Assembly: GCA_963700145.1 (NCBI GenBank)
Contig: OY969474.1
Location: 2,272,001-2,336,000, forward strand
Reading direction: 5' to 3'
Source: an uncultured Acidobacteriota bacterium
GTDB lineage: Bacteria; Acidobacteriota; Thermoanaerobaculia; Multivoradales; UBA5704
Length of the DNA: 64,000 nucleotides
The stretch's first letter is position 1. The number at the start of each line of letters is the position of its first letter. Below are positions 1-64,000 of this stretch, in pieces. Under the pieces are notes generated by a model. It was not told the origin of the DNA. It did not search any database and saw only the letters and a program-made list of their open reading frames with translations. Both the position numbers and the translations under genes were made by a program.

Positions 1-1
1 C

Positions 2-823
2 GAGCACATCGGCGAGGAGCGGCTGGAGACCGACCCGCTGATCAGGGTCTGCCTCGAGTGCCTCTCCGCCGAGGAGCGCCAGTCCCTCGAGCGCGACCTC
101 GAGGCGGCGGCGCGGCTGCAGCGGTCGCTCCTGCCGCCGCCGCGGCTCGTCCACGGCGGCTGGGAGCTCGCCTTCCTCTGGGAGCCGCGCGGGGCGGTAT
201 CGGGCGACCACGTCGACCTCCTGCGGCCGCGACGCGACGACGAGCCGCTGCACCTCCTGCTCGGCGACGTGGTCGGCAAGGGGGTGGCAGCCTCGCTCCT
301 GCAATCGCACCTGCACGCGCTCTTCCGCGCCCTCGCCGCGCCCGACCTGCCGCTCGGCGAGCTGCTGGCGCGCGTCAACCGGCTCTTCTTCGAGGCCACG
401 ACGGGCGCGAGCTACGCCACCATGGTGGCGGCGCGGCTCCATCCCGAGGGCCGCGTCGAGCTCGCCAACGCCGGCCACCCGCGCCCGCTGCTCGCCGACG
501 CCCGCGGCGTGCGGCCGGTGGAGGGCGCCGGCCTGCCGCTCGGGCTCTTCGCCGGCAGCGGCTACGAGAGCCGCGACCTGTCGCTGCGCGGCGGCGAGAC
601 GCTCGTGGTCTACACCGACGGCTGGACCGAGGCGACGGCGGGAGACGACGAGGAGTTCGGCATCGGCCGCGCCGCGGCGGCGCTGCGGCGCGCGGCGCGG
701 CTGCCGCCCGGCGAGGTGGTGGCGGCCTGCCGGCGCGAGATGGAAGCCTTCCTCGACGGCCGGCCGCGGACGGACGACCTGACGCTGCTGGCGCTGCGGC
801 GAGCGGAAACGCCCGGCACGTAG
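2..823 (+). CDS. SpoIIE/PP2C-type Ser/Thr phosphatase with N-terminal DksA/TraR-like Zn-finger remnant (5' partial)
   Basis: Frame open from base 2: ERLETDPLIRVCLEC, then LQRSLLP, SGDHVD, GDVVGKG, NAGHP, YTDGWTE, DDLT motifs. Confidence 0.85.
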   Translation, partial: EHIGEERLETDPLIRVCLECLSAEERQSLERDLEAAARLQRSLLPPPRLVHGGWELAFLWEPRGAVSGDHVDLLRPRRDDEPLHLLLGDVVGKGVAASLLQSHLHALFRALAAPDLPLGELLARVNRLFFEATTGASYATMVAARLHPEGRVELANAGHPRPLLADARGVRPVEGAGLPLGLFAGSGYESRDLSLRGGETLVVYTDGWTEATAGDDEEFGIGRAAAALRRAARLPPGEVVAACRREMEAFLDGRPRTDDLTLLALRRAETPGT

Positions 824-835
824 GCCGGGCGCTAC
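808..835 (-). repeat. GTAG-type REP-like hairpin, copy 1
   Basis: GTAGCGCCCGGCCTACGTGCCGGGCGTT on - strand; identical copies at 1225-1252 and 34031-34058. Confidence 0.8.
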
Positions 836-1212
836 GTGTCGTCGCCGCTCAACCGGTCGATGTCGCGCCGCTCCTTCTTGGTGGGACGGCCGGCGCCCGT
901 CGCGCGGCGCATCGGCGGGCGGCGCAGCAGGCGCTCGAGCGGGTCGAGGACGGGGCGCGGCGGCGAGAGGTCCTCGTAGAGCCGCGCCGTCTCCACCTTG
1001 GGCAGCGGCCGGTCGCGCAGCTCCTTGACGACCAGGACGCGCGTCCACTCGCCCTGCTCGACCTCGACCCGGTCCTCCAGCGCCAGGTGGCGGTGGGGCT
1101 TCGCGGCTTGGCCGTTGACCTTCACCCGGCCGAGCGTGCAGGCGTGGGTGGCCTGCGAGCGCGTCTTGAAGACGCGGGCGACCTGCAGCCACTTGTCGAG
1201 GCGGACGTCCAT
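832..1212 (-). CDS. hslR: RNA-binding S4 domain protein, Hsp15 family
   Basis: MDVRLDKWLQVARVFKTRSQA...GRPTKKERR; start moved to ATG 1212. Confidence 0.85.
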   Translation of the reverse strand: MDVRLDKWLQVARVFKTRSQATHACTLGRVKVNGQAAKPHRHLALEDRVEVEQGEWTRVLVVKELRDRPLPKVETARLYEDLSPPRPVLDPLERLLRRPPMRRATGAGRPTKKERRDIDRLSGDDT

Positions 1213-1224
1213 ATGAAGAAGAAA

Positions 1225-1252
1225 AACGCCCGGCACGTAGGCCGGGCGCTAC
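1225..1252 (-). repeat. GTAG-type REP-like hairpin, copy 2
   Basis: Identical to 808-835; supplies the TAG stop of the M23 gene. Confidence 0.8.
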
Positions 1253-2640
1253 GGCTGTAAGGGCAGGGCGCGGCCGAGCTTGCGCGCCACCCGGTCCTGG
1301 ATCCAGTGCGGGTCCCACCACTCGACCGGGTTGATCGCGAGGCCGCCCAAGAGCATCGTGAAGTGGAGGTGGTCGCCGCCGGCCAGGCCCGTCTGCCCCG
1401 AGCGCCCCAGTGTCTGACCGCGCTTCACCGTCTGCCCCTGCGACACTTCGAGCGTCGAGAGATGGCCGTAGAGGCTCTGCAGGCCGTAGCCGTGGTCGAG
1501 CACCACGGCGTTGCCGAAGATCCCGAAGTAGCGGGCGAGGACGACGACGCCGGCGTTGGACGCCGGCACGGCGTCGCGCTCGACCGAGGCCATGTCGAAG
1601 CCGAGGTGGTACTGCTGGTCGACCTCCTTGCCGTTGTGGACGTAGGTGCGGTGGTCGGCGAAGGCGGCGGTGATGGCGGTGTTGGCCATCGGCAGGAAGG
1701 GCTGGTTCCAGAGGAAGCGCTTCGCCGAGCGGGCCCCCAGCTCCTTGAGCGTCTGGTTGTTCTTCTTGCGCAGCTCGCGGTTGATCGCCAGGTAGTTCGC
1801 GAGGAGGTTCCCCTTGTCGTCCACCTCCGGCGATTGGCCCATGATCTCCGGCACCACCTTGTTCATGAAGGGGTCGGTGACCTCGATCGTGTCCGTGCCC
1901 GGCGGCCGCGCCTTGAACTGGTCGATGAAGCCGACCGCGGCCTCGTTGCCGACGTCGTCGATCGCCACCAGGCGGATCTCGGCCGGGTCGGCGAGGTCGT
2001 AGGGGATGCCGAAGAGGGCGAAGCGCGTCCCCTTGCCGGCGCCGGGGAGCGGATGCCCGGGGAACCACCAGGCGCCGGAGCGCACGCCGTCGCGCACCGC
2101 CGTCGGCCCGACCTGGTAGACGACGCACTCCGAGCCCCCCTGCGCCGCGAAGTGGTGGAGCGAGGCGACGCCGAGGACCGGCGGCGCCAGGCGCACCGGC
2201 AACTCGACCTCCTCGACCACCGGCGGCGGCGTGCGCGCCCAGCTGCCGGTGCGCTCGACGGTGACCCGTACGGTCGCCGGCCCGGAGCGCAGCCCCTTGA
2301 CCGTGTCGCGCCCGACGCCGACGGTCACGGTCTCGGGCTTGCCGCCGCCGAAGGGGTTCCACCCCGAGCGGGGCGTGAACGTCCGCTCGGCAACCGGCAC
2401 CGCCTTCCCCTGCTGCACCACCTCTACCCGCAGCGCCGTGGCGCGGCCGGCGTCGTCGAGCGCGATCTCGATCGGCGTGTTGCGGCCGATGCCGGGGAGC
2501 TTCGGCTTGATCGTGACGTCCGGGGCGCCGCCCACCCAGAAGGCAGTCGCCGCGGCCAGCGCCGCGACCAGCAGCGCGGCCGCCATGAGCCCGCGCACGA
2601 AGCACCCCTTGGTCTGTTTCCGTCGATCGCGCCGCGACAT
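1249..2640 (-). CDS. M23 family metallopeptidase
   Basis: N-terminal TM anchor; HLGFD, YGHLS and GDHLHF motifs. Confidence 0.9.
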   Translation of the reverse strand: MSRRDRRKQTKGCFVRGLMAAALLVAALAAATAFWVGGAPDVTIKPKLPGIGRNTPIEIALDDAGRATALRVEVVQQGKAVPVAERTFTPRSGWNPFGGGKPETVTVGVGRDTVKGLRSGPATVRVTVERTGSWARTPPPVVEEVELPVRLAPPVLGVASLHHFAAQGGSECVVYQVGPTAVRDGVRSGAWWFPGHPLPGAGKGTRFALFGIPYDLADPAEIRLVAIDDVGNEAAVGFIDQFKARPPGTDTIEVTDPFMNKVVPEIMGQSPEVDDKGNLLANYLAINRELRKKNNQTLKELGARSAKRFLWNQPFLPMANTAITAAFADHRTYVHNGKEVDQQYHLGFDMASVERDAVPASNAGVVVLARYFGIFGNAVVLDHGYGLQSLYGHLSTLEVSQGQTVKRGQTLGRSGQTGLAGGDHLHFTMLLGGLAINPVEWWDPHWIQDRVARKLGRALPLQP

Positions 2641-2679
2641 GGCGGCGCATCGTAGCAAAGCGCCTGCCCGGCGCCGGGT

Positions 2680-3201
2680 TCAGGAGGAGGGGCGCAGCAC
2701 CGCGCGGTAGGCTCGCCAGGCGGCGCGGGCGGCGGCGAGGTCTGCCGGCGCGAGGTCCAGCTCGCTCGCCACGCGGCGGATCGCGTCGTCCTCGACGCCC
2801 GAGATCGAGTCGTCGGCGGCCGAGACCGCGAAGAGGCAGTCGAGCAGCTCGCGGCACTGCTCGCGCGTCGCGATCTGCTTGAACTCGCGGGTGACCAGGA
2901 AGTCCTCGGTGCCGGCGTCGGCGTGCGCCCGCGCCTTGGCGATCGCCACCGCCAGCACTGCCTGCGCCTCCGGCAGGTGGCCGCGGTCGACCAGGACGCG
3001 CTCCATGCGGTGCGTCTCCTGCTCGGAGATGGCGAGGTCGGCGTGGGCGACGCGCGCCAGGACGTAGGCGAAGGCGGCGACGTAACGCGCCCGCTCCGGC
3101 GGCAGCGCCTCGAGGCGGCGGACGATCTCGCGCACGGTGTCGGTCTCGCCCGCGGGGTCCGCGGGCCGATTCCCACCCAGCAAATCGCGCAGAGAAAGCA
3201 T
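2680..3201 (-). CDS. TerB family (tellurite resistance-like) protein
   Basis: LARVAHAD..ISEQE and LFAVSAADDSIS..E..IRRVASEL. Confidence 0.8.
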   Translation of the reverse strand: MLSLRDLLGGNRPADPAGETDTVREIVRRLEALPPERARYVAAFAYVLARVAHADLAISEQETHRMERVLVDRGHLPEAQAVLAVAIAKARAHADAGTEDFLVTREFKQIATREQCRELLDCLFAVSAADDSISGVEDDAIRRVASELDLAPADLAAARAAWRAYRAVLRPSS

Positions 3202-3232
3202 CGGCTGACGCCGGAGCATAGCAAGGCGTCGA

Positions 3233-3261
3233 TTGACAGCGGCGGCGCTGCCGTCTACACT
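3233..3261 (+). promoter_or_regulatory. sigma70-type promoter of the S8 protease gene
   Basis: TTGACA-N17-TACACT about 100 bp upstream of ATG 3364. Confidence 0.65.
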
Positions 3262-3363
3262 TCACGCGCTCCAGGAAATCCGAATGCCGTTATTCGGCTC
3301 GTCGGTTCGGGCCGTTGCCAAGTGTGTGTAAACGGTTCATCCCTACCCAAGGAGAGCACACGG

Positions 3364-4701
3364 ATGTCTAAGAGAGCAGTTCTGATGATGGTCTGCCTGC
3401 TGTTGGTCGCGGGTGCGGCTTCGGCCGAGCAGTACGTCCTCAACGCCAACGGCAACTGGAAGGCGAGCCATAGCGCCGCCGTCGCCGCCGCCGGCGGCAC
3501 CATCGACTGGTCGCACGGCAAGACGGGCCTGGGCGCCGTCACCTCGAGCAACCCCAACTTCCTCGCCAACCTGGCCGCCATCGGCGGCTTCTCGAGCGCC
3601 GCCCCCGACATGGTGGTCCAGTGGCAGGAGCCGACCGCCATCGAGGAGCTCGCGGTCAACCCCGCCGACGACACCTTCTACCCGCTGCAGTGGGCTCCCC
3701 CGGCGATCGACGCTCCCGCCGCCTGGGCCGCCGGCTGCACCGGCGACGGCGTGCGCGTGGCGGTCATCGACGGCGGCATCTACGCCGCGCACGAAGACCT
3801 CGACGCCAACGTCGACGTCGCCTGCTCGCGCTCGTTCGTGCCGGGCTTTGCCTTCAACCAGGACGTCGGCACCTTCTGGCACGGCACGCACGTGGCCGGT
3901 ATCGTCGCCGCCGAGGACAACAACGTCGGCGTCGTCGGCATCGCTCCCGACGCGACGATCGTCGGCGCCAAGGCGCTGCACAACGGCTCGGGCAGCTTCG
4001 GGGCGGTCATCGGCGCCATCCTCTACGCCTCCGACCCGGCCGCCTTCGGCGGCGCCGGCTGCGCCAAGGCCGACATCATCAACATGAGCCTCGGCGCCGG
4101 CTTCAACAAGAACCAGCCGGGCGCCGGCCCGCTGGTCGCCGCCATGGCGAAGGCGAACAACTTCGCCGCCAGCAACGGCGTCCTGGTCATCTCGGCCGCC
4201 GGCAACAACGGCCTCGACCTCGGCCAGTTCGGCAACGTCACCTTCGTGCCGTGCGAGTCCGGCAGCGGCGCCTGCGTCTCCGCCACCGGCCCGCTCGCTT
4301 GGGCCTACGGCAACACCGACTTCTCCCGCCCCGCCTCCTACAGCAACTACGGCGAGGGCACGATCTGGGTGGCCGGCCCCGGCGGCGACTTCGCCTACCC
4401 GGGCAACGAGAACTGCACGATGCCGACTGCCACCGGCACGATCACCCGCCCCTGCTGGGTGTTCGACATGGTGATGTCCACCGCCCGCGGCACGGTCGCC
4501 ACCGGCGGCTACTCCTGGGCGGCCGGCACCAGCATGGCGTCGCCCGCGGCCGCGGCCGTGGCGGCGATCATCAAGGGCGCCAACCCGGGGCTCTCCATGG
4601 GCGCGCTCAAGGCCGCTCTCGCGCAGTCGGCCACCAACGAAGGCGCGCACGAGTTCTACGGTCACGGCTGGGTCAACGCGGCCAACGCCTGCAGCCAGTA
4701 G
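3364..4701 (+). CDS. Secreted subtilisin-like S8 serine peptidase
   Basis: Signal peptide; VAVIDGG, HGTHVAG, AAGN, GTSMASP; AGGAG RBS. Confidence 0.92.
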   Translation: MSKRAVLMMVCLLLVAGAASAEQYVLNANGNWKASHSAAVAAAGGTIDWSHGKTGLGAVTSSNPNFLANLAAIGGFSSAAPDMVVQWQEPTAIEELAVNPADDTFYPLQWAPPAIDAPAAWAAGCTGDGVRVAVIDGGIYAAHEDLDANVDVACSRSFVPGFAFNQDVGTFWHGTHVAGIVAAEDNNVGVVGIAPDATIVGAKALHNGSGSFGAVIGAILYASDPAAFGGAGCAKADIINMSLGAGFNKNQPGAGPLVAAMAKANNFAASNGVLVISAAGNNGLDLGQFGNVTFVPCESGSGACVSATGPLAWAYGNTDFSRPASYSNYGEGTIWVAGPGGDFAYPGNENCTMPTATGTITRPCWVFDMVMSTARGTVATGGYSWAAGTSMASPAAAAVAAIIKGANPGLSMGALKAALAQSATNEGAHEFYGHGWVNAANACSQ

Positions 4702-4756
4702 GCCCTCGGGTTGCCAGCCGAGTAAGATTGACAAGTTGTTCTGTTGATTGAGTTTC

Positions 4757-4788
4757 CGAGGGGGGCGCAAGCCCCCCTCGAGCTTTTC
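4757..4788 (+). terminator. Intrinsic terminator
   Basis: CGAGGGGGGC-GCAA-GCCCCCCTCG hairpin followed by TTTT. Confidence 0.65.
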
Positions 4789-4937
4789 AAGCCCGCCGCT
4801 TCGCGCCCGGAATAGCCCCTCCCGGGCGGCTGTTACACTCCGCGGTCACCACAAGCGATGTAACCAGCCGTGAGCGGCTGCCAAGCCGCCAGAGCCCTCG
4901 ACTCGCGAAGCGTTACTCCGGAGGTAGAAGAGGACCC

Positions 4938-7166
4938 ATGTCGTTGCGCCGGATCGCTCTCCTCACGCTCCTCTCCCTCCCCGTCAGCCTGTCCTTGCTC
5001 TGCAGCGCTCCCACCCGGAGCGGCGCCGACCCGGTCGCGCCGCCGCAGCGGCTGGCCCCGGCCGCCGCCGGGCTGGACGCCGCGCCCTATCGCGACGCCG
5101 CCGAGGCCCTACGCAAGGGCGATGCCACGCGGGCTCAGAAGCTCCTCGCCCGCGCCGCCGCCGGCCGGCCCTCCCGGATGAAGGAGGCCTTCCGCCTCGC
5201 CGGCCTCTACGCCTATGCCGCCGGCGCCACCGCCGAGGCCGCGGAGCTCCTGGCTGCGGCCCCCGCCGGGGGCCCGCTGGAGGACTGGCGGCTCTACCTG
5301 CTCGCCGAGACCGCCCGCGAACGGGACGACGACGCGACCGCCGCCGAAGCCTACCGCCAGCTCCTCGCCACCTGCCCCGGCTCGCCGCTGCGGCCCCAGG
5401 CCTACCTGGCCGCCGCCCGCCTGGCCGACGCGGACGACGACAGCCGCGCCGTCCTCGACCTCGTCGAGGCGGCGCGCGCCGAGCGGGTCGAAGGGGAGGC
5501 CGCGACCGAGCTCGAGAGCCTGGCCTGGCGCATCGGCCGCCGGCTGGACGACGCCGCCGTGCGCGAGGAGTCGGCCCGCCGCCTGCTCGTCGAGTCCCCC
5601 TTCGCCGCCGGCAAGCTCCGTGTCGCCGACACCTTCCGCGCCTTCGACGGCTCGCTGGCGCTTGGCGAGGTCCTCTCGGCCGACGAGGTCAAGCGCCGCG
5701 CCCACAGCTTCCTCGACGGCCAGGAGCTGCCCAAGGCCGCCCTCTCCGTGCTGGAGGGGCTGCCGGAGGGGTCGCGCGACCTCGAATGGCACCTGCTCAA
5801 GGCGCGGGCGCTGACCGGCTCGAACCGCGGCGGCGAGGCCCTCGCCCTCCTCGAGCCGCTGGCCGCCGAGGGGCGGCCGCTCTCGGCCCGCCTGGAGGTG
5901 GCGCGCTCGCTGGCCACCGCCGAGCTGGCCGGGCGGGACCGCGGCGCCGCCCGCCGCGAGCTCCTGCGCACCTCGCATCGGCACCTCACCCGGGCCGCGC
6001 GCCTGGTCGAGGCGAGCCCGGAGCTCTCCGAGCTGCGCGCCGAGGAGCTGCGCTCGCTGCACGAGGACTTCCTCGACGCCGACCTCTTCGACCAGGCGAT
6101 CGACGCCCTGCGCATCCTCCGGCTCGTCGAGCCGCACGACACGACCGGCGCGCGCACCCTCTGGGAGCGCGGCTGGCGCGAGTACCGGAACGGCAACCCG
6201 ACCGGCGCCATCGGCACCTGGACGGTCCTCGCCGAGATCTATCCCGAGCACTCGGACGCGCAGCGCGGCTCCTATTGGAAGGCGCGCGCCTTCGAGGAGC
6301 TGGGGCAGCCGGGGCGGGCGCGCGACATCTACCGCCAGCTCGTGGCCGCCTCCGACACGATGGACTTCTACAGCCGCCGCGCACTCGACCGGCTCGGCCG
6401 CGAGGCCTGGGACAGCGGCGTGCGGACGGTTTCGGCCGCGGCCGCCGGCGCCTGGGAGATCGACCCGCTCCTGGTCCGCGCCAAGCTCCTGACCGACCTC
6501 GGCCTCGACGACCTCGCCACGCGCGAGATGGAGCTGGTCGGCGACCGCGCCGAGACCCAGGACCGACTGGCCCTGCGCGCCGTCATCCTCGGCCGCGGGG
6601 GCGAGGAGGCGCGGAGCCTCCTCATGCTGCGCGCCGCCTTCCCGGCCCTCGGCGGGCCGCGCCAGGCCGGCGTGCCGGCCGAGATCCTGCGCGCCTACTA
6701 CCCGCTGGAGTACGGCGACGAGATCCGCGCCGCCGCCCGCGCCAACCGGCTGGCCCCGGCGCTCGTCGCCGGCATCATCCGCCAGGAGAGCGCCTTCGAC
6801 CGCAAGGCGACGAGCCGCGTCGGCGCCAAGGGGCTGATGCAGCTCATGCCCGCCACGGCGCGCGAGATGTCGCGCAAGCTGGGCATGGACTACCACCCCT
6901 CGCGGCTCGAGGACCCGGAGGTCAATCTCCAGCTCGGCGCCGCCTACCTGCGCCAGCTGATCGACGAGTTCGACGGCAACGTCGAGCTGGCGGTGGCCTC
7001 CTACAACGGCGGCCCCAACCGCATCCGCCGGCTGTGGAAGGAGAACGGCGGCGGCGAGCTGGACTCCTTCGTCGAGACGATGACCCTCGACGAGTCGCGC
7101 GACTACGTCAAGCGCGTCCTGGTCCTCGCCGACAGCTACCGCCAGCTCTACCCGCTGGCGAGCTAG
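4938..7166 (+). CDS. slt: Soluble lytic transglycosylase, Slt70-like (TPR + SLT)
   Basis: IIRQESAF, GAKGLMQLMP, ASYNGGP, ESRDYVKRV. Confidence 0.9.
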   Translation: MSLRRIALLTLLSLPVSLSLLCSAPTRSGADPVAPPQRLAPAAAGLDAAPYRDAAEALRKGDATRAQKLLARAAAGRPSRMKEAFRLAGLYAYAAGATAEAAELLAAAPAGGPLEDWRLYLLAETARERDDDATAAEAYRQLLATCPGSPLRPQAYLAAARLADADDDSRAVLDLVEAARAERVEGEAATELESLAWRIGRRLDDAAVREESARRLLVESPFAAGKLRVADTFRAFDGSLALGEVLSADEVKRRAHSFLDGQELPKAALSVLEGLPEGSRDLEWHLLKARALTGSNRGGEALALLEPLAAEGRPLSARLEVARSLATAELAGRDRGAARRELLRTSHRHLTRAARLVEASPELSELRAEELRSLHEDFLDADLFDQAIDALRILRLVEPHDTTGARTLWERGWREYRNGNPTGAIGTWTVLAEIYPEHSDAQRGSYWKARAFEELGQPGRARDIYRQLVAASDTMDFYSRRALDRLGREAWDSGVRTVSAAAAGAWEIDPLLVRAKLLTDLGLDDLATREMELVGDRAETQDRLALRAVILGRGGEEARSLLMLRAAFPALGGPRQAGVPAEILRAYYPLEYGDEIRAAARANRLAPALVAGIIRQESAFDRKATSRVGAKGLMQLMPATAREMSRKLGMDYHPSRLEDPEVNLQLGAAYLRQLIDEFDGNVELAVASYNGGPNRIRRLWKENGGGELDSFVETMTLDESRDYVKRVLVLADSYRQLYPLAS

Positions 7167-7193
7167 CATTAGCCACACCCAAAGGAGGACCGC

Positions 7194-7637
7194 ATGACGA
7201 CGAGCGTGGAAGCGCGCAACATGGAGCTGATGCAGACGCTGGACGACGCTTGGAACGCTCAGGACCTGGAGATCTTCCGCGCGCGCCACAAGCCCGACGT
7301 GGTCGTGCGCTGGCCGGGACAACCCGATCCGACGGTGGGGATCGAGGACCATGCCGCCGAGTCGATCGCGTTCTGGAAGACGTTTCCCGATCAGAAGCTC
7401 GACAACCGGCCGTATCGCGTGTTTTTCGCGTCAGGCGACTGGACCTGCTCGATCGCCCGCTTCCGCGGCACGATGAAAGGGCCGATGGTCGTGGGCGGCA
7501 AGGAGATCCCACCGACCGGCAAGTCGTTCGAGGTGGACTTCTACACGATTGCCAAGTGGAACGACGGTCAGATCGTGGAGGAAAACCTCATGTACGACCT
7601 GGTGGGGTTCCTCAAGCAGATCGGCCTGAGCGAATAG
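7194..7637 (+). CDS. SnoaL-like ester cyclase family protein
   Basis: FPD, GTMKG, IPPTGKSFEV; strong AGGAGG RBS. Confidence 0.8.
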   Translation: MTTSVEARNMELMQTLDDAWNAQDLEIFRARHKPDVVVRWPGQPDPTVGIEDHAAESIAFWKTFPDQKLDNRPYRVFFASGDWTCSIARFRGTMKGPMVVGGKEIPPTGKSFEVDFYTIAKWNDGQIVEENLMYDLVGFLKQIGLSE

Positions 7638-7644
7638 GTCGTCG

Positions 7645-8301
7645 TCAGCGCTCCGCCGGTCGCCGCGCGCCGCTCGCCATCGGCAGGCTCCACCCGCGCC
7701 GCAACGCCGCGATCCGGATGACGAAGCAGAGAGCGGCGCCCGCCAACGCCACCGGCGCGGCGGGCAGCGGGAGCCAGTGCCCCGCTACCACGACCGCGGC
7801 GCCGGCGAGCGCCGCGAGCGCGTAGAGCTCCGACCGCAGCACCGTCGGGATCTCGCTGACCAGGGTGTCGCGCAACATGCCGCCTCCGATCCCCGTCAGC
7901 ATGCCGAGGAGCGCGGCAACGACGGGATGGAGCCCGAAGCCCAACGCCTTCTGGGTACCCGAGACGGCGAAGAGCGCCAGCCCGGCCGCGTCGAAGACCA
8001 GGATCGGATTGCGCAGACGTTCGATGCCCGGATGGCCCCAGAACGTGATCAAGCCGGCCGCCAACGCGACCGTGACGTAGAGCCACCCGGCGAGCGCGGC
8101 CGGAGGCACGGCGCCGATCAGCACGTCGCGGATCAGGCCCCCTCCGACGCCCGCGACGACCGCGAGCACGCACACGCCGAAGACGTCGAGGCGGTGCTTC
8201 ACGCCCACCGCCGCGCCGCTGACTGCGAACACTGCCGTGCCGGCGAGATCGAGGGCGAGCAGGAGGGAGCCGGCTGTAACCGGCCCGGGCGACGGATTCA
8301 C
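7645..8301 (-). CDS. Trimeric intracellular cation channel family (UPF0126) protein
   Basis: Duplicated GGGxIRD motif; DAAGLALF. Confidence 0.88.
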   Translation of the reverse strand: MNPSPGPVTAGSLLLALDLAGTAVFAVSGAAVGVKHRLDVFGVCVLAVVAGVGGGLIRDVLIGAVPPAALAGWLYVTVALAAGLITFWGHPGIERLRNPILVFDAAGLALFAVSGTQKALGFGLHPVVAALLGMLTGIGGGMLRDTLVSEIPTVLRSELYALAALAGAAVVVAGHWLPLPAAPVALAGAALCFVIRIAALRRGWSLPMASGARRPAER

Positions 8302-8424
8302 GTGAGCTCGGCCGAGGTAATCCTAACCGGAGAAGGTGGCGTAACGCCCGCCAGAAGCCCCGGAATGTCCCTGGGAGACCTTCAGACGCCCCGGTGGAGC
8401 CTCCCAATGTCCTCCCGGGACCCT

Positions 8425-8655
8425 CGGAACCTCCTGCGCGCTCTTCGGAACCTGTTGCGCGACGCCGGGAACCCATTGCGCGACGCCGGGAATGGGTTGC
8501 GCGCGCTGCGGAACCTATTCCGAGGCGCTCGGAAAGGGTTCCCGGCGCTCCGCAACCCATTCCCCGGCCCGCGCAACCCATTCCCACGCCCCGGGAAAGG
8601 GTTCCGAAGCCGCCGCAACCAGTTCCACGCCTCCCGCAGGCCATTGGACGCCGCC
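8425..8655. repeat. Degenerate 21-bp tandem array with palindromic core SGSAA-N4-TTSCS
   Basis: About 11 units, e.g. CGGAACCTATTCCGAGGCGCT and GGGAACCCATTGCGCGACGCC. Confidence 0.8.
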
Positions 8656-8839
8656 TGGAGGCGCGTCGCCGCCGCTCGGCGGGCGTTGCGGAGCGTCGCA
8701 CCCTAAATCCCCAACGACCCGGAAGCCCGCCCTGCGCGTCCGCTACACGCGCTGGGCACGGACGGCGGCGTGAGCCGCCGCTTGCGTTTGATCCCGAACG
8801 GCATCCACCAGAGCCAGACGCCGCTCAGCCTCCGAGGGT

Positions 8840-8878
8840 AAATAAAGCCCCGGCGGTCGCGCCAACGATCACCGGGGC
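8840..8878 (-). terminator. Intrinsic terminator, minus strand
   Basis: GCCCCGG...CCGGGGC stem followed by TTTATTT. Confidence 0.65.
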
Positions 8879-8980
8879 GTGGACTCGCCCGACCGAAGTC
8901 GAGCTCGCCAGCATCTGCATTGTTGCTCTCAGTCAGTATTTTTACAAGGGCTGCGAGCCGCTTCTTCTAGAACAGCTCTC

Positions 8981-11077
8981 TTACGAGGCCTTCATCGCCT
9001 CCAGCGCCGCCGTCGGCCCGAGGAGGACCAGCTCGTCGCCTTGGGCGAGCACGGTCTGGGCGTCGGGGATGACGCGTTCTTCGCCGCCGCGGCCTTTGCG
9101 CTTGATCTCGAGGACGCGGGCGCCGATCGTGTGCGGCAGGGCGGCCTCGGCGAGGGTCTTGCCCACCAGCTCGGGCGGCACCGGCACCAGCCGCACCGCG
9201 AAGTCGGGCGGCAGCTCGACGTAGTCGCGGTTGGCCCCCGCCTCGCGGCCCGAGACGAAGGTGGCGAGGAGCGCCGGCCGCCCCAGCACCTCCTGGGCGT
9301 AGACGGCCAGCAGGTCCTTCTTCGCCAGCACCCCCACGAACTTGCCGTTCGGCTCGACCACCGGCAGCCGCTCGAAGTCGCTGGCGCCGAGGACGTGCGT
9401 CGCGGTGTGCAGCCGCTCGTCGCTCTGGACGACCTCGCGCACCGGCACCATCAGGTCGTGGGCCAGGACGTGACTCAGGTGCTCGGGCTCGTCGAGGGCG
9501 TGCTTGATGTCGTGGAGCGAGATCGCCCCCAGGAGGCGCCCGTCCTCCCCCACCACGAAGAGGCGCTGGCGGTGCGCCCCGAGGAACTTCTCCACGACCT
9601 TCTTGTAGCCGTCGTCCGGCCGCAGGACGTCGGAGTCGGGGCGGGCCAGGTCCGCCGCCTTGAGCCCGGCCAGCACCGCCTCCTCCATCCGCCAGGCGAG
9701 GTCCACGCCGCGCCGGCGCAGCGAGTCGGTGTAGATCGACGCCGCGTGCAGCTTGCGCGACAGGGTGGAGGCGAGGATCGACGCCACCATCAGCGGCAGG
9801 ATCAGGTCGTAGTTGCCGGTGAACTCGAAGAGGATGAGGATGGCGCTGATCGGCGCGTGGCTGGTGCCGGCCGCCACCGCCGCCATGCCCACCGCGGCGT
9901 AGGCGCCGTAGGCGGCAGTGTGGGCCGGCCAGAGGGTGTGGACCCAGTAGCCGTAGCCGCCGCCGACCAGGGCGCCGACGAGGAGCGACGGCGTGAAGAG
10001 CCCGCCCGAGCCGCCGCCGCCGACGGTCAGCGACGTGGCCAGGAGCTTGGCGAGCGGCAAGGCGAGGAGGAGCATGGCGCCGCCGAGCTGCGGCGAGAGG
10101 TCCAGCTCGCCGGCCAGCGCGAGGTTGATGATCTCGGAGCCGCCGCCCAAGACGTGCGGCGCCACCACCCCGAGGGCGCCCAGGAGCCCCATCCCCAGCA
10201 GCGGCCGCAGCGGCACCGGCAGCCAGGTGAGCCGGGCGAAGAGGGCGCGGCCGCCGCGCACGCCGTAGATGAAGGCCACCGAGACGATGGCGCCGACCAG
10301 CCCCAGCCCGGCGTAGGCCAGGATCTCCCAGCCGCTCTCGAGCGCGTACCCTGGCGCGGCGTAGATCGGCACGTTGCCGGCGAGGGCGCGGGCGATGAGG
10401 GTCGAGATGACCGAGGAGACGACGATCGGCCCGAAGATCTCGAGCGCGAAGTTGCCGAGGATGACCTCCATGGCGAAGATCGCGCCGCCGACCGGGATGT
10501 TGTAGGCGGCGGCGAGGCCGGCCGCCGCGCCGCAGCCGACCAGGATCTTGATCCGGTGGGTGGGCAAGCCGACGCGCGAGCCGAGCCAGGAGGCGACCAT
10601 GGCGCCCAGCCGGATCATCGGCCCTTCGCGCCCCAGCGAGCCGCCGCTGCCGACGGTGGCGATCGCCGCCACGGCGTTGACCAGGACCGGCCGCGCCGGC
10701 ACCTTGCCGCCGAGGAGCGCCACCGCCTCGATGAGTTGCGACATGCCGCCGCCGGACGCCGGCAGCTTGGTCGCCCAGTAGACCAGCCCGACCAGGAGGC
10801 CGCCGGCCGCCGGCGCCGCCACCACCCGCCACCAGGGGACCTGCTGCGCCACCTCGAAGAGCGCCCCCGAGGAGCCCCAGAGGAGGGCCTGGAGGCGGGC
10901 CATCGCGGCGTGCACCGAGACTCCCAACACCCCCGCCAGCACCCCGACGCCGGCGATCAGCAGGTAGAAGAGGCGGTCCTCGCGGGTCGCCGCCCCGAAC
11001 CGGCGGGCGACCGTGAAGTCGAACGACTTGAGGGACTTGCGCAGCCGCTCGAGGAGGGCGGCGAGGCGCGCGCGCAT
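8981..11077 (-). CDS. ClC chloride channel/antiporter family protein with CBS pair and TrkA-C domain
   Basis: GREGP, GGLFTP, SIYT; C-terminal CBS and RCK-C segments. Confidence 0.9.
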   Translation of the reverse strand: MRARLAALLERLRKSLKSFDFTVARRFGAATREDRLFYLLIAGVGVLAGVLGVSVHAAMARLQALLWGSSGALFEVAQQVPWWRVVAAPAAGGLLVGLVYWATKLPASGGGMSQLIEAVALLGGKVPARPVLVNAVAAIATVGSGGSLGREGPMIRLGAMVASWLGSRVGLPTHRIKILVGCGAAAGLAAAYNIPVGGAIFAMEVILGNFALEIFGPIVVSSVISTLIARALAGNVPIYAAPGYALESGWEILAYAGLGLVGAIVSVAFIYGVRGGRALFARLTWLPVPLRPLLGMGLLGALGVVAPHVLGGGSEIINLALAGELDLSPQLGGAMLLLALPLAKLLATSLTVGGGGSGGLFTPSLLVGALVGGGYGYWVHTLWPAHTAAYGAYAAVGMAAVAAGTSHAPISAILILFEFTGNYDLILPLMVASILASTLSRKLHAASIYTDSLRRRGVDLAWRMEEAVLAGLKAADLARPDSDVLRPDDGYKKVVEKFLGAHRQRLFVVGEDGRLLGAISLHDIKHALDEPEHLSHVLAHDLMVPVREVVQSDERLHTATHVLGASDFERLPVVEPNGKFVGVLAKKDLLAVYAQEVLGRPALLATFVSGREAGANRDYVELPPDFAVRLVPVPPELVGKTLAEAALPHTIGARVLEIKRKGRGGEERVIPDAQTVLAQGDELVLLGPTAALEAMKAS

Positions 11078-11257
11078 GAAAGGAGGGTATCAGGTGAGGA
11101 GGAGGGGCGGAGGGGGCCGGGTCGTCCCGGCCCCCTCGTCTGCGGAGGGTTGGGTACCGCAGGGCGGAAAGAACGTCCGCCAACGGGGGTCCGGTGCCGG
11201 CGGCGGACGCCGCCGGTGGCCCCCGGCTGGAGACGGCCGAAGCCGTCCTAGGACTTT

Positions 11258-12874
11258 CTACGGATGCCGAGGATACATTGAACTATGGGAATCTGACAAA
11301 TCGCGCAGCCGGTGGAGCCGGGAAGCCAGCTCGGCGGGGGTGAGACCGAGGCGGTCGGCGCGCTCGCGGAGCGGGGCGAGGTCGACCGGGTGGAGGTTGT
11401 GCCGGGAGGGGTCGTCGAGCCCGACGAGGTCGTACGGAGCGAGGCGTGGCAGGAGCCAGGCGGCCAGGTCGGCGGGCCCGGCGGCGCGGCGGAGCGTGCC
11501 GCGCACGAGGGCGACGAGCCGCGGGTCGTCCGCCCCGAGGAAGCCTTCCCACGCCGCCGGGCGGCCGGTCTCCTCCTCGGGCAGCAGCCGCTGGCGCAGC
11601 TCGGCCGAGCTGGCGGCGGCGAAGTAGAGCAGCGCGACCGGCACGAAGCGCGCGAAGTCGCCGGCCGCGAGGTAAGCGGCGCGGGTGAGCCGGTCGGTGT
11701 GCCCGGCCTCCGCCGCCAGGAGGCGCGCGTAGCGGCGGAGGCCGGCGGCCGAGGGGACCCCGCCGCCCTCCTCGCACAGCCGCGCCAGGCGCTCGACGCC
11801 GAGGAGGCTCCAGGCGATGCCGGTCGAGAAGAGCGGGTCGAGGAAGGCGAAGGCGTGCGGCAGCAGTGCCCAGCCCGCGCCGGCGGCGCGCGCCAGGCGG
11901 TGCTGGACGCGCGGCGCGGCGACCAGCGGGCGCACTGGCCGGGCGTCCGCGAACTGCGCGGCGATCGCGGGGAAACGGTCGAGGAGGAGGCGCCACTGCC
12001 GCTCGGGCGGCAGGTCCGGCGGCAGCGGCGACGGCACGTCGTTGCGCAGCAGGAAGCCGGCGCTCGCCACGCCGTGATCGAAGGGGAGGACGTACATCCA
12101 GCCGCCGGCGAAGAGGTGGTGCACGGCGGCGCGGTCGTCTGGGTAGGGGCCGGCGGCCATCGCGGCGCCCTGCTCCACCGCCACCGCCGCGAAGTCGCGG
12201 ACGCCCGCGAAGTGCCCGCCGACGAGGCGCGAGTCGGTGTGCAGGAGGCGGGCGGCCGAGGCGACCGGCAGGTGGCGGGCGAGGAAGCCGCCCGGGCCGC
12301 TGGCGTCGGCGACGAAGCGCGCGGCGAGCGCGAAGCGGCGGCCGTCGCGGTGTCCGGCGAGCCGCGCGCCGTGTCCTGAGAGCGCCTTGCCGGCGCTGCC
12401 GATCTCGACGCCGTCGAGCTCCGTCTCCTCCCACAGCGCCACCCCCTCCGCCGCGGCGCGCCGGGCGAGGAAGGCGTCCACGTCGGCGCGCAGCCAGTGG
12501 CTGTCGGCGACCTCGTCGCGCGGGCTGGCGGCGACGAGGAGGCGCGCGTCGTTGTCGGGGCCGTTGGCGTACGGCGCGCCCTCGCGCTGGGCGTAGAAGG
12601 TGAAGCCGCGCTTCAGGCCCCGCCGCAGCTCGGGGAAGGCGCGCAGCCAGCGGCCGTAGGCGGCGAGCGCGTGGAGGTCCGGCAGGTCGTAGCGGCGGGC
12701 CAGCCGCTCGAGCGCCAGGTTGGCAAGCGGCGTCGTGGACTCGCCGAGCGCGAAGCGCGGGTGGCGGCCGCGCTCGATGAGCACCACGCGGTGGCCCAGG
12801 CGGGCGAGGACGCGGGCCAGGATCGAGCCGGCGAAGCCCGAGCCGACGACCGCGACGTCGCAGCGCTCGCTCAT
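11258..12874 (-). CDS. FAD-dependent halogenase-family oxidoreductase
   Basis: GSGFAG, GEST, LKRGF, DASG, GWMYVLP, FLDPLFSTG; ATG overlaps the rSAM stop. Confidence 0.85.
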   Translation of the reverse strand: MSERCDVAVVGSGFAGSILARVLARLGHRVVLIERGRHPRFALGESTTPLANLALERLARRYDLPDLHALAAYGRWLRAFPELRRGLKRGFTFYAQREGAPYANGPDNDARLLVAASPRDEVADSHWLRADVDAFLARRAAAEGVALWEETELDGVEIGSAGKALSGHGARLAGHRDGRRFALAARFVADASGPGGFLARHLPVASAARLLHTDSRLVGGHFAGVRDFAAVAVEQGAAMAAGPYPDDRAAVHHLFAGGWMYVLPFDHGVASAGFLLRNDVPSPLPPDLPPERQWRLLLDRFPAIAAQFADARPVRPLVAAPRVQHRLARAAGAGWALLPHAFAFLDPLFSTGIAWSLLGVERLARLCEEGGGVPSAAGLRRYARLLAAEAGHTDRLTRAAYLAAGDFARFVPVALLYFAAASSAELRQRLLPEEETGRPAAWEGFLGADDPRLVALVRGTLRRAAGPADLAAWLLPRLAPYDLVGLDDPSRHNLHPVDLAPLRERADRLGLTPAELASRLHRLRDLSDSHSSMYPRHP

Positions 12875-13836
12875 GCCGCGCCGCAGGCGGCGCAGGCGAC
12901 CCGCGGCTCGGCGGCGCCGCCGCGGTTGATCCGCCCGAGGCGCGCCAGGCGCGACGCGGCGCAGGCCGGGCAGGCGGCGAGCCGCTCGACGTCCCAGAGG
13001 TCGGCCGCGACGATCCCCGGCAGCGGCAGCGCGGCGTCGAGCGCGGCCTCCAAGTCGGCGAGAGCCGGCGGCATCCACTCGCCGGCGGCGCGCAGCCGCT
13101 CCAGCTCGCCGTTGCCGCCGCGCACCGGGATGAGCGCCGCCCGCTCGGCGCCGAGCGCGAAAGCGTGGCGCACCGACTCGACGGCCCAGGCCGCCGCCTC
13201 GGCGGCGGGCACGAACGGCGCGCCGACCAGGACGAAGGCGCGCCAGGGCAGGCCGGCGGCGGCGAGGAAGTCGGCGGCGCGCGCCAGGTCGTCGAGGGTC
13301 GCCCGCTTGTTGAGCCGCGCCAGCGCCGCCGGGTGCACGGTCTCGACCCCCATCGCCACCTCCAGCGTGCCGGCGAGGCGCGCGGCGAAGGCGAGGCAGC
13401 GCGCGCCGACCAGTCGCGGGTGGCACTCGACGACGACGCGGGCGAAGGGCGCCGCGAGGGCGGCGATCGCGGCGTCGTCCTCGGGCGGCACGGCGCGCGG
13501 GTCGAAGAAGTTGCTGGCGTTGTAGAGCTTGAGGCGGGCCGGGAGCGGCTCGGCGAGGCCGGCGAGGGCGCGCCGGAGCTGCGCCGGCACCGCGCCGCGC
13601 GGCGTCGGGCCGTCGAGGGTCGAGCGCCAGAGGTCGCAGAAGACGCAGGTGAACGGGCACTCGGCGCCGGCGAGGAAGACGGTCAGCGCGCTCTCGCCGC
13701 GGCCGTCCGCGGTCCGCTCCTCCTCGACGAGCGCGCCGAGCGGGTGCCAGGGATCCACGGCCGCCTTCGCCGGCCGCAACGCGCGGATGCGGCGGTCCTC
13801 GGCGCGCGGCGTCGGCGCCGCGGCGGTTGCCGCCAC
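12871..13836 (-). CDS. Radical SAM protein, archaeosine RaSEA-like
   Basis: CPFTCVFC (CxxxCxxC), KLYNASNFFD, ECHP, EVAMGVET..LNK. Confidence 0.8.
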   Translation of the reverse strand: MAATAAAPTPRAEDRRIRALRPAKAAVDPWHPLGALVEEERTADGRGESALTVFLAGAECPFTCVFCDLWRSTLDGPTPRGAVPAQLRRALAGLAEPLPARLKLYNASNFFDPRAVPPEDDAAIAALAAPFARVVVECHPRLVGARCLAFAARLAGTLEVAMGVETVHPAALARLNKRATLDDLARAADFLAAAGLPWRAFVLVGAPFVPAAEAAAWAVESVRHAFALGAERAALIPVRGGNGELERLRAAGEWMPPALADLEAALDAALPLPGIVAADLWDVERLAACPACAASRLARLGRINRGGAAEPRVACAACGAA

Positions 13837-13839
13837 CCT

Positions 13840-15168
13840 CTACCCTCGCGCGTGCAGGCCGAAGAAGTGCGCGCGGTAGCGCTCGGCCGGGAGCGCGAAC
13901 CGCTCGCGCAGGGTCGCGGCCGGCGCGGCGCCGTGCTGGAAACGGCGCTTGGGGAAGACGGGCAGCTCGCAGCCGGCGACGGCGCGCACGCCGCGCGCCA
14001 GCACCTCGCCCTTCAAGGCGTAGAGCGCCGCGTGCGAGCCCGCGGTGAGCGCGTCGAAGGGGATCGCCTCGGCGGCCTCGACGACCGCCGGCCGCGTGTA
14101 CGGGCTGAAGGGCACGAAGCCGTGGCGGCGCGCCGGCGCCCAGCCGCGCACGCAGCCGCGCGACAGGCCGCCGCTGTAGGTCAGCGAGTGCTTGATCGCC
14201 TCCACCCCCCAGCCTTCCTGGTAGAGCATCGAGTTGCCGACGACGCTGCGGATCGTCAGCTCGCGGTTCTCCTCGATCGGGTAGTCCTTGAGGTTCTCGT
14301 CGCCGCCGTCGCCGTCCACGAGGTAGCGCCACTCGGGGTAGCGCGCGCGGATGCCGGCCATCAGCGCCAGGTTCATCGCCGCGCACTCGACGTCGAGCGG
14401 CTTGTAGTCCTCGATGACCGCGACGGCGACCAGCGCGTCGATCTCCTCGGCCCGCGCCGCGACCGCCTCGCCGAGCATCTCGAGCCCGGTGCGGCGCAGG
14501 AACTCGCGCGCCTGCTCGAGGTCGGGGCCGCCGCCGTCCACCGCCAGGGTGAAGGCCTTGAGCCGCGCCGGGCTCTGGCCGAGATCGAGGAGGACGCGGT
14601 GGAGCGTGAGGAGGACGCCGCCGCTGTCGAGGCCGCCCGAGAAGAGGACGCCGAGCGGCTCGCGCGGCGGCAGCGCCGAGACCCACTGCCGCAGCTCCTC
14701 GTAGAGGCGGCCGACGTAGAGCGTGCCGATGGCGTCGAGGTCGGGCGGCAGGGTGCCGCGCTCGGGCGCGAAGAAGCGGCGGTAGGTGGGGTTGGGGTCG
14801 GGGCAGCCGACCAGGCGCAGCGTCGTCACGTGGTGCGCCGGCGCCATCCGCGTGTAGCTGGGGTGAAACTGGTCGCCGTGTCCTTCGGCTTCGAGGCAGC
14901 GGCGGATCTCGTCGATCCGCTCGGCGACGACGAGCATCGGCCCATCGGTTTCCTTGGCCAGGAAGTAGCGCAGCGGGCGGTCGAGGCTGCGGGCGAGATA
15001 GACGCGGTCGCCCTCGCGCGCCGCCAGCGCGAAGGAGCCGCGGATGCCGAGCGCCTCCCGCGGGTCGGCGGCGAGGAGGCGCCGCTCGGCCTCGGCGCGG
15101 TCCAGGCCGAGGAGGAGCTGGGACGCGGGATCGACGAGGTCGAGGACGCGGGCGATGGCGACGGGCAT
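13840..15168 (-). CDS. Asparagine synthetase-related ATP pyrophosphatase / amide ligase
   Basis: FSGGLDS PP-loop, GDGGDE, KRRFQHG; no N-terminal catalytic Cys. Confidence 0.8.
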   Translation of the reverse strand: MPVAIARVLDLVDPASQLLLGLDRAEAERRLLAADPREALGIRGSFALAAREGDRVYLARSLDRPLRYFLAKETDGPMLVVAERIDEIRRCLEAEGHGDQFHPSYTRMAPAHHVTTLRLVGCPDPNPTYRRFFAPERGTLPPDLDAIGTLYVGRLYEELRQWVSALPPREPLGVLFSGGLDSGGVLLTLHRVLLDLGQSPARLKAFTLAVDGGGPDLEQAREFLRRTGLEMLGEAVAARAEEIDALVAVAVIEDYKPLDVECAAMNLALMAGIRARYPEWRYLVDGDGGDENLKDYPIEENRELTIRSVVGNSMLYQEGWGVEAIKHSLTYSGGLSRGCVRGWAPARRHGFVPFSPYTRPAVVEAAEAIPFDALTAGSHAALYALKGEVLARGVRAVAGCELPVFPKRRFQHGAAPAATLRERFALPAERYRAHFFGLHARG

Positions 15169-15180
15169 GGCGGCTCTCTC

Positions 15181-16419
15181 CTATTCGTAGCGCAGCGCCG
15201 CCGAGGGATCGACGCGGGCGGCGCGCCAGGCGGGGGCAAGGCAGGCAACCAAAGTGACGGCGAGCGCGAAGGCGACGATCGCAGCCAGGTCCACCGGCCG
15301 CACCCGGAACGGCACCGAGCGGATGAAGTAGATCGCCGCCACCTCGGCGTCGAAGCGGATCAGCTCGAAGCGGGTGAGCACCCAGGAGGCGCCGGCGCCG
15401 GCGGCGACGCCCAGGAGCGTCCCCACCGCCCCGAGCACCCCGCCGTAGGCGAGGAACACGCTGCGCAGGCTGGCCGGCGGCAGGCCGAGCGCCGCGAGGA
15501 CGCCCAGGTCGCGCATCCGCTCGCGCACCAGCACCACCAGCGTCGAGGCGACGTTGAAGGTCGAGACCAGGACGATCAGCCCGAGCACCAGGAAGAGCGC
15601 GATCTGCTGCAGCTTCAACGCCGCGAAGAGCTCGCGGTTGAACTGCTGCCAGTCGGAGACCAGGAAGCCGCTGCCGAGGAGGCGCGCGGCGGCCTCGCCG
15701 ATGCGCGGCGCCTCCTGCGGGTCCTCGACGGTGAACTCCAGCAGGTCGCTCGCCCCTTCCGCGCCCATCAGCCGCTCGACGAGCGGCCGCTCGAGCACCA
15801 CCCAGGAGCGGTCGAACTCGGCGAAGCCGGTCGAGAAGGTGCCGGTGACGCGCAGGCTCTGGTAGTGGAAGCGCGGCCGCCCCTCCTCGAAGCCGAGGGC
15901 GACGAGGCGGAGGACGGCGCCGGGCGCGACGCCGAGCTTCTTCGCCAGGTCGGCGCCGAGCACCGCGCCGGGGATGCCGTCGGCGCCCGGCCGGAGCTGC
16001 TCGGGGCGGGCGGCGAGCTGGCCGCCGCCGGGATCGACGCCGCGCAGCACCACCTCGACGCCGTCGGGCGCGGCGCCGCCGGCCAGCGACCCCTGGCCGT
16101 AGGCGACGCGCCCGACCTTGAGCACTCCGGGGATCGCCTCCAGTGCTTCCAGCCGGTGCGGCGGGACCCCATCCGCCTCCGCCAGCAGCGGGTAGGCCAC
16201 GACGGCGGCGTTGCCGCCGATCAGCTTCCCCTGGAGGTCTTCGCGGTAGCCGGTCATGAGCGCCATGGCGATGACCATGGCGGTGACGCCGAGCGCGGTG
16301 GCGAGGAGAGCGGCGCGGGCGGTGCCGTCGAGGAGGCGGCTGCGCGGCCCGCGCAGGAACCGCCAGGCGATCGTCCAGGCGAGCGGGGCGCGGGAAGGGC
16401 GGGCGCCGGCGCGGCTCAC
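15181..16419 (-). CDS. LolC/LolE-type ABC permease
   Basis: IAWRFLR, ALMTG, FNVASTL..LVRER, P.AARVDP..ALRYE; GTG overlaps the carA stop. Confidence 0.88.
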   Translation of the reverse strand: MSRAGARPSRAPLAWTIAWRFLRGPRSRLLDGTARAALLATALGVTAMVIAMALMTGYREDLQGKLIGGNAAVVAYPLLAEADGVPPHRLEALEAIPGVLKVGRVAYGQGSLAGGAAPDGVEVVLRGVDPGGGQLAARPEQLRPGADGIPGAVLGADLAKKLGVAPGAVLRLVALGFEEGRPRFHYQSLRVTGTFSTGFAEFDRSWVVLERPLVERLMGAEGASDLLEFTVEDPQEAPRIGEAAARLLGSGFLVSDWQQFNRELFAALKLQQIALFLVLGLIVLVSTFNVASTLVVLVRERMRDLGVLAALGLPPASLRSVFLAYGGVLGAVGTLLGVAAGAGASWVLTRFELIRFDAEVAAIYFIRSVPFRVRPVDLAAIVAFALAVTLVACLAPAWRAARVDPSAALRYE

Positions 16420-17522
16420 CAGCGGTCCGGCAGGAGGTCCAGGAAGCGGTCGAAGACGCCGGCCGCGTCGTGCGGCCCGGGCGCCGCCTCCGGGTGGTAC
16501 TGCACCGAGACGATCGGCCGGCCCTCGGCGGCGAAGCCCTCGACGGTGCCGTCGTTGAGGTTCACCTCGGTCACCCGGCAGCCGGCGGGGAGCGAGTCGG
16601 GGCGGACGGCGAAGCCGTGGTTCTGGCTGGTGATCACCACCCGGCCGCTCGGCAGCTGGTGCACGGGCTGGTTGCCGCCGTGGTGGCCGAACTTGAGCTT
16701 GAACGTCGAGCCGCCCAAGGCGAGGCCGAGGAGCTGGTGGCCGAGGCAGATGCCGAGGATGGGGACCTCGTGCGCCACGAGCTCCTTCACCGCGGCGATG
16801 GCGGTGGTGAGCGGCTCGGGGTCGCCGGGGCCGTTCGAGAGCACCACGCCGTCCACTTCCAACTCGCGGCAGCGCGCGGCCGGCGTGCGCGCCGGCAGGA
16901 CGTGCAGGCGGGCGCCGCGCGCGGCGAGCGAGCGCAGGATGTTCTGCTTGACGCCGAAGTCGTAGACCGCCAGGCGCCAGCGCTCCTCGCCGTCGGGCGC
17001 CAGCTCCCACTCTGCTGCGCAGGTCACCTCGTCGACCAGCGCCCGGCCGGTCATCGGCGGGAAGTCGGCGAGCTCGGCCTGGAGGGCGGCGGCGTCCGAG
17101 CGCTCGGTCGTCAGCACGCCGCGCAGCGCGCCGCGGTCGCGCAGGCGGCGCACGACGGCGCGGGTGTCGAGCCCTTCGACGGCCGGCACGTCGAAGCGGC
17201 GGAGGTAGGCCGGAAGGCCCTCGTCGGGGCCGTGCTCGGAACGATCGGCGGGCTCGCGGGTGAAGCGGCGCGCCACGAACCCCTCGACCCACGGGCGGGC
17301 CGACTCGACGGCGGTATCGGAAACGCCGTAGTTGCCGATGTGCGGCTGGGTCATGACGACGATCTGGCCGCGGTAGGAGGGGTCGGTGAGGACCTCCTGG
17401 TAGCCGGTCATCGAGGTGTTGAAGACCACCTCGCCGAAACGGGTGCCCGGGGAGACGGCCTCCCCCTCGAAGACGCTGCCGTCCTCGAGGACGAGGAGGC
17501 CGGGCGTGGGGGTTAACTGCAT
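16416..17522 (-). CDS. carA: Carbamoyl-phosphate synthase small subunit
   Basis: GEVVFNTSMTGYQE, SNGPGDP, GICLGHQ, QYHPEAAPGPHD. Confidence 0.97.
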   Translation of the reverse strand: MQLTPTPGLLVLEDGSVFEGEAVSPGTRFGEVVFNTSMTGYQEVLTDPSYRGQIVVMTQPHIGNYGVSDTAVESARPWVEGFVARRFTREPADRSEHGPDEGLPAYLRRFDVPAVEGLDTRAVVRRLRDRGALRGVLTTERSDAAALQAELADFPPMTGRALVDEVTCAAEWELAPDGEERWRLAVYDFGVKQNILRSLAARGARLHVLPARTPAARCRELEVDGVVLSNGPGDPEPLTTAIAAVKELVAHEVPILGICLGHQLLGLALGGSTFKLKFGHHGGNQPVHQLPSGRVVITSQNHGFAVRPDSLPAGCRVTEVNLNDGTVEGFAAEGRPIVSVQYHPEAAPGPHDAAGVFDRFLDLLPDRW

Positions 17523-17531
17523 AGGTGGGGC

Positions 17532-17692
17532 GGAGGCGCCGGGGTGCTCCGGCCGGGAACCGGCGCGAGCGTCAAGGCCTGCTCGATCCGAGGCTCGCGC
17601 CTGCGCTTCGCTGCGCGCCGGACCGGTCTCACCTGCCGCGTTCTTGCCGGCGCTTGCTCAGAGCTTCCCGGCCGGAGCACCCCGGCGCCTCC
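17532..17692 (+). repeat. 161-bp structured repeat, copy A
   Basis: Perfect 28-bp terminal inverted repeat; internal motifs shared with 46234-46396 and 49892-50052. Confidence 0.8.
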
Positions 17693-17699
17693 TAGTACC

Positions 17700-18731
17700 T
17701 TAATGAGCGGCGAGGGCCTGAATGCGGCGGTTGACGACGGGGGCGAGGGCGCGCACCTGTTCCATCAGCTCCTCGAGCTGCTCGGGGAGGATCGCCTGGT
17801 TGCCGTCGGAGAGGGCCTCGGCCGGGCGGTCGTGGACTTCGACGATCAGGCCGTCCGCCCCGACCGCCACGGCGGCGCGCGACAGCGGCAGGACCTTCTG
17901 CGCCGAGCCGGCGGCGTGGCTGGGGTCGGCGATGATCGGCAGGTGGCTGATGCGCTTGACGGCGCAGATCGCCGCCACGTCGAGCGTGTTGCGGCTGTGG
18001 TCGGCGAAGGTGCGGATGCCGCGCTCGCAGAGGATGACGTCGGGGTTGCCTTGGTCGAGGATGTACTCGGCGGCCAGCAGCAGCTCGGTCACCGTCGCCG
18101 TCATGCCGCGCTTGAGCAGCACCGGCCGGCCGCAGCGGCCGGCGTGCTTGAGGAGGGTGTAGTTCTGCATGTTGCGGGCGCCGATCTGGACGATGTCGGC
18201 GTGCTCGGCGACGGCGGGCAGGACGTCGATGTCGGTCGCCTCGCTGACCACCGGCAGACCGGTCTCCTCGCGCACGCGGGCGAGGATGCGCAGCCCCTCG
18301 ACGCCGAGGCCCTGGAAGGCGTAGGGGCTGGTGCGCGGCTTGTAGGCGCCGCCGCGCAGGACGTGCGCGCCGGCGGCCTTCACGCGGCGGGCGATGCGCA
18401 GCGTCTGCTCGTGGCTCTCGACCGAGCAGGGGCCGGCCATGACCACCAGTTCGGGGCCGCCGATGGCGGCGCCGCCGACCTGGACGACCGTGTCGTCCGG
18501 GCGGAACTCGCGCGACACCAGCTTGTAGGGGTGGCTGACCTGGATGACTTCGAGGACGCCGGGGAAGGCGTCGAAGACGCCGCGGTCGAGCGCCCCGACG
18601 TTGCCGGTGATGCCCACTGCCGTCCGCTGGGCGCCGGCGATCGGGTGCGCCTTGAGCCCCCGGCGCTCGACCTGCCGCACGACCGCGTCGATCTCGGCGG
18701 CCGTGGCGTCCATCTTCATCACGATCAGCAT
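17700..18731 (-). CDS. aroF: DAHP synthase, class I beta
   Basis: AGPCSVES, GGAYKPRTSPY, IGARNMQN, CERGIRTF, DPSH. Confidence 0.95.
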   Translation of the reverse strand: MLIVMKMDATAAEIDAVVRQVERRGLKAHPIAGAQRTAVGITGNVGALDRGVFDAFPGVLEVIQVSHPYKLVSREFRPDDTVVQVGGAAIGGPELVVMAGPCSVESHEQTLRIARRVKAAGAHVLRGGAYKPRTSPYAFQGLGVEGLRILARVREETGLPVVSEATDIDVLPAVAEHADIVQIGARNMQNYTLLKHAGRCGRPVLLKRGMTATVTELLLAAEYILDQGNPDVILCERGIRTFADHSRNTLDVAAICAVKRISHLPIIADPSHAAGSAQKVLPLSRAAVAVGADGLIVEVHDRPAEALSDGNQAILPEQLEELMEQVRALAPVVNRRIQALAAH

Positions 18732-18820
18732 TGACAGCCTCTTGACGAAGAAGGCCCCTACGCGGGGCCTGTCGGACGGGTATCATAGCCGAACTGCCGG
18801 CCTCGCCGAGGAGCTTCCCC

Positions 18821-19600
18821 ATGCCGCACCGCCGTGCCGCCGTTCTCGCCGCCGCCCTGCTGCTCGCCTTCGCGGCGACCGCCCAGGCCGCTTACACCAT
18901 CTACCTCAAGGACGGCTCGCGCCTGGTGGCGCAGAAGAAGTACGTGGTCGTCGGGGAACGGGCGGTCTTCACCGCCGAGAACGGCACCCGCAGCTTCGTC
19001 GCGGCCGCGGAGATCGACGTCGCGCGGACGGAGGAGGCGAACCGGCAGGGCTACGGCAACGCCCAGGTGCTGCCCGACGAGGTCATCGAGGCGCCGGCGT
19101 CGCCGCCCAAGCGGCGGACCTCGCTGACCGACCTGGCGAAGCGGACCGCGCCGGCAGCCCCGGGTGCCCCGACCGCCCGGCGCGAGGCTGCGCGGCCGGA
19201 GGTCGCCTCGCCCAAGACCGGCACCGGCGCGGTCGATTTCATGGCCCGCGAACGGCGGCCGTACCCGAACCTGGAGGTCGCCTCCGAGCTGCTCGAGCTC
19301 TACCGCGGCCAGGGTGTGGAGGAGGTGCAGCTCTTCGCCGGCACCCGCGCCGACCGGCCGCTGGTCGAGATCACCACCGCCTCCGAGGCCTCGGTCCTCC
19401 AGGCCCTGACCGCCAGCGCCGACGCCCTCCTCCAGCTCCGCCGGCGCCACCCCGGCAAGGTCGCCGCCCTCGAGCTCCTGATGGCCACCCCCGCCCGCGA
19501 GCGGGCCGGGCAGTTCGTGCTGACGCCGGACCTGGCGGAGGAGCTGGCGGCGAAGAGGGTCGAGGTGACGGCGTTCTTCGTGCGCAACGTGCAGTTCTGA
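18821..19600 (+). CDS. Hypothetical exported protein
   Basis: Signal peptide ending AQA, YTIYLKDG N-terminal domain, host-like codon usage. Confidence 0.7.
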   Translation: MPHRRAAVLAAALLLAFAATAQAAYTIYLKDGSRLVAQKKYVVVGERAVFTAENGTRSFVAAAEIDVARTEEANRQGYGNAQVLPDEVIEAPASPPKRRTSLTDLAKRTAPAAPGAPTARREAARPEVASPKTGTGAVDFMARERRPYPNLEVASELLELYRGQGVEEVQLFAGTRADRPLVEITTASEASVLQALTASADALLQLRRRHPGKVAALELLMATPARERAGQFVLTPDLAEELAAKRVEVTAFFVRNVQF

Positions 19601-19615
19601 GGCGGCGGCGCCCTC

Positions 19616-20665
19616 TCAGTTCAGCCCCGCCTCGTACTCCCACGCCGTCTCCCCCACCGTCCCCTCGGCGAAGCGGACGTCCACGTACTCCGCGAACTCG
19701 ATCGGGCGGTCGAGGGTGCCGGCTTCGAGCATCAGGTCGCGGACGAGGTCGAAGTCCTGCTTGCGCGGCGAGAGGCGAGTGTAGACGACGCGCTCGAGGT
19801 CTCGGGTCAGCGCCCAGCGCAGCAGCTCCGGCGGCTGGTTGAAGTAGTAGCGGCCGACGAAGTCGGCGGCGTGCTCGCGGTGCGGGCGGCCCGCGTCGAG
19901 CCAGAGGCCGGAGCGGGCGATGCCGTCGACCAGGGTCTGCACCGCGGCGGGGCGGTTGTCGATGGCGTCCTGCCGCACCACCAGGACGCAGGACATGTAG
20001 TCCGGCCAGTAGCGGCGCGCCGGGAAGAGGACGCGCCCGAAGCCCATCATCTCGCTCTGCGACGGGAAGGGCTCGCCCATCGAGAAGGCGTCGACGGCGC
20101 CGGCGGCGAGCGCCCCGGCGACGTCGGGGGGCGCCATCTCGAGGAAGCGCACGTCCTCGGCGTCGAGCCCCTCGATCTTCAACGCCCGGCGAATGATCAG
20201 GTACTCGTCGGAGAAGCGGCTGGGGATCGCCACCGTCCTCCCCACCAGGTCGCGCACGCTCCGCACCGGGCCGTCCTTCTGCACCACGACGGCGCTGCCG
20301 TAGCGGTGGCCCAGGTAGACGATCTTGATCGGCACGCCCTGCGCCCGCAGGGCCATCGCCATCGGTGCGACCATGAAGCCCGCCTGCATCCGGTTCCCGA
20401 TCAGCGCTTCCTTGATCTCCGGGAACCCCTGGAACTTCCTGGGGATGAAGCTGTTCTCCCCCAGGGAGTGACGGGCGATGTAGTCCGTCACCGGGCAGGT
20501 GAGGTGTCAGGTGACGGGGATGTAGGCGACGTAGAACTTGCGCTTGTCGAGCGGCTGGCGGTCGTTGAGCGCCACCGACCAGTCGACGTTGAGCGCCAGG
20601 TGCGCGCCGGTCACCAGCGCGGCCCAGCCGGCCACCGCCGCGAAGATCCTCTTGCCGGTCGCCAT
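19616..20665 (-). CDS. NitT/TauT-family ABC substrate-binding protein with in-frame TGA (candidate selenocysteine at codon 53)
   Basis: ATG 20665 with N-terminal TM is in frame with ORF 19616..20491; the only interruption is TGA at 20507-20509 in YIPVT*HLTCPV. Confidence 0.8.
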
Positions 20666-20677
20666 CGCGTCACCCCC

Positions 20678-21439
20678 TCAATCGGCGCGGAAGCCCCAGC
20701 GCACCGCCGGCAGCCGCTCGACGCGGCGGGCCAGGAGGTCGAGCGTCAACCCGATCGCCCCGATCACCGCCATCGCCGCCACCACCAGGTCGTAGCGCTT
20801 GCCGGCGTTGCGGGCGTCGATCACCAGGTACCCGAGCCCCGACTCGATGCCGCTCATCTCCGCCGCCACCACCACCAGCCAGGCGACGCCGAGGGCGATG
20901 CGCAGCCCGACCAGCACCTGCGGCAGGGCGGCGGGGAAGACGACGCGGGCCAGGACAGCCGGCGGCGAGAGGCCGAAGTTGCGGCCGGCCAGGAGCACCA
21001 TCGGCGGCAGGCTGCGGACGCCGTTCATCGTCGCCACGGCGATCGGGAAGAGGGCGGCGAGGAAGATCAGGAAGACCGCCGCGCCGTCGCCGACCTTGAA
21101 GAGCACGATCGCCACCGGGATCCAGGCGATCGGGCTGATCGGCCGCAGCACCTGGACGACCGGGTTGAGCGCCCGCGCCGCGCCGGCGCTCCATCCCATG
21201 AGCATGCCCAGCGGGACGCCGACGACGAGGGCCAAGAGATACCCCGAGCCGACGCGCAGGAGCGACCGCGCGACCGCCGGCGCCAGGACGCCGTTGCGCG
21301 CCAGCTCGGCGAGCGCCGCGACGACGTCGCCCGGCGCCGGGAAGACCGTGGCGCCGCTCCAGCGCACGGCGAGTTGCCAGAGGGCGACGAGCGCCGCCGC
21401 CGTCGCGAGGGGCAGGAGGAGCGCCGCCGGCCGCCTCAT
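20678..21439 (-). CDS. ABC transporter permease, NitT/TauT family
   Basis: LRPISPIAWIP, VVVAAEM, GLGYL. Confidence 0.92.
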   Translation of the reverse strand: MRRPAALLLPLATAAALVALWQLAVRWSGATVFPAPGDVVAALAELARNGVLAPAVARSLLRVGSGYLLALVVGVPLGMLMGWSAGAARALNPVVQVLRPISPIAWIPVAIVLFKVGDGAAVFLIFLAALFPIAVATMNGVRSLPPMVLLAGRNFGLSPPAVLARVVFPAALPQVLVGLRIALGVAWLVVVAAEMSGIESGLGYLVIDARNAGKRYDLVVAAMAVIGAIGLTLDLLARRVERLPAVRWGFRAD

Positions 21440-22215
21440 ACCTTGTGCGGCATCCCGATCGCCTCGAAGATGCTGTCGCGCACCTCGAGGTAGCGGCGGG
21501 CCGAGAGGTCGCGCGGGTGCGGGATGCCGACCTCGACGACGCGGCGGATCGTCGCCGGGCGCTGCGACATGACGACGACGCGGTCGGCGAGCTGCACCGA
21601 TTCCTCGACGTCGTGGGTGACGAAGAGGATCGTCTTGCGCTCCGCCTCCCAGATGCGCAGCAGCTCGCGGCGCAGGGTCAGCCGGGTGAGCGAGTCGAGG
21701 GCGCCGAACGGCTCGTCGAGGTAGAGGACGTCGGGGTCGACCGCCAGCGCCCGCGCCACCTCGACGCGCTGCTTCATGCCGCCGGAGAGCTCGTGCGGGT
21801 AGGCGCCCTCGAACCCCTCGAGGCCGACCAGCTCGACGTAGTGGCGGATGCGCTCGGCGCGCTCGGCGGCCGGCAGGCGCCCGAGGCCGAAGCCGATGTT
21901 GCCTTCGACGGTGAGCCAGGGGAAGACGCCGCGCTCCTGGAAGACGAAGATGCGGCGCGGGTCGGGCCCGGCGACCTCCTCGCCGTCGATCGCGATCGAG
22001 CCCGCCGTCGGGCGCAGGAAACCGCCGACGAGGTTCAAGAGCGTCGACTTGCCGCACCCCGAGGGGCCGAGCAGGCAGACGAGCTCCCCCTCGCGCACCT
22101 CGAGGTCGATGTCGCGTAGCACCTCGACGCGCTTGCCGTCGGCCTCGAAGGTCATCGAGAGACCGGCGATCCGCACCTTGACCGGCCGCGCGTCCGGCCG
22201 CGGGACGGGCATCAT
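21436..22215 (-). CDS. ABC transporter ATP-binding protein, NitT/TauT family
   Basis: GPSGCGKST, LSGGMKQR, DEPFGALD, VTHD. Confidence 0.95.
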   Translation of the reverse strand: MMPVPRPDARPVKVRIAGLSMTFEADGKRVEVLRDIDLEVREGELVCLLGPSGCGKSTLLNLVGGFLRPTAGSIAIDGEEVAGPDPRRIFVFQERGVFPWLTVEGNIGFGLGRLPAAERAERIRHYVELVGLEGFEGAYPHELSGGMKQRVEVARALAVDPDVLYLDEPFGALDSLTRLTLRRELLRIWEAERKTILFVTHDVEESVQLADRVVVMSQRPATIRRVVEVGIPHPRDLSARRYLEVRDSIFEAIGMPHKV

Positions 22216-22982
22216 GCGCGGGCCTCCGCATAGCCCCAGCGCAGGGCCGGCAGGCGCTCCAGGCGGCGGATCGCGGCGTCGAGCGCCAGGCCGACGAGGC
22301 CGATCAGCGCCATCCCAGCGACCACCAAGTCGTAGCGGTTGCCGGCGTTGCGCGCGTCCACGATCAGGAAGCCGAGCCCGGAGTTGACGGCGATCATCTC
22401 CGCCGCCACCACGACCAGCCAGGCGATGCCCAGGGCGAGCCGCAGCGCGACGAGGAGCTGCGGCAGGACGGCGGGCAGCACGACCTTGCGCACCAGGTCG
22501 GCCGGCGGCAGCCGGAAGTTGCGCCCGGCCTGGAGGTGCACGCCCGAGATGTTGCGCACAGCGTGGCTCGCGGCCATCGCCAGCGGCAGGAAGGAGGCGA
22601 GGAAGATGATGAAGACGGCGGCCAGGTCGCCGACGCCGAACCAGAGGATCGAGATCGGGATCCAGGCGAGCGGCGAGATCGGCCGCAGCACTTCGAGGAG
22701 CGGCCCCACCGCGAGCTGCCCGCGCCGCCGCCAGCCGAGGAGGAGCCCGAAGGGCACGGCGAGGACGACGGCCGCCAGGTACCCCCAGGTGACGCGGAAG
22801 AGCGAGGCCACCAAGTGCTTGACGAGGAGCCCGTTGGCGGCCAGCTCGCCGAGCGCGCGGGCGACCGCCGCCGGGCCGGGGAGGAGGCGCTCGCCGGAGA
22901 GGCGGATCGCCAGGTCCCACAGCAGAACGAGGGCCGCCAAGCCAGAAAGCGCCAGCAGGCGGACGGCGAGCTCCCGCCTCAA
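22212..22982 (-). CDS. ABC transporter permease, NitT/TauT family (second paralog)
   Basis: LRPISPLAWIP, VVVAAEM, GLGFL. Confidence 0.92.
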   Translation of the reverse strand: MRRELAVRLLALSGLAALVLLWDLAIRLSGERLLPGPAAVARALGELAANGLLVKHLVASLFRVTWGYLAAVVLAVPFGLLLGWRRRGQLAVGPLLEVLRPISPLAWIPISILWFGVGDLAAVFIIFLASFLPLAMAASHAVRNISGVHLQAGRNFRLPPADLVRKVVLPAVLPQLLVALRLALGIAWLVVVAAEMIAVNSGLGFLIVDARNAGNRYDLVVAGMALIGLVGLALDAAIRRLERLPALRWGYAEARA

Positions 22983-23317
22983 GACGGCACCTCGGCCGTC
23001 TCCCCCTCCTCGTCCCCGATCCCGAGGTAGCGCTCGACCGCCACGCCGACGCGCCGCGCGAAGCGCTGCTTGTAGCTCTCGACCTCCCCGACCGGCTCGT
23101 CGAGGAAGATCCGCTCGACCCGGAAGAGCGGCGCGAACATCGTCGAGAGCCCGAGGTTCCTCTCGCCGCGCGCCGCCTCCCCCATCCAGTCGTCGAAGCT
23201 CGAGAGGTTGATGCCGCGCAACGTCACCCCGACCAGCTCCAGCCCTTCGAGCACCCCCCAGAACTTCTCCGTCGGGTTGCTCAGGTGGACGATGACGATC
23301 GAGCCGCGCGGGATCAC
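22979..23317 (-). CDS. Conserved hypothetical protein, possible Sm-like fold
   Basis: Coupled by 4-bp overlaps on both sides; PTEKFWG, FAPLFRVERIFLD. Confidence 0.7.
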   Translation of the reverse strand: MIPRGSIVIVHLSNPTEKFWGVLEGLELVGVTLRGINLSSFDDWMGEAARGERNLGLSTMFAPLFRVERIFLDEPVGEVESYKQRFARRVGVAVERYLGIGDEEGETAEVPS

Positions 23318-23769
23318 GGGATCTCCTCGTCGAGGGCGGCGGCGGGGGCGCCGCCGTCGGTTTCCTCCTCGGTCCCCGGCTGCGAGAGCTCGAGGAGCAC
23401 CCCGCCCGTCGAGCGCGGATGGACGAACTGCACCCAGCAGCCGCCGGCGCCGCGCGTGGGCGCGGGGCGGAGCACCTGGAAGCCGCCGGCGCGGAGGCGC
23501 GCGTCGTCGCCGGCCAGGTCGTCGCTGCCGAGACAGACGTGGTGGATGCCGGGGCCGCGCTTCTCCAGGAAGCGGGCGATCGGCGAGTCGGGCCCGAGCG
23601 GCTCGAGGAGCTCGATCAGGCTCTCGCCGCAGGGGATGAGCGCCACGCGCACGCCCTCCTCCGGCACCTCCTCGATCGCCGTGACGGCGAGCCCCAGCGC
23701 CTCGTAGAGCGCGCGCCCCTCGGCGATCGAGCGGACGGCGATGCCGAGGTGGTCGATCTTGCGGATCAC
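23314..23769 (-). CDS. mce: Methylmalonyl-CoA epimerase
   Basis: IDHLGIAV, IELLEP, GPGIHH, FVHP..TGGVLLEL. Confidence 0.92.
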   Translation of the reverse strand: MIRKIDHLGIAVRSIAEGRALYEALGLAVTAIEEVPEEGVRVALIPCGESLIELLEPLGPDSPIARFLEKRGPGIHHVCLGSDDLAGDDARLRAGGFQVLRPAPTRGAGGCWVQFVHPRSTGGVLLELSQPGTEEETDGGAPAAALDEEIP

Positions 23770-24761
23770 GTCTGCCCCTCGGCCGGCGCGCCTTCCAGAA
23801 CCCCGGTGAACAGCCGCTCGGCGACGCGGTAGGGGTCGAGCCGGTCGGCGAAGCCGCGCTCGACCTCGCGCTCGACGCCGAGCGTCTGGTCGGCGGCGCG
23901 CAGCACCCGCTCCTTCAGGATCGCCTCGACGCGCAGCCGCAGGTGCGCCTGCCGCCGCTTCTCCAGCTCGCCGCTTCCCGCCAGCCAGGCGCGGTGCCGC
24001 TCCACTTCTTCCAACACCTGCGGCACCCCCTCGTCGCGGCTCGCCACCGTGCGCACGATCGGCGGGTGCCATGCGGCCGCGCCGCTGCCGTCGTCCTCGG
24101 CCAAGTGGAGCATGAAGCGGAGGTCCTTCTCGGTGCGGTCCGCGCCGTCGCGGTCGGCCTTGTTGAGGACGAAGACGTCGGCAATCTCCATCAGCCCGGC
24201 CTTGATCGCCTGGATGTCGTCGCCGAGGCCGGGGATGGTGACGACGACCACCGTCTCGACGCTGCGCACCACGTCCACCTCGTCCTGCCCCACGCCCACC
24301 GTCTCGACCAGCACCCAGTCGAAGCCGGCGGCGTCGAGGACGTCCACGGCGTCGTGGGTGGCGCGGGCGAGGCCGCCCATCGCGCCGCGCGTCGCCATCG
24401 AGCGGATGAAGACGCCGGGGTCGGTGTAGAGCTTCTGCATGCGGATGCGGTCGCCCAGGAGGGCGCCGCCGGTGTAGGGGCTGGTCGGGTCCACGGCGAG
24501 GATGCCGACCGTCTCGCCGCGGGCGCGGACGAGGCGGGCGAGGCGGTCGACGAGGGTGCTCTTGCCGGCGCCCGGCGGGCCGGTGACGCCGACGACGCGC
24601 GCCCGGCCCGTCTTGCCGTAGACGCGGCCGATCAGCTCGCGCTGCGCGGCGCCGCCGTCCTCGGCCAGCGAGATGGCGCGCGCCACCGCCCGCGGCTCGC
24701 GCGCCAGCAGGCGCGGCACGAGCGCGTCGAGCGCCGCCTCGCGCGCCGCCACCGCCGTCAA
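23766..24761 (-). CDS. meaB: Methylmalonyl-CoA mutase-associated GTPase
   Basis: GPPGAGKST, AVDPTS, LGDRIRM, ETVGVGQ, NKAD. Confidence 0.95.
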   Translation of the reverse strand: MTAVAAREAALDALVPRLLAREPRAVARAISLAEDGGAAQRELIGRVYGKTGRARVVGVTGPPGAGKSTLVDRLARLVRARGETVGILAVDPTSPYTGGALLGDRIRMQKLYTDPGVFIRSMATRGAMGGLARATHDAVDVLDAAGFDWVLVETVGVGQDEVDVVRSVETVVVVTIPGLGDDIQAIKAGLMEIADVFVLNKADRDGADRTEKDLRFMLHLAEDDGSGAAAWHPPIVRTVASRDEGVPQVLEEVERHRAWLAGSGELEKRRQAHLRLRVEAILKERVLRAADQTLGVEREVERGFADRLDPYRVAERLFTGVLEGAPAEGQT

Positions 24762-25906
24762 CCCTTCTTCAGGAGCTGGCGGGCGATGACCAGGCGCTGG
24801 ATCTCGCTCGTCCCCTCGCCGATCGTGCAGATCTTGCAGTCGCGGAAGTACTTCTCGGCGCGGTAGTCCTTGATGAAGCCGTAGCCGCCGTGGATCTGCA
24901 CGCCGCGCTCGGCGCAGAAGACCGCGGCCTCGCCGGCGTAGAGCTTGGCCTCGGAGGCGAGGCGCGTCACCTTCTGGCCGCGGTCGAGCGCCTCGGCGGC
25001 GGCGTAGGTCAGGATCTCGGCGGCGGCGATGCGCGTGGCCATCTCGGCGAGCGCGAACTGAATCGCCTGAAACGACGCGATCGGCTGGCCGAACTGCTCG
25101 CGCTCCTTGGCGTAGGCGACCGAGGCGTCGAAGGCGCCGATCGCAGTGCCGAGGCCGAGCGCGGCGATCGAGATACGGCCGCCGTCGAGGATCTCCATCG
25201 CCTGGCGGAAGCCCTCGCCGGGCGCGCCGAGGAGGCGGTCCTCGCCGACGAAGCAGTCCTCCATCACCACCTCGGCGGTGTCGGAGGCGCGGATGCCGAG
25301 CTTGTTCTCCTTCTTGCCCGGGCGGAAGCCGTCCATCCCCTTGTCGAGGACGAAGGCGGAGATGTTGCGGTTGCGGGGGCCGTCCGGGTCGGTGACCGCG
25401 AAGACGACGCAGACGTCGCCCACCGAGCCGTGGGTGGTGAAGGTCTTGGCGCCGTTGAGCACCCAGCCGCCGTCGCGCCGCTCCGCGCGGGTGCGAGTGC
25501 CGGCGGCGTCGGAGCCGGCGCCCGGCTCGGTCAGGCTCCAGGCGCCGATCTTCTCCCCCTTAGCCAGCGGCGTCAGCCAGCGGCGCCGCTGCTCCTCGGT
25601 GCCGAAGCGGTAGATGTGGTTGCTGCAGAGTGAGTTGTGGGCGGCGACGCTGATCCCGACCGAAGGGTCCACCTTGGACAGCTCGGTGACAACGATCACG
25701 TACTCGACGTACCCCAGCCCCGCGCCGCCGTACTCCTCGGGGAAGAGCACGCCGAGGAAGCCGAGCTCCCCGGCCTTGGCCATCACCTCGCGCGGGAAGC
25801 GCTGGCTCTCATCGATCTCGTCGACGAGCGGATCCACCTCCTGCCGCGCGAACTCCCGCGCCGTCTCCTGGATGGCGCGCTGCTCCGGCGTGAACGAGAA
25901 GTCCAA
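24758..25906 (-). CDS. Acyl-CoA dehydrogenase
   Basis: LTEPGAGSD, KLGIRAS, REQFG, GGYG, IGEGTSEIQ; probable TTG start at 25906. Confidence 0.93.
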   Translation of the reverse strand: MDFSFTPEQRAIQETAREFARQEVDPLVDEIDESQRFPREVMAKAGELGFLGVLFPEEYGGAGLGYVEYVIVVTELSKVDPSVGISVAAHNSLCSNHIYRFGTEEQRRRWLTPLAKGEKIGAWSLTEPGAGSDAAGTRTRAERRDGGWVLNGAKTFTTHGSVGDVCVVFAVTDPDGPRNRNISAFVLDKGMDGFRPGKKENKLGIRASDTAEVVMEDCFVGEDRLLGAPGEGFRQAMEILDGGRISIAALGLGTAIGAFDASVAYAKEREQFGQPIASFQAIQFALAEMATRIAAAEILTYAAAEALDRGQKVTRLASEAKLYAGEAAVFCAERGVQIHGGYGFIKDYRAEKYFRDCKICTIGEGTSEIQRLVIARQLLKKG

Positions 25907-26107
25907 GTGGGTCCCTTTCCGAGTCGTCGGATGGTATCGCGGCGGTGTCCGAGGGAGCAAAAGGCGCTTCCCGCCAGTAGTCTCCAGTTCTTGAGCTTCT
26001 CTCCGAGCCATGTCTCGGGCACGGCGGTTACCTCCTTGGGTGGGTCGGTTGGTGAAGCATGGCTCCGGGGGGTTCCCGGAGAGGTGGGAGATCCGGTCGG
26101 GACGGCT

Positions 26108-26338
26108 CCGGATAAGGGAACGCGACGCCCGGATAGATCCGCGCGACGGCCGGATACATCCGCGGCGCGTCCGGATACATCCGCGGGCCGTCCGGATACA
26201 TCCGCGGCGCTTCCGGATCGATCCGCGCCGCTTCCGGACATATCCTCGACACTTCCGGATACATCCGCGGGAGCTCCGGATATGTCCGCCGCGCCTCCGG
26301 ATAGATCCGCCGCGCTGCCGAATACATCCCCAGGCCTT
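26108..26338. repeat. Degenerate 21-bp tandem array with palindromic core CGGA-N4-TCCG
   Basis: About 11 units, consensus CCGGATACATCCGCGGCGCNT. Confidence 0.85.
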
Positions 26339-26411
26339 GGGAAGGCGTCCGGAGACCTCTAGGCGACCTCCGGAGAGGACGCGCGGGGGTCTTCCGCCGC
26401 CGCGGGGTCAT

Positions 26412-26486
26412 TTACGCCACCTTCTCCAGCTCCGCCGCGAGCTCCAGCTCCTCCGGAGTCAGGGCGCGAAGGTGCGCGGCCCAAAG
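26412..26486 (-). pseudogene. Possible truncated 3' gene remnant at the islet border
   Basis: LWAAHLRALTPEELELAAELEKVA* with host-like codons and no start codon (TAG immediately upstream). Confidence 0.3.
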
Positions 26487-26525
26487 CTATGATGCCCGCC
26501 TTCTGCCAACAGGGAGGGCGAGCGG

Positions 26526-27545
26526 ATGACCGTCGCTGACGCGATCGCGCAGTTCCTCTTCCACTGCCGCTACGAGAAGAACCTCAGCCCCAAGACCCTA
26601 AAGGCCTACGGCATCGACCTCCGGCAGTTCGCCGAGCACCTGGCGAGCCGCCAGCCCGCTCCGGAGGCGATCGAAGCGGTAGACAAGACGGCGCTGCGCG
26701 AGTTCATCCGCGAGCTCTTCGGCCGCTTGGCCGAGAAGAGCGTCAAGCGGAAGGTCGCGACGCTCAAGGCGCTGTACCATTTCCTTGAGCGGGAGGACGT
26801 ACTGGCCGCAAGCCCGTTCCGCAAGATGGATGTCCGCATCAAGGCCACACGCCGGCTGCCGAGGACTGTGGCGTTGACCGACCTCCGGCGCCTGTTTGCG
26901 CACCTCTACCGCGAGAAAGCGCGGCATCCCAACTGCAAGTCCCAGGCATACCGGGAACTCGTGCGGGACATGGCCGTCTTGGAGGTACTCTTCGGGACAG
27001 GAGCTCGGGTGTCCGAGGTATGCAGTCTTACTGCCGACGCGGTGGACCTTCGTAGAGGTCGCATTCGATTCCTAGGCAAGGGCGCGAAGGAACGAATACT
27101 GCGGCTCTCTGATCCTGAGGCCCTTGCTACGCTCCGCGACTATTCCTGCCTCTGGGCCGTGGAGGTAGCAACCAATGGTTATTTCTTTCATAATCGCCTG
27201 GGACGACGGCTCTCCGAGCAATCCGCGCGGACAATGCTGTGCAAGCACGTCTGCGCCTCCGGCCTTCGACTCCACATGACTCCGCATATGCTCCGGCATT
27301 CAGTCGCTACTCTCTTGCTGGAGGAAGGCGTAGATATCAGGTATATCCAGCACCTGCTTGGCCACAGCTCTCTCTTGACAACCCAGCTTTACACCCAGGT
27401 CTCAGAGCAGCCTTATCACCAGATCCTCGCCTCCAACCATCCCCGGCGCCATCTCCGCACCGCGCCACCTAGAGTACAAGCATCCTCGACGAGCCTGCCG
27501 ACTGCCTCCTGTCATCCACGTCGCTTGCATAGTTCCTCACCTTGA
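26526..27545 (+). CDS. Tyrosine recombinase/integrase, XerC/D-like
   Basis: TGARVSE (R), GKG.KER (K), HMLRHS (HxxR), LLGH, TTQLY (Y); GGAGG RBS. Confidence 0.93.
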   Translation: MTVADAIAQFLFHCRYEKNLSPKTLKAYGIDLRQFAEHLASRQPAPEAIEAVDKTALREFIRELFGRLAEKSVKRKVATLKALYHFLEREDVLAASPFRKMDVRIKATRRLPRTVALTDLRRLFAHLYREKARHPNCKSQAYRELVRDMAVLEVLFGTGARVSEVCSLTADAVDLRRGRIRFLGKGAKERILRLSDPEALATLRDYSCLWAVEVATNGYFFHNRLGRRLSEQSARTMLCKHVCASGLRLHMTPHMLRHSVATLLLEEGVDIRYIQHLLGHSSLLTTQLYTQVSEQPYHQILASNHPRRHLRTAPPRVQASSTSLPTASCHPRRLHSSSP

Positions 27546-27588
27546 GCTAGACTTTGACCAACTACTGTACTCGGATCGACTCTGGCTA

Positions 27589-27610
27589 GATAACTAGGGA
27601 TTATCGTGCA
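27589..27610 (+). repeat. Left recombination-site-like inverted repeat (22 bp)
   Basis: GATAACTAGGGATTATCGTGCA; exact reverse complement at 29665-29686. Confidence 0.9.
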
Positions 27611-27845
27611 ATTATGGCTCTCCTCAAACTTGGTGTGGGTAACTAAACGGCCCCCTGGTAGGGATAGGCGAGCGGCCGGTGGCCGTGGGAGGCGCGGGAA
27701 AGCCCGTCCCACCGGCCTTCCGCGGACTTCCGCCCCTCCCACTGGCCCGACTACGGCCTCGTAGAAGGCCGGGTGTAAGAGGGTGTACAAGAACGCGACG
27801 GCGCCAATCGGCCTAACTTTTTCCTTCCTGCTCCTACTTCCTCGC

Positions 27846-28832
27846 ATGGCCCGCCGCCAACCCACAGCTACTGAAGGAGAGCCGCAATCACCGTCGCCGT
27901 TGCGCCTGGTGTGGCTCGCCTTCTGGGGCTTCGCAATCAGTCTTGCTTATGGACTATGCGCTGCCGGAATCGTCTACGCTATCGAAGGAAAGTACGATGC
28001 CCAGCAGTTCCTCATCATGTATATCGGGCGCTTCAACATGCTGGTGACGACCGGTCTAATCATCGCCACAGTTCTGATCATAGGGGCTTCGCAAGATGTC
28101 ATTCCTGATACGATTGAAGCTGCTTTCACTGACGAGGATTTGGCAGACACGGACTACTCCGAGCCGCGAAAGTACTATTCGAGCATCGCATCAACGGTTT
28201 CCTTTGCATCACTAATGATCATTCTTGGTCTAGCGGTCTTTACGCTGTGCCGGTTTCCGCTCTCAGGCGCAGGGCACACATTTCTGCTGATCGCCGGGTG
28301 CATGCAGTGGGCGCTCGCCAGTTATGTCGGCAGGAAGCTGCGCCACGCCGGGATGATGATCCACTCCCTGCAAAAGATCCAAGTTAGACGGAACCTCTTT
28401 CAGGAGCGTGCACTCGACCCCATCAACACGGCCGTGCACATCGCTACGACGCTGACCGTGGTGTTCATCTATCTGCACATCCGCAGTTATTACTATGGTC
28501 CATTCGAGTATGATGGGTTTCTCGGAAAGAGTGCCCAAGTTTTTCTTCTCCTGCCCGCAGTGATCGCCACGCCAATCTTGGTGATCTTCAACTTCTTCCC
28601 GCGCATTGTGCTCCGCAAGCTGTATGACAAGTCGATCGACGTCGAATTACAACTGCTACACACCGAACTGCAGAACGAAGCGTTGAGCCCTTTTGAGAAG
28701 CGGCGTAGACTGATGGAGGTCGACAAACTTTATCGCGATCAGTTGCAGTACAGCCTACAACTAACACTCAGCGATCTGCCGATCGGTATCACCGTCTTGA
28801 TCATGCTTATTCAGCCGCTGTTGAAGAACTGA
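27846..28832 (+). CDS. Hypothetical multi-pass membrane protein (islet cargo)
   Basis: About 7 hydrophobic segments, low-GC codons, no family recognised. Confidence 0.75.
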   Translation: MARRQPTATEGEPQSPSPLRLVWLAFWGFAISLAYGLCAAGIVYAIEGKYDAQQFLIMYIGRFNMLVTTGLIIATVLIIGASQDVIPDTIEAAFTDEDLADTDYSEPRKYYSSIASTVSFASLMIILGLAVFTLCRFPLSGAGHTFLLIAGCMQWALASYVGRKLRHAGMMIHSLQKIQVRRNLFQERALDPINTAVHIATTLTVVFIYLHIRSYYYGPFEYDGFLGKSAQVFLLLPAVIATPILVIFNFFPRIVLRKLYDKSIDVELQLLHTELQNEALSPFEKRRRLMEVDKLYRDQLQYSLQLTLSDLPIGITVLIMLIQPLLKN

Positions 28833-28877
28833 GAGAGCCCCGACACTGCGCACGGCGGCGAATCGGCGGCGGCCGCG

Positions 28878-29669
28878 TCATAACAAAAAATACAATCCAA
28901 ACGCAACTTCCAGCTTCATCAGCGCCAGTGCTACCGCTTGACGATTTAGGTAAAACCAGTAGACGTAGGATGTCGCCAGTACCAAGGCCATTGCGAGCAG
29001 ACATACTACAGCGACCATATCGCGGATCTGCGAACACAGCATGATCACCGCCAGACCTTGCTGGGCAAAGGCCGCCCGCGCAACATACTTGGGATTGATT
29101 CGATGGAGGACGGAAATCGGATCCCCCGGCCGGTCGGGAAGGTCTTTGCATAATTCGCGACCCAGCATCGAGAGAAACAATGCGACGGCGACCACTCGAA
29201 GACGGGCAGCGTCAGCGGGAAAGTGCGTCATCAAGATCAATACAGGAACGGTCGTTGTTGCGGCGACGTATAGCGATTTCAGTGCCGGCAGGTACTCGAC
29301 CACGTAGCGATAGCTGATGCACGCTGCAAAACCCGCGTAGTAAAGAAATGCGGTTTCGATGCGTTGGACGAAAGAACGAGTTGTCAGCAGCGCGAGCGCC
29401 AAGCACGCGTAATAAAGAACGACGACAAATATGAGCGTGACATCTCCTTTCGGGAGAGGCCGGTCCGGGTGATTGATGCGATCTTTCTCCACATCATCCA
29501 GGTCATTGAGTATGTAGGTGCACATGGCCCCGAATAGGAGCGGCACGGCAGCCCGGAAACTAAGGGTGAGGTCTCTCGTTCGCGCAAGCATGGGCAGGAG
29601 GATTGACAAAACGGCCAGTCCGGACGAGTATGGCCGCATCAATCGCAGTGCTGCACGTGCCCGCTGCAC
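28878..29669 (-). CDS. UbiA-family prenyltransferase (islet cargo)
   Basis: NDLDDVEKDRINHPDRPLP and RELCKDLPDRPGD Asp-rich motifs; multiple TM segments. Confidence 0.85.
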   Translation of the reverse strand: MQRARAALRLMRPYSSGLAVLSILLPMLARTRDLTLSFRAAVPLLFGAMCTYILNDLDDVEKDRINHPDRPLPKGDVTLIFVVVLYYACLALALLTTRSFVQRIETAFLYYAGFAACISYRYVVEYLPALKSLYVAATTTVPVLILMTHFPADAARLRVVAVALFLSMLGRELCKDLPDRPGDPISVLHRINPKYVARAAFAQQGLAVIMLCSQIRDMVAVVCLLAMALVLATSYVYWFYLNRQAVALALMKLEVAFGLYFLL

Positions 29670-29686
29670 GATAATCCCTAGTTATC
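29665..29686 (-). repeat. Right recombination-site-like inverted repeat (22 bp)
   Basis: TGCACGATAATCCCTAGTTATC; overlaps the predicted GTG start of the UbiA gene. Confidence 0.9.
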
Positions 29687-29865
29687 GTTGGACGGAAAGG
29701 GCATCACCCTCCGGACACATTTCCAGAGGGATGAGTGCAGGTGTATAGAGGGCGAGTCGGCTAAGCTAGCGGGCTATGAATCGCCATCTCAGACGGGTCT
29801 GGCGAGCTGAGGCCGTTCGCGCTAATTTCTTACGGATCGACCTAGCCGCGCAGTCTGCCTGAAGG

Positions 29866-30474
29866 GTGGCAGCCCGCATCCCCCTCTGGCTGAAGCTCCT
29901 CTACACCGCCTGGCTGGCGGTGTGGGTGCCGGCGGTTTGGCGGAACAGCGGCCTGGAGAACTTCTTCTGGCTGTGCGACGTGGCGAACATCCTTGTCGGG
30001 GTGGCGCTCTGGCTGGAGAGCCCACTGCTGCTCTCGGCGCAGGCGGTGGGGGTGCTGCTGGTACAGGTCTTCTGGACGGTGGATTACCTCGGGGCGCTCC
30101 TCACGGGCCACCATCCGATCGGCGGCACGGAGTACATGTTCAACGCCGCCGAGCCGCTCTGGATGCGGTCGCTGTCGCTGTTCCACATGGCGCTGCCGCC
30201 GCTGCTGATCTGGGGCGTGCGCCGCCTGGGCTACGACCGCCGGGGGTTCTGGCTGCAGACGGCGCTGACCTGCTTCCTGCTGCCGGCGACCCTCCTCCTG
30301 ACCGACCCGGCGCGCAACCTCAACTGGGTCTGGGACCCGTTCGGGATCGAGCAGCGGTGGCTCCAGGCCGAACACTACGTCCTGGCGCTGATGCTCCTCT
30401 ACCCGCTTCTCCTCTACCTCCCGGCCCACCTCCTGCTCTCCCTCTGGACGCGACGGGCTAGACTTCCCAAGTGA
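29866..30474 (+). CDS. Hypothetical membrane protein
   Basis: NFFWLCD, GGTEYMF, LSLFH, NLNWV; host-like codons. Confidence 0.75.
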   Translation: MAARIPLWLKLLYTAWLAVWVPAVWRNSGLENFFWLCDVANILVGVALWLESPLLLSAQAVGVLLVQVFWTVDYLGALLTGHHPIGGTEYMFNAAEPLWMRSLSLFHMALPPLLIWGVRRLGYDRRGFWLQTALTCFLLPATLLLTDPARNLNWVWDPFGIEQRWLQAEHYVLALMLLYPLLLYLPAHLLLSLWTRRARLPK

Positions 30475-30953
30475 TCGCTCTCGAAGAGGAGGTCGACCCG
30501 GCGCTGCTGATCGCGCCGTCCCGGCCGCTGGTCGTCCACTCGGACTTGGCGGTGCGGGCGGCGGTGGGGGCGCCGGCGGCGGCCGAGGCGCTGGCGACCT
30601 GGCGGCGGGAGGGGTCCCGGCTCATCGCCCCCGACCTCTGGGCCGGCGAGGCGGTGGGGGCGCTGCGGCGGAGCGTCGCGCAGAAGGTGCTCTCCCGCGC
30701 CGAAGGGAAGGGAGCGCTGGCCCGCCTCTTCGCGCTGGGGATCGAGAGCGTGCCGGTGGATCTCCCGTTGGCGCGCCAGGCCTTCGACTGGGCCGAGCGC
30801 CTCGGCCAGCCGCGCGGCCAGGAGGCCTTCTACGTCGCCCTCGCCGAGCGCGAGCGCACGGCCCTCTGGACGACCAGCCGGCGCCTCGCCCTGCGCGCCC
30901 GCCAGGCCGGCGCCCTCTGGGTGCGCCACCTCGGGGAAGCCGCCCCCTCGTAA
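30471..30953 (+). CDS. PIN-domain (VapC-like) protein with degenerate active site
   Basis: LVVHS, APDLWAGE, EAFYVALAE, LWTTSRRL pattern of the VapC fold. Confidence 0.7.
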   Translation: MIALEEEVDPALLIAPSRPLVVHSDLAVRAAVGAPAAAEALATWRREGSRLIAPDLWAGEAVGALRRSVAQKVLSRAEGKGALARLFALGIESVPVDLPLARQAFDWAERLGQPRGQEAFYVALAERERTALWTTSRRLALRARQAGALWVRHLGEAAPS

Positions 30954-31063
30954 ACCGCTGTCACCACTCGTAAATCTTCCGTAAATCGGGCGCTTCGGAT
31001 CCCCCGGGGTGAAACCTTTCGCGCCGCGGGCGGTATCTCCCGTCGAACACGGGAGGAGCCGTC

Positions 31064-33355
31064 ATGACGGGATCGCAGGGACCCAGGCGCCGGAGGGCCG
31101 CCACCACCACCACCACGACGCTCGCGCTCGCCTGGCTCGCCGGCGCCGTGCCGGCCGCGGCCGCGCCGCGCCAGGGTGAGCCGGCGGCCCCGGCGGCGCG
31201 CCCGACCTACCAGATCCAGCGGACCGACGCGGCGATCGCCGTGGACGGCCGCCTCGACGAGGCCCCCTGGCAGGGGCAGCCCACCTTCGAGCTGGCCTAC
31301 GAGACCTTTCCGAGCGAGAACGTCAAGCCGCAGGTCGAGACCCGTTTCTGGATGACCTTTGACGCCGAGAAGCTCTACGTGGCGGTCGAGGCGCTCGACC
31401 CCCAGCCGGGGGCGATCCGCGCCCGTCTGACCGACCGCGACGGCGCCTTCCAGGACGACTTCGTCGGCGTCGTGCTCGACACCTTCAACGACGAGACGCG
31501 CGCCTTCGAGTTCTTCATCAACCCGCTCGGCGTGCAGATGGATCTCCTGCAGAACGAGGTGACGAGCCTCGAGGACGAAACCTGGGACACCATCTGGACC
31601 TCCTCCGGCCGGGTGACCGAGAAGGGGTACGTGGTCGAGCTCGCGGTCCCCTTCTCCTCGCTCCGCTTCCCGCGCGCCGAGGGCGTCCAGACCTGGGGGA
31701 TTGACGCCCTGCGCGTCCATCCGCGCGACCAGCGGACCCGTATCGGCCTGGTGCCGCAGGTCCGCGGCGTCAACTGCTACCTCTGCCAGGGGGCCAAGCT
31801 GGTGGGCATCGAAGGGGTGACGCCGGGGCGCAACATCGAGCTCGACCCGACGCTCACCGCCGGCCGCACCGACACCCGCCAGACCCCCGGCGGCGCCATC
31901 GAGGAGGGGGACGTCGACTCCGACCTCGGCTTGAGCGCGCGCTGGGGGATCACGCCCAACATGATCTTCAGCGGCGCGCTCAACCCCGACTTCTCGCAGG
32001 TCGAGGCCGACGCGGCGCAGCTCGACGTCAACACCCAGTTCGCCCTCTTCTTCCCCGAGAAGCGGCCGTTCTTCCTCGAGGGCGCGGACCTCTTCGACAC
32101 CCGCGTCCAGGCGATCCACAGCCGCAACATCGCCGACCCCGAGTGGGGGCTCAAGCTCACCGGCAAGGAGGGGAAGAACGCCGTCGGCCTGGTGGTGGCG
32201 CAGGACCGGCTGAGCAACATCCTGATCCCCGGCGCCGAGAGCTCGGCCCTGACCTCGCTCGACGAGGAGAACACCTCGACCATCCTGCGCTACCGCCGCG
32301 ACCTCGCGGGCTCCTCGACGATCGGCGTCCTCTACACCGGGCGCGAGGGGGACAGCTACCACAATCGGGTGGCCGGCGTGGACGCCCTCTTCCGCTGGAA
32401 GGGGACGGAGGCGGTGCGCATCGAGCTGCTCGGCTCGCAGACCGAGTACCCGCTGGCGCTGGCCCGCGACTTCGGCCAGCCGGCCGACACCTTCGACGAC
32501 TTCGGCGTGCGCGCCGTCTACCAGCACACCGACCGCAACAAGATGATCTACTTCCTGCACCAGGACATGGGCGACGGCCTGCGCGTCGACCTCGGCTTCA
32601 TCCCGCAGGTCGACTTCCGGCGCGAGCAGGTGCTCTTCGAGCGCTACTTCTACAACGAGGGCGAGCGCTTCAGCCGCATCAACTTCGCCGGCCAGTTCAA
32701 CGACACCTGGGACCACGACGGCAACCGGCTGCGCCGCTTCGGCGAAGCCTGGACGTGGGGCAACGGCCCTTACCAGAGCTTCTTCAACACCGGCGTCGGC
32801 GCCGGCGACCGCTTCTTCAACGGCCAGACCTTCGACGACAAGTACCTCTGGTTCTACGGCGAGGTGCGGCCGACGAGCTGGCTGTTCATGACCATCGACT
32901 CGTCGATCGGCGACACGGTGGACTTCGCCAACACCCGCGCCGCGGACCAGATTTTCGTCAAGCCGACCTTCCGCTTCGACGTCGGCAAGCACCTGCGCCT
33001 GCAGCTCGCCCACAACTGGCAGCGCCTCGACGTCGAGGACGGCGAGCTCTTCACCGCCAACATCAGCGACCTGCGGGCGACCTGGCAGTTCAACGTCCGC
33101 ACCTTCGTGCGGCTGGTGACGCAGTACCGCGACGTCGAGCGCAACGCCCCCCTCTTCCTCGAGCGCGTCGACCCCGAGAGCCAGCACCTCTTCAACCAGC
33201 TCCTCTTCTCCTACAAGATCAACCCGCAGACCGTGCTCTTCCTGGGCTACTCCGACAACCACTTCGGCGAGCCGTCGCTCAATAGCCAGACGACCGACCT
33301 GACGCAGGCCGACCGGACCCTCTTCTTCAAGGTGGGCTACGCGCTGATCTTCTGA
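31064..33355 (+). CDS. CBM9-like / DUF5916 outer-membrane beta-barrel protein
   Basis: DGRLDE, FINPLGVQ.D, NPDFSQVEAD, FPEKRPFFLEG, C-terminal Phe. Confidence 0.85.
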   Translation: MTGSQGPRRRRAATTTTTTLALAWLAGAVPAAAAPRQGEPAAPAARPTYQIQRTDAAIAVDGRLDEAPWQGQPTFELAYETFPSENVKPQVETRFWMTFDAEKLYVAVEALDPQPGAIRARLTDRDGAFQDDFVGVVLDTFNDETRAFEFFINPLGVQMDLLQNEVTSLEDETWDTIWTSSGRVTEKGYVVELAVPFSSLRFPRAEGVQTWGIDALRVHPRDQRTRIGLVPQVRGVNCYLCQGAKLVGIEGVTPGRNIELDPTLTAGRTDTRQTPGGAIEEGDVDSDLGLSARWGITPNMIFSGALNPDFSQVEADAAQLDVNTQFALFFPEKRPFFLEGADLFDTRVQAIHSRNIADPEWGLKLTGKEGKNAVGLVVAQDRLSNILIPGAESSALTSLDEENTSTILRYRRDLAGSSTIGVLYTGREGDSYHNRVAGVDALFRWKGTEAVRIELLGSQTEYPLALARDFGQPADTFDDFGVRAVYQHTDRNKMIYFLHQDMGDGLRVDLGFIPQVDFRREQVLFERYFYNEGERFSRINFAGQFNDTWDHDGNRLRRFGEAWTWGNGPYQSFFNTGVGAGDRFFNGQTFDDKYLWFYGEVRPTSWLFMTIDSSIGDTVDFANTRAADQIFVKPTFRFDVGKHLRLQLAHNWQRLDVEDGELFTANISDLRATWQFNVRTFVRLVTQYRDVERNAPLFLERVDPESQHLFNQLLFSYKINPQTVLFLGYSDNHFGEPSLNSQTTDLTQADRTLFFKVGYALIF

Positions 33356-34026
33356 TCGGGGGCGGCCGCCGCCTCGCGCAGGATCGCCACGCCGCTGGAG
33401 GTGCCCAGGCGGGTGGCGCCGGCGGCGAGCAGGGCGCGGGCGGTGGCGGCGTCGCGGATGCCGCCGGAGGCCTTGATCGCGAGGCGACCGCCGACGGTGG
33501 CGGCGAGCAGGGCGACGTCGGTGACCGTCGCGCCCCCCGGCCCGAAGCCGGTCGAGGTCTTGACGAAGTCGGCGCCGGCGTCGGCCGCGAGGAGGGCGCC
33601 GCGCCGCTTCTCCTCGTCGGTCAGGAGCGCGGTCTCGAGGATCACCTTGAGCGTCAGGCCCGCGCGCTCGGCGCGGAGGGCGCCCACCCAGCCGGCGAGG
33701 TCGGCGCGCACGCGCTCGTCCTCGCCCCCCTTGAGCCAGGAGAGGTTCAAGACGGTGTCGAGCTCCTGCGCGCCGTCGGCGACCGCCCGGCGCGACTCGG
33801 CGAGACGCGCCTCGGGGTGGACGTAGCCGAGCGGGAAGCCGACGACGGTCCCCACCCGCACCGGCGTGCCGGCCAGCCGCTCGGCCGCCAGCGCCACCCA
33901 GACCGGCGGCACGCAAACGGAGGCGAACTCGTGCTCCACGGCCTCGTCGAGGAGCCGCCGGATCTCCGCCCGCGTCGCTTCGGGGCGCAGCAGCGTGTGG
34001 TCAATCGCCCGGTTCAGCGGCAACAT
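33337..34026 (-). CDS. deoC: Deoxyribose-phosphate aldolase
   Basis: IDHTLL, VVGFPLG, KVILET, FVKTSTGF, KASGGIR. Confidence 0.97.
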   Translation of the reverse strand: MLPLNRAIDHTLLRPEATRAEIRRLLDEAVEHEFASVCVPPVWVALAAERLAGTPVRVGTVVGFPLGYVHPEARLAESRRAVADGAQELDTVLNLSWLKGGEDERVRADLAGWVGALRAERAGLTLKVILETALLTDEEKRRGALLAADAGADFVKTSTGFGPGGATVTDVALLAATVGGRLAIKASGGIRDAATARALLAAGATRLGTSSGVAILREAAAAPDQKISA

Positions 34027-34030
34027 CGCT

Positions 34031-34058
34031 GTAGCGCCCGGCCTACGTGCCGGGCGTT
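34031..34058 (+). repeat. GTAG-type REP-like hairpin, copy 3
   Basis: Exact reverse complement of 808-835; contains the SpoIID gene stop. Confidence 0.8.
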
Positions 34059-36298
34059 GGGACCAGCTTCACCCGCCCCAGCTCGGCGCCGGTGTAGTAG
34101 TGCTCCAGGATCTCGCGGTAGTCGTGGCCGCGCTGGGCCATGCCGTAGGAGCCGATCTGGCAGAGACCGACGCCGTGCCCCCACCCCTTGCCGTTGAAGA
34201 GATACCCGGCCTCGCGCCCCGGCGGCTCGAGCCGGCGGGCGGTGAAGAGCGTGTCGGGGATGTCGAGCGTCCAGCGCACCGCCAGCCCCTCGACCTCCGC
34301 CGTCTCGCCGCTCGCGCCGTGGATGCGGATCTTCCCCACCCGTCCCGAGACGCCGCGCGACAGCACCTCGAAGTCGCGGAAGCCGAGGCCGGGGAGGCGG
34401 GTGTCGATCGACTTCGCCAGCTCGGAGTCGCTGCGGTAGCGCGTCCAGGAGCTGTAGCGGCTGCTGCGGTCGAAGGCCACGCCCTCGCGCTCCACCTGCT
34501 GCACCAGGGCGACCAGCGCCTCGCCCTGCCAGTAGAGGTCGAGCCCGTCGCCGGGCACCAGGGCGAGCGGCGCCGCCGCCGTCTGCCCCGCCACGCGGCG
34601 GAAGGTGACGAGCCGATCGGGCAGCGCGTAGGTCTTGTGCTCCTTGCCCGAGCGCACGGTGAGCGCGCGCGGGCCGAGGGACATGTACGAGGCCTCCTCG
34701 CGCCGCACCACGTGGAGCAGCTCGGCGAGCCCCAGCAGCATGCGCTCGATCTCGTCCGCGTCGAGCACCTGGTCGGGCGGGCCGGTCAGCAGACCGCTCT
34801 TCATCAGGTAGGCGGCGCGCCGCAGGTCCTCTTCGCTCCAGCCCGGCGGCGGGTTCTGCAAGAGATACGGGATGTCCGGCGCGGCGACGAAGAGGCGGGT
34901 CTCGGTCCCGAGGTCGAAGAGCGCGGCCAGGAAGCGCTGCACCTCGCGCCGGTCGAGCGAGGCCAGCCGCTCGCGCGGCACCGGCAGGCCGGCGAGGAGC
35001 GCCAGGTGCTCGAGCCGGGCGGCGAGGGCCGCCGCCGGCGCCACCCCCGGCGACGGCGGCAGCAGGCGCTCGGTGATGCCGGCCGGGAACGCCGCGCCCG
35101 CCGCCAGGTCGCCGGGCAGGCGCGCCACGCCGGCCTCGACGCACGGCACGCCCTTGAGGTATGGCTCCTGCTTGAGCGGGAAGATGACGTGGCCGTCCTC
35201 GGTGTGGCCGCCGCAGGTCGAGCTGTAGAGGGCGTCCACCAGCCGCCCCTCGTAGAGCAGCACCTGGCCGGCGGTCTCGGCGATGGCGCGGTCGGAGAGC
35301 GGGTGCTCGACCTCCATCCCCTTGTAGACCTGGCAGCGCGGCGTGGCGCAGATGTCGTAGCCCTCGCGCGCGAACTCGCCGAGCGTGCGCAGGGCGTAGG
35401 TGCGGGCCGCCACCGCCTGCGCCTTGAGCGCCTCGAGCTGCGGATAGGCCTCGGGGCCCATCTCGCTCGGCACCACGCCGCGCAGGTAGTCCTCGAGCGA
35501 CACCTCGTTAATCAGGTTGAGGGTGCCGCGGTCGTTGAGATAGACGAGGAGGCGGCCCCGGTAGCGCCGCCCCTCGTGGCGGAGGCCGCTCCGGGCGGCG
35601 GCCTCTATAGCGAGCCAGCGGCCCGGGACGGTGATCGTCTTCCCCGCCTGCGTCGTGCGCAGCGCCGGGTCGGAGACCCGCCCCCCTTCGCTGACCACGA
35701 AGGCGCCGGCCAGGCCGCGGGCGGTCAGGCGGCGCAGCGCCGTGTCGGCCTCCTCGCGCGTCGCGTAGCGGCCGATGCGCACGCGGTAGAGGTCGACGCC
35801 GGCGTCGAAGTGGGCGGCGCCGCCGACGCCGGTCTGCCGCTCCAGCCGCCGCGCCAGCTCCTGCGCCTGCCGCTCGTCGCGCAGCGCCGCCACCTGGATG
35901 CGGTAGCTGCCGGTCTCGGCGATCCCCGCCGTCGGCTCGATCCGCAGGGGCGACGAGATCGACCAGCGCTGCTCCCCCGGTGCGGCGGACTCGGCCACCA
36001 CCTCCCCCTCACAGCAGGGAAGCGTCAGGTTGGCGAGGTCGCTGGCGATCCCCACCTTCAGCACCAGCGGCACCGCCGGTCCCGCGGCGAGCGTCCCGGG
36101 CGGCGTCGGTGCCGGCTCGGCCGGCGGCGCGGCGGGGACCGCCGGCTCGACCGGCTCGGGGAGCGGCGCGGGCTCCGCGGGGGGCGGCGGCGGGCGCTCG
36201 CTCGTCTTGACCGGCGGCGGCGAGCCGGCGCAGCCGGCGGCCAGCGCCGCGGCGAGGAGGCCGGCAGCGAGCCGGGCGCGGCGCACGGCTCCGCTCAC
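34043..36298 (-). CDS. SpoIID/LytB-domain lipoprotein with SPOR domain
   Basis: Lipobox LAAGC; YLRGVVPSEM, LKAQAVAARTYA, GWGHGVGLCQ. Confidence 0.9.
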   Translation of the reverse strand: MSGAVRRARLAAGLLAAALAAGCAGSPPPVKTSERPPPPPAEPAPLPEPVEPAVPAAPPAEPAPTPPGTLAAGPAVPLVLKVGIASDLANLTLPCCEGEVVAESAAPGEQRWSISSPLRIEPTAGIAETGSYRIQVAALRDERQAQELARRLERQTGVGGAAHFDAGVDLYRVRIGRYATREEADTALRRLTARGLAGAFVVSEGGRVSDPALRTTQAGKTITVPGRWLAIEAAARSGLRHEGRRYRGRLLVYLNDRGTLNLINEVSLEDYLRGVVPSEMGPEAYPQLEALKAQAVAARTYALRTLGEFAREGYDICATPRCQVYKGMEVEHPLSDRAIAETAGQVLLYEGRLVDALYSSTCGGHTEDGHVIFPLKQEPYLKGVPCVEAGVARLPGDLAAGAAFPAGITERLLPPSPGVAPAAALAARLEHLALLAGLPVPRERLASLDRREVQRFLAALFDLGTETRLFVAAPDIPYLLQNPPPGWSEEDLRRAAYLMKSGLLTGPPDQVLDADEIERMLLGLAELLHVVRREEASYMSLGPRALTVRSGKEHKTYALPDRLVTFRRVAGQTAAAPLALVPGDGLDLYWQGEALVALVQQVEREGVAFDRSSRYSSWTRYRSDSELAKSIDTRLPGLGFRDFEVLSRGVSGRVGKIRIHGASGETAEVEGLAVRWTLDIPDTLFTARRLEPPGREAGYLFNGKGWGHGVGLCQIGSYGMAQRGHDYREILEHYYTGAELGRVKLVPTPGT

Positions 36299-37272
36299 GC
36301 CGCGGCGCTCCGTGGCAGGGCGGGGGCCTCCGCCCGCAGCTCGGACTGCACGAGCGCCACGTAGGCGGCGGCCAAGAGCGTCGAGAGCACCGCGTTCACC
36401 AGCCACTGGAAGGCGTTGAGCGAGAGCAGCGCCCCGGCGCGCACCGCCGAACGAGCCTCGGTCAGGGCCTGGATCGCCAGGCTCGCCGGCAGCAACACCA
36501 CTCCGGCCTCCAGCAGGGTGAGCAGCATGAAGAGGAGCGCGAGCAGGAAGCATGCCCCCGGGCGGCGGCCGACCACCCTCAGGCCGTGGCGGATGGCCGC
36601 CCAGACCCCCGACCCCTCGCGCGCCGCGTCGGCCATCGCGCCCCAGGTCCAGACCAGGAAGAGGAGGAAGAGGAAGCCCACCGGCAGGGCGCCGCCGCAG
36701 CCGAACCCCACTCCGGCCGCCACGCCCCAGCGCTGGGCGCCGTAGGCGGTGAGCGCGACCCACACCGCCAGCGCGACGAGAAGCGGCATGGCCAAGAAGA
36801 GCAGGACGTTGAGCACCCAGAAGTAGCGCCAGACGTAGCGCCCGGCCCAGCCGGCGAAGTCGCGGCTGCTGAAGGTGCGGAAGGCGAGGCGGCCGCGCGG
36901 CGGTCCGGGCGGCGCCTGGCGGTCGGCGGCGATGAGGACGCCGTAGGTGCCGGCCAGAAACCAGCAGTAGACGAGGAAGGCGAGCGTCCAGAGCGCCATG
37001 GCACCGAGCAGCGCGCCGGCGACGGCCGGGGTCAGCGCCTCCAGCCGCGCCGGCAGCTCCTGGACCAGCGGCGCGAAGTCGCTCTCGACCAGCACGTCGT
37101 AGGCGGCGCGGAGGTCGAAGCCGAGTGCCAGCATCGGCAGCAGGACGCCGGCCGCGGTGAGCAGCGAGAGCAGCAGCAGGCCGAGCGCGTTGAGCCAGAC
37201 GAGGCCGAAGTTGGCGCGCAGGCTGGCCGCGCCGCGGCGCAGGCTGCCGGAGGCGGAGAGGCGGGGGCTCAC
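36295..37272 (-). CDS. Hypothetical membrane protein
   Basis: Multiple TM segments; 4-bp overlaps with both neighbours. Confidence 0.72.
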   Translation of the reverse strand: MSPRLSASGSLRRGAASLRANFGLVWLNALGLLLLSLLTAAGVLLPMLALGFDLRAAYDVLVESDFAPLVQELPARLEALTPAVAGALLGAMALWTLAFLVYCWFLAGTYGVLIAADRQAPPGPPRGRLAFRTFSSRDFAGWAGRYVWRYFWVLNVLLFLAMPLLVALAVWVALTAYGAQRWGVAAGVGFGCGGALPVGFLFLLFLVWTWGAMADAAREGSGVWAAIRHGLRVVGRRPGACFLLALLFMLLTLLEAGVVLLPASLAIQALTEARSAVRAGALLSLNAFQWLVNAVLSTLLAAAYVALVQSELRAEAPALPRSAAA

Positions 37273-38114
37273 GAGGCGCGGGCGGCGCCGGCGGCGCTGG
37301 CGCCGGCGAGCCCGTGCCCGGCGTAGCGGCGGCGGAAGTCGTCGGCCGCGGTGAGCAGGACGGGCTGCGCCATCTCGTGGAGGCGCGACAGCAGCGGCGC
37401 CGGGATGCGCCAGGAGAGCGGCTCATCGCGCTTGACGCTCGGCGGGTCCTTCTCCTGCACGCGGTCGAGGGCCACCGCCTCGCGCGGCGTCTCGTCGATC
37501 TTGTAGTTGGTGGTGAAGAGCGTCGGCTGGCGGCGCGTGTAGCGGCCGTTGACGATCAGGTAGAGGACGTCGTTGACCCAGGGGCTCGACTTCATCGCCC
37601 CCAGCTCGTCGAGCACCAGCACGTCGGCGCGCAGGAAGGGCTCGAGGATCTCGCGCTGCCAGTCGGGCGAGCCGGGGTCGAAGGTGGACTGGATCTGGTA
37701 GACGAGGGCGGTGAAGTCGACGAAGCGGCCGGAGAGGTGGAGCTGCTCGATCAGCTCGAGCAGGACGGCGACCGCGAGGTGCGTCTTGCCGACCCCCGCC
37801 GGTCCGACGAAGAGGAGCCCGCCCGGGCCGCGCCGCCCCTGGCTGGCGACGAACTCCTCGACGTAGCGACGGGCGACCGTGCGCGCGCCGAGGAGCTGGT
37901 CGCGCGCCCCCTGCGGCCCCTGCGAGACGTCGAAGTTGTCGAGCCGGCAGCCGCGGTAGCGCGGCGGCACGCCGGCCGCCTCGAGCAGGCGCGGCTTGGC
38001 GTCGCGGCGGCGGCAGGCGCAGCGGCGGGCGGCGCCGGCGGCGCCGTCCGGCTCGACCACCCACCCGCGGCCGCCGCACTGGGGGCAGGGGTCGGGCGCC
38101 GCGACCTGAGGCAT
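37269..38114 (-). CDS. DnaC/IstB-like AAA+ ATPase with N-terminal Zn-binding motif
   Basis: CPQC..CAC, GPAGVGKTHLA, LVLDELG, FTTN, SRLHEM. Confidence 0.88.
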   Translation of the reverse strand: MPQVAAPDPCPQCGGRGWVVEPDGAAGAARRCACRRRDAKPRLLEAAGVPPRYRGCRLDNFDVSQGPQGARDQLLGARTVARRYVEEFVASQGRRGPGGLLFVGPAGVGKTHLAVAVLLELIEQLHLSGRFVDFTALVYQIQSTFDPGSPDWQREILEPFLRADVLVLDELGAMKSSPWVNDVLYLIVNGRYTRRQPTLFTTNYKIDETPREAVALDRVQEKDPPSVKRDEPLSWRIPAPLLSRLHEMAQPVLLTAADDFRRRYAGHGLAGASAAGAARAS

Positions 38115-38177
38115 GGCGAAATCGTAGCACGCGGCGGCGCGCCGGCCGCCCGCGTGGAGCGCGCGGGAAGGTCCTTT

Positions 38178-38570
38178 TTAGCGCCGCTCGCTGCGGGCGA
38201 GCGGGCCGCTCTGGAGCTTGACCAGCGCGTGCTGGCGCTCGACCCCGAAGCGGCGGTCGAGGAGCTCGCGCTTGACGAACTCGAGGAGGCGGTCGACCTC
38301 GACCTGCATCTCCTCCATCCGCTCCTTCATGTTGAGGATGACCTCGACGCCGGCCAGGTTGACGCCGAGGTCGCGGGTCAGGGTGAGGATCGTCTCGAGA
38401 CGGCGGATCGCCTCGTCGTCGTAGAGGCGGGTGTTGCCGGCGCTGCGCACCGGCTTGATCAGCCCCTCGCGCTCGTAGAGGCGGAGGGTCTGGGGGTGGA
38501 TGCCGTAGCGCTCGGCGACGACGCTGATCATCACGTAGCGCTTCTCGACCTTTCGCCGCCGGCCGGCCAT
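38178..38570 (-). CDS. hspR: HspR-like MerR-family heat-shock repressor
   Basis: IHPQTLRLYEREGL.P.RS.GNTRLY, LGVNLAGV. Confidence 0.88.
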   Translation of the reverse strand: MAGRRRKVEKRYVMISVVAERYGIHPQTLRLYEREGLIKPVRSAGNTRLYDDEAIRRLETILTLTRDLGVNLAGVEVILNMKERMEEMQVEVDRLLEFVKRELLDRRFGVERQHALVKLQSGPLARSERR

Positions 38571-39007
38571 CAGCCGCCCTCCTGGACCGGCACCTGCGTC
38601 GGCGTGCGCTTGGGGATGGTGATGCGCAGCACGCCTTGCTGGAACTGGGCGGAGATCTTCTCGGCGTCGAGCGGCGCCCCGAGGTCGAAGCTGCGGCGGA
38701 AGGGGCCGTAGCTGCGCTCCATGCGCAGGAAGTTGCGGTTCTCGCCGAGCGGCGGCCGGCGGCCGGAGAGCTCCAGCCGCCGGTCGTGGACCGCGAGCTC
38801 GATGTCCTCGCGCTGGATCCCCGGCAGCTCGGCGTAGAGGAGGTAGGCGCTCTCGGTCTCGAGCACGTCGACGGGGGGGCTCCAGGTGCCCGGCGCCCCC
38901 CCCTGCGCGTCGTCGTACTCGGTGGCCAGGAGCGCCTGCTCGAGCAGGCTGTTGACCCGCTCCTGAATGCGGGAGAGTTCCTCTAAATAGATTTTCTTCA
39001 GCGCCAT
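38570..39007 (-). CDS. Hsp20/alpha-crystallin small heat-shock protein
   Basis: PPVDVLE, AELPG, ERSYGPFRRSF, GVLRITIPK. Confidence 0.93.
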   Translation of the reverse strand: MALKKIYLEELSRIQERVNSLLEQALLATEYDDAQGGAPGTWSPPVDVLETESAYLLYAELPGIQREDIELAVHDRRLELSGRRPPLGENRNFLRMERSYGPFRRSFDLGAPLDAEKISAQFQQGVLRITIPKRTPTQVPVQEGG

Positions 39008-39130
39008 TGCCTACGGCTCACCGTTATCAGACTCCTCGAAGCACTGATCCCATCTCCCTCCACTCCCTCGTTCCCTCGCCCCCCGCACGGGGGGCAAGGG
39101 ACGCCACCACCCTCTCTTCGTCCATCTTTG

Positions 39131-41056
<1,926 letters not shown>

Positions 41057-41086
41057 GGGGTCTCCTCTCCGGATGTCATTGCCGGA

Positions 41087-41156
41087 AGCCTAAAACCTTA
41101 GTCGGCGCCTGTCAATCTTGGCGCCACCCTATCTGACAATAGGGGACTGAGATTTA
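41087..41156 (-). promoter_or_regulatory. dnaK sigma70 promoter overlapped by two HAIR-like operator candidates
   Basis: TTGACA(41115-41110)-N17-TAGGCT; AAACCTTAGTCGGCGCCTGTCAAT (+) and AAATCTCAGTCCCCTATTGTCAGAT (-). Confidence 0.6.
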
Positions 41157-41159
41157 TTC

Positions 41160-42350
41160 CTAGTCGAGGAGCACGAGCGGTTGCGCCGCCTGCCCTTCGG
41201 GGCGGGCGGAGAGGAACTCGGGGTCGAGCTGGAAGTCGCCGCGGATCGTGCCGCGCCCGGCGCCGGCGGCGAGCGGCCCCGCGGCGGCGGGGCGCACCGC
41301 GTAGGCCTCCTGCCCACCCTGCCAGACGAGTGGCCGCCCCTCGGGGTCGCGCAGGTCGGCGGCGCCGAGGAGGCCGCGGGTGCGCAGGGTCTCGAGGCGC
41401 TCGGGGAAGTGGCCGTCGAGGACGAACGAGGTGCGCGCCGCGCGGTCGAGCTTGGCGTAGAGGCTGGCGCGCTGCGCGGCAAGGAGCGCCTCGCGCTCGC
41501 CGTGCTGGAAGGGGAAGGGGAGCAGGACGCGCTGCGGCGCGAGGAGGAGACCGGCGGCGAGGGCGACGGCGAGGCCGGCGCCGAGGAGGGCCGCCGGCCA
41601 GCCCGGCGCCCGGACGACCGCGGCGGCACCGGCCGAGGGCGTCGCGGTGACTGACTCGACCGCCGGCTCCTCCGGTGCCAGGACGACCGCCTCGCGGCGC
41701 GGCTCGACCGCGAGCGGCAGGGCGGGCGGCGCCGCCACCGGCACGACCGGGTGCGGCGCGATCGACATCGGCGGCCGCGCCGGCTCGGGCGGCACGGGCA
41801 CCAGCGTCGGCCGCGGCGGCGGCGGTGGCGAGAGCGGCGGCGCGGACGGGGGAGCCGGCGGCCGCCGCCCCTCCTCCTCCAGGTCCTCGACCGAGCGGAT
41901 GAGGAGGTCCTGGACGCGGATCGGCGCGAAGCCCTCCTCGTAGGAGACCTCCTCGCCGCTGAAGAACTTGAAGTCGCCCTCCTGCCAGAGCAGGAGTTGC
42001 TCGAGGAGGCGGAAGGTCTGGAGCCGCAGCGCCTCCAACAGCTCCGGGCGCGACAGGTGCTGGCGCTCGACCAGGACGTCGATGAGCCGCCCGCCGCCGG
42101 TCTGGATCTCGGCGGCGGCGCGGGCGAGGTCCTCGCGCCGCACCAGCCCGTCGCCCACCAGCACCCGCTCCAGCCCCTCCTCGGCGGGCTGGTTCAGGGC
42201 GTCGGCGTAGACGATGTCGCCGCGCAGGAAGGAGATGGCTACCATGTCGTGCGGCCCCTGCACGGTGAGGATGCCGGTCTTCCCCTGCTGCGCGATGAGC
42301 TGCAGGATCTCGGGCAGCCGGAAGACCCCGAGGGTCCCCTCAACCGCCAC
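41160..42350 (-). CDS. DUF4388 domain membrane protein
   Basis: EGTLGVFRLPEILQLI...KTGIL, W.EGDFKF. Confidence 0.85.
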   Translation of the reverse strand: MAVEGTLGVFRLPEILQLIAQQGKTGILTVQGPHDMVAISFLRGDIVYADALNQPAEEGLERVLVGDGLVRREDLARAAAEIQTGGGRLIDVLVERQHLSRPELLEALRLQTFRLLEQLLLWQEGDFKFFSGEEVSYEEGFAPIRVQDLLIRSVEDLEEEGRRPPAPPSAPPLSPPPPPRPTLVPVPPEPARPPMSIAPHPVVPVAAPPALPLAVEPRREAVVLAPEEPAVESVTATPSAGAAAVVRAPGWPAALLGAGLAVALAAGLLLAPQRVLLPFPFQHGEREALLAAQRASLYAKLDRAARTSFVLDGHFPERLETLRTRGLLGAADLRDPEGRPLVWQGGQEAYAVRPAAAGPLAAGAGRGTIRGDFQLDPEFLSARPEGQAAQPLVLLD

Positions 42351-44097
42351 GCAGCTCCCTCCGCAGCCGTGCCCCGAGGTAGACCAGGAGGCCGGCGGAG
42401 GCGACGATCCAGGGCGCCGCGACGCCGGGCTCGTGCCCCCACGGGACGCGGTAGCCGATGCGCGCGGCGAGGGGCAGCAGGAGCAGGGCGACCGGGACGA
42501 GCAGCGCGCCGTAGGCGCGCCAACCCGCCCCCGCCTCGGCGGCGGCGAGCCCGGGGAGGAGCGCGCGGCGCCAGCGGGCGGCGCGGCCCGCCGCGGTCGG
42601 CGGCGTGTCGTCCTCGTCGACCGCGCCGCGGACGCGCCGCAGGCCGAAGGCGGCGGCGAGCACCAGGACGGCGAGGAGGAGCGCGGCGGTGCGCGGCAGG
42701 CCCCCGCCGGCGGTGCCGCCGGCGTCTCCCGCGGCCAGGAGCTGGCGCCGGATCTCCGGCAGGCGGGCGACGCCGCCCTCCTCGACCACGACCCGCTGCT
42801 CGACGTTCTTCCCCCACTCGCTGACCTTGTCGGGGTCGAGCTGCTGCGCCTGGTTGTAGGCGCGCTCCCGCTCGCGGAAGAGGTAGGCCTCGGCGTACGC
42901 CTTGCTCAGGTTGAAGTGCGCGGCGGCGCTCTCGGGGTCGGCGGTGGCGGCCTGCTGGAAGTACTGGATGGCGCTGCCGAAGTCCCCTTTGTAGAAGTAG
43001 TAGGCGCCGAGGTCGAGGAGGGCGGAGGTGTTCTCCTTCTCCCGCGCCAGGACCTCGCGGTAGAGCGGGCGGGCGAGCTCCCACTGGCCGAGCCGGCGGT
43101 GGACGTCGGCCAAGAGCTGGCGCACCGCGAAGCTCTCGGGCAGCGCCGCGCGCAGCGCCGCCAGGTCGTTGAAGAGGGCGCCGTAGAGACGGCCGGCGGC
43201 GACCCTTTCGACCGCGCGCATCGGCGGCGAGACCGCCACCGCGACGCGCCGCCCCTGGGCGTCCAGGAGGAGCGGCGCCGCCCCAATGAGAAGGAGCAGC
43301 GCCGCCACCACCGCCCGCTCGGAGAGCGAAAGGTAGGCCCAGAGGAGGATGGTCCAGTAAAGCACCAGCCAGGCCGGGCCGCCGGGAAGGGCGGCCGGCC
43401 AGACGAGGAGGAGCACCGCCGCGGCGAGCGCGACCGGCCGCAGCGTGCCGAGCTTCGCCGCCAGGTCGCCGACTAGCCGCCGGCCGCGCGTCGCCATCAG
43501 CAGCGCCAGGCAGAGGACGCCGGCGGCGACGAGCGCCGTCCACAGCCAGACCAGGGCGTCGTGCAGCCAGACCGCGCGCAGCGCCGGCTCGCGGGCGAGG
43601 CGCGCGTAGGCCTTCACGGTCCACGCCGCGGCGGCGTGGAAGCGCCCCTCCTCGGCGGCGACGCGCGCCGCGGCGAAGGCGGTCTCGGGCCGCCCGGGAT
43701 CGAGCCGCTCGGCGGCGGCGAGCCCGAGCCGGGCGCGCGCGAAGTCCCCCTTCTCCGCCCACTCGACGGCCGGCACGAGGGCAGCGAGCGCGAGGTCGGG
43801 GAGGCGGCGCATGCCGGCCTGGCCCGCGGTCTCGAGGAGGCGCGCCACCACCCTCTCAGCCCGCTCCTCGCGCACCTCCTCGCGGCCCTGGTAGTAGAAA
43901 GCGCCGATCCACTCCAGCCACTCCTCCTGCAGGCGGAGGAGGGCCTGCTGCACCGGCGGCGTGAGCTGGACGGCGGGGGCGGGAGCGGGGGGAGGGGGCG
44001 GCTGCGCGGAGGCCGCCGCGCTCGCGAGGTGCAGGGCCAGGGCGGCGGCGAGGAGCCCGGCGCGAAACCTTTCGCGCCTAGCCCCGCTTCTGGACAT
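42340..44097 (-). CDS. Tetratricopeptide-repeat membrane protein
   Basis: TPR motifs (AIQYFQQA..DP..AAAHFNL) plus TM segments. Confidence 0.8.
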   Translation of the reverse strand: MSRSGARRERFRAGLLAAALALHLASAAASAQPPPPPAPAPAVQLTPPVQQALLRLQEEWLEWIGAFYYQGREEVREERAERVVARLLETAGQAGMRRLPDLALAALVPAVEWAEKGDFARARLGLAAAERLDPGRPETAFAAARVAAEEGRFHAAAAWTVKAYARLAREPALRAVWLHDALVWLWTALVAAGVLCLALLMATRGRRLVGDLAAKLGTLRPVALAAAVLLLVWPAALPGGPAWLVLYWTILLWAYLSLSERAVVAALLLLIGAAPLLLDAQGRRVAVAVSPPMRAVERVAAGRLYGALFNDLAALRAALPESFAVRQLLADVHRRLGQWELARPLYREVLAREKENTSALLDLGAYYFYKGDFGSAIQYFQQAATADPESAAAHFNLSKAYAEAYLFRERERAYNQAQQLDPDKVSEWGKNVEQRVVVEEGGVARLPEIRRQLLAAGDAGGTAGGGLPRTAALLLAVLVLAAAFGLRRVRGAVDEDDTPPTAAGRAARWRRALLPGLAAAEAGAGWRAYGALLVPVALLLLPLAARIGYRVPWGHEPGVAAPWIVASAGLLVYLGARLRRELRGG

Positions 44098-44596
44098 AGC
44101 GGACCCGCAGCCGATAGAGCAGGTCCTCCAGGAAGGCGTTCTCCTGGACCGTCAGGTTCCCCGCCGTCTTCTGCCGCAGCACTTCGAGCAGGTCGATGTA
44201 GAGGCGGGCCATCTCGAGGTTCTCCGCCGTCTGGCCGTCGGGGAGCTCGACGTCGCCCAGGTAGATGGCGACCGGCTCGGCGATCATCGCGGCGAGGTCG
44301 TAGAACGTGGGGCCGAGCCCGGGCGGCGTGCCGGGGATCTCGAGCCGCGGCCCGCTCTCGCGCTCCGGCTCGAGCGGCGGCGGCGGGGAGGCACCGCGAC
44401 GGCGGGGATCGGACTCGGGGGCACGCGCTGGTGGTGGTGGAGGCTGGGGCGGGGGCGGCGGCTCGACCGGCACCGGCTCCGGCGGCGCCTCGGCGGCCGC
44501 CGTCGCCTTCTCGTCGAGGAAGCGGTACTCTTCGCGGAGCGCGCCGTCCGGCGTGAACATCCGCTTGTCGTGGACCTTGATCTCCTTCTCGCTCAC
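44078..44596 (-). CDS. DUF1844 domain protein
   Basis: IDLLEVLRQKTAGNL..E...L...LY.LR..YV. Confidence 0.85.
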   Translation of the reverse strand: MSEKEIKVHDKRMFTPDGALREEYRFLDEKATAAAEAPPEPVPVEPPPPPQPPPPPARAPESDPRRRGASPPPPLEPERESGPRLEIPGTPPGLGPTFYDLAAMIAEPVAIYLGDVELPDGQTAENLEMARLYIDLLEVLRQKTAGNLTVQENAFLEDLLYRLRVRYVQKRG

Positions 44597-44637
44597 GGCC
44601 CTCCCTTTGCCCCTCCGAGAAAGCTCAGAATCGTAGC

Positions 44638-45405
44638 ATGCGCCGTCTGATCGACCTCGTCGCGCGGCTGCGCGCGCCCGACGGCTGCCCCTGGGACCGC
44701 GAGCAGGGCGCCGCCGACCTGCGCGCCTACCTGCTCGAGGAGGCGCACGAGGCCGCGGCCGCCATCGACGGCGGCGACTGGGGCGAGCTGGCGGGCGAGC
44801 TCGGCGACCTCCTCTTCCAGATCGCCTTCCTCGTCCGCCTCGCCGAAGAGCGCGGCGCCTTCGATCTCGAGAAGGTCGTCGCCGGCATCGAGGCCAAGAT
44901 GGTCGCCCGCCACCCGCACGTCTTCGGCGGCGAGACCCTCGCCGACGCCCGCGCCGTGCGCGAGGCCTGGGAGCGGCGCAAGCTCCGCGAGCCCGGACGC
45001 GAGTCCCTCCTCGCCGGCGTGCCGCCGTCCTTGCCCGCCCTCCTCGCCGCCTACCGCTTGACGCAGAAAGCCGCCGGCGTCGGCTTCGACTGGCCGGAGG
45101 CGCAAGCGGTGCTGGCGAAGGTCGACGAAGAGGTCGCGGAGCTCCGCGAAGCGCTCGCGGACGGCAAGCGCGAGGACGCGCGCGAGAAAGTCACCGAGGA
45201 GATCGGCGACCTCCTCTTCACCGTCGCCAACCTGGCGCGCAAGCTCGACGTCGACCCCGAGGCCGCGCTCGCCCGCGCCAACCGCAAGTTCCGCCGCCGC
45301 TTCGAGCAGATCGAGCGCCGCCTCGCCGAGCAGGGCCGCACCGCCGACGAAGCCAGCCTCGCCGAGATGGACGCCCTCTGGGACGAAGCGAAGCGCGAAC
45401 CCTAG
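44638..45405 (+). CDS. mazG: Nucleoside triphosphate pyrophosphohydrolase
   Basis: GCPWDREQ, ELGDLL, RHPHVFG, GFDW, EIGDLLF. Confidence 0.95.
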   Translation: MRRLIDLVARLRAPDGCPWDREQGAADLRAYLLEEAHEAAAAIDGGDWGELAGELGDLLFQIAFLVRLAEERGAFDLEKVVAGIEAKMVARHPHVFGGETLADARAVREAWERRKLREPGRESLLAGVPPSLPALLAAYRLTQKAAGVGFDWPEAQAVLAKVDEEVAELREALADGKREDAREKVTEEIGDLLFTVANLARKLDVDPEAALARANRKFRRRFEQIERRLAEQGRTADEASLAEMDALWDEAKREP

Positions 45406-46103
45406 CGCCCGGCGCTCGCCGCCGCGGAACTCTCCGCCAGCGCCGCGCGCACCAGCGGCAACACGTTCTCCGCCACCCGCCGGTGCCCCTCCGCGTTCGG
45501 GTGGATCCCGTCCCCCAGGTTCAGCTCCGCCTCCCCGCCCACCCCTTCGAGCAGAAACGGCACCAGCGGCACCCCCAGCTCCCGCGCCACCCGCGGATAG
45601 ATCCCCTCGAACCCCGCCGCATACTCCGGCCCGTAATTCGGCGGGATCCTCATCCCCAGCAACACCACCCGAGCCCCCGCCCCCTTCGCCCGCCGCACGA
45701 TGTCCTCCAGATTCCCCTCAGTCGACTCCAGCGAAAGCCCCCGCAACCCGTCATTCGCCCCCAGCCCCACCACCACCACATCCGGCTTCTGCCGCAACAC
45801 CCACTCCAACCGCCGCACCCCCCCCGCCGACGTGTCCCCGCTAACCCCCGCATTCACCACCCGCACAGGAATCCCCTCCTCCACCAACCGCTCCCGAACC
45901 AAGGCAGGAAACGCCTGCTCCTCCGCCAACCCCAAGCCCGCGGTAAGGCTGTCGCCCAAGAAGACGACTAGCGGTCCGCTCGCCTCCTCTGCCGGTGCGG
46001 AGGTCTGCGCCGGAGCAGTTTCAGGTAGAGGAGCGACTTCCTCCCGCGCCGGCGCGCGGCAGGCGACGACCAGTAGCGCCAGCAGAAGCGCTCTCTTCTT
46101 CAT
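45402..46103 (-). CDS. tesA: Arylesterase / acyl-CoA thioesterase I (SGNH) lipoprotein
   Basis: GDSL, NAGVSGDTS, GANDGLRG, DGIHPN; start MKKRALL. Confidence 0.9.
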   Translation of the reverse strand: MKKRALLLALLVVACRAPAREEVAPLPETAPAQTSAPAEEASGPLVVFLGDSLTAGLGLAEEQAFPALVRERLVEEGIPVRVVNAGVSGDTSAGGVRRLEWVLRQKPDVVVVGLGANDGLRGLSLESTEGNLEDIVRRAKGAGARVVLLGMRIPPNYGPEYAAGFEGIYPRVARELGVPLVPFLLEGVGGEAELNLGDGIHPNAEGHRRVAENVLPLVRAALAESSAAASAGR

Positions 46104-46137
46104 CCGACGGATTCTAGTGGCGCGGCTTCCCCCGCCC

Positions 46138-46164
46138 AGATCCTTCGCTTCGCTCAGGATGACA
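46138..46164 (-). repeat. GTCATCCTGAGCGAAGCGAAGGATCT-type palindromic repeat arm
   Basis: Related arms at 49821-49847 and at both ends of 58234-58395. Confidence 0.8.
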
Positions 46165-46233
46165 AGGTGGGGGGTTCCGGCATGGCGCAGGGTTGCGGGC
46201 ACGGCGCAGGCTTTTGCATCCGGGCGGGGGGGA

Positions 46234-46396
46234 GCCCTCCGGCGTGCGCTCCCCGGAGGGACCTCTGAGCGAGCGCCGGGCAACTCCCCATGCAGTCCAC
46301 CACCGACCCCGGCGCAAAGCGAAGCGGAGGCGCGCGCCTCCCTCCGCACTCCACAAAGCGCGCGCCGTTCCCGCAGGGGAGCGCACGCCGGAGGGC
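46234..46396 (-). repeat. Structured repeat, copy B
   Basis: Perfect 21-bp terminal IR; same internal motifs as copies A and C, on the minus strand. Confidence 0.75.
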
Positions 46397-46498
46397 GGGG
46401 CGGGGGCGGGGGTCTTTCTTTCCCCTGAGGTAAGCTCTGCCGCGCTGCGGCGTACCACAAGCATGCGCGCCGCCCGCCGTTTCCCATCTCCAGCTCCC

Positions 46499-47260
46499 AT
46501 GTCGATCCCCCGCATCGAGCTAAGAGCCCTAACCAAACGCCTCCCCTCCGGCGGCCGCGACCTAACAATCCTCGACCGCATCGACCTATCCATCGCCCCC
46601 GGCGAATTCGTCGCCATCCTCGGCCCTTCAGGCAGCGGCAAATCCACCCTCCTCGCCCTCATGGCCGGCCTAGACCGCCCCACCAGCGGCGAAGTCCACA
46701 TCGACGGCACCCCCATCCACACCCTCTCCGAAGACCAGCTAGCCCTCCTCCGCCGCGAGCACATCGGCTTCGTCTTCCAGAGCTTCCAGCTCCTCGGCAA
46801 CCTCACCGCCCGCGAAAACGTCCTCCTGCCGCTCGAGCTCCTCGCCCGCCCCGACGCCCGCGCCCGCGTCGACGAGCTCCTCGCCGCCGTCGGCCTCAGC
46901 GAGCGCGGCCACCACTACCCGAGCCAGCTCTCCGGCGGCGAGCAGCAGCGCGTCGCCCTCGCCCGCGCCTTCGCCGCGCGGCCGCCCATCCTCCTCGCCG
47001 ACGAGCCCACCGGCAACCTCGACGGCGCCACCGGCCGCCGCGTCCTCGAACAGCTCGTCGAGTTGCGCCGCGCCGGCGGCGCCACCCTCGTCCTCGTCAC
47101 CCACGACCCGGCCGTCGCCGCCCTCGCCTCGCGCCTCGTCCACCTGCGCGACGGCCGCATCGAGCGCGAGGAGACCGCGACACCGTCGCGCGCCGCAGCG
47201 CGCGCCGGGGATAGCGCCGCCGTGCGCGCCGAGGACCCCGCCGCCGAGGCCGTGCGGTGA
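46499..47260 (+). CDS. ABC transporter ATP-binding protein, YbbA-like
   Basis: GPSGSGKST, LSGGEQQR, ADEPTGNLD; divergent from tesA. Confidence 0.93.
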   Translation: MSIPRIELRALTKRLPSGGRDLTILDRIDLSIAPGEFVAILGPSGSGKSTLLALMAGLDRPTSGEVHIDGTPIHTLSEDQLALLRREHIGFVFQSFQLLGNLTARENVLLPLELLARPDARARVDELLAAVGLSERGHHYPSQLSGGEQQRVALARAFAARPPILLADEPTGNLDGATGRRVLEQLVELRRAGGATLVLVTHDPAVAALASRLVHLRDGRIEREETATPSRAAARAGDSAAVRAEDPAAEAVR

Positions 47261-49788
47261 CCGCCGGCACCGCCTGGCGCCAGATGCTCCGCGAGTCGCG
47301 CGGCGCGCGCGGCCGGCTCGCCTTCTTCGTCGCCTGCCTGGGCGTCGGCGTGGCGGCGGTCGTCGCGGTCGCCGGGCTTTCGGCCAGCCTCGATCAGGGG
47401 ATCCGCAGCGAGGCGCGCCAGCTCCTCGCCGCCGACCTGGCGGTCGAGTCGATCCGGCCGCTGCCGCCGGCGATCGAGCGCGCGGCCGCCGCCCTCCCCG
47501 GCGCGCAGACCACGCGCGTGCGCGAGCTGGTGACCGTCGTCGCCGCGCCGCTGCGCGCCGGCGGCGCCCCCGGCCCCAGCCAGCTCGTCGAGCTCAAGGC
47601 GGTGGACGGCCACTACCCGTTCTACGGCATCCTCGAAGTCGAGCCGCGCCGGCCGCTCGCCGCGCTGCTGGCGCCCGACACCGCCGTCGCCGCCCCCGAG
47701 CTGCTGGCCAAGCTCGGCGTGCCGGTGGGCGGCACCATCCGCATCGGCGGCCGCGACTTCCGCGTTGCCGGCACGGTGCGTGCCGAGCCCGACCGGCTGA
47801 GCATCTCGCCGAGCCTCGGCCCGCGCGTCTTCCTCTCCGGCGCCGGGCTCGCGCGCGCCAACCTCCTGGGACGCGGCAGCCGCGTCGAGCACCGCCTCCT
47901 CGTCAAGCTCCCGGACGGCGAGGCACCGGGGCGGGTGGCGGTGGCTGCTGCGCAGCTCCGCCGCGCCGCCGGCGCCGCCAACGTGCGCGTCGAGACCTAC
48001 AAGGAGGCGCAGCCCAACCTGCGCGAGGCGCTCGGCGACATCGAGCGCTTCCTCGGCCTCGTCGCCCTGCTGTCGCTCTTCATCGGCGGCATCGGCGTGG
48101 CGCAGAGCGTGCGCGCCTGGCTGGCCGGGCGGCTCGACGCGATCGCGGTCTTGAAGTGCCTCGGCATGCGGCCGCGCGAGGTGCTCGGGCTCTACCTCGG
48201 CCAGACGGTGCTGCTTGGCCTCGCCGGCAGCGTGGCCGGGATCGTCGCCGGCGCCGCGGTGCAGCTGGCGCTGCCGCCGCTCTTCCCCGACCTGATCCCG
48301 GCCGAGCTGATCCGCCCCTGGCAGCCGCTGGCGCTGCTGCGCGGGCTGGGGCTGGGGGTCGGCGTCGCCGTCCTCTTCAGCCTGCTGCCGCTGGCCGACG
48401 TGCTGCGCGTGCCGCCGGCGCGCGTCCTGCGCCGCGACGCCGAGCCGCTGCCGCGCACCCGGTGGCTGGCGGCGGCGACGCTCGCCGCCCTGGTCGCCGG
48501 CGTGCTGGGGATGGCGGCGGCGCAGTCGGGCTCGTGGGAGCTGGGCGCGCGCTTCACCGGCGGCCTGGCGGTCGCGGCGGGGCTCCTCTGGCTCGGCGCC
48601 TTCGCCGTCACCCGCGGCGTCGCGCGGCTGCCGCGCGAGCGCGGCGGCCTCGCGGTGCGCCACGGACTGGCCGCGCTCGGCCGGCCGGGGGCGGCGACGG
48701 TCGGGGCGATCGTCGCCCTCGGGCTCGGCGTCCTGGTGGTGCTCGGGATGTGGCTCGTCGAGCGGCGCCTGAGCGAGGAGCTGGCCGCCGACCTCCCGGC
48801 CGGCGCGCCGAGCGCCTTCCTGATCGACGTCCAGCCCGACCAGTGGCCGGGGGTGCGGGCGATCCTCCAGCGCGAGGGGGCCGAGCACATCGACTCGGTG
48901 CCGGTGGTGACGGCGCGCCTGCTGGCGGTCAACGGCCGCAGCGTCGAGCAGATCGCGCGCGGCGACCGCGAGCGGCGCTGGGCGCTGACCCGCGAGCAGC
49001 GGCTGACCTATCTGCGCGAGCTGCCGGACGACAACAAGTTGGTGGCCGGCGCCCTCTGGCGCGACCCGCGGCGCGCCGAGGTGAGTGTGGAGCAGGACTT
49101 TGCGCGCGACCTGGGGGTCGGGCTCGGCGGGACGCTCGGCTTCGACATCCAGGGGGTGCCGCTGGAGCTCGTGGTGACGAGCCTGCGGACGGTGGACTGG
49201 CGGAACTTCCGGATCAATTTCTTCCTGGTCGCCGAGCCGGGGGTGCTGGAGACAGCGCCGCAGATGCGGCTGGCCGCGGCCGAGCTGCCGCGCGGGCGCG
49301 AGCAGCGGGTGCAGGACCTGATCGCGGCGCGCTACCCGAACGTGACGCTGATCCGGGTGCGGGAGGTGCTGGAGAAGGTGATGGCGGTGCTGGAGCGGAT
49401 CGGGCTGGGGATCCGGTTCCTCGGCGGGTTCACGGTGCTGGCGGGGATCGCGATTCTGGCCGGCGCGGTGGCGGCGGGGGCGGCGCGGCGGGGGCGGGAG
49501 GTGGCGCTGCTGAAGACGCTGGGGATGACGCGGCGCGGGGTGGCGGCGGCGTATGCGGTGGAGTACGCGCTGATCGGGTTGGTGGCAGGGGTGATCGGGG
49601 CGGGGGGTGGGGCGCTGCTGGCCTGGCGGGTGTTGACGGAAGGCTTCGAGATGAGCTGGCGGTTCCAGCCGGCGGCGGTAGGGGCGGCTGTGGCGGGGAC
49701 GGCGCTGCTGACGGTGTTGGCTGGGCTCGGAGCTAGCTGGCGGGCGCTGGAGCGGCGGCCTATCGAAGTGCTGCGCAGCGACTCGTAG
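47257..49788 (+). CDS. ABC transporter permease, YbbP-like (FtsX family)
   Basis: Two FtsX-type halves; ELKAVD..YPFYG, FLIDVQPDQ, FRINF. Confidence 0.9.
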   Translation: MTAGTAWRQMLRESRGARGRLAFFVACLGVGVAAVVAVAGLSASLDQGIRSEARQLLAADLAVESIRPLPPAIERAAAALPGAQTTRVRELVTVVAAPLRAGGAPGPSQLVELKAVDGHYPFYGILEVEPRRPLAALLAPDTAVAAPELLAKLGVPVGGTIRIGGRDFRVAGTVRAEPDRLSISPSLGPRVFLSGAGLARANLLGRGSRVEHRLLVKLPDGEAPGRVAVAAAQLRRAAGAANVRVETYKEAQPNLREALGDIERFLGLVALLSLFIGGIGVAQSVRAWLAGRLDAIAVLKCLGMRPREVLGLYLGQTVLLGLAGSVAGIVAGAAVQLALPPLFPDLIPAELIRPWQPLALLRGLGLGVGVAVLFSLLPLADVLRVPPARVLRRDAEPLPRTRWLAAATLAALVAGVLGMAAAQSGSWELGARFTGGLAVAAGLLWLGAFAVTRGVARLPRERGGLAVRHGLAALGRPGAATVGAIVALGLGVLVVLGMWLVERRLSEELAADLPAGAPSAFLIDVQPDQWPGVRAILQREGAEHIDSVPVVTARLLAVNGRSVEQIARGDRERRWALTREQRLTYLRELPDDNKLVAGALWRDPRRAEVSVEQDFARDLGVGLGGTLGFDIQGVPLELVVTSLRTVDWRNFRINFFLVAEPGVLETAPQMRLAAAELPRGREQRVQDLIAARYPNVTLIRVREVLEKVMAVLERIGLGIRFLGGFTVLAGIAILAGAVAAGAARRGREVALLKTLGMTRRGVAAAYAVEYALIGLVAGVIGAGGGALLAWRVLTEGFEMSWRFQPAAVGAAVAGTALLTVLAGLGASWRALERRPIEVLRSDS

Positions 49789-49820
49789 TGCCCGGCCTAC
49801 GCCGGGTTCAGCCTTCAGCA

Positions 49821-49847
49821 TGTCATCCTGAGCGCAGCGAAGGATCT
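49821..49847 (+). repeat. GTCATCCTGAGC-type palindromic repeat arm
   Basis: TGTCATCCTGAGCGCAGCGAAGGATCT. Confidence 0.8.
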
Positions 49848-49891
49848 GGGGGCAGGGGCCTTCGCGGTCGGGGCCACGCGGCCGGGGGGCC

Positions 49892-50052
49892 GCCGTTCGC
49901 GGGGTGCCGCTCCCGGGAACCGGCGCGCGCTTTTGGGAATGCCGGGGGTGGGCGCGCGCCTGCGCTTCGCTGCGCGCGGGATCGTTCGCGGACTGCTTAT
50001 GTCTTGCCGGCGCTTGCGAAGAGCTTCCCGGGAGCGGCACCCCGCGAACGGC
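49892..50052 (+). repeat. 161-bp structured repeat, copy C
   Basis: Perfect 28-bp terminal IR; overlaps the YfhO-like gene stop. Confidence 0.8.
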
Positions 50053-52369
50053 TTCGTAACGCCAGGATGGTCGCTGCGAACGACCCTGTGAAGAAGAAGG
50101 CCCAGCCGACCAGCCAACCGATCGGGCGGTAGTCGAGAAGCACGCGGTGTTGGCCTGCGGGGACGGCGAAGGCTAGAAAAGCTCCGTTGGCGCGGAGGAG
50201 GGAAAGGGGGTTGCCGTCTAGCGTGGCGCGCCAGCCGCGGGCTTGGCTGACGCTTGAGACCACTACCCCACCCAGCCCTTCCACGGTCAGCTCGAAGCCG
50301 TTCGGTCGCACGCGGAGAATCCGTACCGCGCCGCGTTGCGCGCCTGCGCGTGGCGTTCCCTCGACCGCAGCTGTCGCAGCGAAGTCCGGGTTGGCGCGAG
50401 CGCGGGCCAGGGCTTCCTGTTGGCCTCCTACCTGCTCGACATTCGCCGGCATGAAGAAGAGCGGCAGGGCTTCCGGGTTCTCCCACACTCGCCCGCCTTG
50501 GTGGTTGAAGACGGAACGCCAGGGAAGTGGGACGCGGGCACGGTGGCGGGTCAGGAGGTAGCGGACGGAGAGGTAGTTCTCGAGTGCCGGGTCGCGGCGG
50601 GGGCCGTGGAGGACTAGGCGGCCTACTTTGTGGTGGGGGCGTAGGCGGGTGCCGATGAGGGCGCTGGGGGCGGCGGGGGACATGGGGTCGTGGGCACGGG
50701 CGTCCCAGATGCCGTCTAGGGAGGCGAGGTTGGGCATCAGGTCGCGGCCGTCGGCGAGGACGCGGTGGGGCGGGCCCTCGCGGGCGCGATCGGCGAGCCA
50801 GGCGACGACGGGGGGCGGGGAGAGGTCGAAGCGCGGGTCGAGGGCGGGGTGGAAGCGGACGCCTAGGAGGAAGAGCTCGACGGCGAGCGCGGCGAGCGCC
50901 ACCTTCGGGAAGGCGGGGCGGAGGCGGGGGACGAGCAGCGCGGCGAGGCAGGCCGCCGCGCCGGCGAGGGCGGCCAGCCACCAGGCGCGGGTCCACGGCG
51001 AGTCTCCGGGCGGCGGCAGCGCGGCGACCGCGATGCCGAGGAGGGCGAAGACGAGGGCGCCCGAGATCACGCCGCCGCGGCGACGGGTAAGAGCCTCGAG
51101 GCTGAGGCCGGCCGCGATGGCCACGGCCAGCACCCAGAGGAGGCGCAGGCGGCCGTGGGCGCCGTGGCCTAGGAGCGGCAACGTCTCCATCACTTGGAAG
51201 AACGGCGGCACGCGCAAGGCGGCGGCGAGGGCCGCGCCCCCGGCGAGGAGGATCGCCAGCACTCGGCCGCGCAGCACGACCGCGCCCGCGATCGCCACCG
51301 CTAGCGCGGCCAAGCCCGCCCAGACGGTGCACAGCTCGTTGAAATTACTTCGGCCCGGCCCTTGCCACGTCCTCTCCCGCGGGCTGCCGTGAACGAGCGG
51401 CTGAAGAACAGGTAGGTGGGTCGCGGGTGACGGCGGGCCGGGCTTGACGATGTTCGGGTTGCGGTGCACCGCTTCCCAGCGCTCGCTCTCCGCCAGCGTC
51501 TCGACGAACGGCAGGAGCGCCGGCGCGGACAGCGCGAAGGTGAGGGCCGCCGCCGCGGCGAGGCGGGCGAGGAAGCGGAGCCGCCCTGCCTCTTTCGCGA
51601 GCAGCAGCGCGACCGTCACTGCCGCGCTCGCCAGCGCGGCGTTGGCGAGGCTCTCAGGGTGCCCGGCGAGGGTCGCCGCGGTGGCGCAGGCGACCAGACC
51701 GGCGAAGCCGCCGCGCTCGCCGCGCCGGAGGAGGACCACACCCAGCAGCACGCCCGGCACCCACGCCGCGACCGCGCCGAGTGGGTGGTAGGCCCAGGCT
51801 ACGGCGTAGCTCGACAGCGCGAAGGCGATGGCGCCGAAGGCGGCGCCGACGCCGCCGGCTCCGAGCCGCAGCAGCAACGCATGCGTGAGGAGGAGCCCGA
51901 CGAGCATCTGCCAGGCGGCGGTCACTGTCAGCGCCGCGAGCGCCGGCCGCGGCAGGGCCAGCAGGTGGAGCGGCGCGAACGGCGCCGACTGGGCGTTGCC
52001 GAGGAGCGGCTGCCCGGTCCCCAGCTCGTGCGCCCAGAGCGGCGCCTCGCCGGCCAGCAGGCGCGCCCGCACTAGGCTGCGGAACGGGAGCATCTGGAGC
52101 GGAACGTCGGAGAGGGTCGGGTTGCCCGGCCGGACCGGCTCCTCCAGCGTCTCCTTCCACGGCAGGTGGAGGTAGGCGATGTCCGTCGCCGCCTGGCTCG
52201 CCGGGGTGGCGAGCGGCACGGCGTAGAAGGCGAAGGCCAGGAGGAGATACCCGCCGGCGCCCCGCCAAGACACCTCCGGCCGCCACCACCGCGCCAGCGC
52301 GCCGAGGAGCAGCCCGCCGGCCAGGAACAGGAGGACGTCGATGCCGAAGACTTTACAGCAGGCCCACAA
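49997..52369 (-). CDS. YfhO-family (GT-C-like) membrane protein
   Basis: PLWAH...GQPLLGNAQ, AGHPE, GWRA..DG, H.V...YRP; start uncertain. Confidence 0.82.
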   Translation of the reverse strand: MWACCKVFGIDVLLFLAGGLLLGALARWWRPEVSWRGAGGYLLLAFAFYAVPLATPASQAATDIAYLHLPWKETLEEPVRPGNPTLSDVPLQMLPFRSLVRARLLAGEAPLWAHELGTGQPLLGNAQSAPFAPLHLLALPRPALAALTVTAAWQMLVGLLLTHALLLRLGAGGVGAAFGAIAFALSSYAVAWAYHPLGAVAAWVPGVLLGVVLLRRGERGGFAGLVACATAATLAGHPESLANAALASAAVTVALLLAKEAGRLRFLARLAAAAALTFALSAPALLPFVETLAESERWEAVHRNPNIVKPGPPSPATHLPVLQPLVHGSPRERTWQGPGRSNFNELCTVWAGLAALAVAIAGAVVLRGRVLAILLAGGAALAAALRVPPFFQVMETLPLLGHGAHGRLRLLWVLAVAIAAGLSLEALTRRRGGVISGALVFALLGIAVAALPPPGDSPWTRAWWLAALAGAAACLAALLVPRLRPAFPKVALAALAVELFLLGVRFHPALDPRFDLSPPPVVAWLADRAREGPPHRVLADGRDLMPNLASLDGIWDARAHDPMSPAAPSALIGTRLRPHHKVGRLVLHGPRRDPALENYLSVRYLLTRHRARVPLPWRSVFNHQGGRVWENPEALPLFFMPANVEQVGGQQEALARARANPDFAATAAVEGTPRAGAQRGAVRILRVRPNGFELTVEGLGGVVVSSVSQARGWRATLDGNPLSLLRANGAFLAFAVPAGQHRVLLDYRPIGWLVGWAFFFTGSFAATILALRSRSRGAAPGKLFASAGKT

Positions 52370-52385
52370 CGTCTCACGAAGAGGA

Positions 52386-52718
52386 CGGAAGGCTTCAGAG
52401 GCAGCCGAGGAAGCTTCCCGACGAGCTGCGGAGGCTTCCCGAGGCGGTCCGGACGCTTCCGGACTCGGTGCGGAAGCTTCCGCAGGTGAACGAGAAGCTT
52501 CCGGACCCGGTGCGGAAGCTTCCGGAGGTGGACGGGAAGCCTCCGGAGGTCGACGGGAAGCATCCCGGGGTGGTCCGGAAGCTTCCTGAGGAGGTCCGGA
52601 AGCCTCCCGAGGCGATCCGGAAGCTTTCGGAGGCGGTCCGGAAGGCTCCTGAGGCGATCCGGAAGCCTCTCGAGGAGGTCTGAAAGGCTTCGGAGGCGGT
52701 CCGGAAGCTTTCGGAGGC
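52386..52718. repeat. Degenerate 21-bp tandem array with palindromic core CGGAAGCTTCCG
   Basis: About 16 units, e.g. CCGGAAGCTTTCGGAGGCGGT. Confidence 0.85.
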
Positions 52719-52734
52719 CCCGCGGCGCCCTCCT

Positions 52735-53676
52735 CTACTCGGGCGGTTCCCCCGCCTGGTCGAGGAGATAGCTCACGGGCACGAAGCGATAGCCCAGCTC
52801 CTGGGCGCGGGGGACTTCGCGGGCGAGGGTTTCCAGCGTCGCGGGGTAGGGGTGGCCGATGGCGATGGCGGCGCCGCGCTGGCGGGCGAGGGCGAGGAGG
52901 CGGGCGAACTCGCGGCGGATGGACGGGGCGGCGGGGTCGGTGTCGAGGAAGACCTGGCGCTCGGCGGCCGGCACGCCGAGGGTGCGCGCCAGCCGGTAGC
53001 CGACGCTCCGCGGGCTGGTGCGCGAGTCGAGGTAGAAGAGGCCGTGCCGCGAGAGGACGCCCAGGATCGACTCCATCGAGCCCGGGTCGGCCGAGAGGCC
53101 GGAGCCCATGTGGTTGTTGACCCCGACCGCGCCGGGGACGGCCGCCAGCGCCGCCTCGGTCGAGGCCTCCAGCTCCGCCGCCGCCATTCCCAATCGCAGC
53201 GCGCCCGGGCCGGGGTCCTGGCCGTTGACCGGCTCCATCGGCAGGTGGCAGAGGACCTCTTCCCCCCGCTCCTTGAGCGCCGCCACGACCGCGGGCGTCT
53301 GCTCCGCGTACGGCAGGACGGCGTACGAGATCGGCACGCCGAGCCGCTCCAGCGCCTCCAGCTCCTCGAGGCGTTCCCCGAGGTCGTCGATGACCAGGGC
53401 GACGTGCGCGCCGTCGCCGGGCTCGATAGGGATCTCGGCGGCCGGCGGCGCGTCCTCCTCACCGGTGCCCTCGCCGCGCGGGGCGGTTGTCTCGCCCTCA
53501 CGCTCGGCGCCGGGGCCGGTGGAGGGCTCGGTCTCGCGGTCCCGCCCCTCGGCGTCCTCCCGCGCCCGGCATCCGGCCGTATAGAAGAGGTAGCCGGCCC
53601 CGGCGAGGACCACCAGCAGCAGGAGGAGGCGGGCGATGGGGTGCCGCGTCCGGCGGCGGGAGCGGCGGCGCGTCAC
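52735..53676 (-). CDS. Divergent polysaccharide deacetylase, YibQ-like
   Basis: IDDLG, HLPMEP, NNHMGS, DSRT, AIGHP. Confidence 0.92.
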   Translation of the reverse strand: MTRRRSRRRTRHPIARLLLLLVVLAGAGYLFYTAGCRAREDAEGRDRETEPSTGPGAEREGETTAPRGEGTGEEDAPPAAEIPIEPGDGAHVALVIDDLGERLEELEALERLGVPISYAVLPYAEQTPAVVAALKERGEEVLCHLPMEPVNGQDPGPGALRLGMAAAELEASTEAALAAVPGAVGVNNHMGSGLSADPGSMESILGVLSRHGLFYLDSRTSPRSVGYRLARTLGVPAAERQVFLDTDPAAPSIRREFARLLALARQRGAAIAIGHPYPATLETLAREVPRAQELGYRFVPVSYLLDQAGEPPE

Positions 53677-53739
53677 GGCGGGGGGACGAAGGGGACGGCG
53701 GCCTGCGGAAGCTGGCGGGCGCGGTTCGCTGACAGCCCG

Positions 53740-54915
53740 TTAGGCCGCCGCCTTGGCCTCTTCGTCCTCGCCACGCAGGTGGCGGAGCCCGCGGCGGAGG
53801 ATCAGCTCTTCGATCGGCGTGTCCTTCTCGAGGAAGGTGCGGCTGCGCTCGTCGACGCGGACGTCGGGCTGCAGGCCGTCGTCGATCGCCGTGCCGTCGG
53901 GGCCGGTGTAGAAGGCGTCGGTGAAGAACAGGCGCCCGCGCGACGACAGCTCGACCGCGGCCGGGCGGCCGGCGTGGCCGAAGGTCGGCTCGCCGACCAG
54001 CTCGGCGGCGGCCCGCTGGCGCAGGACGGTGGCCAGGACCTCGGCCGGTCCGAGGGTGCCGCGGTCGACCAGCACCACGATCTTCCCCTGCCAGAGCGGC
54101 GCCTCGTCGCCGGTGAAGCCGGCCTTCCGCTCCCCCTTCTGGAGGAGGGAGCCGAGCTCGCCGCGGGCGAAGAGCTTCGCCACGTCGTACGCCGCCTCGA
54201 CCTCGCCGCCGCCGACCTGGCGCAGGTCGACCAGGAGCTGCCGCTCGGCGCCGATCGGCCCGAGCGCCGCGCGCACCTGGCCGGCGGTCTCGGCGTGGAA
54301 GGACGGGATGCGCAGCAGCGCCGTCCCTTCCACCCGCTCCAGCGCCGCTCCCGGGTTGTCGAAGCGGCGCAGCTCGAAGGTCACCTGCTGCGGCTCGCCG
54401 AGGCGGATCAGCTCGAGCTCGATCTTGGTGCCCGGCGCCGCGGCCAGCAGCTCCTGCACCTCCCAGAGCGGCATCAGCCGGGTCGAGCGCCCGCCGATCT
54501 CGGAGACGATGTCCCCGGCCTTGACCCCGGCCGCCTGCGCCGGGCTCCCCTTCTCCGCCGAGACGACGTAGGCGACGCCGCGCTCCTTGAGCAGCTCGAG
54601 GCCGCTGTGGAGGCGGCCGATGGCGCGCGCCTTTTGGTAGGACTCGACGTGGCGGGCCGGGACGTAGATCGAGAAGGGGTCGAGGGCGTCGGTGGTGCCG
54701 TCGAGGGCGCCGGCCATCAGCATCTCGACCTCGGGCGCCTCGACGTAGGCCTGCCGCACGTGCGTCAGCACCTCGCTGAAAACCGAGAGGTACTTGTAGA
54801 AGGAGTCCTCCTGCGGCGCCTTCTCCCGCTCGGCGGCGCCGAGCAGCGTGCCGGTCAGGATGGGCAGCACCAGGGCCGCGGAGACGAGGAGGAAGAAGAG
54901 CCGGACTCGAGTCAT
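53740..54915 (-). CDS. S41/CtpA-like PDZ protease homolog, apparently lacking the catalytic dyad
   Basis: LDPFS.Y, PDZ, DLR; TLGPAE and TFGHAG where TASASE and TFGKG are expected. Confidence 0.82.
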   Translation of the reverse strand: MTRVRLFFLLVSAALVLPILTGTLLGAAEREKAPQEDSFYKYLSVFSEVLTHVRQAYVEAPEVEMLMAGALDGTTDALDPFSIYVPARHVESYQKARAIGRLHSGLELLKERGVAYVVSAEKGSPAQAAGVKAGDIVSEIGGRSTRLMPLWEVQELLAAAPGTKIELELIRLGEPQQVTFELRRFDNPGAALERVEGTALLRIPSFHAETAGQVRAALGPIGAERQLLVDLRQVGGGEVEAAYDVAKLFARGELGSLLQKGERKAGFTGDEAPLWQGKIVVLVDRGTLGPAEVLATVLRQRAAAELVGEPTFGHAGRPAAVELSSRGRLFFTDAFYTGPDGTAIDDGLQPDVRVDERSRTFLEKDTPIEELILRRGLRHLRGEDEEAKAAA

Positions 54916-56063
54916 GGTGAGCGCAACCAGGTCAGTGGGTTTTCGGGGCGGTTCTCGACGCGGATCTCGAAGTAGAGCTTGCTGGAAGAGGCTCCCAGAA
55001 CATCGCCCAAGCGTACCATAGCTCCCTGCTCCGTCCGCAGCGCGGAGAGCCCGGCGTAGAGGGTGAAGACGCGCCCCGGATGGTGCACGACGACGGTCGT
55101 CCCGTAGCCCTCGAAGGGGGCGGCGAAGAGGACCTTGCCGGCGAAGACCGCGCGCACTTCCGACCCCGCGGTCGTGGCGAGTGAGACGCCGTTGTGCGGC
55201 ACCCGTGTGCGGTAGCGTGGGTCGAGCCGCGGCCCGAAGCCGGCGATGACGTCGCCGCGCACCGGCCAGTCGAGCACCCCCTTGAAGCGCTGCAGCGGGC
55301 GGCCGGCGAGGCGCTCCGGGTTGCGGCCGTAGAGGAGGTCGAGGAACTCGGCGAGCTGCGCCACCTTACGCTCGAGGTCGCCGGCGCGGGCGGCGAGGAC
55401 GCCGCGCTCGCGCTCGGCGGCGTCGAGGAGGCCGGCCTGGCGGCGGCGGGCCGAGAGGAGGTAGAGGCGGCGGCCGCTCTCGCGCGCGATCCAGGTCTCC
55501 AGCTCGGCGCGCTGGGCGAGGAGGGCGCGGCGCTCGGTTTCGAGACGCGCGCGGGCGGCGGTGTGGCGGTCGATCGCGGCGCGGTCGCGGCGCGCGAGGT
55601 AGCGCACCCAGCGGACGGCGGGGACGACCTCGGAGGCCGGGCGCATCGAGAGGAGGAGCCGCAGGTAGCCCTGGCGGCCGAGCCGGTAGAGACCGGTCAA
55701 GCGCCGGCGGAGGTCGCGCCGGCTGGCGGCGAGCGCCGCCTCGAGGCGCGCCACCTCGATCTCGCCCGCCCGCACCTTCTGCTCCGCCAGGTCCCGCGCC
55801 GCCGCCGCCTCGGCCAGCCGCCGCGCCTGGAGCTCCAGCTCGAGGTCCGTCGCCGCCAGCTCCCCCCGCAGCCCACTCTGCCGAGCCCGCGCCCCCGCCA
55901 GCCGCGCCTCGATCCGCTGGATCTCCGCGCGAAGCGCCGCCAGCTCCTGCTCGCGCGACGGGGGCTGGGGCGGGGCCTGCGAGGCGATGGGCGCGACGAC
56001 CACGAGCGCCCCGAGCGCGACTGCGACGAGGTTCCTGACGGCGCGCGCCCGCAGCCTGCTCAC
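54912..56063 (-). CDS. envC: EnvC-like murein hydrolase activator
   Basis: Coiled coil plus degenerate M23 domain (HNGVS, LYAG, LYFEIR); conserved position upstream of ctpA/yibQ-like genes. Confidence 0.82.
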   Translation of the reverse strand: MSRLRARAVRNLVAVALGALVVVAPIASQAPPQPPSREQELAALRAEIQRIEARLAGARARQSGLRGELAATDLELELQARRLAEAAAARDLAEQKVRAGEIEVARLEAALAASRRDLRRRLTGLYRLGRQGYLRLLLSMRPASEVVPAVRWVRYLARRDRAAIDRHTAARARLETERRALLAQRAELETWIARESGRRLYLLSARRRQAGLLDAAERERGVLAARAGDLERKVAQLAEFLDLLYGRNPERLAGRPLQRFKGVLDWPVRGDVIAGFGPRLDPRYRTRVPHNGVSLATTAGSEVRAVFAGKVLFAAPFEGYGTTVVVHHPGRVFTLYAGLSALRTEQGAMVRLGDVLGASSSKLYFEIRVENRPENPLTWLRSP

Positions 56064-58207
56064 CCGCCCTTCTTGAGCAGGCTCCTGCCGTCGAGCTTGG
56101 CGGTGGGCTTGACGCCGTAGAGGTCGAGGAGGGTGGGCATGACGTCGCCCATGTACGCCTCTCGGGTGTCGAGGGGGACGCTGCTGAAGAGGATGCCTTC
56201 GACGAGCGGCGGGTAGACCGAGCAGTGGTCGCCGCTCCAGATCTCGGTGTTGTCCTCGACGACCTCCTTGGCGATGCCGCCCAGGGTGTCCTGCCAGCCG
56301 ACCCGGTAGCCGTCGTTGTTCGAGGGGATCAGGTCTGGGATCAGCTCCGGGTCGTAGACGCCGTAGGCCTCGTCGCGGGTGAAGACGTGCGCCACCGGCT
56401 TTTCGCCGGTGGCCGCGTCGACGTACGCCTCGAGCCCGGCCTTGATCGCCGCCGCCACCTGCTTGTACTCCGCGCCGGGCTTGACGATCCCCTGCGCCTC
56501 GCGCCCCGCCAGGTTGACGTAGATCTGCCCGAGCCCCAGCGCGTAGGCCTTGGTCTTCGACCAGTCGACGTTGACGAAGAAGTCGCCCTGGTCGAAGAGG
56601 TCCTCGAGGTTCTTGCGCTCGGCGTCCTCGCCGGTCAGGGTCATGAAGCCGTTCTTCGCCAGCCAGGTGTTGTAGTTCATGCTGCGGCGGAACGAAGCGA
56701 AGCCGTGGTCGGAGAGGACCATCAGGCGCGTCCCTTGCGGCATGCGCTTCATCACCTCGCCGACGATCGCGTCCATTTGCTGGTATGCGGCGAGGATCGA
56801 GCCCCCCCACTTGGCCGCCCCCTCCGGCGTGTAAAGCGGGTGCTTGGGATCGAAGAAGCGGAACATCATGTGCTGGACGCGGTCGGTGAACTCGAAGTAA
56901 TCGACCAGCACGTCCCAGTCGTCGTCCTCGAGCAGGCCGAAAAGCATCTCCTTGTCCTTCGCCACCGTCTGCGCCACGTCCTCCAGGAAGAGCTTCTCGT
57001 CCGCGGTGCCGTTCGAGAGCGACCAGGTGTCGATCGTCCACCCCTTCGTCTTGAAGAGGCCGAAGCGGTCCGTCAGCTCGTCCACCCACTTCCCCGGGAA
57101 GGTGATGTCGAGCCCGGGCGGCAGGTTCTCCGGATCGAACTCGATGGGCGAAAGGTACAGCCGCACCTCGGGGTCGAGCGACAAGAGGCGGAACTTGCCG
57201 ATCCCGTGCGCCTTGATGACCGGGTTGAAGGGGAAGGTGAAGCGCACCCAGTCGCTCCACTCGCCGGGCTTCAGGGCGAGCTCGGTGCCGGAGACCGCGA
57301 TCTCGAGGCGCGAGCGGTCCTCGGGCACCGTCAGGGTCATCGGGATGACGACGTAGTCACTCTGGTCGGGGAAGAGCTCGTTCGGCGGCCCCTTGATCTC
57401 GGTCTCGATGACGCCGCGGTTGTCCACCAGCTCCACCACCTCGACCGAGAAGTCGCCGCCCCCCTTGGGGGTGAAGAAGAGCTCGGAGGTGAAGTAGAAG
57501 GGCTTGCCGATCCGCCCCGACATGTCGGGCGTGCCGAGGCCGGTCAGCAGCTCGCCGTGCTCGTAGGGCTTGGGCGGGAAGGTCACCGGCATGCGCAGCA
57601 CGCGCACCCGCGTGCCCCCCTTGCCGAGAAGCTCCCAGAAGGTCTCCCCCTGCCGGCGATTGATCGCCAGCGGCCGCTCCTTGGGCAGGTAGCGCGCCGC
57701 GGCGACGCCGGCGCCGACGCCGGCGGCGACGGCGACGACCGCGACGACGATGGCGGCCAGGCGCGTCCGCACGCGGAAGAGCTTGAGGACCAGGAAGAGG
57801 AGGAGCGCGAGCGCCAGCGCCAGCAGCGGGCCGAGGAGCCAGGGCGTCTTCTCACCCCAGAGGAAGGGCGCCTTCCCCTCGTCGTACATGGCGAAGCTCG
57901 GCTTGTAGGTCGCGGTGTCGCGCTTCAGGAAGTCGAAGATGGCGTGCCGGCCGGGGTTGAGGCCCGTCGCGAAGGTGGACCAGGAGACCGGCGTCTGCGA
58001 CGGGATCGTCGAGCGCAGCGGGCTGAAGCTCCCCTGATCGCGCAGCTGGGCGAGGTGCGGCAGCTTCCCTTCGGCCATCCACTGGCGGGTGAGGTCGGCG
58101 TCGACGCCGTCGAAGCCGAGGACGATGGTCTTCGGTGGATCGGCGGCGAGGGCCGGGACGGCCATCAGGAGCAGAGCTGCAAGCGGGAGAGAGTGTCGTC
58201 TGAGCAT
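56060..58207 (-). CDS. Alkaline phosphatase superfamily (NPP-type) protein
   Basis: GFDG, SQTPVSWSTFATG.NPG.H, DRVQH, SDHGF, SGDH. Confidence 0.88.
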   Translation of the reverse strand: MLRRHSLPLAALLLMAVPALAADPPKTIVLGFDGVDADLTRQWMAEGKLPHLAQLRDQGSFSPLRSTIPSQTPVSWSTFATGLNPGRHAIFDFLKRDTATYKPSFAMYDEGKAPFLWGEKTPWLLGPLLALALALLLFLVLKLFRVRTRLAAIVVAVVAVAAGVGAGVAAARYLPKERPLAINRRQGETFWELLGKGGTRVRVLRMPVTFPPKPYEHGELLTGLGTPDMSGRIGKPFYFTSELFFTPKGGGDFSVEVVELVDNRGVIETEIKGPPNELFPDQSDYVVIPMTLTVPEDRSRLEIAVSGTELALKPGEWSDWVRFTFPFNPVIKAHGIGKFRLLSLDPEVRLYLSPIEFDPENLPPGLDITFPGKWVDELTDRFGLFKTKGWTIDTWSLSNGTADEKLFLEDVAQTVAKDKEMLFGLLEDDDWDVLVDYFEFTDRVQHMMFRFFDPKHPLYTPEGAAKWGGSILAAYQQMDAIVGEVMKRMPQGTRLMVLSDHGFASFRRSMNYNTWLAKNGFMTLTGEDAERKNLEDLFDQGDFFVNVDWSKTKAYALGLGQIYVNLAGREAQGIVKPGAEYKQVAAAIKAGLEAYVDAATGEKPVAHVFTRDEAYGVYDPELIPDLIPSNNDGYRVGWQDTLGGIAKEVVEDNTEIWSGDHCSVYPPLVEGILFSSVPLDTREAYMGDVMPTLLDLYGVKPTAKLDGRSLLKKGG

Positions 58208-58233
58208 CGGTCGCGGAGTATACCGACGCGCTA

Positions 58234-58395
58234 TGTCATCCTGAGCGCAGCGAACCCGCCATCCAGATCAGTTGCCGGCTCCGGCCGGCAGCCTTGCGGG
58301 TAGCGGAGCCCATAATGGGCTCCGCAAGGATCTGGGCGGGGGCCGTTTGGAAGGCCGCCCGCCCACCAGATCCCTCGCTCACGCTCGGGATGACA
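58234..58395. repeat. Complete GTCATCCTGAGC...GGATGACA palindromic element with nested hairpins
   Basis: Inverted arms at both ends; internal GTAGCGGAGCCC-ATAAT-GGGCTCCGC hairpin. Confidence 0.75.
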
Positions 58396-59937
58396 GCGAA
58401 CCGCTTCTTCCTTCTCGCCGGCACTGTCGCCTGCCTCGCCTGCGCCCGCGAGCGCGGAACGCTGGTGCCGGCCACCGACGAGCTCGTGGTGGCGCTGGAG
58501 TCGGCGCCCGTTAGCCTCGACCCGCGGGTCGCCACCGACCAGTCGTCGGCGCGCGTCTTCGCGGCCCTGCTCAACGGCCTCGCCACCAAGGACGAACGCG
58601 GTAACCCCTTGCCCGACCTCGCCACCTGGGAGGTGCTCGACGGCGGGCGGCGCTACCGCTTCCATCTGCGGCCCGGGGTCCGCTTCCACGACGGCCGGCG
58701 CCTCACCTCGGCCGACGTCGTCTGGACCTTCCGCACCATGCTCGACGGCACCATCGTCACCTCGAAGCGCGGCGCCTTCCCGCAGGTCCAGAGGGTCGAG
58801 GCGGCGGGACCGGCGGCGGTCGACTTCCACCTCTCCGAGCCCTTCGGGGCCTTTCCGCTCGAGCTGACGACGTCGATGGGCATCGTGCCGGCGGGCACGA
58901 CGCCGGAGGCGATGAACCGGCGGCCCATCGGCACGGGCCCCTTCCGCGTCGTCGCGCGCACCCCCGAGCGCGTCGTGCTGGAGCGCTTCGACGGCCACTT
59001 CGCCGGACCGCCGAAGCTCGACCGGATCGTCTTCAAGGTCGTGCCCGACGCCACGGTGCGGGCGCTCGAGCTGCTCAAGGGCTCGGTGCAGCTCGTGGTC
59101 AACGACCTGCCGCCGGACTTGGTGCCACGCTTCCGCGCCGACCGGCGCTACCGGGTGATCGAGGGCCCGGGGGCGACTTACTCCTACCTCGGCATCAACC
59201 TCGTGGACCCCCTGCTGCGCGACGTGCGGGTGCGGCGGGCGCTGGCGCTGGCGATCGACCGCGAGCGGCTGGTCGATTCGCTCTGGCGCGGGCTCGGCCG
59301 GGTCACCGAGACAATGATCCCGCACGCGCACTGGGCGCACCACGAAGGCCTGCCGCAGGTGCCCCACGACCCCGCGGCCGCCCGGCGCCTGCTCGACGCC
59401 GCCGGATATCCCGATCCCGACGGCCCGGCGCCGCGCTTCACGCTCACCTACAAGACCTCGACCAACGAGCCCTACATCCTCCAGGGGCAGGCGATCCAGG
59501 CGATGCTGGCGGAGGTGGGGATCGACCTGCGCGTGCGCTCCTACGAGTTCGCCACCTTCTACGAGGACGTGCGCAAGGGGAACTTCCAGATCTTCGCGCT
59601 GCTCCGCCTCGGCGTCCTCGACCCGCACGTCTACCGCCTCGTCCTCCACTCCGCGAGCCTCCCCCCCGCCGGCCAGAACCGCGGCCGCTACATCAACGCC
59701 CGCTTCGACCAGCTCATCGACCAGGGCGCCCGCCTCACCGCCCCAGCGGAGCGTCGCCCCTACTACCTCGCCGCCCAGGAGATCCTCGCCCGCGACCTCC
59801 CCTACATCAGCCTCTACATCCGCACCAACGTCGCCGTCATGCCCGCCGAGCTGAAGGGCTACCGGACGTACCTCAACGGGGAGCTGCTGAGCCTGAAGGA
59901 CGTATGGTGGGAGCGGCCCGGGCCGCGTCCTCTATAG
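58390..59937 (+). CDS. Peptide/nickel ABC substrate-binding protein (family 5), lipoprotein
   Basis: LACA lipobox-like, LRPGVRFHDG, IGTGPF, VRRALALAIDR. Confidence 0.9.
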   Translation: MTANRFFLLAGTVACLACARERGTLVPATDELVVALESAPVSLDPRVATDQSSARVFAALLNGLATKDERGNPLPDLATWEVLDGGRRYRFHLRPGVRFHDGRRLTSADVVWTFRTMLDGTIVTSKRGAFPQVQRVEAAGPAAVDFHLSEPFGAFPLELTTSMGIVPAGTTPEAMNRRPIGTGPFRVVARTPERVVLERFDGHFAGPPKLDRIVFKVVPDATVRALELLKGSVQLVVNDLPPDLVPRFRADRRYRVIEGPGATYSYLGINLVDPLLRDVRVRRALALAIDRERLVDSLWRGLGRVTETMIPHAHWAHHEGLPQVPHDPAAARRLLDAAGYPDPDGPAPRFTLTYKTSTNEPYILQGQAIQAMLAEVGIDLRVRSYEFATFYEDVRKGNFQIFALLRLGVLDPHVYRLVLHSASLPPAGQNRGRYINARFDQLIDQGARLTAPAERRPYYLAAQEILARDLPYISLYIRTNVAVMPAELKGYRTYLNGELLSLKDVWWERPGPRPL

Positions 59938-61749
59938 ATAACCGAGCGAGCGGAGGCCTTCCAGGTACTCCTCGCCCTGGCGGGCCGTGGCGCCGCGGTC
60001 GCCTGGGGTGCCGTAAGTCGCAACGCGGGCGGGGGGCGGCTCCCAAGAACAGGCAGGTGGGGGGGCGGGGAGCTCGTCGCTCTGCGGCAGGCCGAGGGCG
60101 CGGAGGAGGGCCGAAGCCGTGGCCTCGGGCGAAGCCGTCGCGCGCACCGCGCCGGTCGCCCGGCAACCGCGAAGGCGCCAGAGGAGGATCCGTCCCTCGC
60201 CGTCGAGGCGACGCCTACCGGGATCGACGACGATGGCCACCGTCCCGACGCTTTCTTCACCCGCCCCAAGCGCCGCGGCGAGGAGCGCGTCCGTCTCGCG
60301 CAGCTCGCGCCGCACGAGGTCGGCGAGCGCCACCCCCCCGCCCCGCCAGTTGTCCGCCGCGATGTCGAGGCCGGGGAGGTAGAGCGCCGCGGCGCGCGGG
60401 CGCTCGGCGAGGAGCGCGGCGAAGGTCCGCCGATAGAAGCGGTCCGGGAGGAGCGCCCGGTCGAGCACCGCGGCGGCGGTGTCGCGCGACAGCGCGGCGG
60501 CGAGGAGACGGCGCTCCTCCGGCGCGGCGCCGGCGGCGAGGAGGGGCCGCAGGCGCGCCGCCGCCGCGGGAGGCGACACAGCGCCGGGCACCCCTTGCCG
60601 CAGCAGGTGGTAGGCGCCGTGCGCGACGACCACGCCCGGGAGCTTCGCCGCCGGGTACGTCCCCCACCAGTCCACCGCCGCGACCGGTGCGCCGCCGCGC
60701 GAGGCCAGCTCCCAGACGGTGAAGGCGCGCCGGCGGTTGGCGAGCACGGCGCGGTGGCGGGCGAGCCCGAGCGGCACCGCGACGCCGCTCCAGTAGGCGC
60801 GCAGCGGGCCGCTGCGGGCGAGCGGCGTGCGCGTGCCGAGCGGCTGGAAGCTGTCGAGGGCCGAGACGCCGTGCTCGGGGCTCGGCAGCCCGGTGGCGAC
60901 CGAGGTCCAGAAGGCGGCCGGCACCTCCGGCGGCCGCGCGTAGCGGAGCACCGCGCCCTCCCGCGCCAGCCGCTCGAGCGCCGGCAGGTCGCCGCGCGCC
61001 AAGAGGTAGTCGAGCTCTTCCGCCAGCACACCGTCGATGCCGAGGAGGAGGACGCGCTCCCCCGGCGCCGTCGGCAGCGCGCCCGGCCGCGTCTCCCCCG
61101 CGCCGCGCGCCGCGAGAAGCGCGGGCAGGAGGAGCAATCCGGCCGCGGCGAGCACCGCCAGCCCGAGCCGCCGCCCCGAGACCAGCCGGCTGCGCGGCGG
61201 CGCGTCGGTGAGCTGGATGGCGAGGGTCAGCAGGCCGTAGTGGACCAGCCGCACCAGGAGGTAGAGGGCCGCCGCCGCGCCGAGGACGAAGAGGGCGAGG
61301 TGCCAGGCCGGGCCGCCGGCCAGGAACTCCCCCGCCCAGCGCGCGGCGAGCGCCAGCGCCGCCACTCCCGCGGCCGCCGCCGCGGCGAAGGAGAGCGCCT
61401 CGATCCGCCGCACGTGGGTGAGGCGGAGGAGGAGCACGAGGAGCGCGCAGAGGGCGAGGAAGGCGACCGCCACCGCGAAGCCGATCGGCGGCAGCAGGTG
61501 GAGGAAGAGCGGCAGGAGGTCGGCGGCGGGGGCGTTGTTGGCCGCCGCCAGCGCCACCGCGAGCGGCGCGGCGAGCGCCAGCCCGGCGCCGAGACCGACC
61601 TTGGCGGTCAGCCGCAGCAGGTCGAGCCCGGGGCGGCGGGGGCGGAGGGCGTCCTGAAGGAGGAAGCGCTCGAAGCCGTGCGACAGATAGCCGAGGCGCT
61701 TGAGCTCCGAGCGCACGCGCTCGAGGTCGTGGGGCTCAGGCGGAGGCAC
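59932..61749 (-). CDS. Membrane protein with alkaline phosphatase-like domain
   Basis: GIDG, WTSVATG..HG, C-terminal LRSLGYL. Confidence 0.8.
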   Translation of the reverse strand: MPPPEPHDLERVRSELKRLGYLSHGFERFLLQDALRPRRPGLDLLRLTAKVGLGAGLALAAPLAVALAAANNAPAADLLPLFLHLLPPIGFAVAVAFLALCALLVLLLRLTHVRRIEALSFAAAAAAGVAALALAARWAGEFLAGGPAWHLALFVLGAAAALYLLVRLVHYGLLTLAIQLTDAPPRSRLVSGRRLGLAVLAAAGLLLLPALLAARGAGETRPGALPTAPGERVLLLGIDGVLAEELDYLLARGDLPALERLAREGAVLRYARPPEVPAAFWTSVATGLPSPEHGVSALDSFQPLGTRTPLARSGPLRAYWSGVAVPLGLARHRAVLANRRRAFTVWELASRGGAPVAAVDWWGTYPAAKLPGVVVAHGAYHLLRQGVPGAVSPPAAAARLRPLLAAGAAPEERRLLAAALSRDTAAAVLDRALLPDRFYRRTFAALLAERPRAAALYLPGLDIAADNWRGGGVALADLVRRELRETDALLAAALGAGEESVGTVAIVVDPGRRRLDGEGRILLWRLRGCRATGAVRATASPEATASALLRALGLPQSDELPAPPPACSWEPPPARVATYGTPGDRGATARQGEEYLEGLRSLGYL

Positions 61750-61758
61750 CCGGGCAGT

Positions 61759-62645
61759 CTAATGCCCGCGCGTCTGGACGAAGGCCGCCAGCTCGCGCAG
61801 CGGGTCGGCCTTGCGCCCGAGCGGCTCGAGCGAGGCGGCGGCGAAGCCGAGGAGCTCGTCGGCCAGGGTCTGCGCGCCCTCGACGCCGAGGAGCTTGACG
61901 AACGTGACCTTCGCGGCGTCCTGGCCGGCGTCCTTGCCGGTCTCCTCCGGCGTCGCGAGGACGTCGAGGAGGTCGTCCGAGATCTGGAAGGCGAGCCCCA
62001 GGTTCTTGGCGTAGCGCGCCACGACCTCGAGGTCCTTCCGCCGCGCGTCGGCGGCCATCGCCCCCAGCTCGGCGGCGGCCATGAAGAGCGCGCCGGTCTT
62101 GTGGCTGTGGATGTACTCCAGGCGGTCGAGGTCCAGCTCTTCCGGGCGCGACAGCAGGTCGAGCGCCTGGCCGCCGATCAGGCCGTGGCTGCCGATCGCC
62201 GCCGCCAGGTGGTGGATCATGTCCTCGCTGGTGTAGCGGGCGAGCGCCAGCCGCTGCGCGCTCTCGGCGGCGAGGGCGTAGGCGCGGTTCAAGAGCGCCA
62301 GGGCGGCGAGGATCGCCACCGCCTCGCCGAAGACGCGGTGGGTCGTCGGCCGGCCGCGGCGTAGGCCGGCGTCGTCCATCGACGGCAGGTCGTCGAGCAC
62401 CAGCGAGCAGGCGTGGACCATCTCGACGGCGCAGGCGAGGTCGAGGACGGGGGGGAGCTGCGGCCGAAGATCTCGGCCACCGCCAGGGTGAGCACCGGGC
62501 GAACGCGCTTGCCGCGGCCGGTCAGCGCGTACTCCATCGCCCGGTGCACCTCCTCCGGGCGCTCGGCGGCGGCCGGGAGGAGCGCCGGCAGGCGGGCCTC
62601 GACCCGCGTGCCGAGCGCCGCCAGCCGCCCGCCGAGGCCGCGCAC
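61759..62645 (-). pseudogene. ispA: Polyprenyl (FPP/GGPP) synthase, frameshifted at a G7 run (62449-62455)
   Basis: GKRVRP in one frame; EMVH..SLVLDDLP.MD, GQ.LD, KT, FQI.DD in another. Confidence 0.8.
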
Positions 62646-62658
62646 GCTGGCCGGGGCC

Positions 62659-62997
62659 CTAGGCGAAGGAGCGCACCGCCTCGTCCACGGTGTCGTAGAC
62701 GTCGAAGACGGTGATGAGCTGGGTGATCGTCAGCACGTCGTTGACCTTCTCCGGGATGCGGGCGAGCTTGAGCTTGGCGCCGCGGTTGGTGGCGGTGGTG
62801 TAAGCGCTCACCAGCTCGCCGACCCCGGAGGAGTCGATCGTGGTGACGTTGGCGAGGTCGATGACGAGGTTGGTGGCGCCGCTGTTGAGGGCGCTCTGCA
62901 CCCCCTCCCGCAACGCCAGATCCCCGGCACCGATGGTGATCTTGCCGGCGACCTCGAGAATGGTGACGTTCCCCTCCTGCCTGGTGTTGATCTTCAT
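62659..62997 (-). CDS. Anti-sigma factor antagonist (STAS)
   Basis: IDSSGVGELV phosphoacceptor motif. Confidence 0.93.
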   Translation of the reverse strand: MKINTRQEGNVTILEVAGKITIGAGDLALREGVQSALNSGATNLVIDLANVTTIDSSGVGELVSAYTTATNRGAKLKLARIPEKVNDVLTITQLITVFDVYDTVDEAVRSFA

Positions 62998-63464
62998 TGT
63001 CCCTCCTGTGGGATGCCGAGCGCCTCCGCCGGCCGGCCGGCCACCCGCTTGCGCAGGGTGACTTCGGTGCCGCCGGTCGGTCCGGGGGCGTAGTCGATCG
63101 CGTCCATGAAGCTCTTCATGTAGAAGATGCCGCGGCCGGTGGGCCGCAGCAGGTTTTCGGGAGCGAGAGGGCTGTCGAGATGGTCGGAATCGAACCCTTC
63201 CCCCTCGTCGCGCACGTGCACCACCAGCTCCTGCCCCTCAACACCCCAATCCACCTCCACTTGCTTCTCGGGGTCCTGCCGGTTGCCGTGCTTGATGGCG
63301 TTGGCCACCGCCTCGCGCACCGCCAGCCCCACCCAGTGGCGCGTGTCGCCGTCAACCCCCATCCCCTCCAGCGCGTCCTCGAGCACCACCTGCACGAGCT
63401 CGATGTTCTCGAACCGGCTGCCGATCGCGAGGTGGACGCGGGGCTCGTCGGACTCGTCGGGCAC
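62994..63464 (-). CDS. Anti-sigma factor / Ser kinase, RsbW-like
   Basis: EAVANAIKHGN, D.G.GF, GRGIF; start GTG 63464 or ATG 63494. Confidence 0.92.
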   Translation of the reverse strand: MPDESDEPRVHLAIGSRFENIELVQVVLEDALEGMGVDGDTRHWVGLAVREAVANAIKHGNRQDPEKQVEVDWGVEGQELVVHVRDEGEGFDSDHLDSPLAPENLLRPTGRGIFYMKSFMDAIDYAPGPTGGTEVTLRKRVAGRPAEALGIPQEGQ

Positions 63465-63509
63465 GGGGGAGCGACCTCGCGCGGAGTCTAGCATCGGGGG
63501 AAAGGCACT

Positions 63510-64000
63510 CTACTTCGCTTGCCGGCCCAGGAGCTCGAGCGCCGCGGGGACGATGACCAGGAGTTGCACGGCGTCGAACAGGGCGTGGGCGGCGATCGCC
63601 GCCCAGACGCTCTGCCGCCAGCGCACCAGGGCGCCGTAGAGGACCGACAGGAAGGTCACCCCGACGAGCAGGAAGGGCTGGCCATAGGAGGCGTGGGCGA
63701 GGGCGAAGAAGAGGGTCGAGAGGAGGAGCCCGGCGCGCGGCTGCAGGAAGCCGCGGAAGAAGGTCTCCTCGACGGCGCCCGCCGAGAGGCTCACCAAGAG
63801 GCGCACGCCCCAGGGCAGCGCCGCAATCCACGGGACCAGCGCCGGCGGCGACTTGGGGAGCGCGTCCTCGCCGCCGAAGGCGAGGACGACGAGCGCGACC
63901 GCCATCAGCACCATCAGCGCCAGCGACCAGATGGCGAGGCCCAGGACCAGCCCCAGCCCGATCTCGCGCGCCGGCCGCGGCGCGAGCAGCCCGAACTGCG
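63510..64000 (-). CDS. CPBP family intramembrane metalloprotease (5' partial)
   Basis: EETFFRG, FALAH, AHALFD. Confidence 0.9.
   Translation of the reverse strand, partial: QFGLLAPRPAREIGLGLVLGLAIWSLALMVLMAVALVVLAFGGEDALPKSPPALVPWIAALPWGVRLLVSLSAGAVEETFFRGFLQPRAGLLLSTLFFALAHASYGQPFLLVGVTFLSVLYGALVRWRQSVWAAIAAHALFDAVQLLVIVPAALELLGRQAK

What the first reader, a model, noticed from the sequence alone, without database searches (positions are those of the whole stretch)
26526..29686. Tyrosine recombinase plus perfect 22-bp dif-like inverted repeats enclosing two convergent cargo genes: candidate invertible switch or cassette system
Seen: GATAACTAGGGATTATCGTGCA (27589-27610) lies 43 bp after the recombinase stop and recurs as its exact reverse complement at 29665-29686; identity stops abruptly on both sides. 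Each copy is itself GATAA-[CTAGGGA]-TTATC, two inverted arms around an asymmetric 7-bp spacer. Between them are two lower-GC convergent genes (unknown membrane protein, UbiA prenyltransferase) whose 5' ends face the sites. Established: tyrosine recombinases act on two-arm sites with 6-8 bp spacers, and identical spacers in inverted orientation give inversion. XerCD dif (GGTGCGCATAA-N6-TTATGTTAAAT) looks similar, and pdif modules are bounded by inverted dif sites. Inference: a ~2.1-kb invertible segment that swaps which gene faces an external promoter, or a pdif-like gene module served by its own single recombinase.
Basis: partly seen in the sequence, partly recalled or inferred. Interest (0 to 1): 0.88.

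Follow-up and report, generated by a model that had tools for sequence, protein, structure and literature searches.

The report
Flippable, swappable gene cassette beside recombinase
A soil acidobacterium carries a 2.1-kb two-gene block bracketed by inverted recombination sites next to its own recombinase, one member of a large, apparently undescribed family found in many bacterial phyla whose blocks are flipped and replaced in nature.

Summary
The 22-bp perfect inverted repeat (27589-27610 / 29665-29686) is real and occurs nowhere else in the 5.46-Mb genome.

It is a recombination site, not a chance repeat. Of 69 loci encoding a full-length relative of the recombinase, 51 have the same 17-bp core, GATAACT-N4-ATTAT(C/G), within 700 nt of the gene. 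I found 26 inward-facing pairs. Each pair shares an identical centre, and there are 18 different centres across loci. The pairs enclose low-GC convergent genes whose start codons abut or overlap the sites.

Inversion exactly at the sites is seen in two sets of near-identical metagenome contigs of family members. Cassette replacement with breakpoints exactly at the sites is also seen. Inversion in this genome itself is not shown, because the available reads had no power.

The recombinase plus cassette is a 3,968-bp accessory island that is absent from a sister species. Here a 276-nt insertion separates one cargo gene from its site-abutting start codon.

The closest known systems are the Mycoplasma vpma/vsp expression-site inversions and pdif modules. 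Nine literature searches found no description of this family. Earlier notes of this scan record the same kind of system on other DNA.

The parts
25907..29874 (.). Accessory island: repeat array, recombinase, cassette and a 188-nt far flank
   Evidence: Sister-species genome G004 has flanks 95-97% identical. It holds 157 unrelated bp where the window has these 3,968 bp. G004 has no family recombinase; its best hit, E 9e-38, is at the level of the XerC/D paralogues.
26087..26371 (.). Array of about 10-13 tandem 21-bp units (CCGGATACATCCGCGG-N4-T), each holding a short palindrome, upstream of the recombinase gene and inside the island
   Evidence: Arrays of 20-24-bp period lie within 1 kb upstream of the recombinase in 7 of 33 loci examined. 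Role unknown.
26526..27545 (+). Xer-like tyrosine recombinase, 339 aa, a third paralogue beside two XerC/D-like genes
   Evidence: Pfam PF00589 and PF02899. The catalytic R, K, H-x-x-R, H and Y all align with XerD structure 1a0p. It scores below the NCBIfam cut-offs for XerC, XerD, integron integrase and FimB/E-type invertase. Two other paralogues, 35-38% identical, lie elsewhere in the genome. The family forms a clade (support 99) apart from them (quick tree).
27589..27610 (+). Proximal recombination site (core 27589-27605, GATAACTAGGGATTATC, then GTGCA)
27606..27764 (+). 52-codon remnant ORF opened by the GTG that abuts the site; this is the original start of the membrane-protein gene
   Evidence: In G220 the homologous gene starts at this GTG (L132 7124-8071). 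The window's first 2 nt after the site align with it before the insertion begins.
27608..27883 (.). 276-nt GC-rich insertion (position +/-5 nt, because GCAAT is repeated at both joints); single copy in the genome
   Evidence: Alignment with G220; only one match in the genome.
27783..28832 (+). Cargo gene 1: membrane protein of no known family (longest ORF 349 aa; homology to G220 starts at 27884)
28878..29669 (-). Cargo gene 2: UbiA-family prenyltransferase, 263 aa, GTG start directly after the site core
   Evidence: The same GTG-at-site start is seen in G220.
29665..29686 (-). Distal recombination site (core 29670-29686 on the minus strand)
29687..29874 (.). Island-specific flank outside the distal site, followed by a host gene reading away (29866-30474); candidate position of a second outside promoter
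   Evidence: The promoter itself is inferred, not shown (one search was uninformative).

Best explanation
The two 22-bp copies are the recombination sites of the neighbouring Xer-like tyrosine recombinase. The site core is GATAACT-N4-ATTAT(C/G): two 5-bp palindromic arms around an asymmetric 7-bp centre. Only the middle four bases vary between loci. Because the two sites are inverted, recombination between them flips the 2.1-kb segment and cannot delete it. The outer half of each site stays with the chromosome. The inner half, with the start codon that abuts it, travels with the cargo. Each flip therefore exchanges which of the two tail-to-tail genes is joined to which outside flank: the recombinase-gene side or the 188-nt far side. 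The purine-rich centre of the site sits where a ribosome-binding site would be. Over evolutionary time the same sites let whole cassettes be replaced, which explains the foreign low GC of the cargo. Shown: the sites, their conservation and pairing, and inversion and replacement at the sites in family members. Inferred: activity in this genome, the position of the promoters, and any expression switch. In this genome one output is altered, because a 276-nt insertion has cut the membrane-protein gene off from its site-borne start codon.
For: The site is unique to this locus in the genome. The recombinase has all its catalytic residues. Of 69 full-length relatives from the genome and metagenome scans, 51 have the core (at most 1 mismatch in 12 arm positions) within 700 nt of the gene. 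Chance would give about 0.003 per locus by my estimate. There are 26 inward-facing pairs, 0.8-9 kb apart, each with an identical 5-nt centre and 18 different centres among them. The 3 other +/- combinations are cross-combinations. The window, L019 and L021 add 3 more such pairs. Position 6 (T), which my search left free, is T in 72 of 81 unique sites, and positions 7-10 are 70-80% purine. Inward ORFs start 14-28 nt from the site start at 20 of 32 cassette ends, and the ATG can overlap the site as ATTATG. Inversion: L089 vs L091 are collinear at 99.6% on the left flank, inverted at 99.5% across the segment, and collinear at 98.9% across the recombinase. L093 shares L091's orientation. L097 vs L098 match at 99.97% and 100% with the cassette inverted. 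Replacement: L095, L099 and L097 share the recombinase and the far flank at 97-99% but hold unrelated cargo, with divergence starting and ending inside the sites. L104/L088 and L090 hold other cargo than L089/L091 beside a 99.5% identical recombinase. Homologous cassettes lie in opposite orientation relative to the recombinase: L019 vs L024, L040 vs L032. In the table all segments but L049 have lower GC than both flanks. A homologous membrane-protein plus UbiA cassette with both start codons at the sites occurs in G220, from another family of the same class. Sixteen sites lie within 111 nt of a contig end, which hints at population heterogeneity.
Against: No inversion was seen for this locus. 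The only public holder's contigs (depth 3-4) bridge both sites in the reference orientation. Both inversion polymorphisms come from family members whose recombinases are only 41-43% identical to this one. Of the 18 loci with no site near the recombinase, 11 have at least 983 nt of downstream flank, and these are interspersed with site-bearing ones in the tree. The recombinase can therefore persist without a cassette. Replaced cassettes in L095/L099/L097 carry different site centres. A simple spacer-matched exchange does not explain that, and import by homologous recombination in the conserved flanks is not excluded. The two cargo genes form conserved, co-evolving, non-homologous pairs, which fits co-expressed partners at least as well as alternative states. 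No promoter was located. The insertion at 27608-27883 may have disabled one output.
Confidence: 0.8

Rival explanations
1. The sites serve mainly for cassette capture and exchange, like a two-ended integron or natural recombinase-mediated cassette exchange. Both cargo genes are expressed together from promoters on each outside flank. Inversion is a harmless by-product of a geometry chosen because inverted sites cannot delete the cassette.
For: Cargo is foreign in GC and is replaced between near-identical strains with breakpoints at the sites. The gene pairs are conserved, non-homologous and co-evolving, as in two-component systems: CDP-alcohol transferase with a ~360-aa membrane protein, TIR with methyltransferase, radical SAM with a ~490-aa protein, and ATP-grasp with STAND/TPR. 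A gene usually reads away 50-130 nt outside the distal site, so a divergent promoter region is plausible there.
Against: It is not exclusive with the main reading. Both orientations persist in near-identical strains. No donor form (circle or plasmid copy) was seen. Different site centres in replaced cassettes argue against a simple site-by-site exchange.
Confidence: 0.35
2. The locus is a relic. The recombinase and sites once worked, but in this genome the system no longer flips or no longer matters. The island is simply a horizontally acquired block.
For: A 276-nt insertion separates one cargo gene from its original start. No second orientation appears in the available contigs. Some family recombinases have lost their cassettes.
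Against: Both 22-bp copies are still perfect. The recombinase ORF is intact with all catalytic residues. The interrupted gene keeps a 349-codon open frame.
Confidence: 0.15
3. The palindromic repeats are operator sites for a dimeric transcription factor that co-regulates the two genes, or terminal inverted repeats of a transposon. On this reading they have no link to the recombinase.
For: GATAA-N7-TTATC is dyad-symmetric and sits just upstream of start codons. The reverse of the inner arm reads GATAAT, a -10-like hexamer.
Against: The asymmetric centre is identical within each pair and differs between loci: 26 of 26 pairs, 18 centres. Rearrangement breakpoints fall exactly at the sites. The sites are linked to the recombinase across at least six phyla. 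The genome holds only two copies and shows no target duplication.
Confidence: 0.03

Closest known systems
Mycoplasma agalactiae vpma / M. bovis vsp expression-site inversions (Xer1, Mbr)
   Same: A Xer-like tyrosine recombinase is encoded beside the locus. The recombination sites lie in the 5' untranslated region just before the start codons. Inversion links a whole silent ORF to fixed outside expression signals (PMC2268961, passages read).
   Different: There the genes are paralogous surface lipoproteins of one family, in arrays with one mapped promoter, within one genus cluster. Here the two genes are unrelated enzymes or membrane proteins, always tail-to-tail between just two sites. The cargo is foreign and replaced between strains, and a 17-bp core is conserved across phyla. 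The promoter is not mapped.
pdif (dif) modules of Acinetobacter plasmids
   Same: Gene modules are bounded by inverted Xer-type sites and shuffled between replicons (PMC6449649 and PMC13141974, abstracts in the search listing).
   Different: pdif modules use the host XerC/XerD pair (abstracts) and, by recall, two-protein sites, mostly on plasmids. Here there is one dedicated recombinase below the XerC/D family cut-offs, symmetric 5-bp arms, a chromosomal island, and start codons at the sites.
Integrons (IntI, attI/attC cassettes)
   Same: A tyrosine recombinase sits beside promoterless, horizontally exchanged cassettes that depend on outside expression signals; some cargo is defence-like.
   Different: The recombinase scores 87.6 against a cut-off of 265 for integron integrase. 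There are no folded attC sites and no co-directional array. Each cassette holds two convergent genes between two inverted, double-strand-type sites.
Phage Mu G / P1 C / e14 P segments (Gin, Cin, Pin)
   Same: A kilobase-sized invertible segment holds convergent coding sequences beside its invertase (recalled knowledge).
   Different: Those use serine invertases and swap the C-terminal parts of homologous tail-fibre genes. Here a tyrosine recombinase acts, and whole unrelated ORFs are swapped at the ribosome-binding site.
Laboratory recombinase-mediated cassette exchange with inverted lox or FRT sites
   Same: Two identical inverted sites give flip and exchange but not excision (recalled knowledge).
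   Different: That is an engineered method. Natural use of this geometry has not, to my knowledge and in my searches, been described.

Membership tests
Tyrosine recombinase superfamily (PF00589) | Catalytic R-K-H-R-H/W-Y set and a two-domain fold | tested here: met
   PF00589 E 2.9e-35 and PF02899 E 7.6e-15. RVSE, GKGAKER, HMLRHS and LLGH...LYT align with the corresponding XerD (1a0p) motifs.
XerC/XerD chromosome-dimer resolvases | Scores above the curated equivalog cut-offs | tested here: not met
   XerC 227.8 vs 335.15 bits; XerD 213.9 vs 329.6 bits. Two other XerC/D-like paralogues exist in the genome, and they fall outside the family clade.
XerC/XerD chromosome-dimer resolvases | Acts at a single dif site per replicon | tested here: not met
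   Two inverted sites flank cargo, and the same arrangement recurs in 26 pairs elsewhere.
Integron | IntI-type integrase | tested here: not met
   integrase_gron 87.6 vs 265 bits; PRK15417 59.6 vs 435 bits.
Integron | attC-bounded cassettes in one orientation behind attI/Pc | tested here: not met
   Each cassette has two convergent genes between two identical inverted 17-bp sites.
pdif modules | Modules bounded by inverted Xer-type sites and found with varying cargo | tested here: met
pdif modules | Sites are XerC-XerD heterodimer sites served by the host XerCD | tested here: not met
   The arms are palindromic (GATAA / TTATC), and a dedicated single recombinase gene is adjacent in 51 of 69 loci. 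Which protein acts was not tested biochemically.
Expression-site inversion switches (vpma/vsp type) | Adjacent tyrosine recombinase, with sites just upstream of the start codons of whole ORFs | tested here: met
Expression-site inversion switches (vpma/vsp type) | A single outside promoter, so that only one ORF is expressed at a time | not testable with these tools
   The promoter scan was uninformative and no RNA run is listed.
Expression-site inversion switches (vpma/vsp type) | Inversion observed within a population | tested here: inconclusive
   Seen in two family members. Not seen for this locus, with contigs only, at depth 3-4.
Promoter invertons (fimS type) | A small invertible element that carries a promoter, with a FimB/E-type recombinase | tested here: not met
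   The element is 2.1 kb and carries whole genes. Tyrosine-type DNA invertase models score 56 vs 221 bits.

The most novel reading that the evidence does not exclude
A cross-phylum gene-cassette platform distinct from integrons. A dedicated Xer-like recombinase and a 17-bp site, whose crossover centre doubles as the ribosome-binding site, let any two-gene tail-to-tail cassette be plugged in, flipped and swapped but never excised. This would be natural recombinase-mediated cassette exchange. The cargo would be largely two-component conflict or envelope-modifying systems whose two halves are dosed or alternated by the flip.
Probability: 0.45. Interest if true: 0.88.

Novelty: new variant of a known kind. 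Interest (0 to 1): 0.78.

Why it matters
If the family works as inferred, it is a second general way, besides integrons, in which bacteria hold promoterless foreign genes at a recombinase-served site. It adds the ability to flip them. It was found in at least six phyla, in soil and gut samples. The cargo includes TIR, viperin-like radical SAM and STAND-type proteins as well as lipid-modifying membrane enzymes. The family could therefore be a source of uncharacterised two-gene systems and of phase-variable phenotypes in uncultured soil bacteria. A compact recombinase with a 17-bp site whose 4-nt centre varies between loci could also serve as an orthogonal inversion and exchange tool. Published searches for programmed inversions would miss it. 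One pipeline required a repeat inside a coding sequence (PMC9881135). By recall, promoter-inverton searches use short spans.

Tried and rejected
Reads. The look-up of sequencing runs listed only Logan contigs and no RNA holder. Read laying gave contigs from run X1, at depth 3-4, that bridge both sites in the reference orientation (records 4 and 6), with no strand-change joint. This has no power to show or exclude a minority orientation.

Uninformative scans. The promoter/terminator scan found one promoter-like match against 1.4 expected. Rfam gave no match at E up to 1 in 25800-30000. PADLOC and NCBIfam found nothing for the window's membrane protein, and UbiA was far below every cut-off. The ESM Atlas returned only 'hypothetical protein' clusters. 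A 20%-share RcgA lead at rank 30 was looked up (a rhizobial conjugation protein) and dropped as too weak.

Family members without sites. I searched them for other inverted repeats and found nothing convincing. L063 vs L065 diverge 59 nt after the recombinase, not at a site.

Tree. The careful tree search did not finish, so the quick tree is reported. I left out partial recombinase matches and duplicate records: L020 = L037 and L029 = L065; L046, L051, L053, L055-L058, L084, L085, L094 and L102-L115 as partial or too distant; and near-identical gut copies L088, L090, L091, L093, L096, L098 and L104.

Rejected readings. attL/attR of an integrated element: the sites are inverted and do not coincide with the island ends 25907/29874. 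Transposon ends and operator sites: see the rival explanations.

Literature. Searches were. Passages were read in PMC9881135, PMC11892184 (none of my six terms occurs) and PMC2268961. No description of this family was found.
Full report
**Observation.** Its exact reverse complement is at 29665-29686. No other copy exists in the window at up to 3 mismatches, and none appeared in 100 shuffles. The window lies in a one-contig genome of 5,455,767 bp. There the 17-bp core with up to 2 mismatches, and the looser pattern GATAAC-N5-ATTAT, occur only at these two places.

The ORF 26526-27545 ends 43 nt before the first copy. It is a tyrosine recombinase with Phage_integrase and SAM_1 domains. Its RVSE, GKGAKER, HMLRHS and LLGH...LYT motifs align with those of the XerD structure 1a0p. 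It scores below the curated cut-offs for XerC, XerD, integron integrase and FimB/E-type invertases. It is a third paralogue beside two XerC/D-like genes.

Between the repeats lie a 349-codon ORF for a membrane protein with no family and, convergent to it, a 263-aa UbiA-family prenyltransferase. GC falls from 0.70-0.79 in the host flanks to 0.50-0.57 in the segment. The recombinase gene is intermediate in GC.

**The repeat is a conserved recombination site.**
- Relatives in nearby genomes. Family recombinases (57-64% identical) occur in 7 of 40 related genomes. In three of the four that I fetched with long flanks, the same 17-bp core occurs as an inverted pair beside the recombinase.
- Wider scans. 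Scans of genome and metagenome collections gave 36 and 57 loci. Among the 69 with a full-length recombinase match, 51 have the core (at most 1 mismatch in the 12 arm positions) within 700 nt of the gene. Of the 18 without, 5 have under 400 nt of flank, 2 have a pair a few kb away, and 11 have at least 983 nt of flank and no site.
- Pairs. There are 26 inward-facing pairs, 0.8-9 kb apart. Every one has an identical 5-nt centre in its two sites, and there are 18 different centres among loci. The only 3 non-matching combinations are cross-combinations, involving a second adjacent cassette (L087) or a stray site. Partners that match while loci differ is the expected signature of a tyrosine-recombinase crossover region.
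- Consensus. The consensus from 81 unique sites is GATAACT-N4-ATTAT(C/G). The T at position 6, which my search left free, is present in 72 of 81. The four variable bases are 70-80% purine.
- Polarity and range. The GATAACT half always faces outward. The hosts named in the records include Acidobacteriota, Thermodesulfobacteriota, Gemmatimonadota, Campylobacterota, Bacteroidota and Verrucomicrobiota. In a quick tree the family is a clade (support 99) apart from this genome's XerC/D paralogues. Members without sites are scattered among those with sites.

**Architecture.** In all 16 loci tabulated the segment (1.7-6.1 kb) holds convergent genes. Its GC is below that of both flanks in every locus except L049. 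The inward ORFs begin 14-28 nt from the first base of the site at 20 of the 32 cassette ends. An ATG can overlap the site as ATTATG. The purine-rich centre therefore lies where a Shine-Dalgarno sequence would be.

The recombinase stop is as little as 7-36 nt from the proximal site in several loci. That leaves no room for a separate promoter, so in those loci the proximal gene must be read together with, or from within, the recombinase gene. This is inference. In a gut-associated branch the recombinase is instead divergent from the proximal gene. Outside the distal site a gene usually reads away, starting 50-130 nt from the site.

**Cargo.** The cargo varies but comes in recurring, co-evolving, non-homologous pairs:
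- a ~360-aa unknown membrane protein with a CDP-alcohol phosphatidyltransferase (L019, L024, L033, L045);
- a PAP2 phosphatase with a 366-aa unknown protein (L038);
- a TIR protein with a methyltransferase (L021, L044);
- a radical SAM enzyme with ~490-aa and ~200-aa unknown proteins (L032, L040);
- STAND-like AAA_16/TPR proteins or TPR proteins with ATP-grasp enzymes (L037, L104, L049).

The TIR and radical SAM proteins match ThsB-like and pVip models in PADLOC. The window's cargo matches nothing there.

The window's own pair recurs at 72% nucleotide identity in G220, a genome of another family of the same class. There it again lies between two sites, with both genes starting at a GTG that abuts the site. 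Two extra membrane genes lie in the middle, one of them PEMT/ICMT-like. No family recombinase was found in that assembly, whose contig ends 123 nt beyond the distal site.

**Inversion and replacement are seen in nature.**
- Inversion, first case. L089 and L091 are collinear at 99.6% over 7,167 bp on one side and at 98.9% across the recombinase on the other. The 2.7-kb segment between the sites is 99.5% identical but inverted. L093 has L091's orientation.
- Inversion, second case. L097 and L098 are 99.97% identical up to the proximal site. They then continue 100% identical in opposite orientation. These recombinases are 41-43% identical to the window's and lie inside the family clade.
- Replacement. 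L095, L099 and L097 share the recombinase and the far flank at 97-99%. They hold unrelated cargo, and the divergence begins and ends inside the sites. Their centres differ (ACTG, GTTG, ATTT). L104/L088 and L090 carry cargo unrelated to that of L089/L091 beside a 99.5% identical recombinase with the same centre.
- Deeper divergence. Homologous cassettes sit in opposite orientation relative to the recombinase: L019 vs L024 at 65% identity over the full length, and L040 vs L032.
- Contig ends. Sixteen sites lie within 111 nt of a contig end, several of them 0-6 nt away. This fits assembly graphs branching at the sites, but it is only a hint.

**This locus.** The recombinase and cassette belong to a 3,968-bp unit (25907-29874). 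It is missing from sister species G004, whose flanks are 95-97% identical and enclose 157 unrelated bp. G003 and G002 have other DNA at the same spot.

The unit also holds an array of 21-bp tandem repeats upstream of the recombinase. Beyond the distal site it has 188 nt of its own.

Compared with G220, the window has a 276-nt GC-rich insertion (27608-27883). The insertion is flanked by GCAAT on both sides and is single-copy in the genome. It sits two bases after the site-abutting GTG of the membrane-protein gene. The original start now opens only a 52-codon ORF. The gene body remains open from a GTG at 27783 or an ATG at 27846, both inside the insertion. The UbiA gene still starts at the GTG directly after its site.

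Direct evidence for flipping here is lacking. The only public holder provides contigs at depth 3-4, which bridge both sites in the reference orientation.

**Mechanism.** Palindromic arms and a single adjacent recombinase point to a homotetramer acting on both sites, in the manner of Cre. This is inference from established tyrosine-recombinase mechanism. Inverted sites with matched asymmetric centres give inversion and never excision. The flip exchanges which gene is joined to which outside flank.

Two readings remain open. One is an either/or switch, as in Mycoplasma vpma/vsp, where sites in the 5' untranslated region link silent ORFs to a unique promoter (PMC2268961). The other is a change in the relative dosage of two co-operating genes. 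The conserved pairing of unrelated genes favours some functional coupling between the two halves.

Replacement could occur by double site-specific exchange or by homologous recombination in the conserved flanks. Breakpoints exactly at the sites favour the first. The differing centres are not explained by it.

**Novelty.** Each ingredient is known: tyrosine-recombinase inversion switches, Xer-site-bounded modules (pdif; abstracts), and promoterless cassettes (integrons). The combination seen here is what I could not find in print:
- a dedicated Xer-like recombinase;
- a 17-bp site conserved across phyla that covers the ribosome-binding position;
- tail-to-tail two-gene foreign cassettes that are both flipped and replaced.

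I made nine literature searches. The broad survey of gene-altering inversions required a repeat strictly inside a coding sequence, which excludes this design (PMC9881135). Supplements were closed.

Earlier notes of this scan describe the same kind of system on other DNA and also call it undescribed. They are unchecked AI notes, and I reached my reading before seeing them.

Noticed in passing
window 26087-26371: About 10-13 tandem 21-bp units, each with a short palindrome (CGGAT..ATCCG), lie between the island's left end and the recombinase gene. Arrays of 20-24-bp period with different sequence lie within 1 kb upstream of the recombinase in 7 of 33 loci (window, L021, L025, L030, L031, L047, L062). 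Possibly a protein-binding array; role unknown.
   Followed up: partly
window 27608-27883: A 276-nt GC-rich insertion flanked by GCAAT on both sides, single copy in the genome, splits the membrane-protein gene from its site-borne start codon. It may supply a new start, and perhaps a promoter.
   Followed up: partly
window 25907 / 29874 and G002:C29, G003:C13: The intergenic spot between the acyl-CoA dehydrogenase gene and the 202-aa membrane-protein gene holds different DNA in each species of the genus: 157 bp in G004, 914 bp in G003, about 4.2 kb in G002 and 3,968 bp here. It looks like an insertion hot spot.
   Followed up: partly
L087 7963-9887 and 11043-15299: One recombinase gene is flanked by two cassettes, one on each side, with different site centres (TATTT and TTAAA).
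   Followed up: no
L037 13649-15040: A Mutator-family (IS256-like) transposase gene sits inside a 6.1-kb cassette, which explains its size.
   Followed up: no
L091 10934-19286: About 8.35 kb is inserted just after the recombinase gene, relative to the otherwise 99.5% identical contigs L088, L089, L090 and L104.
   Followed up: no
L138 (Aliarcobacter cryaerophilus ATCC 43158 plasmid pACRY43158) 7001-11430: A family recombinase (43.6% identical) in a cultured strain is followed by a convergent 824-aa plus 338-aa gene pair between inverted copies of a variant site (AATAATAGGATATTATA). A second integrase gene lies just upstream.
   Followed up: partly
phage collection hits H6-H8: Three unannotated 'Bacteriophage sp.' records from faecal samples encode family-level recombinases (39-43% identical). 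I did not inspect whether they carry cassettes.
   Followed up: no
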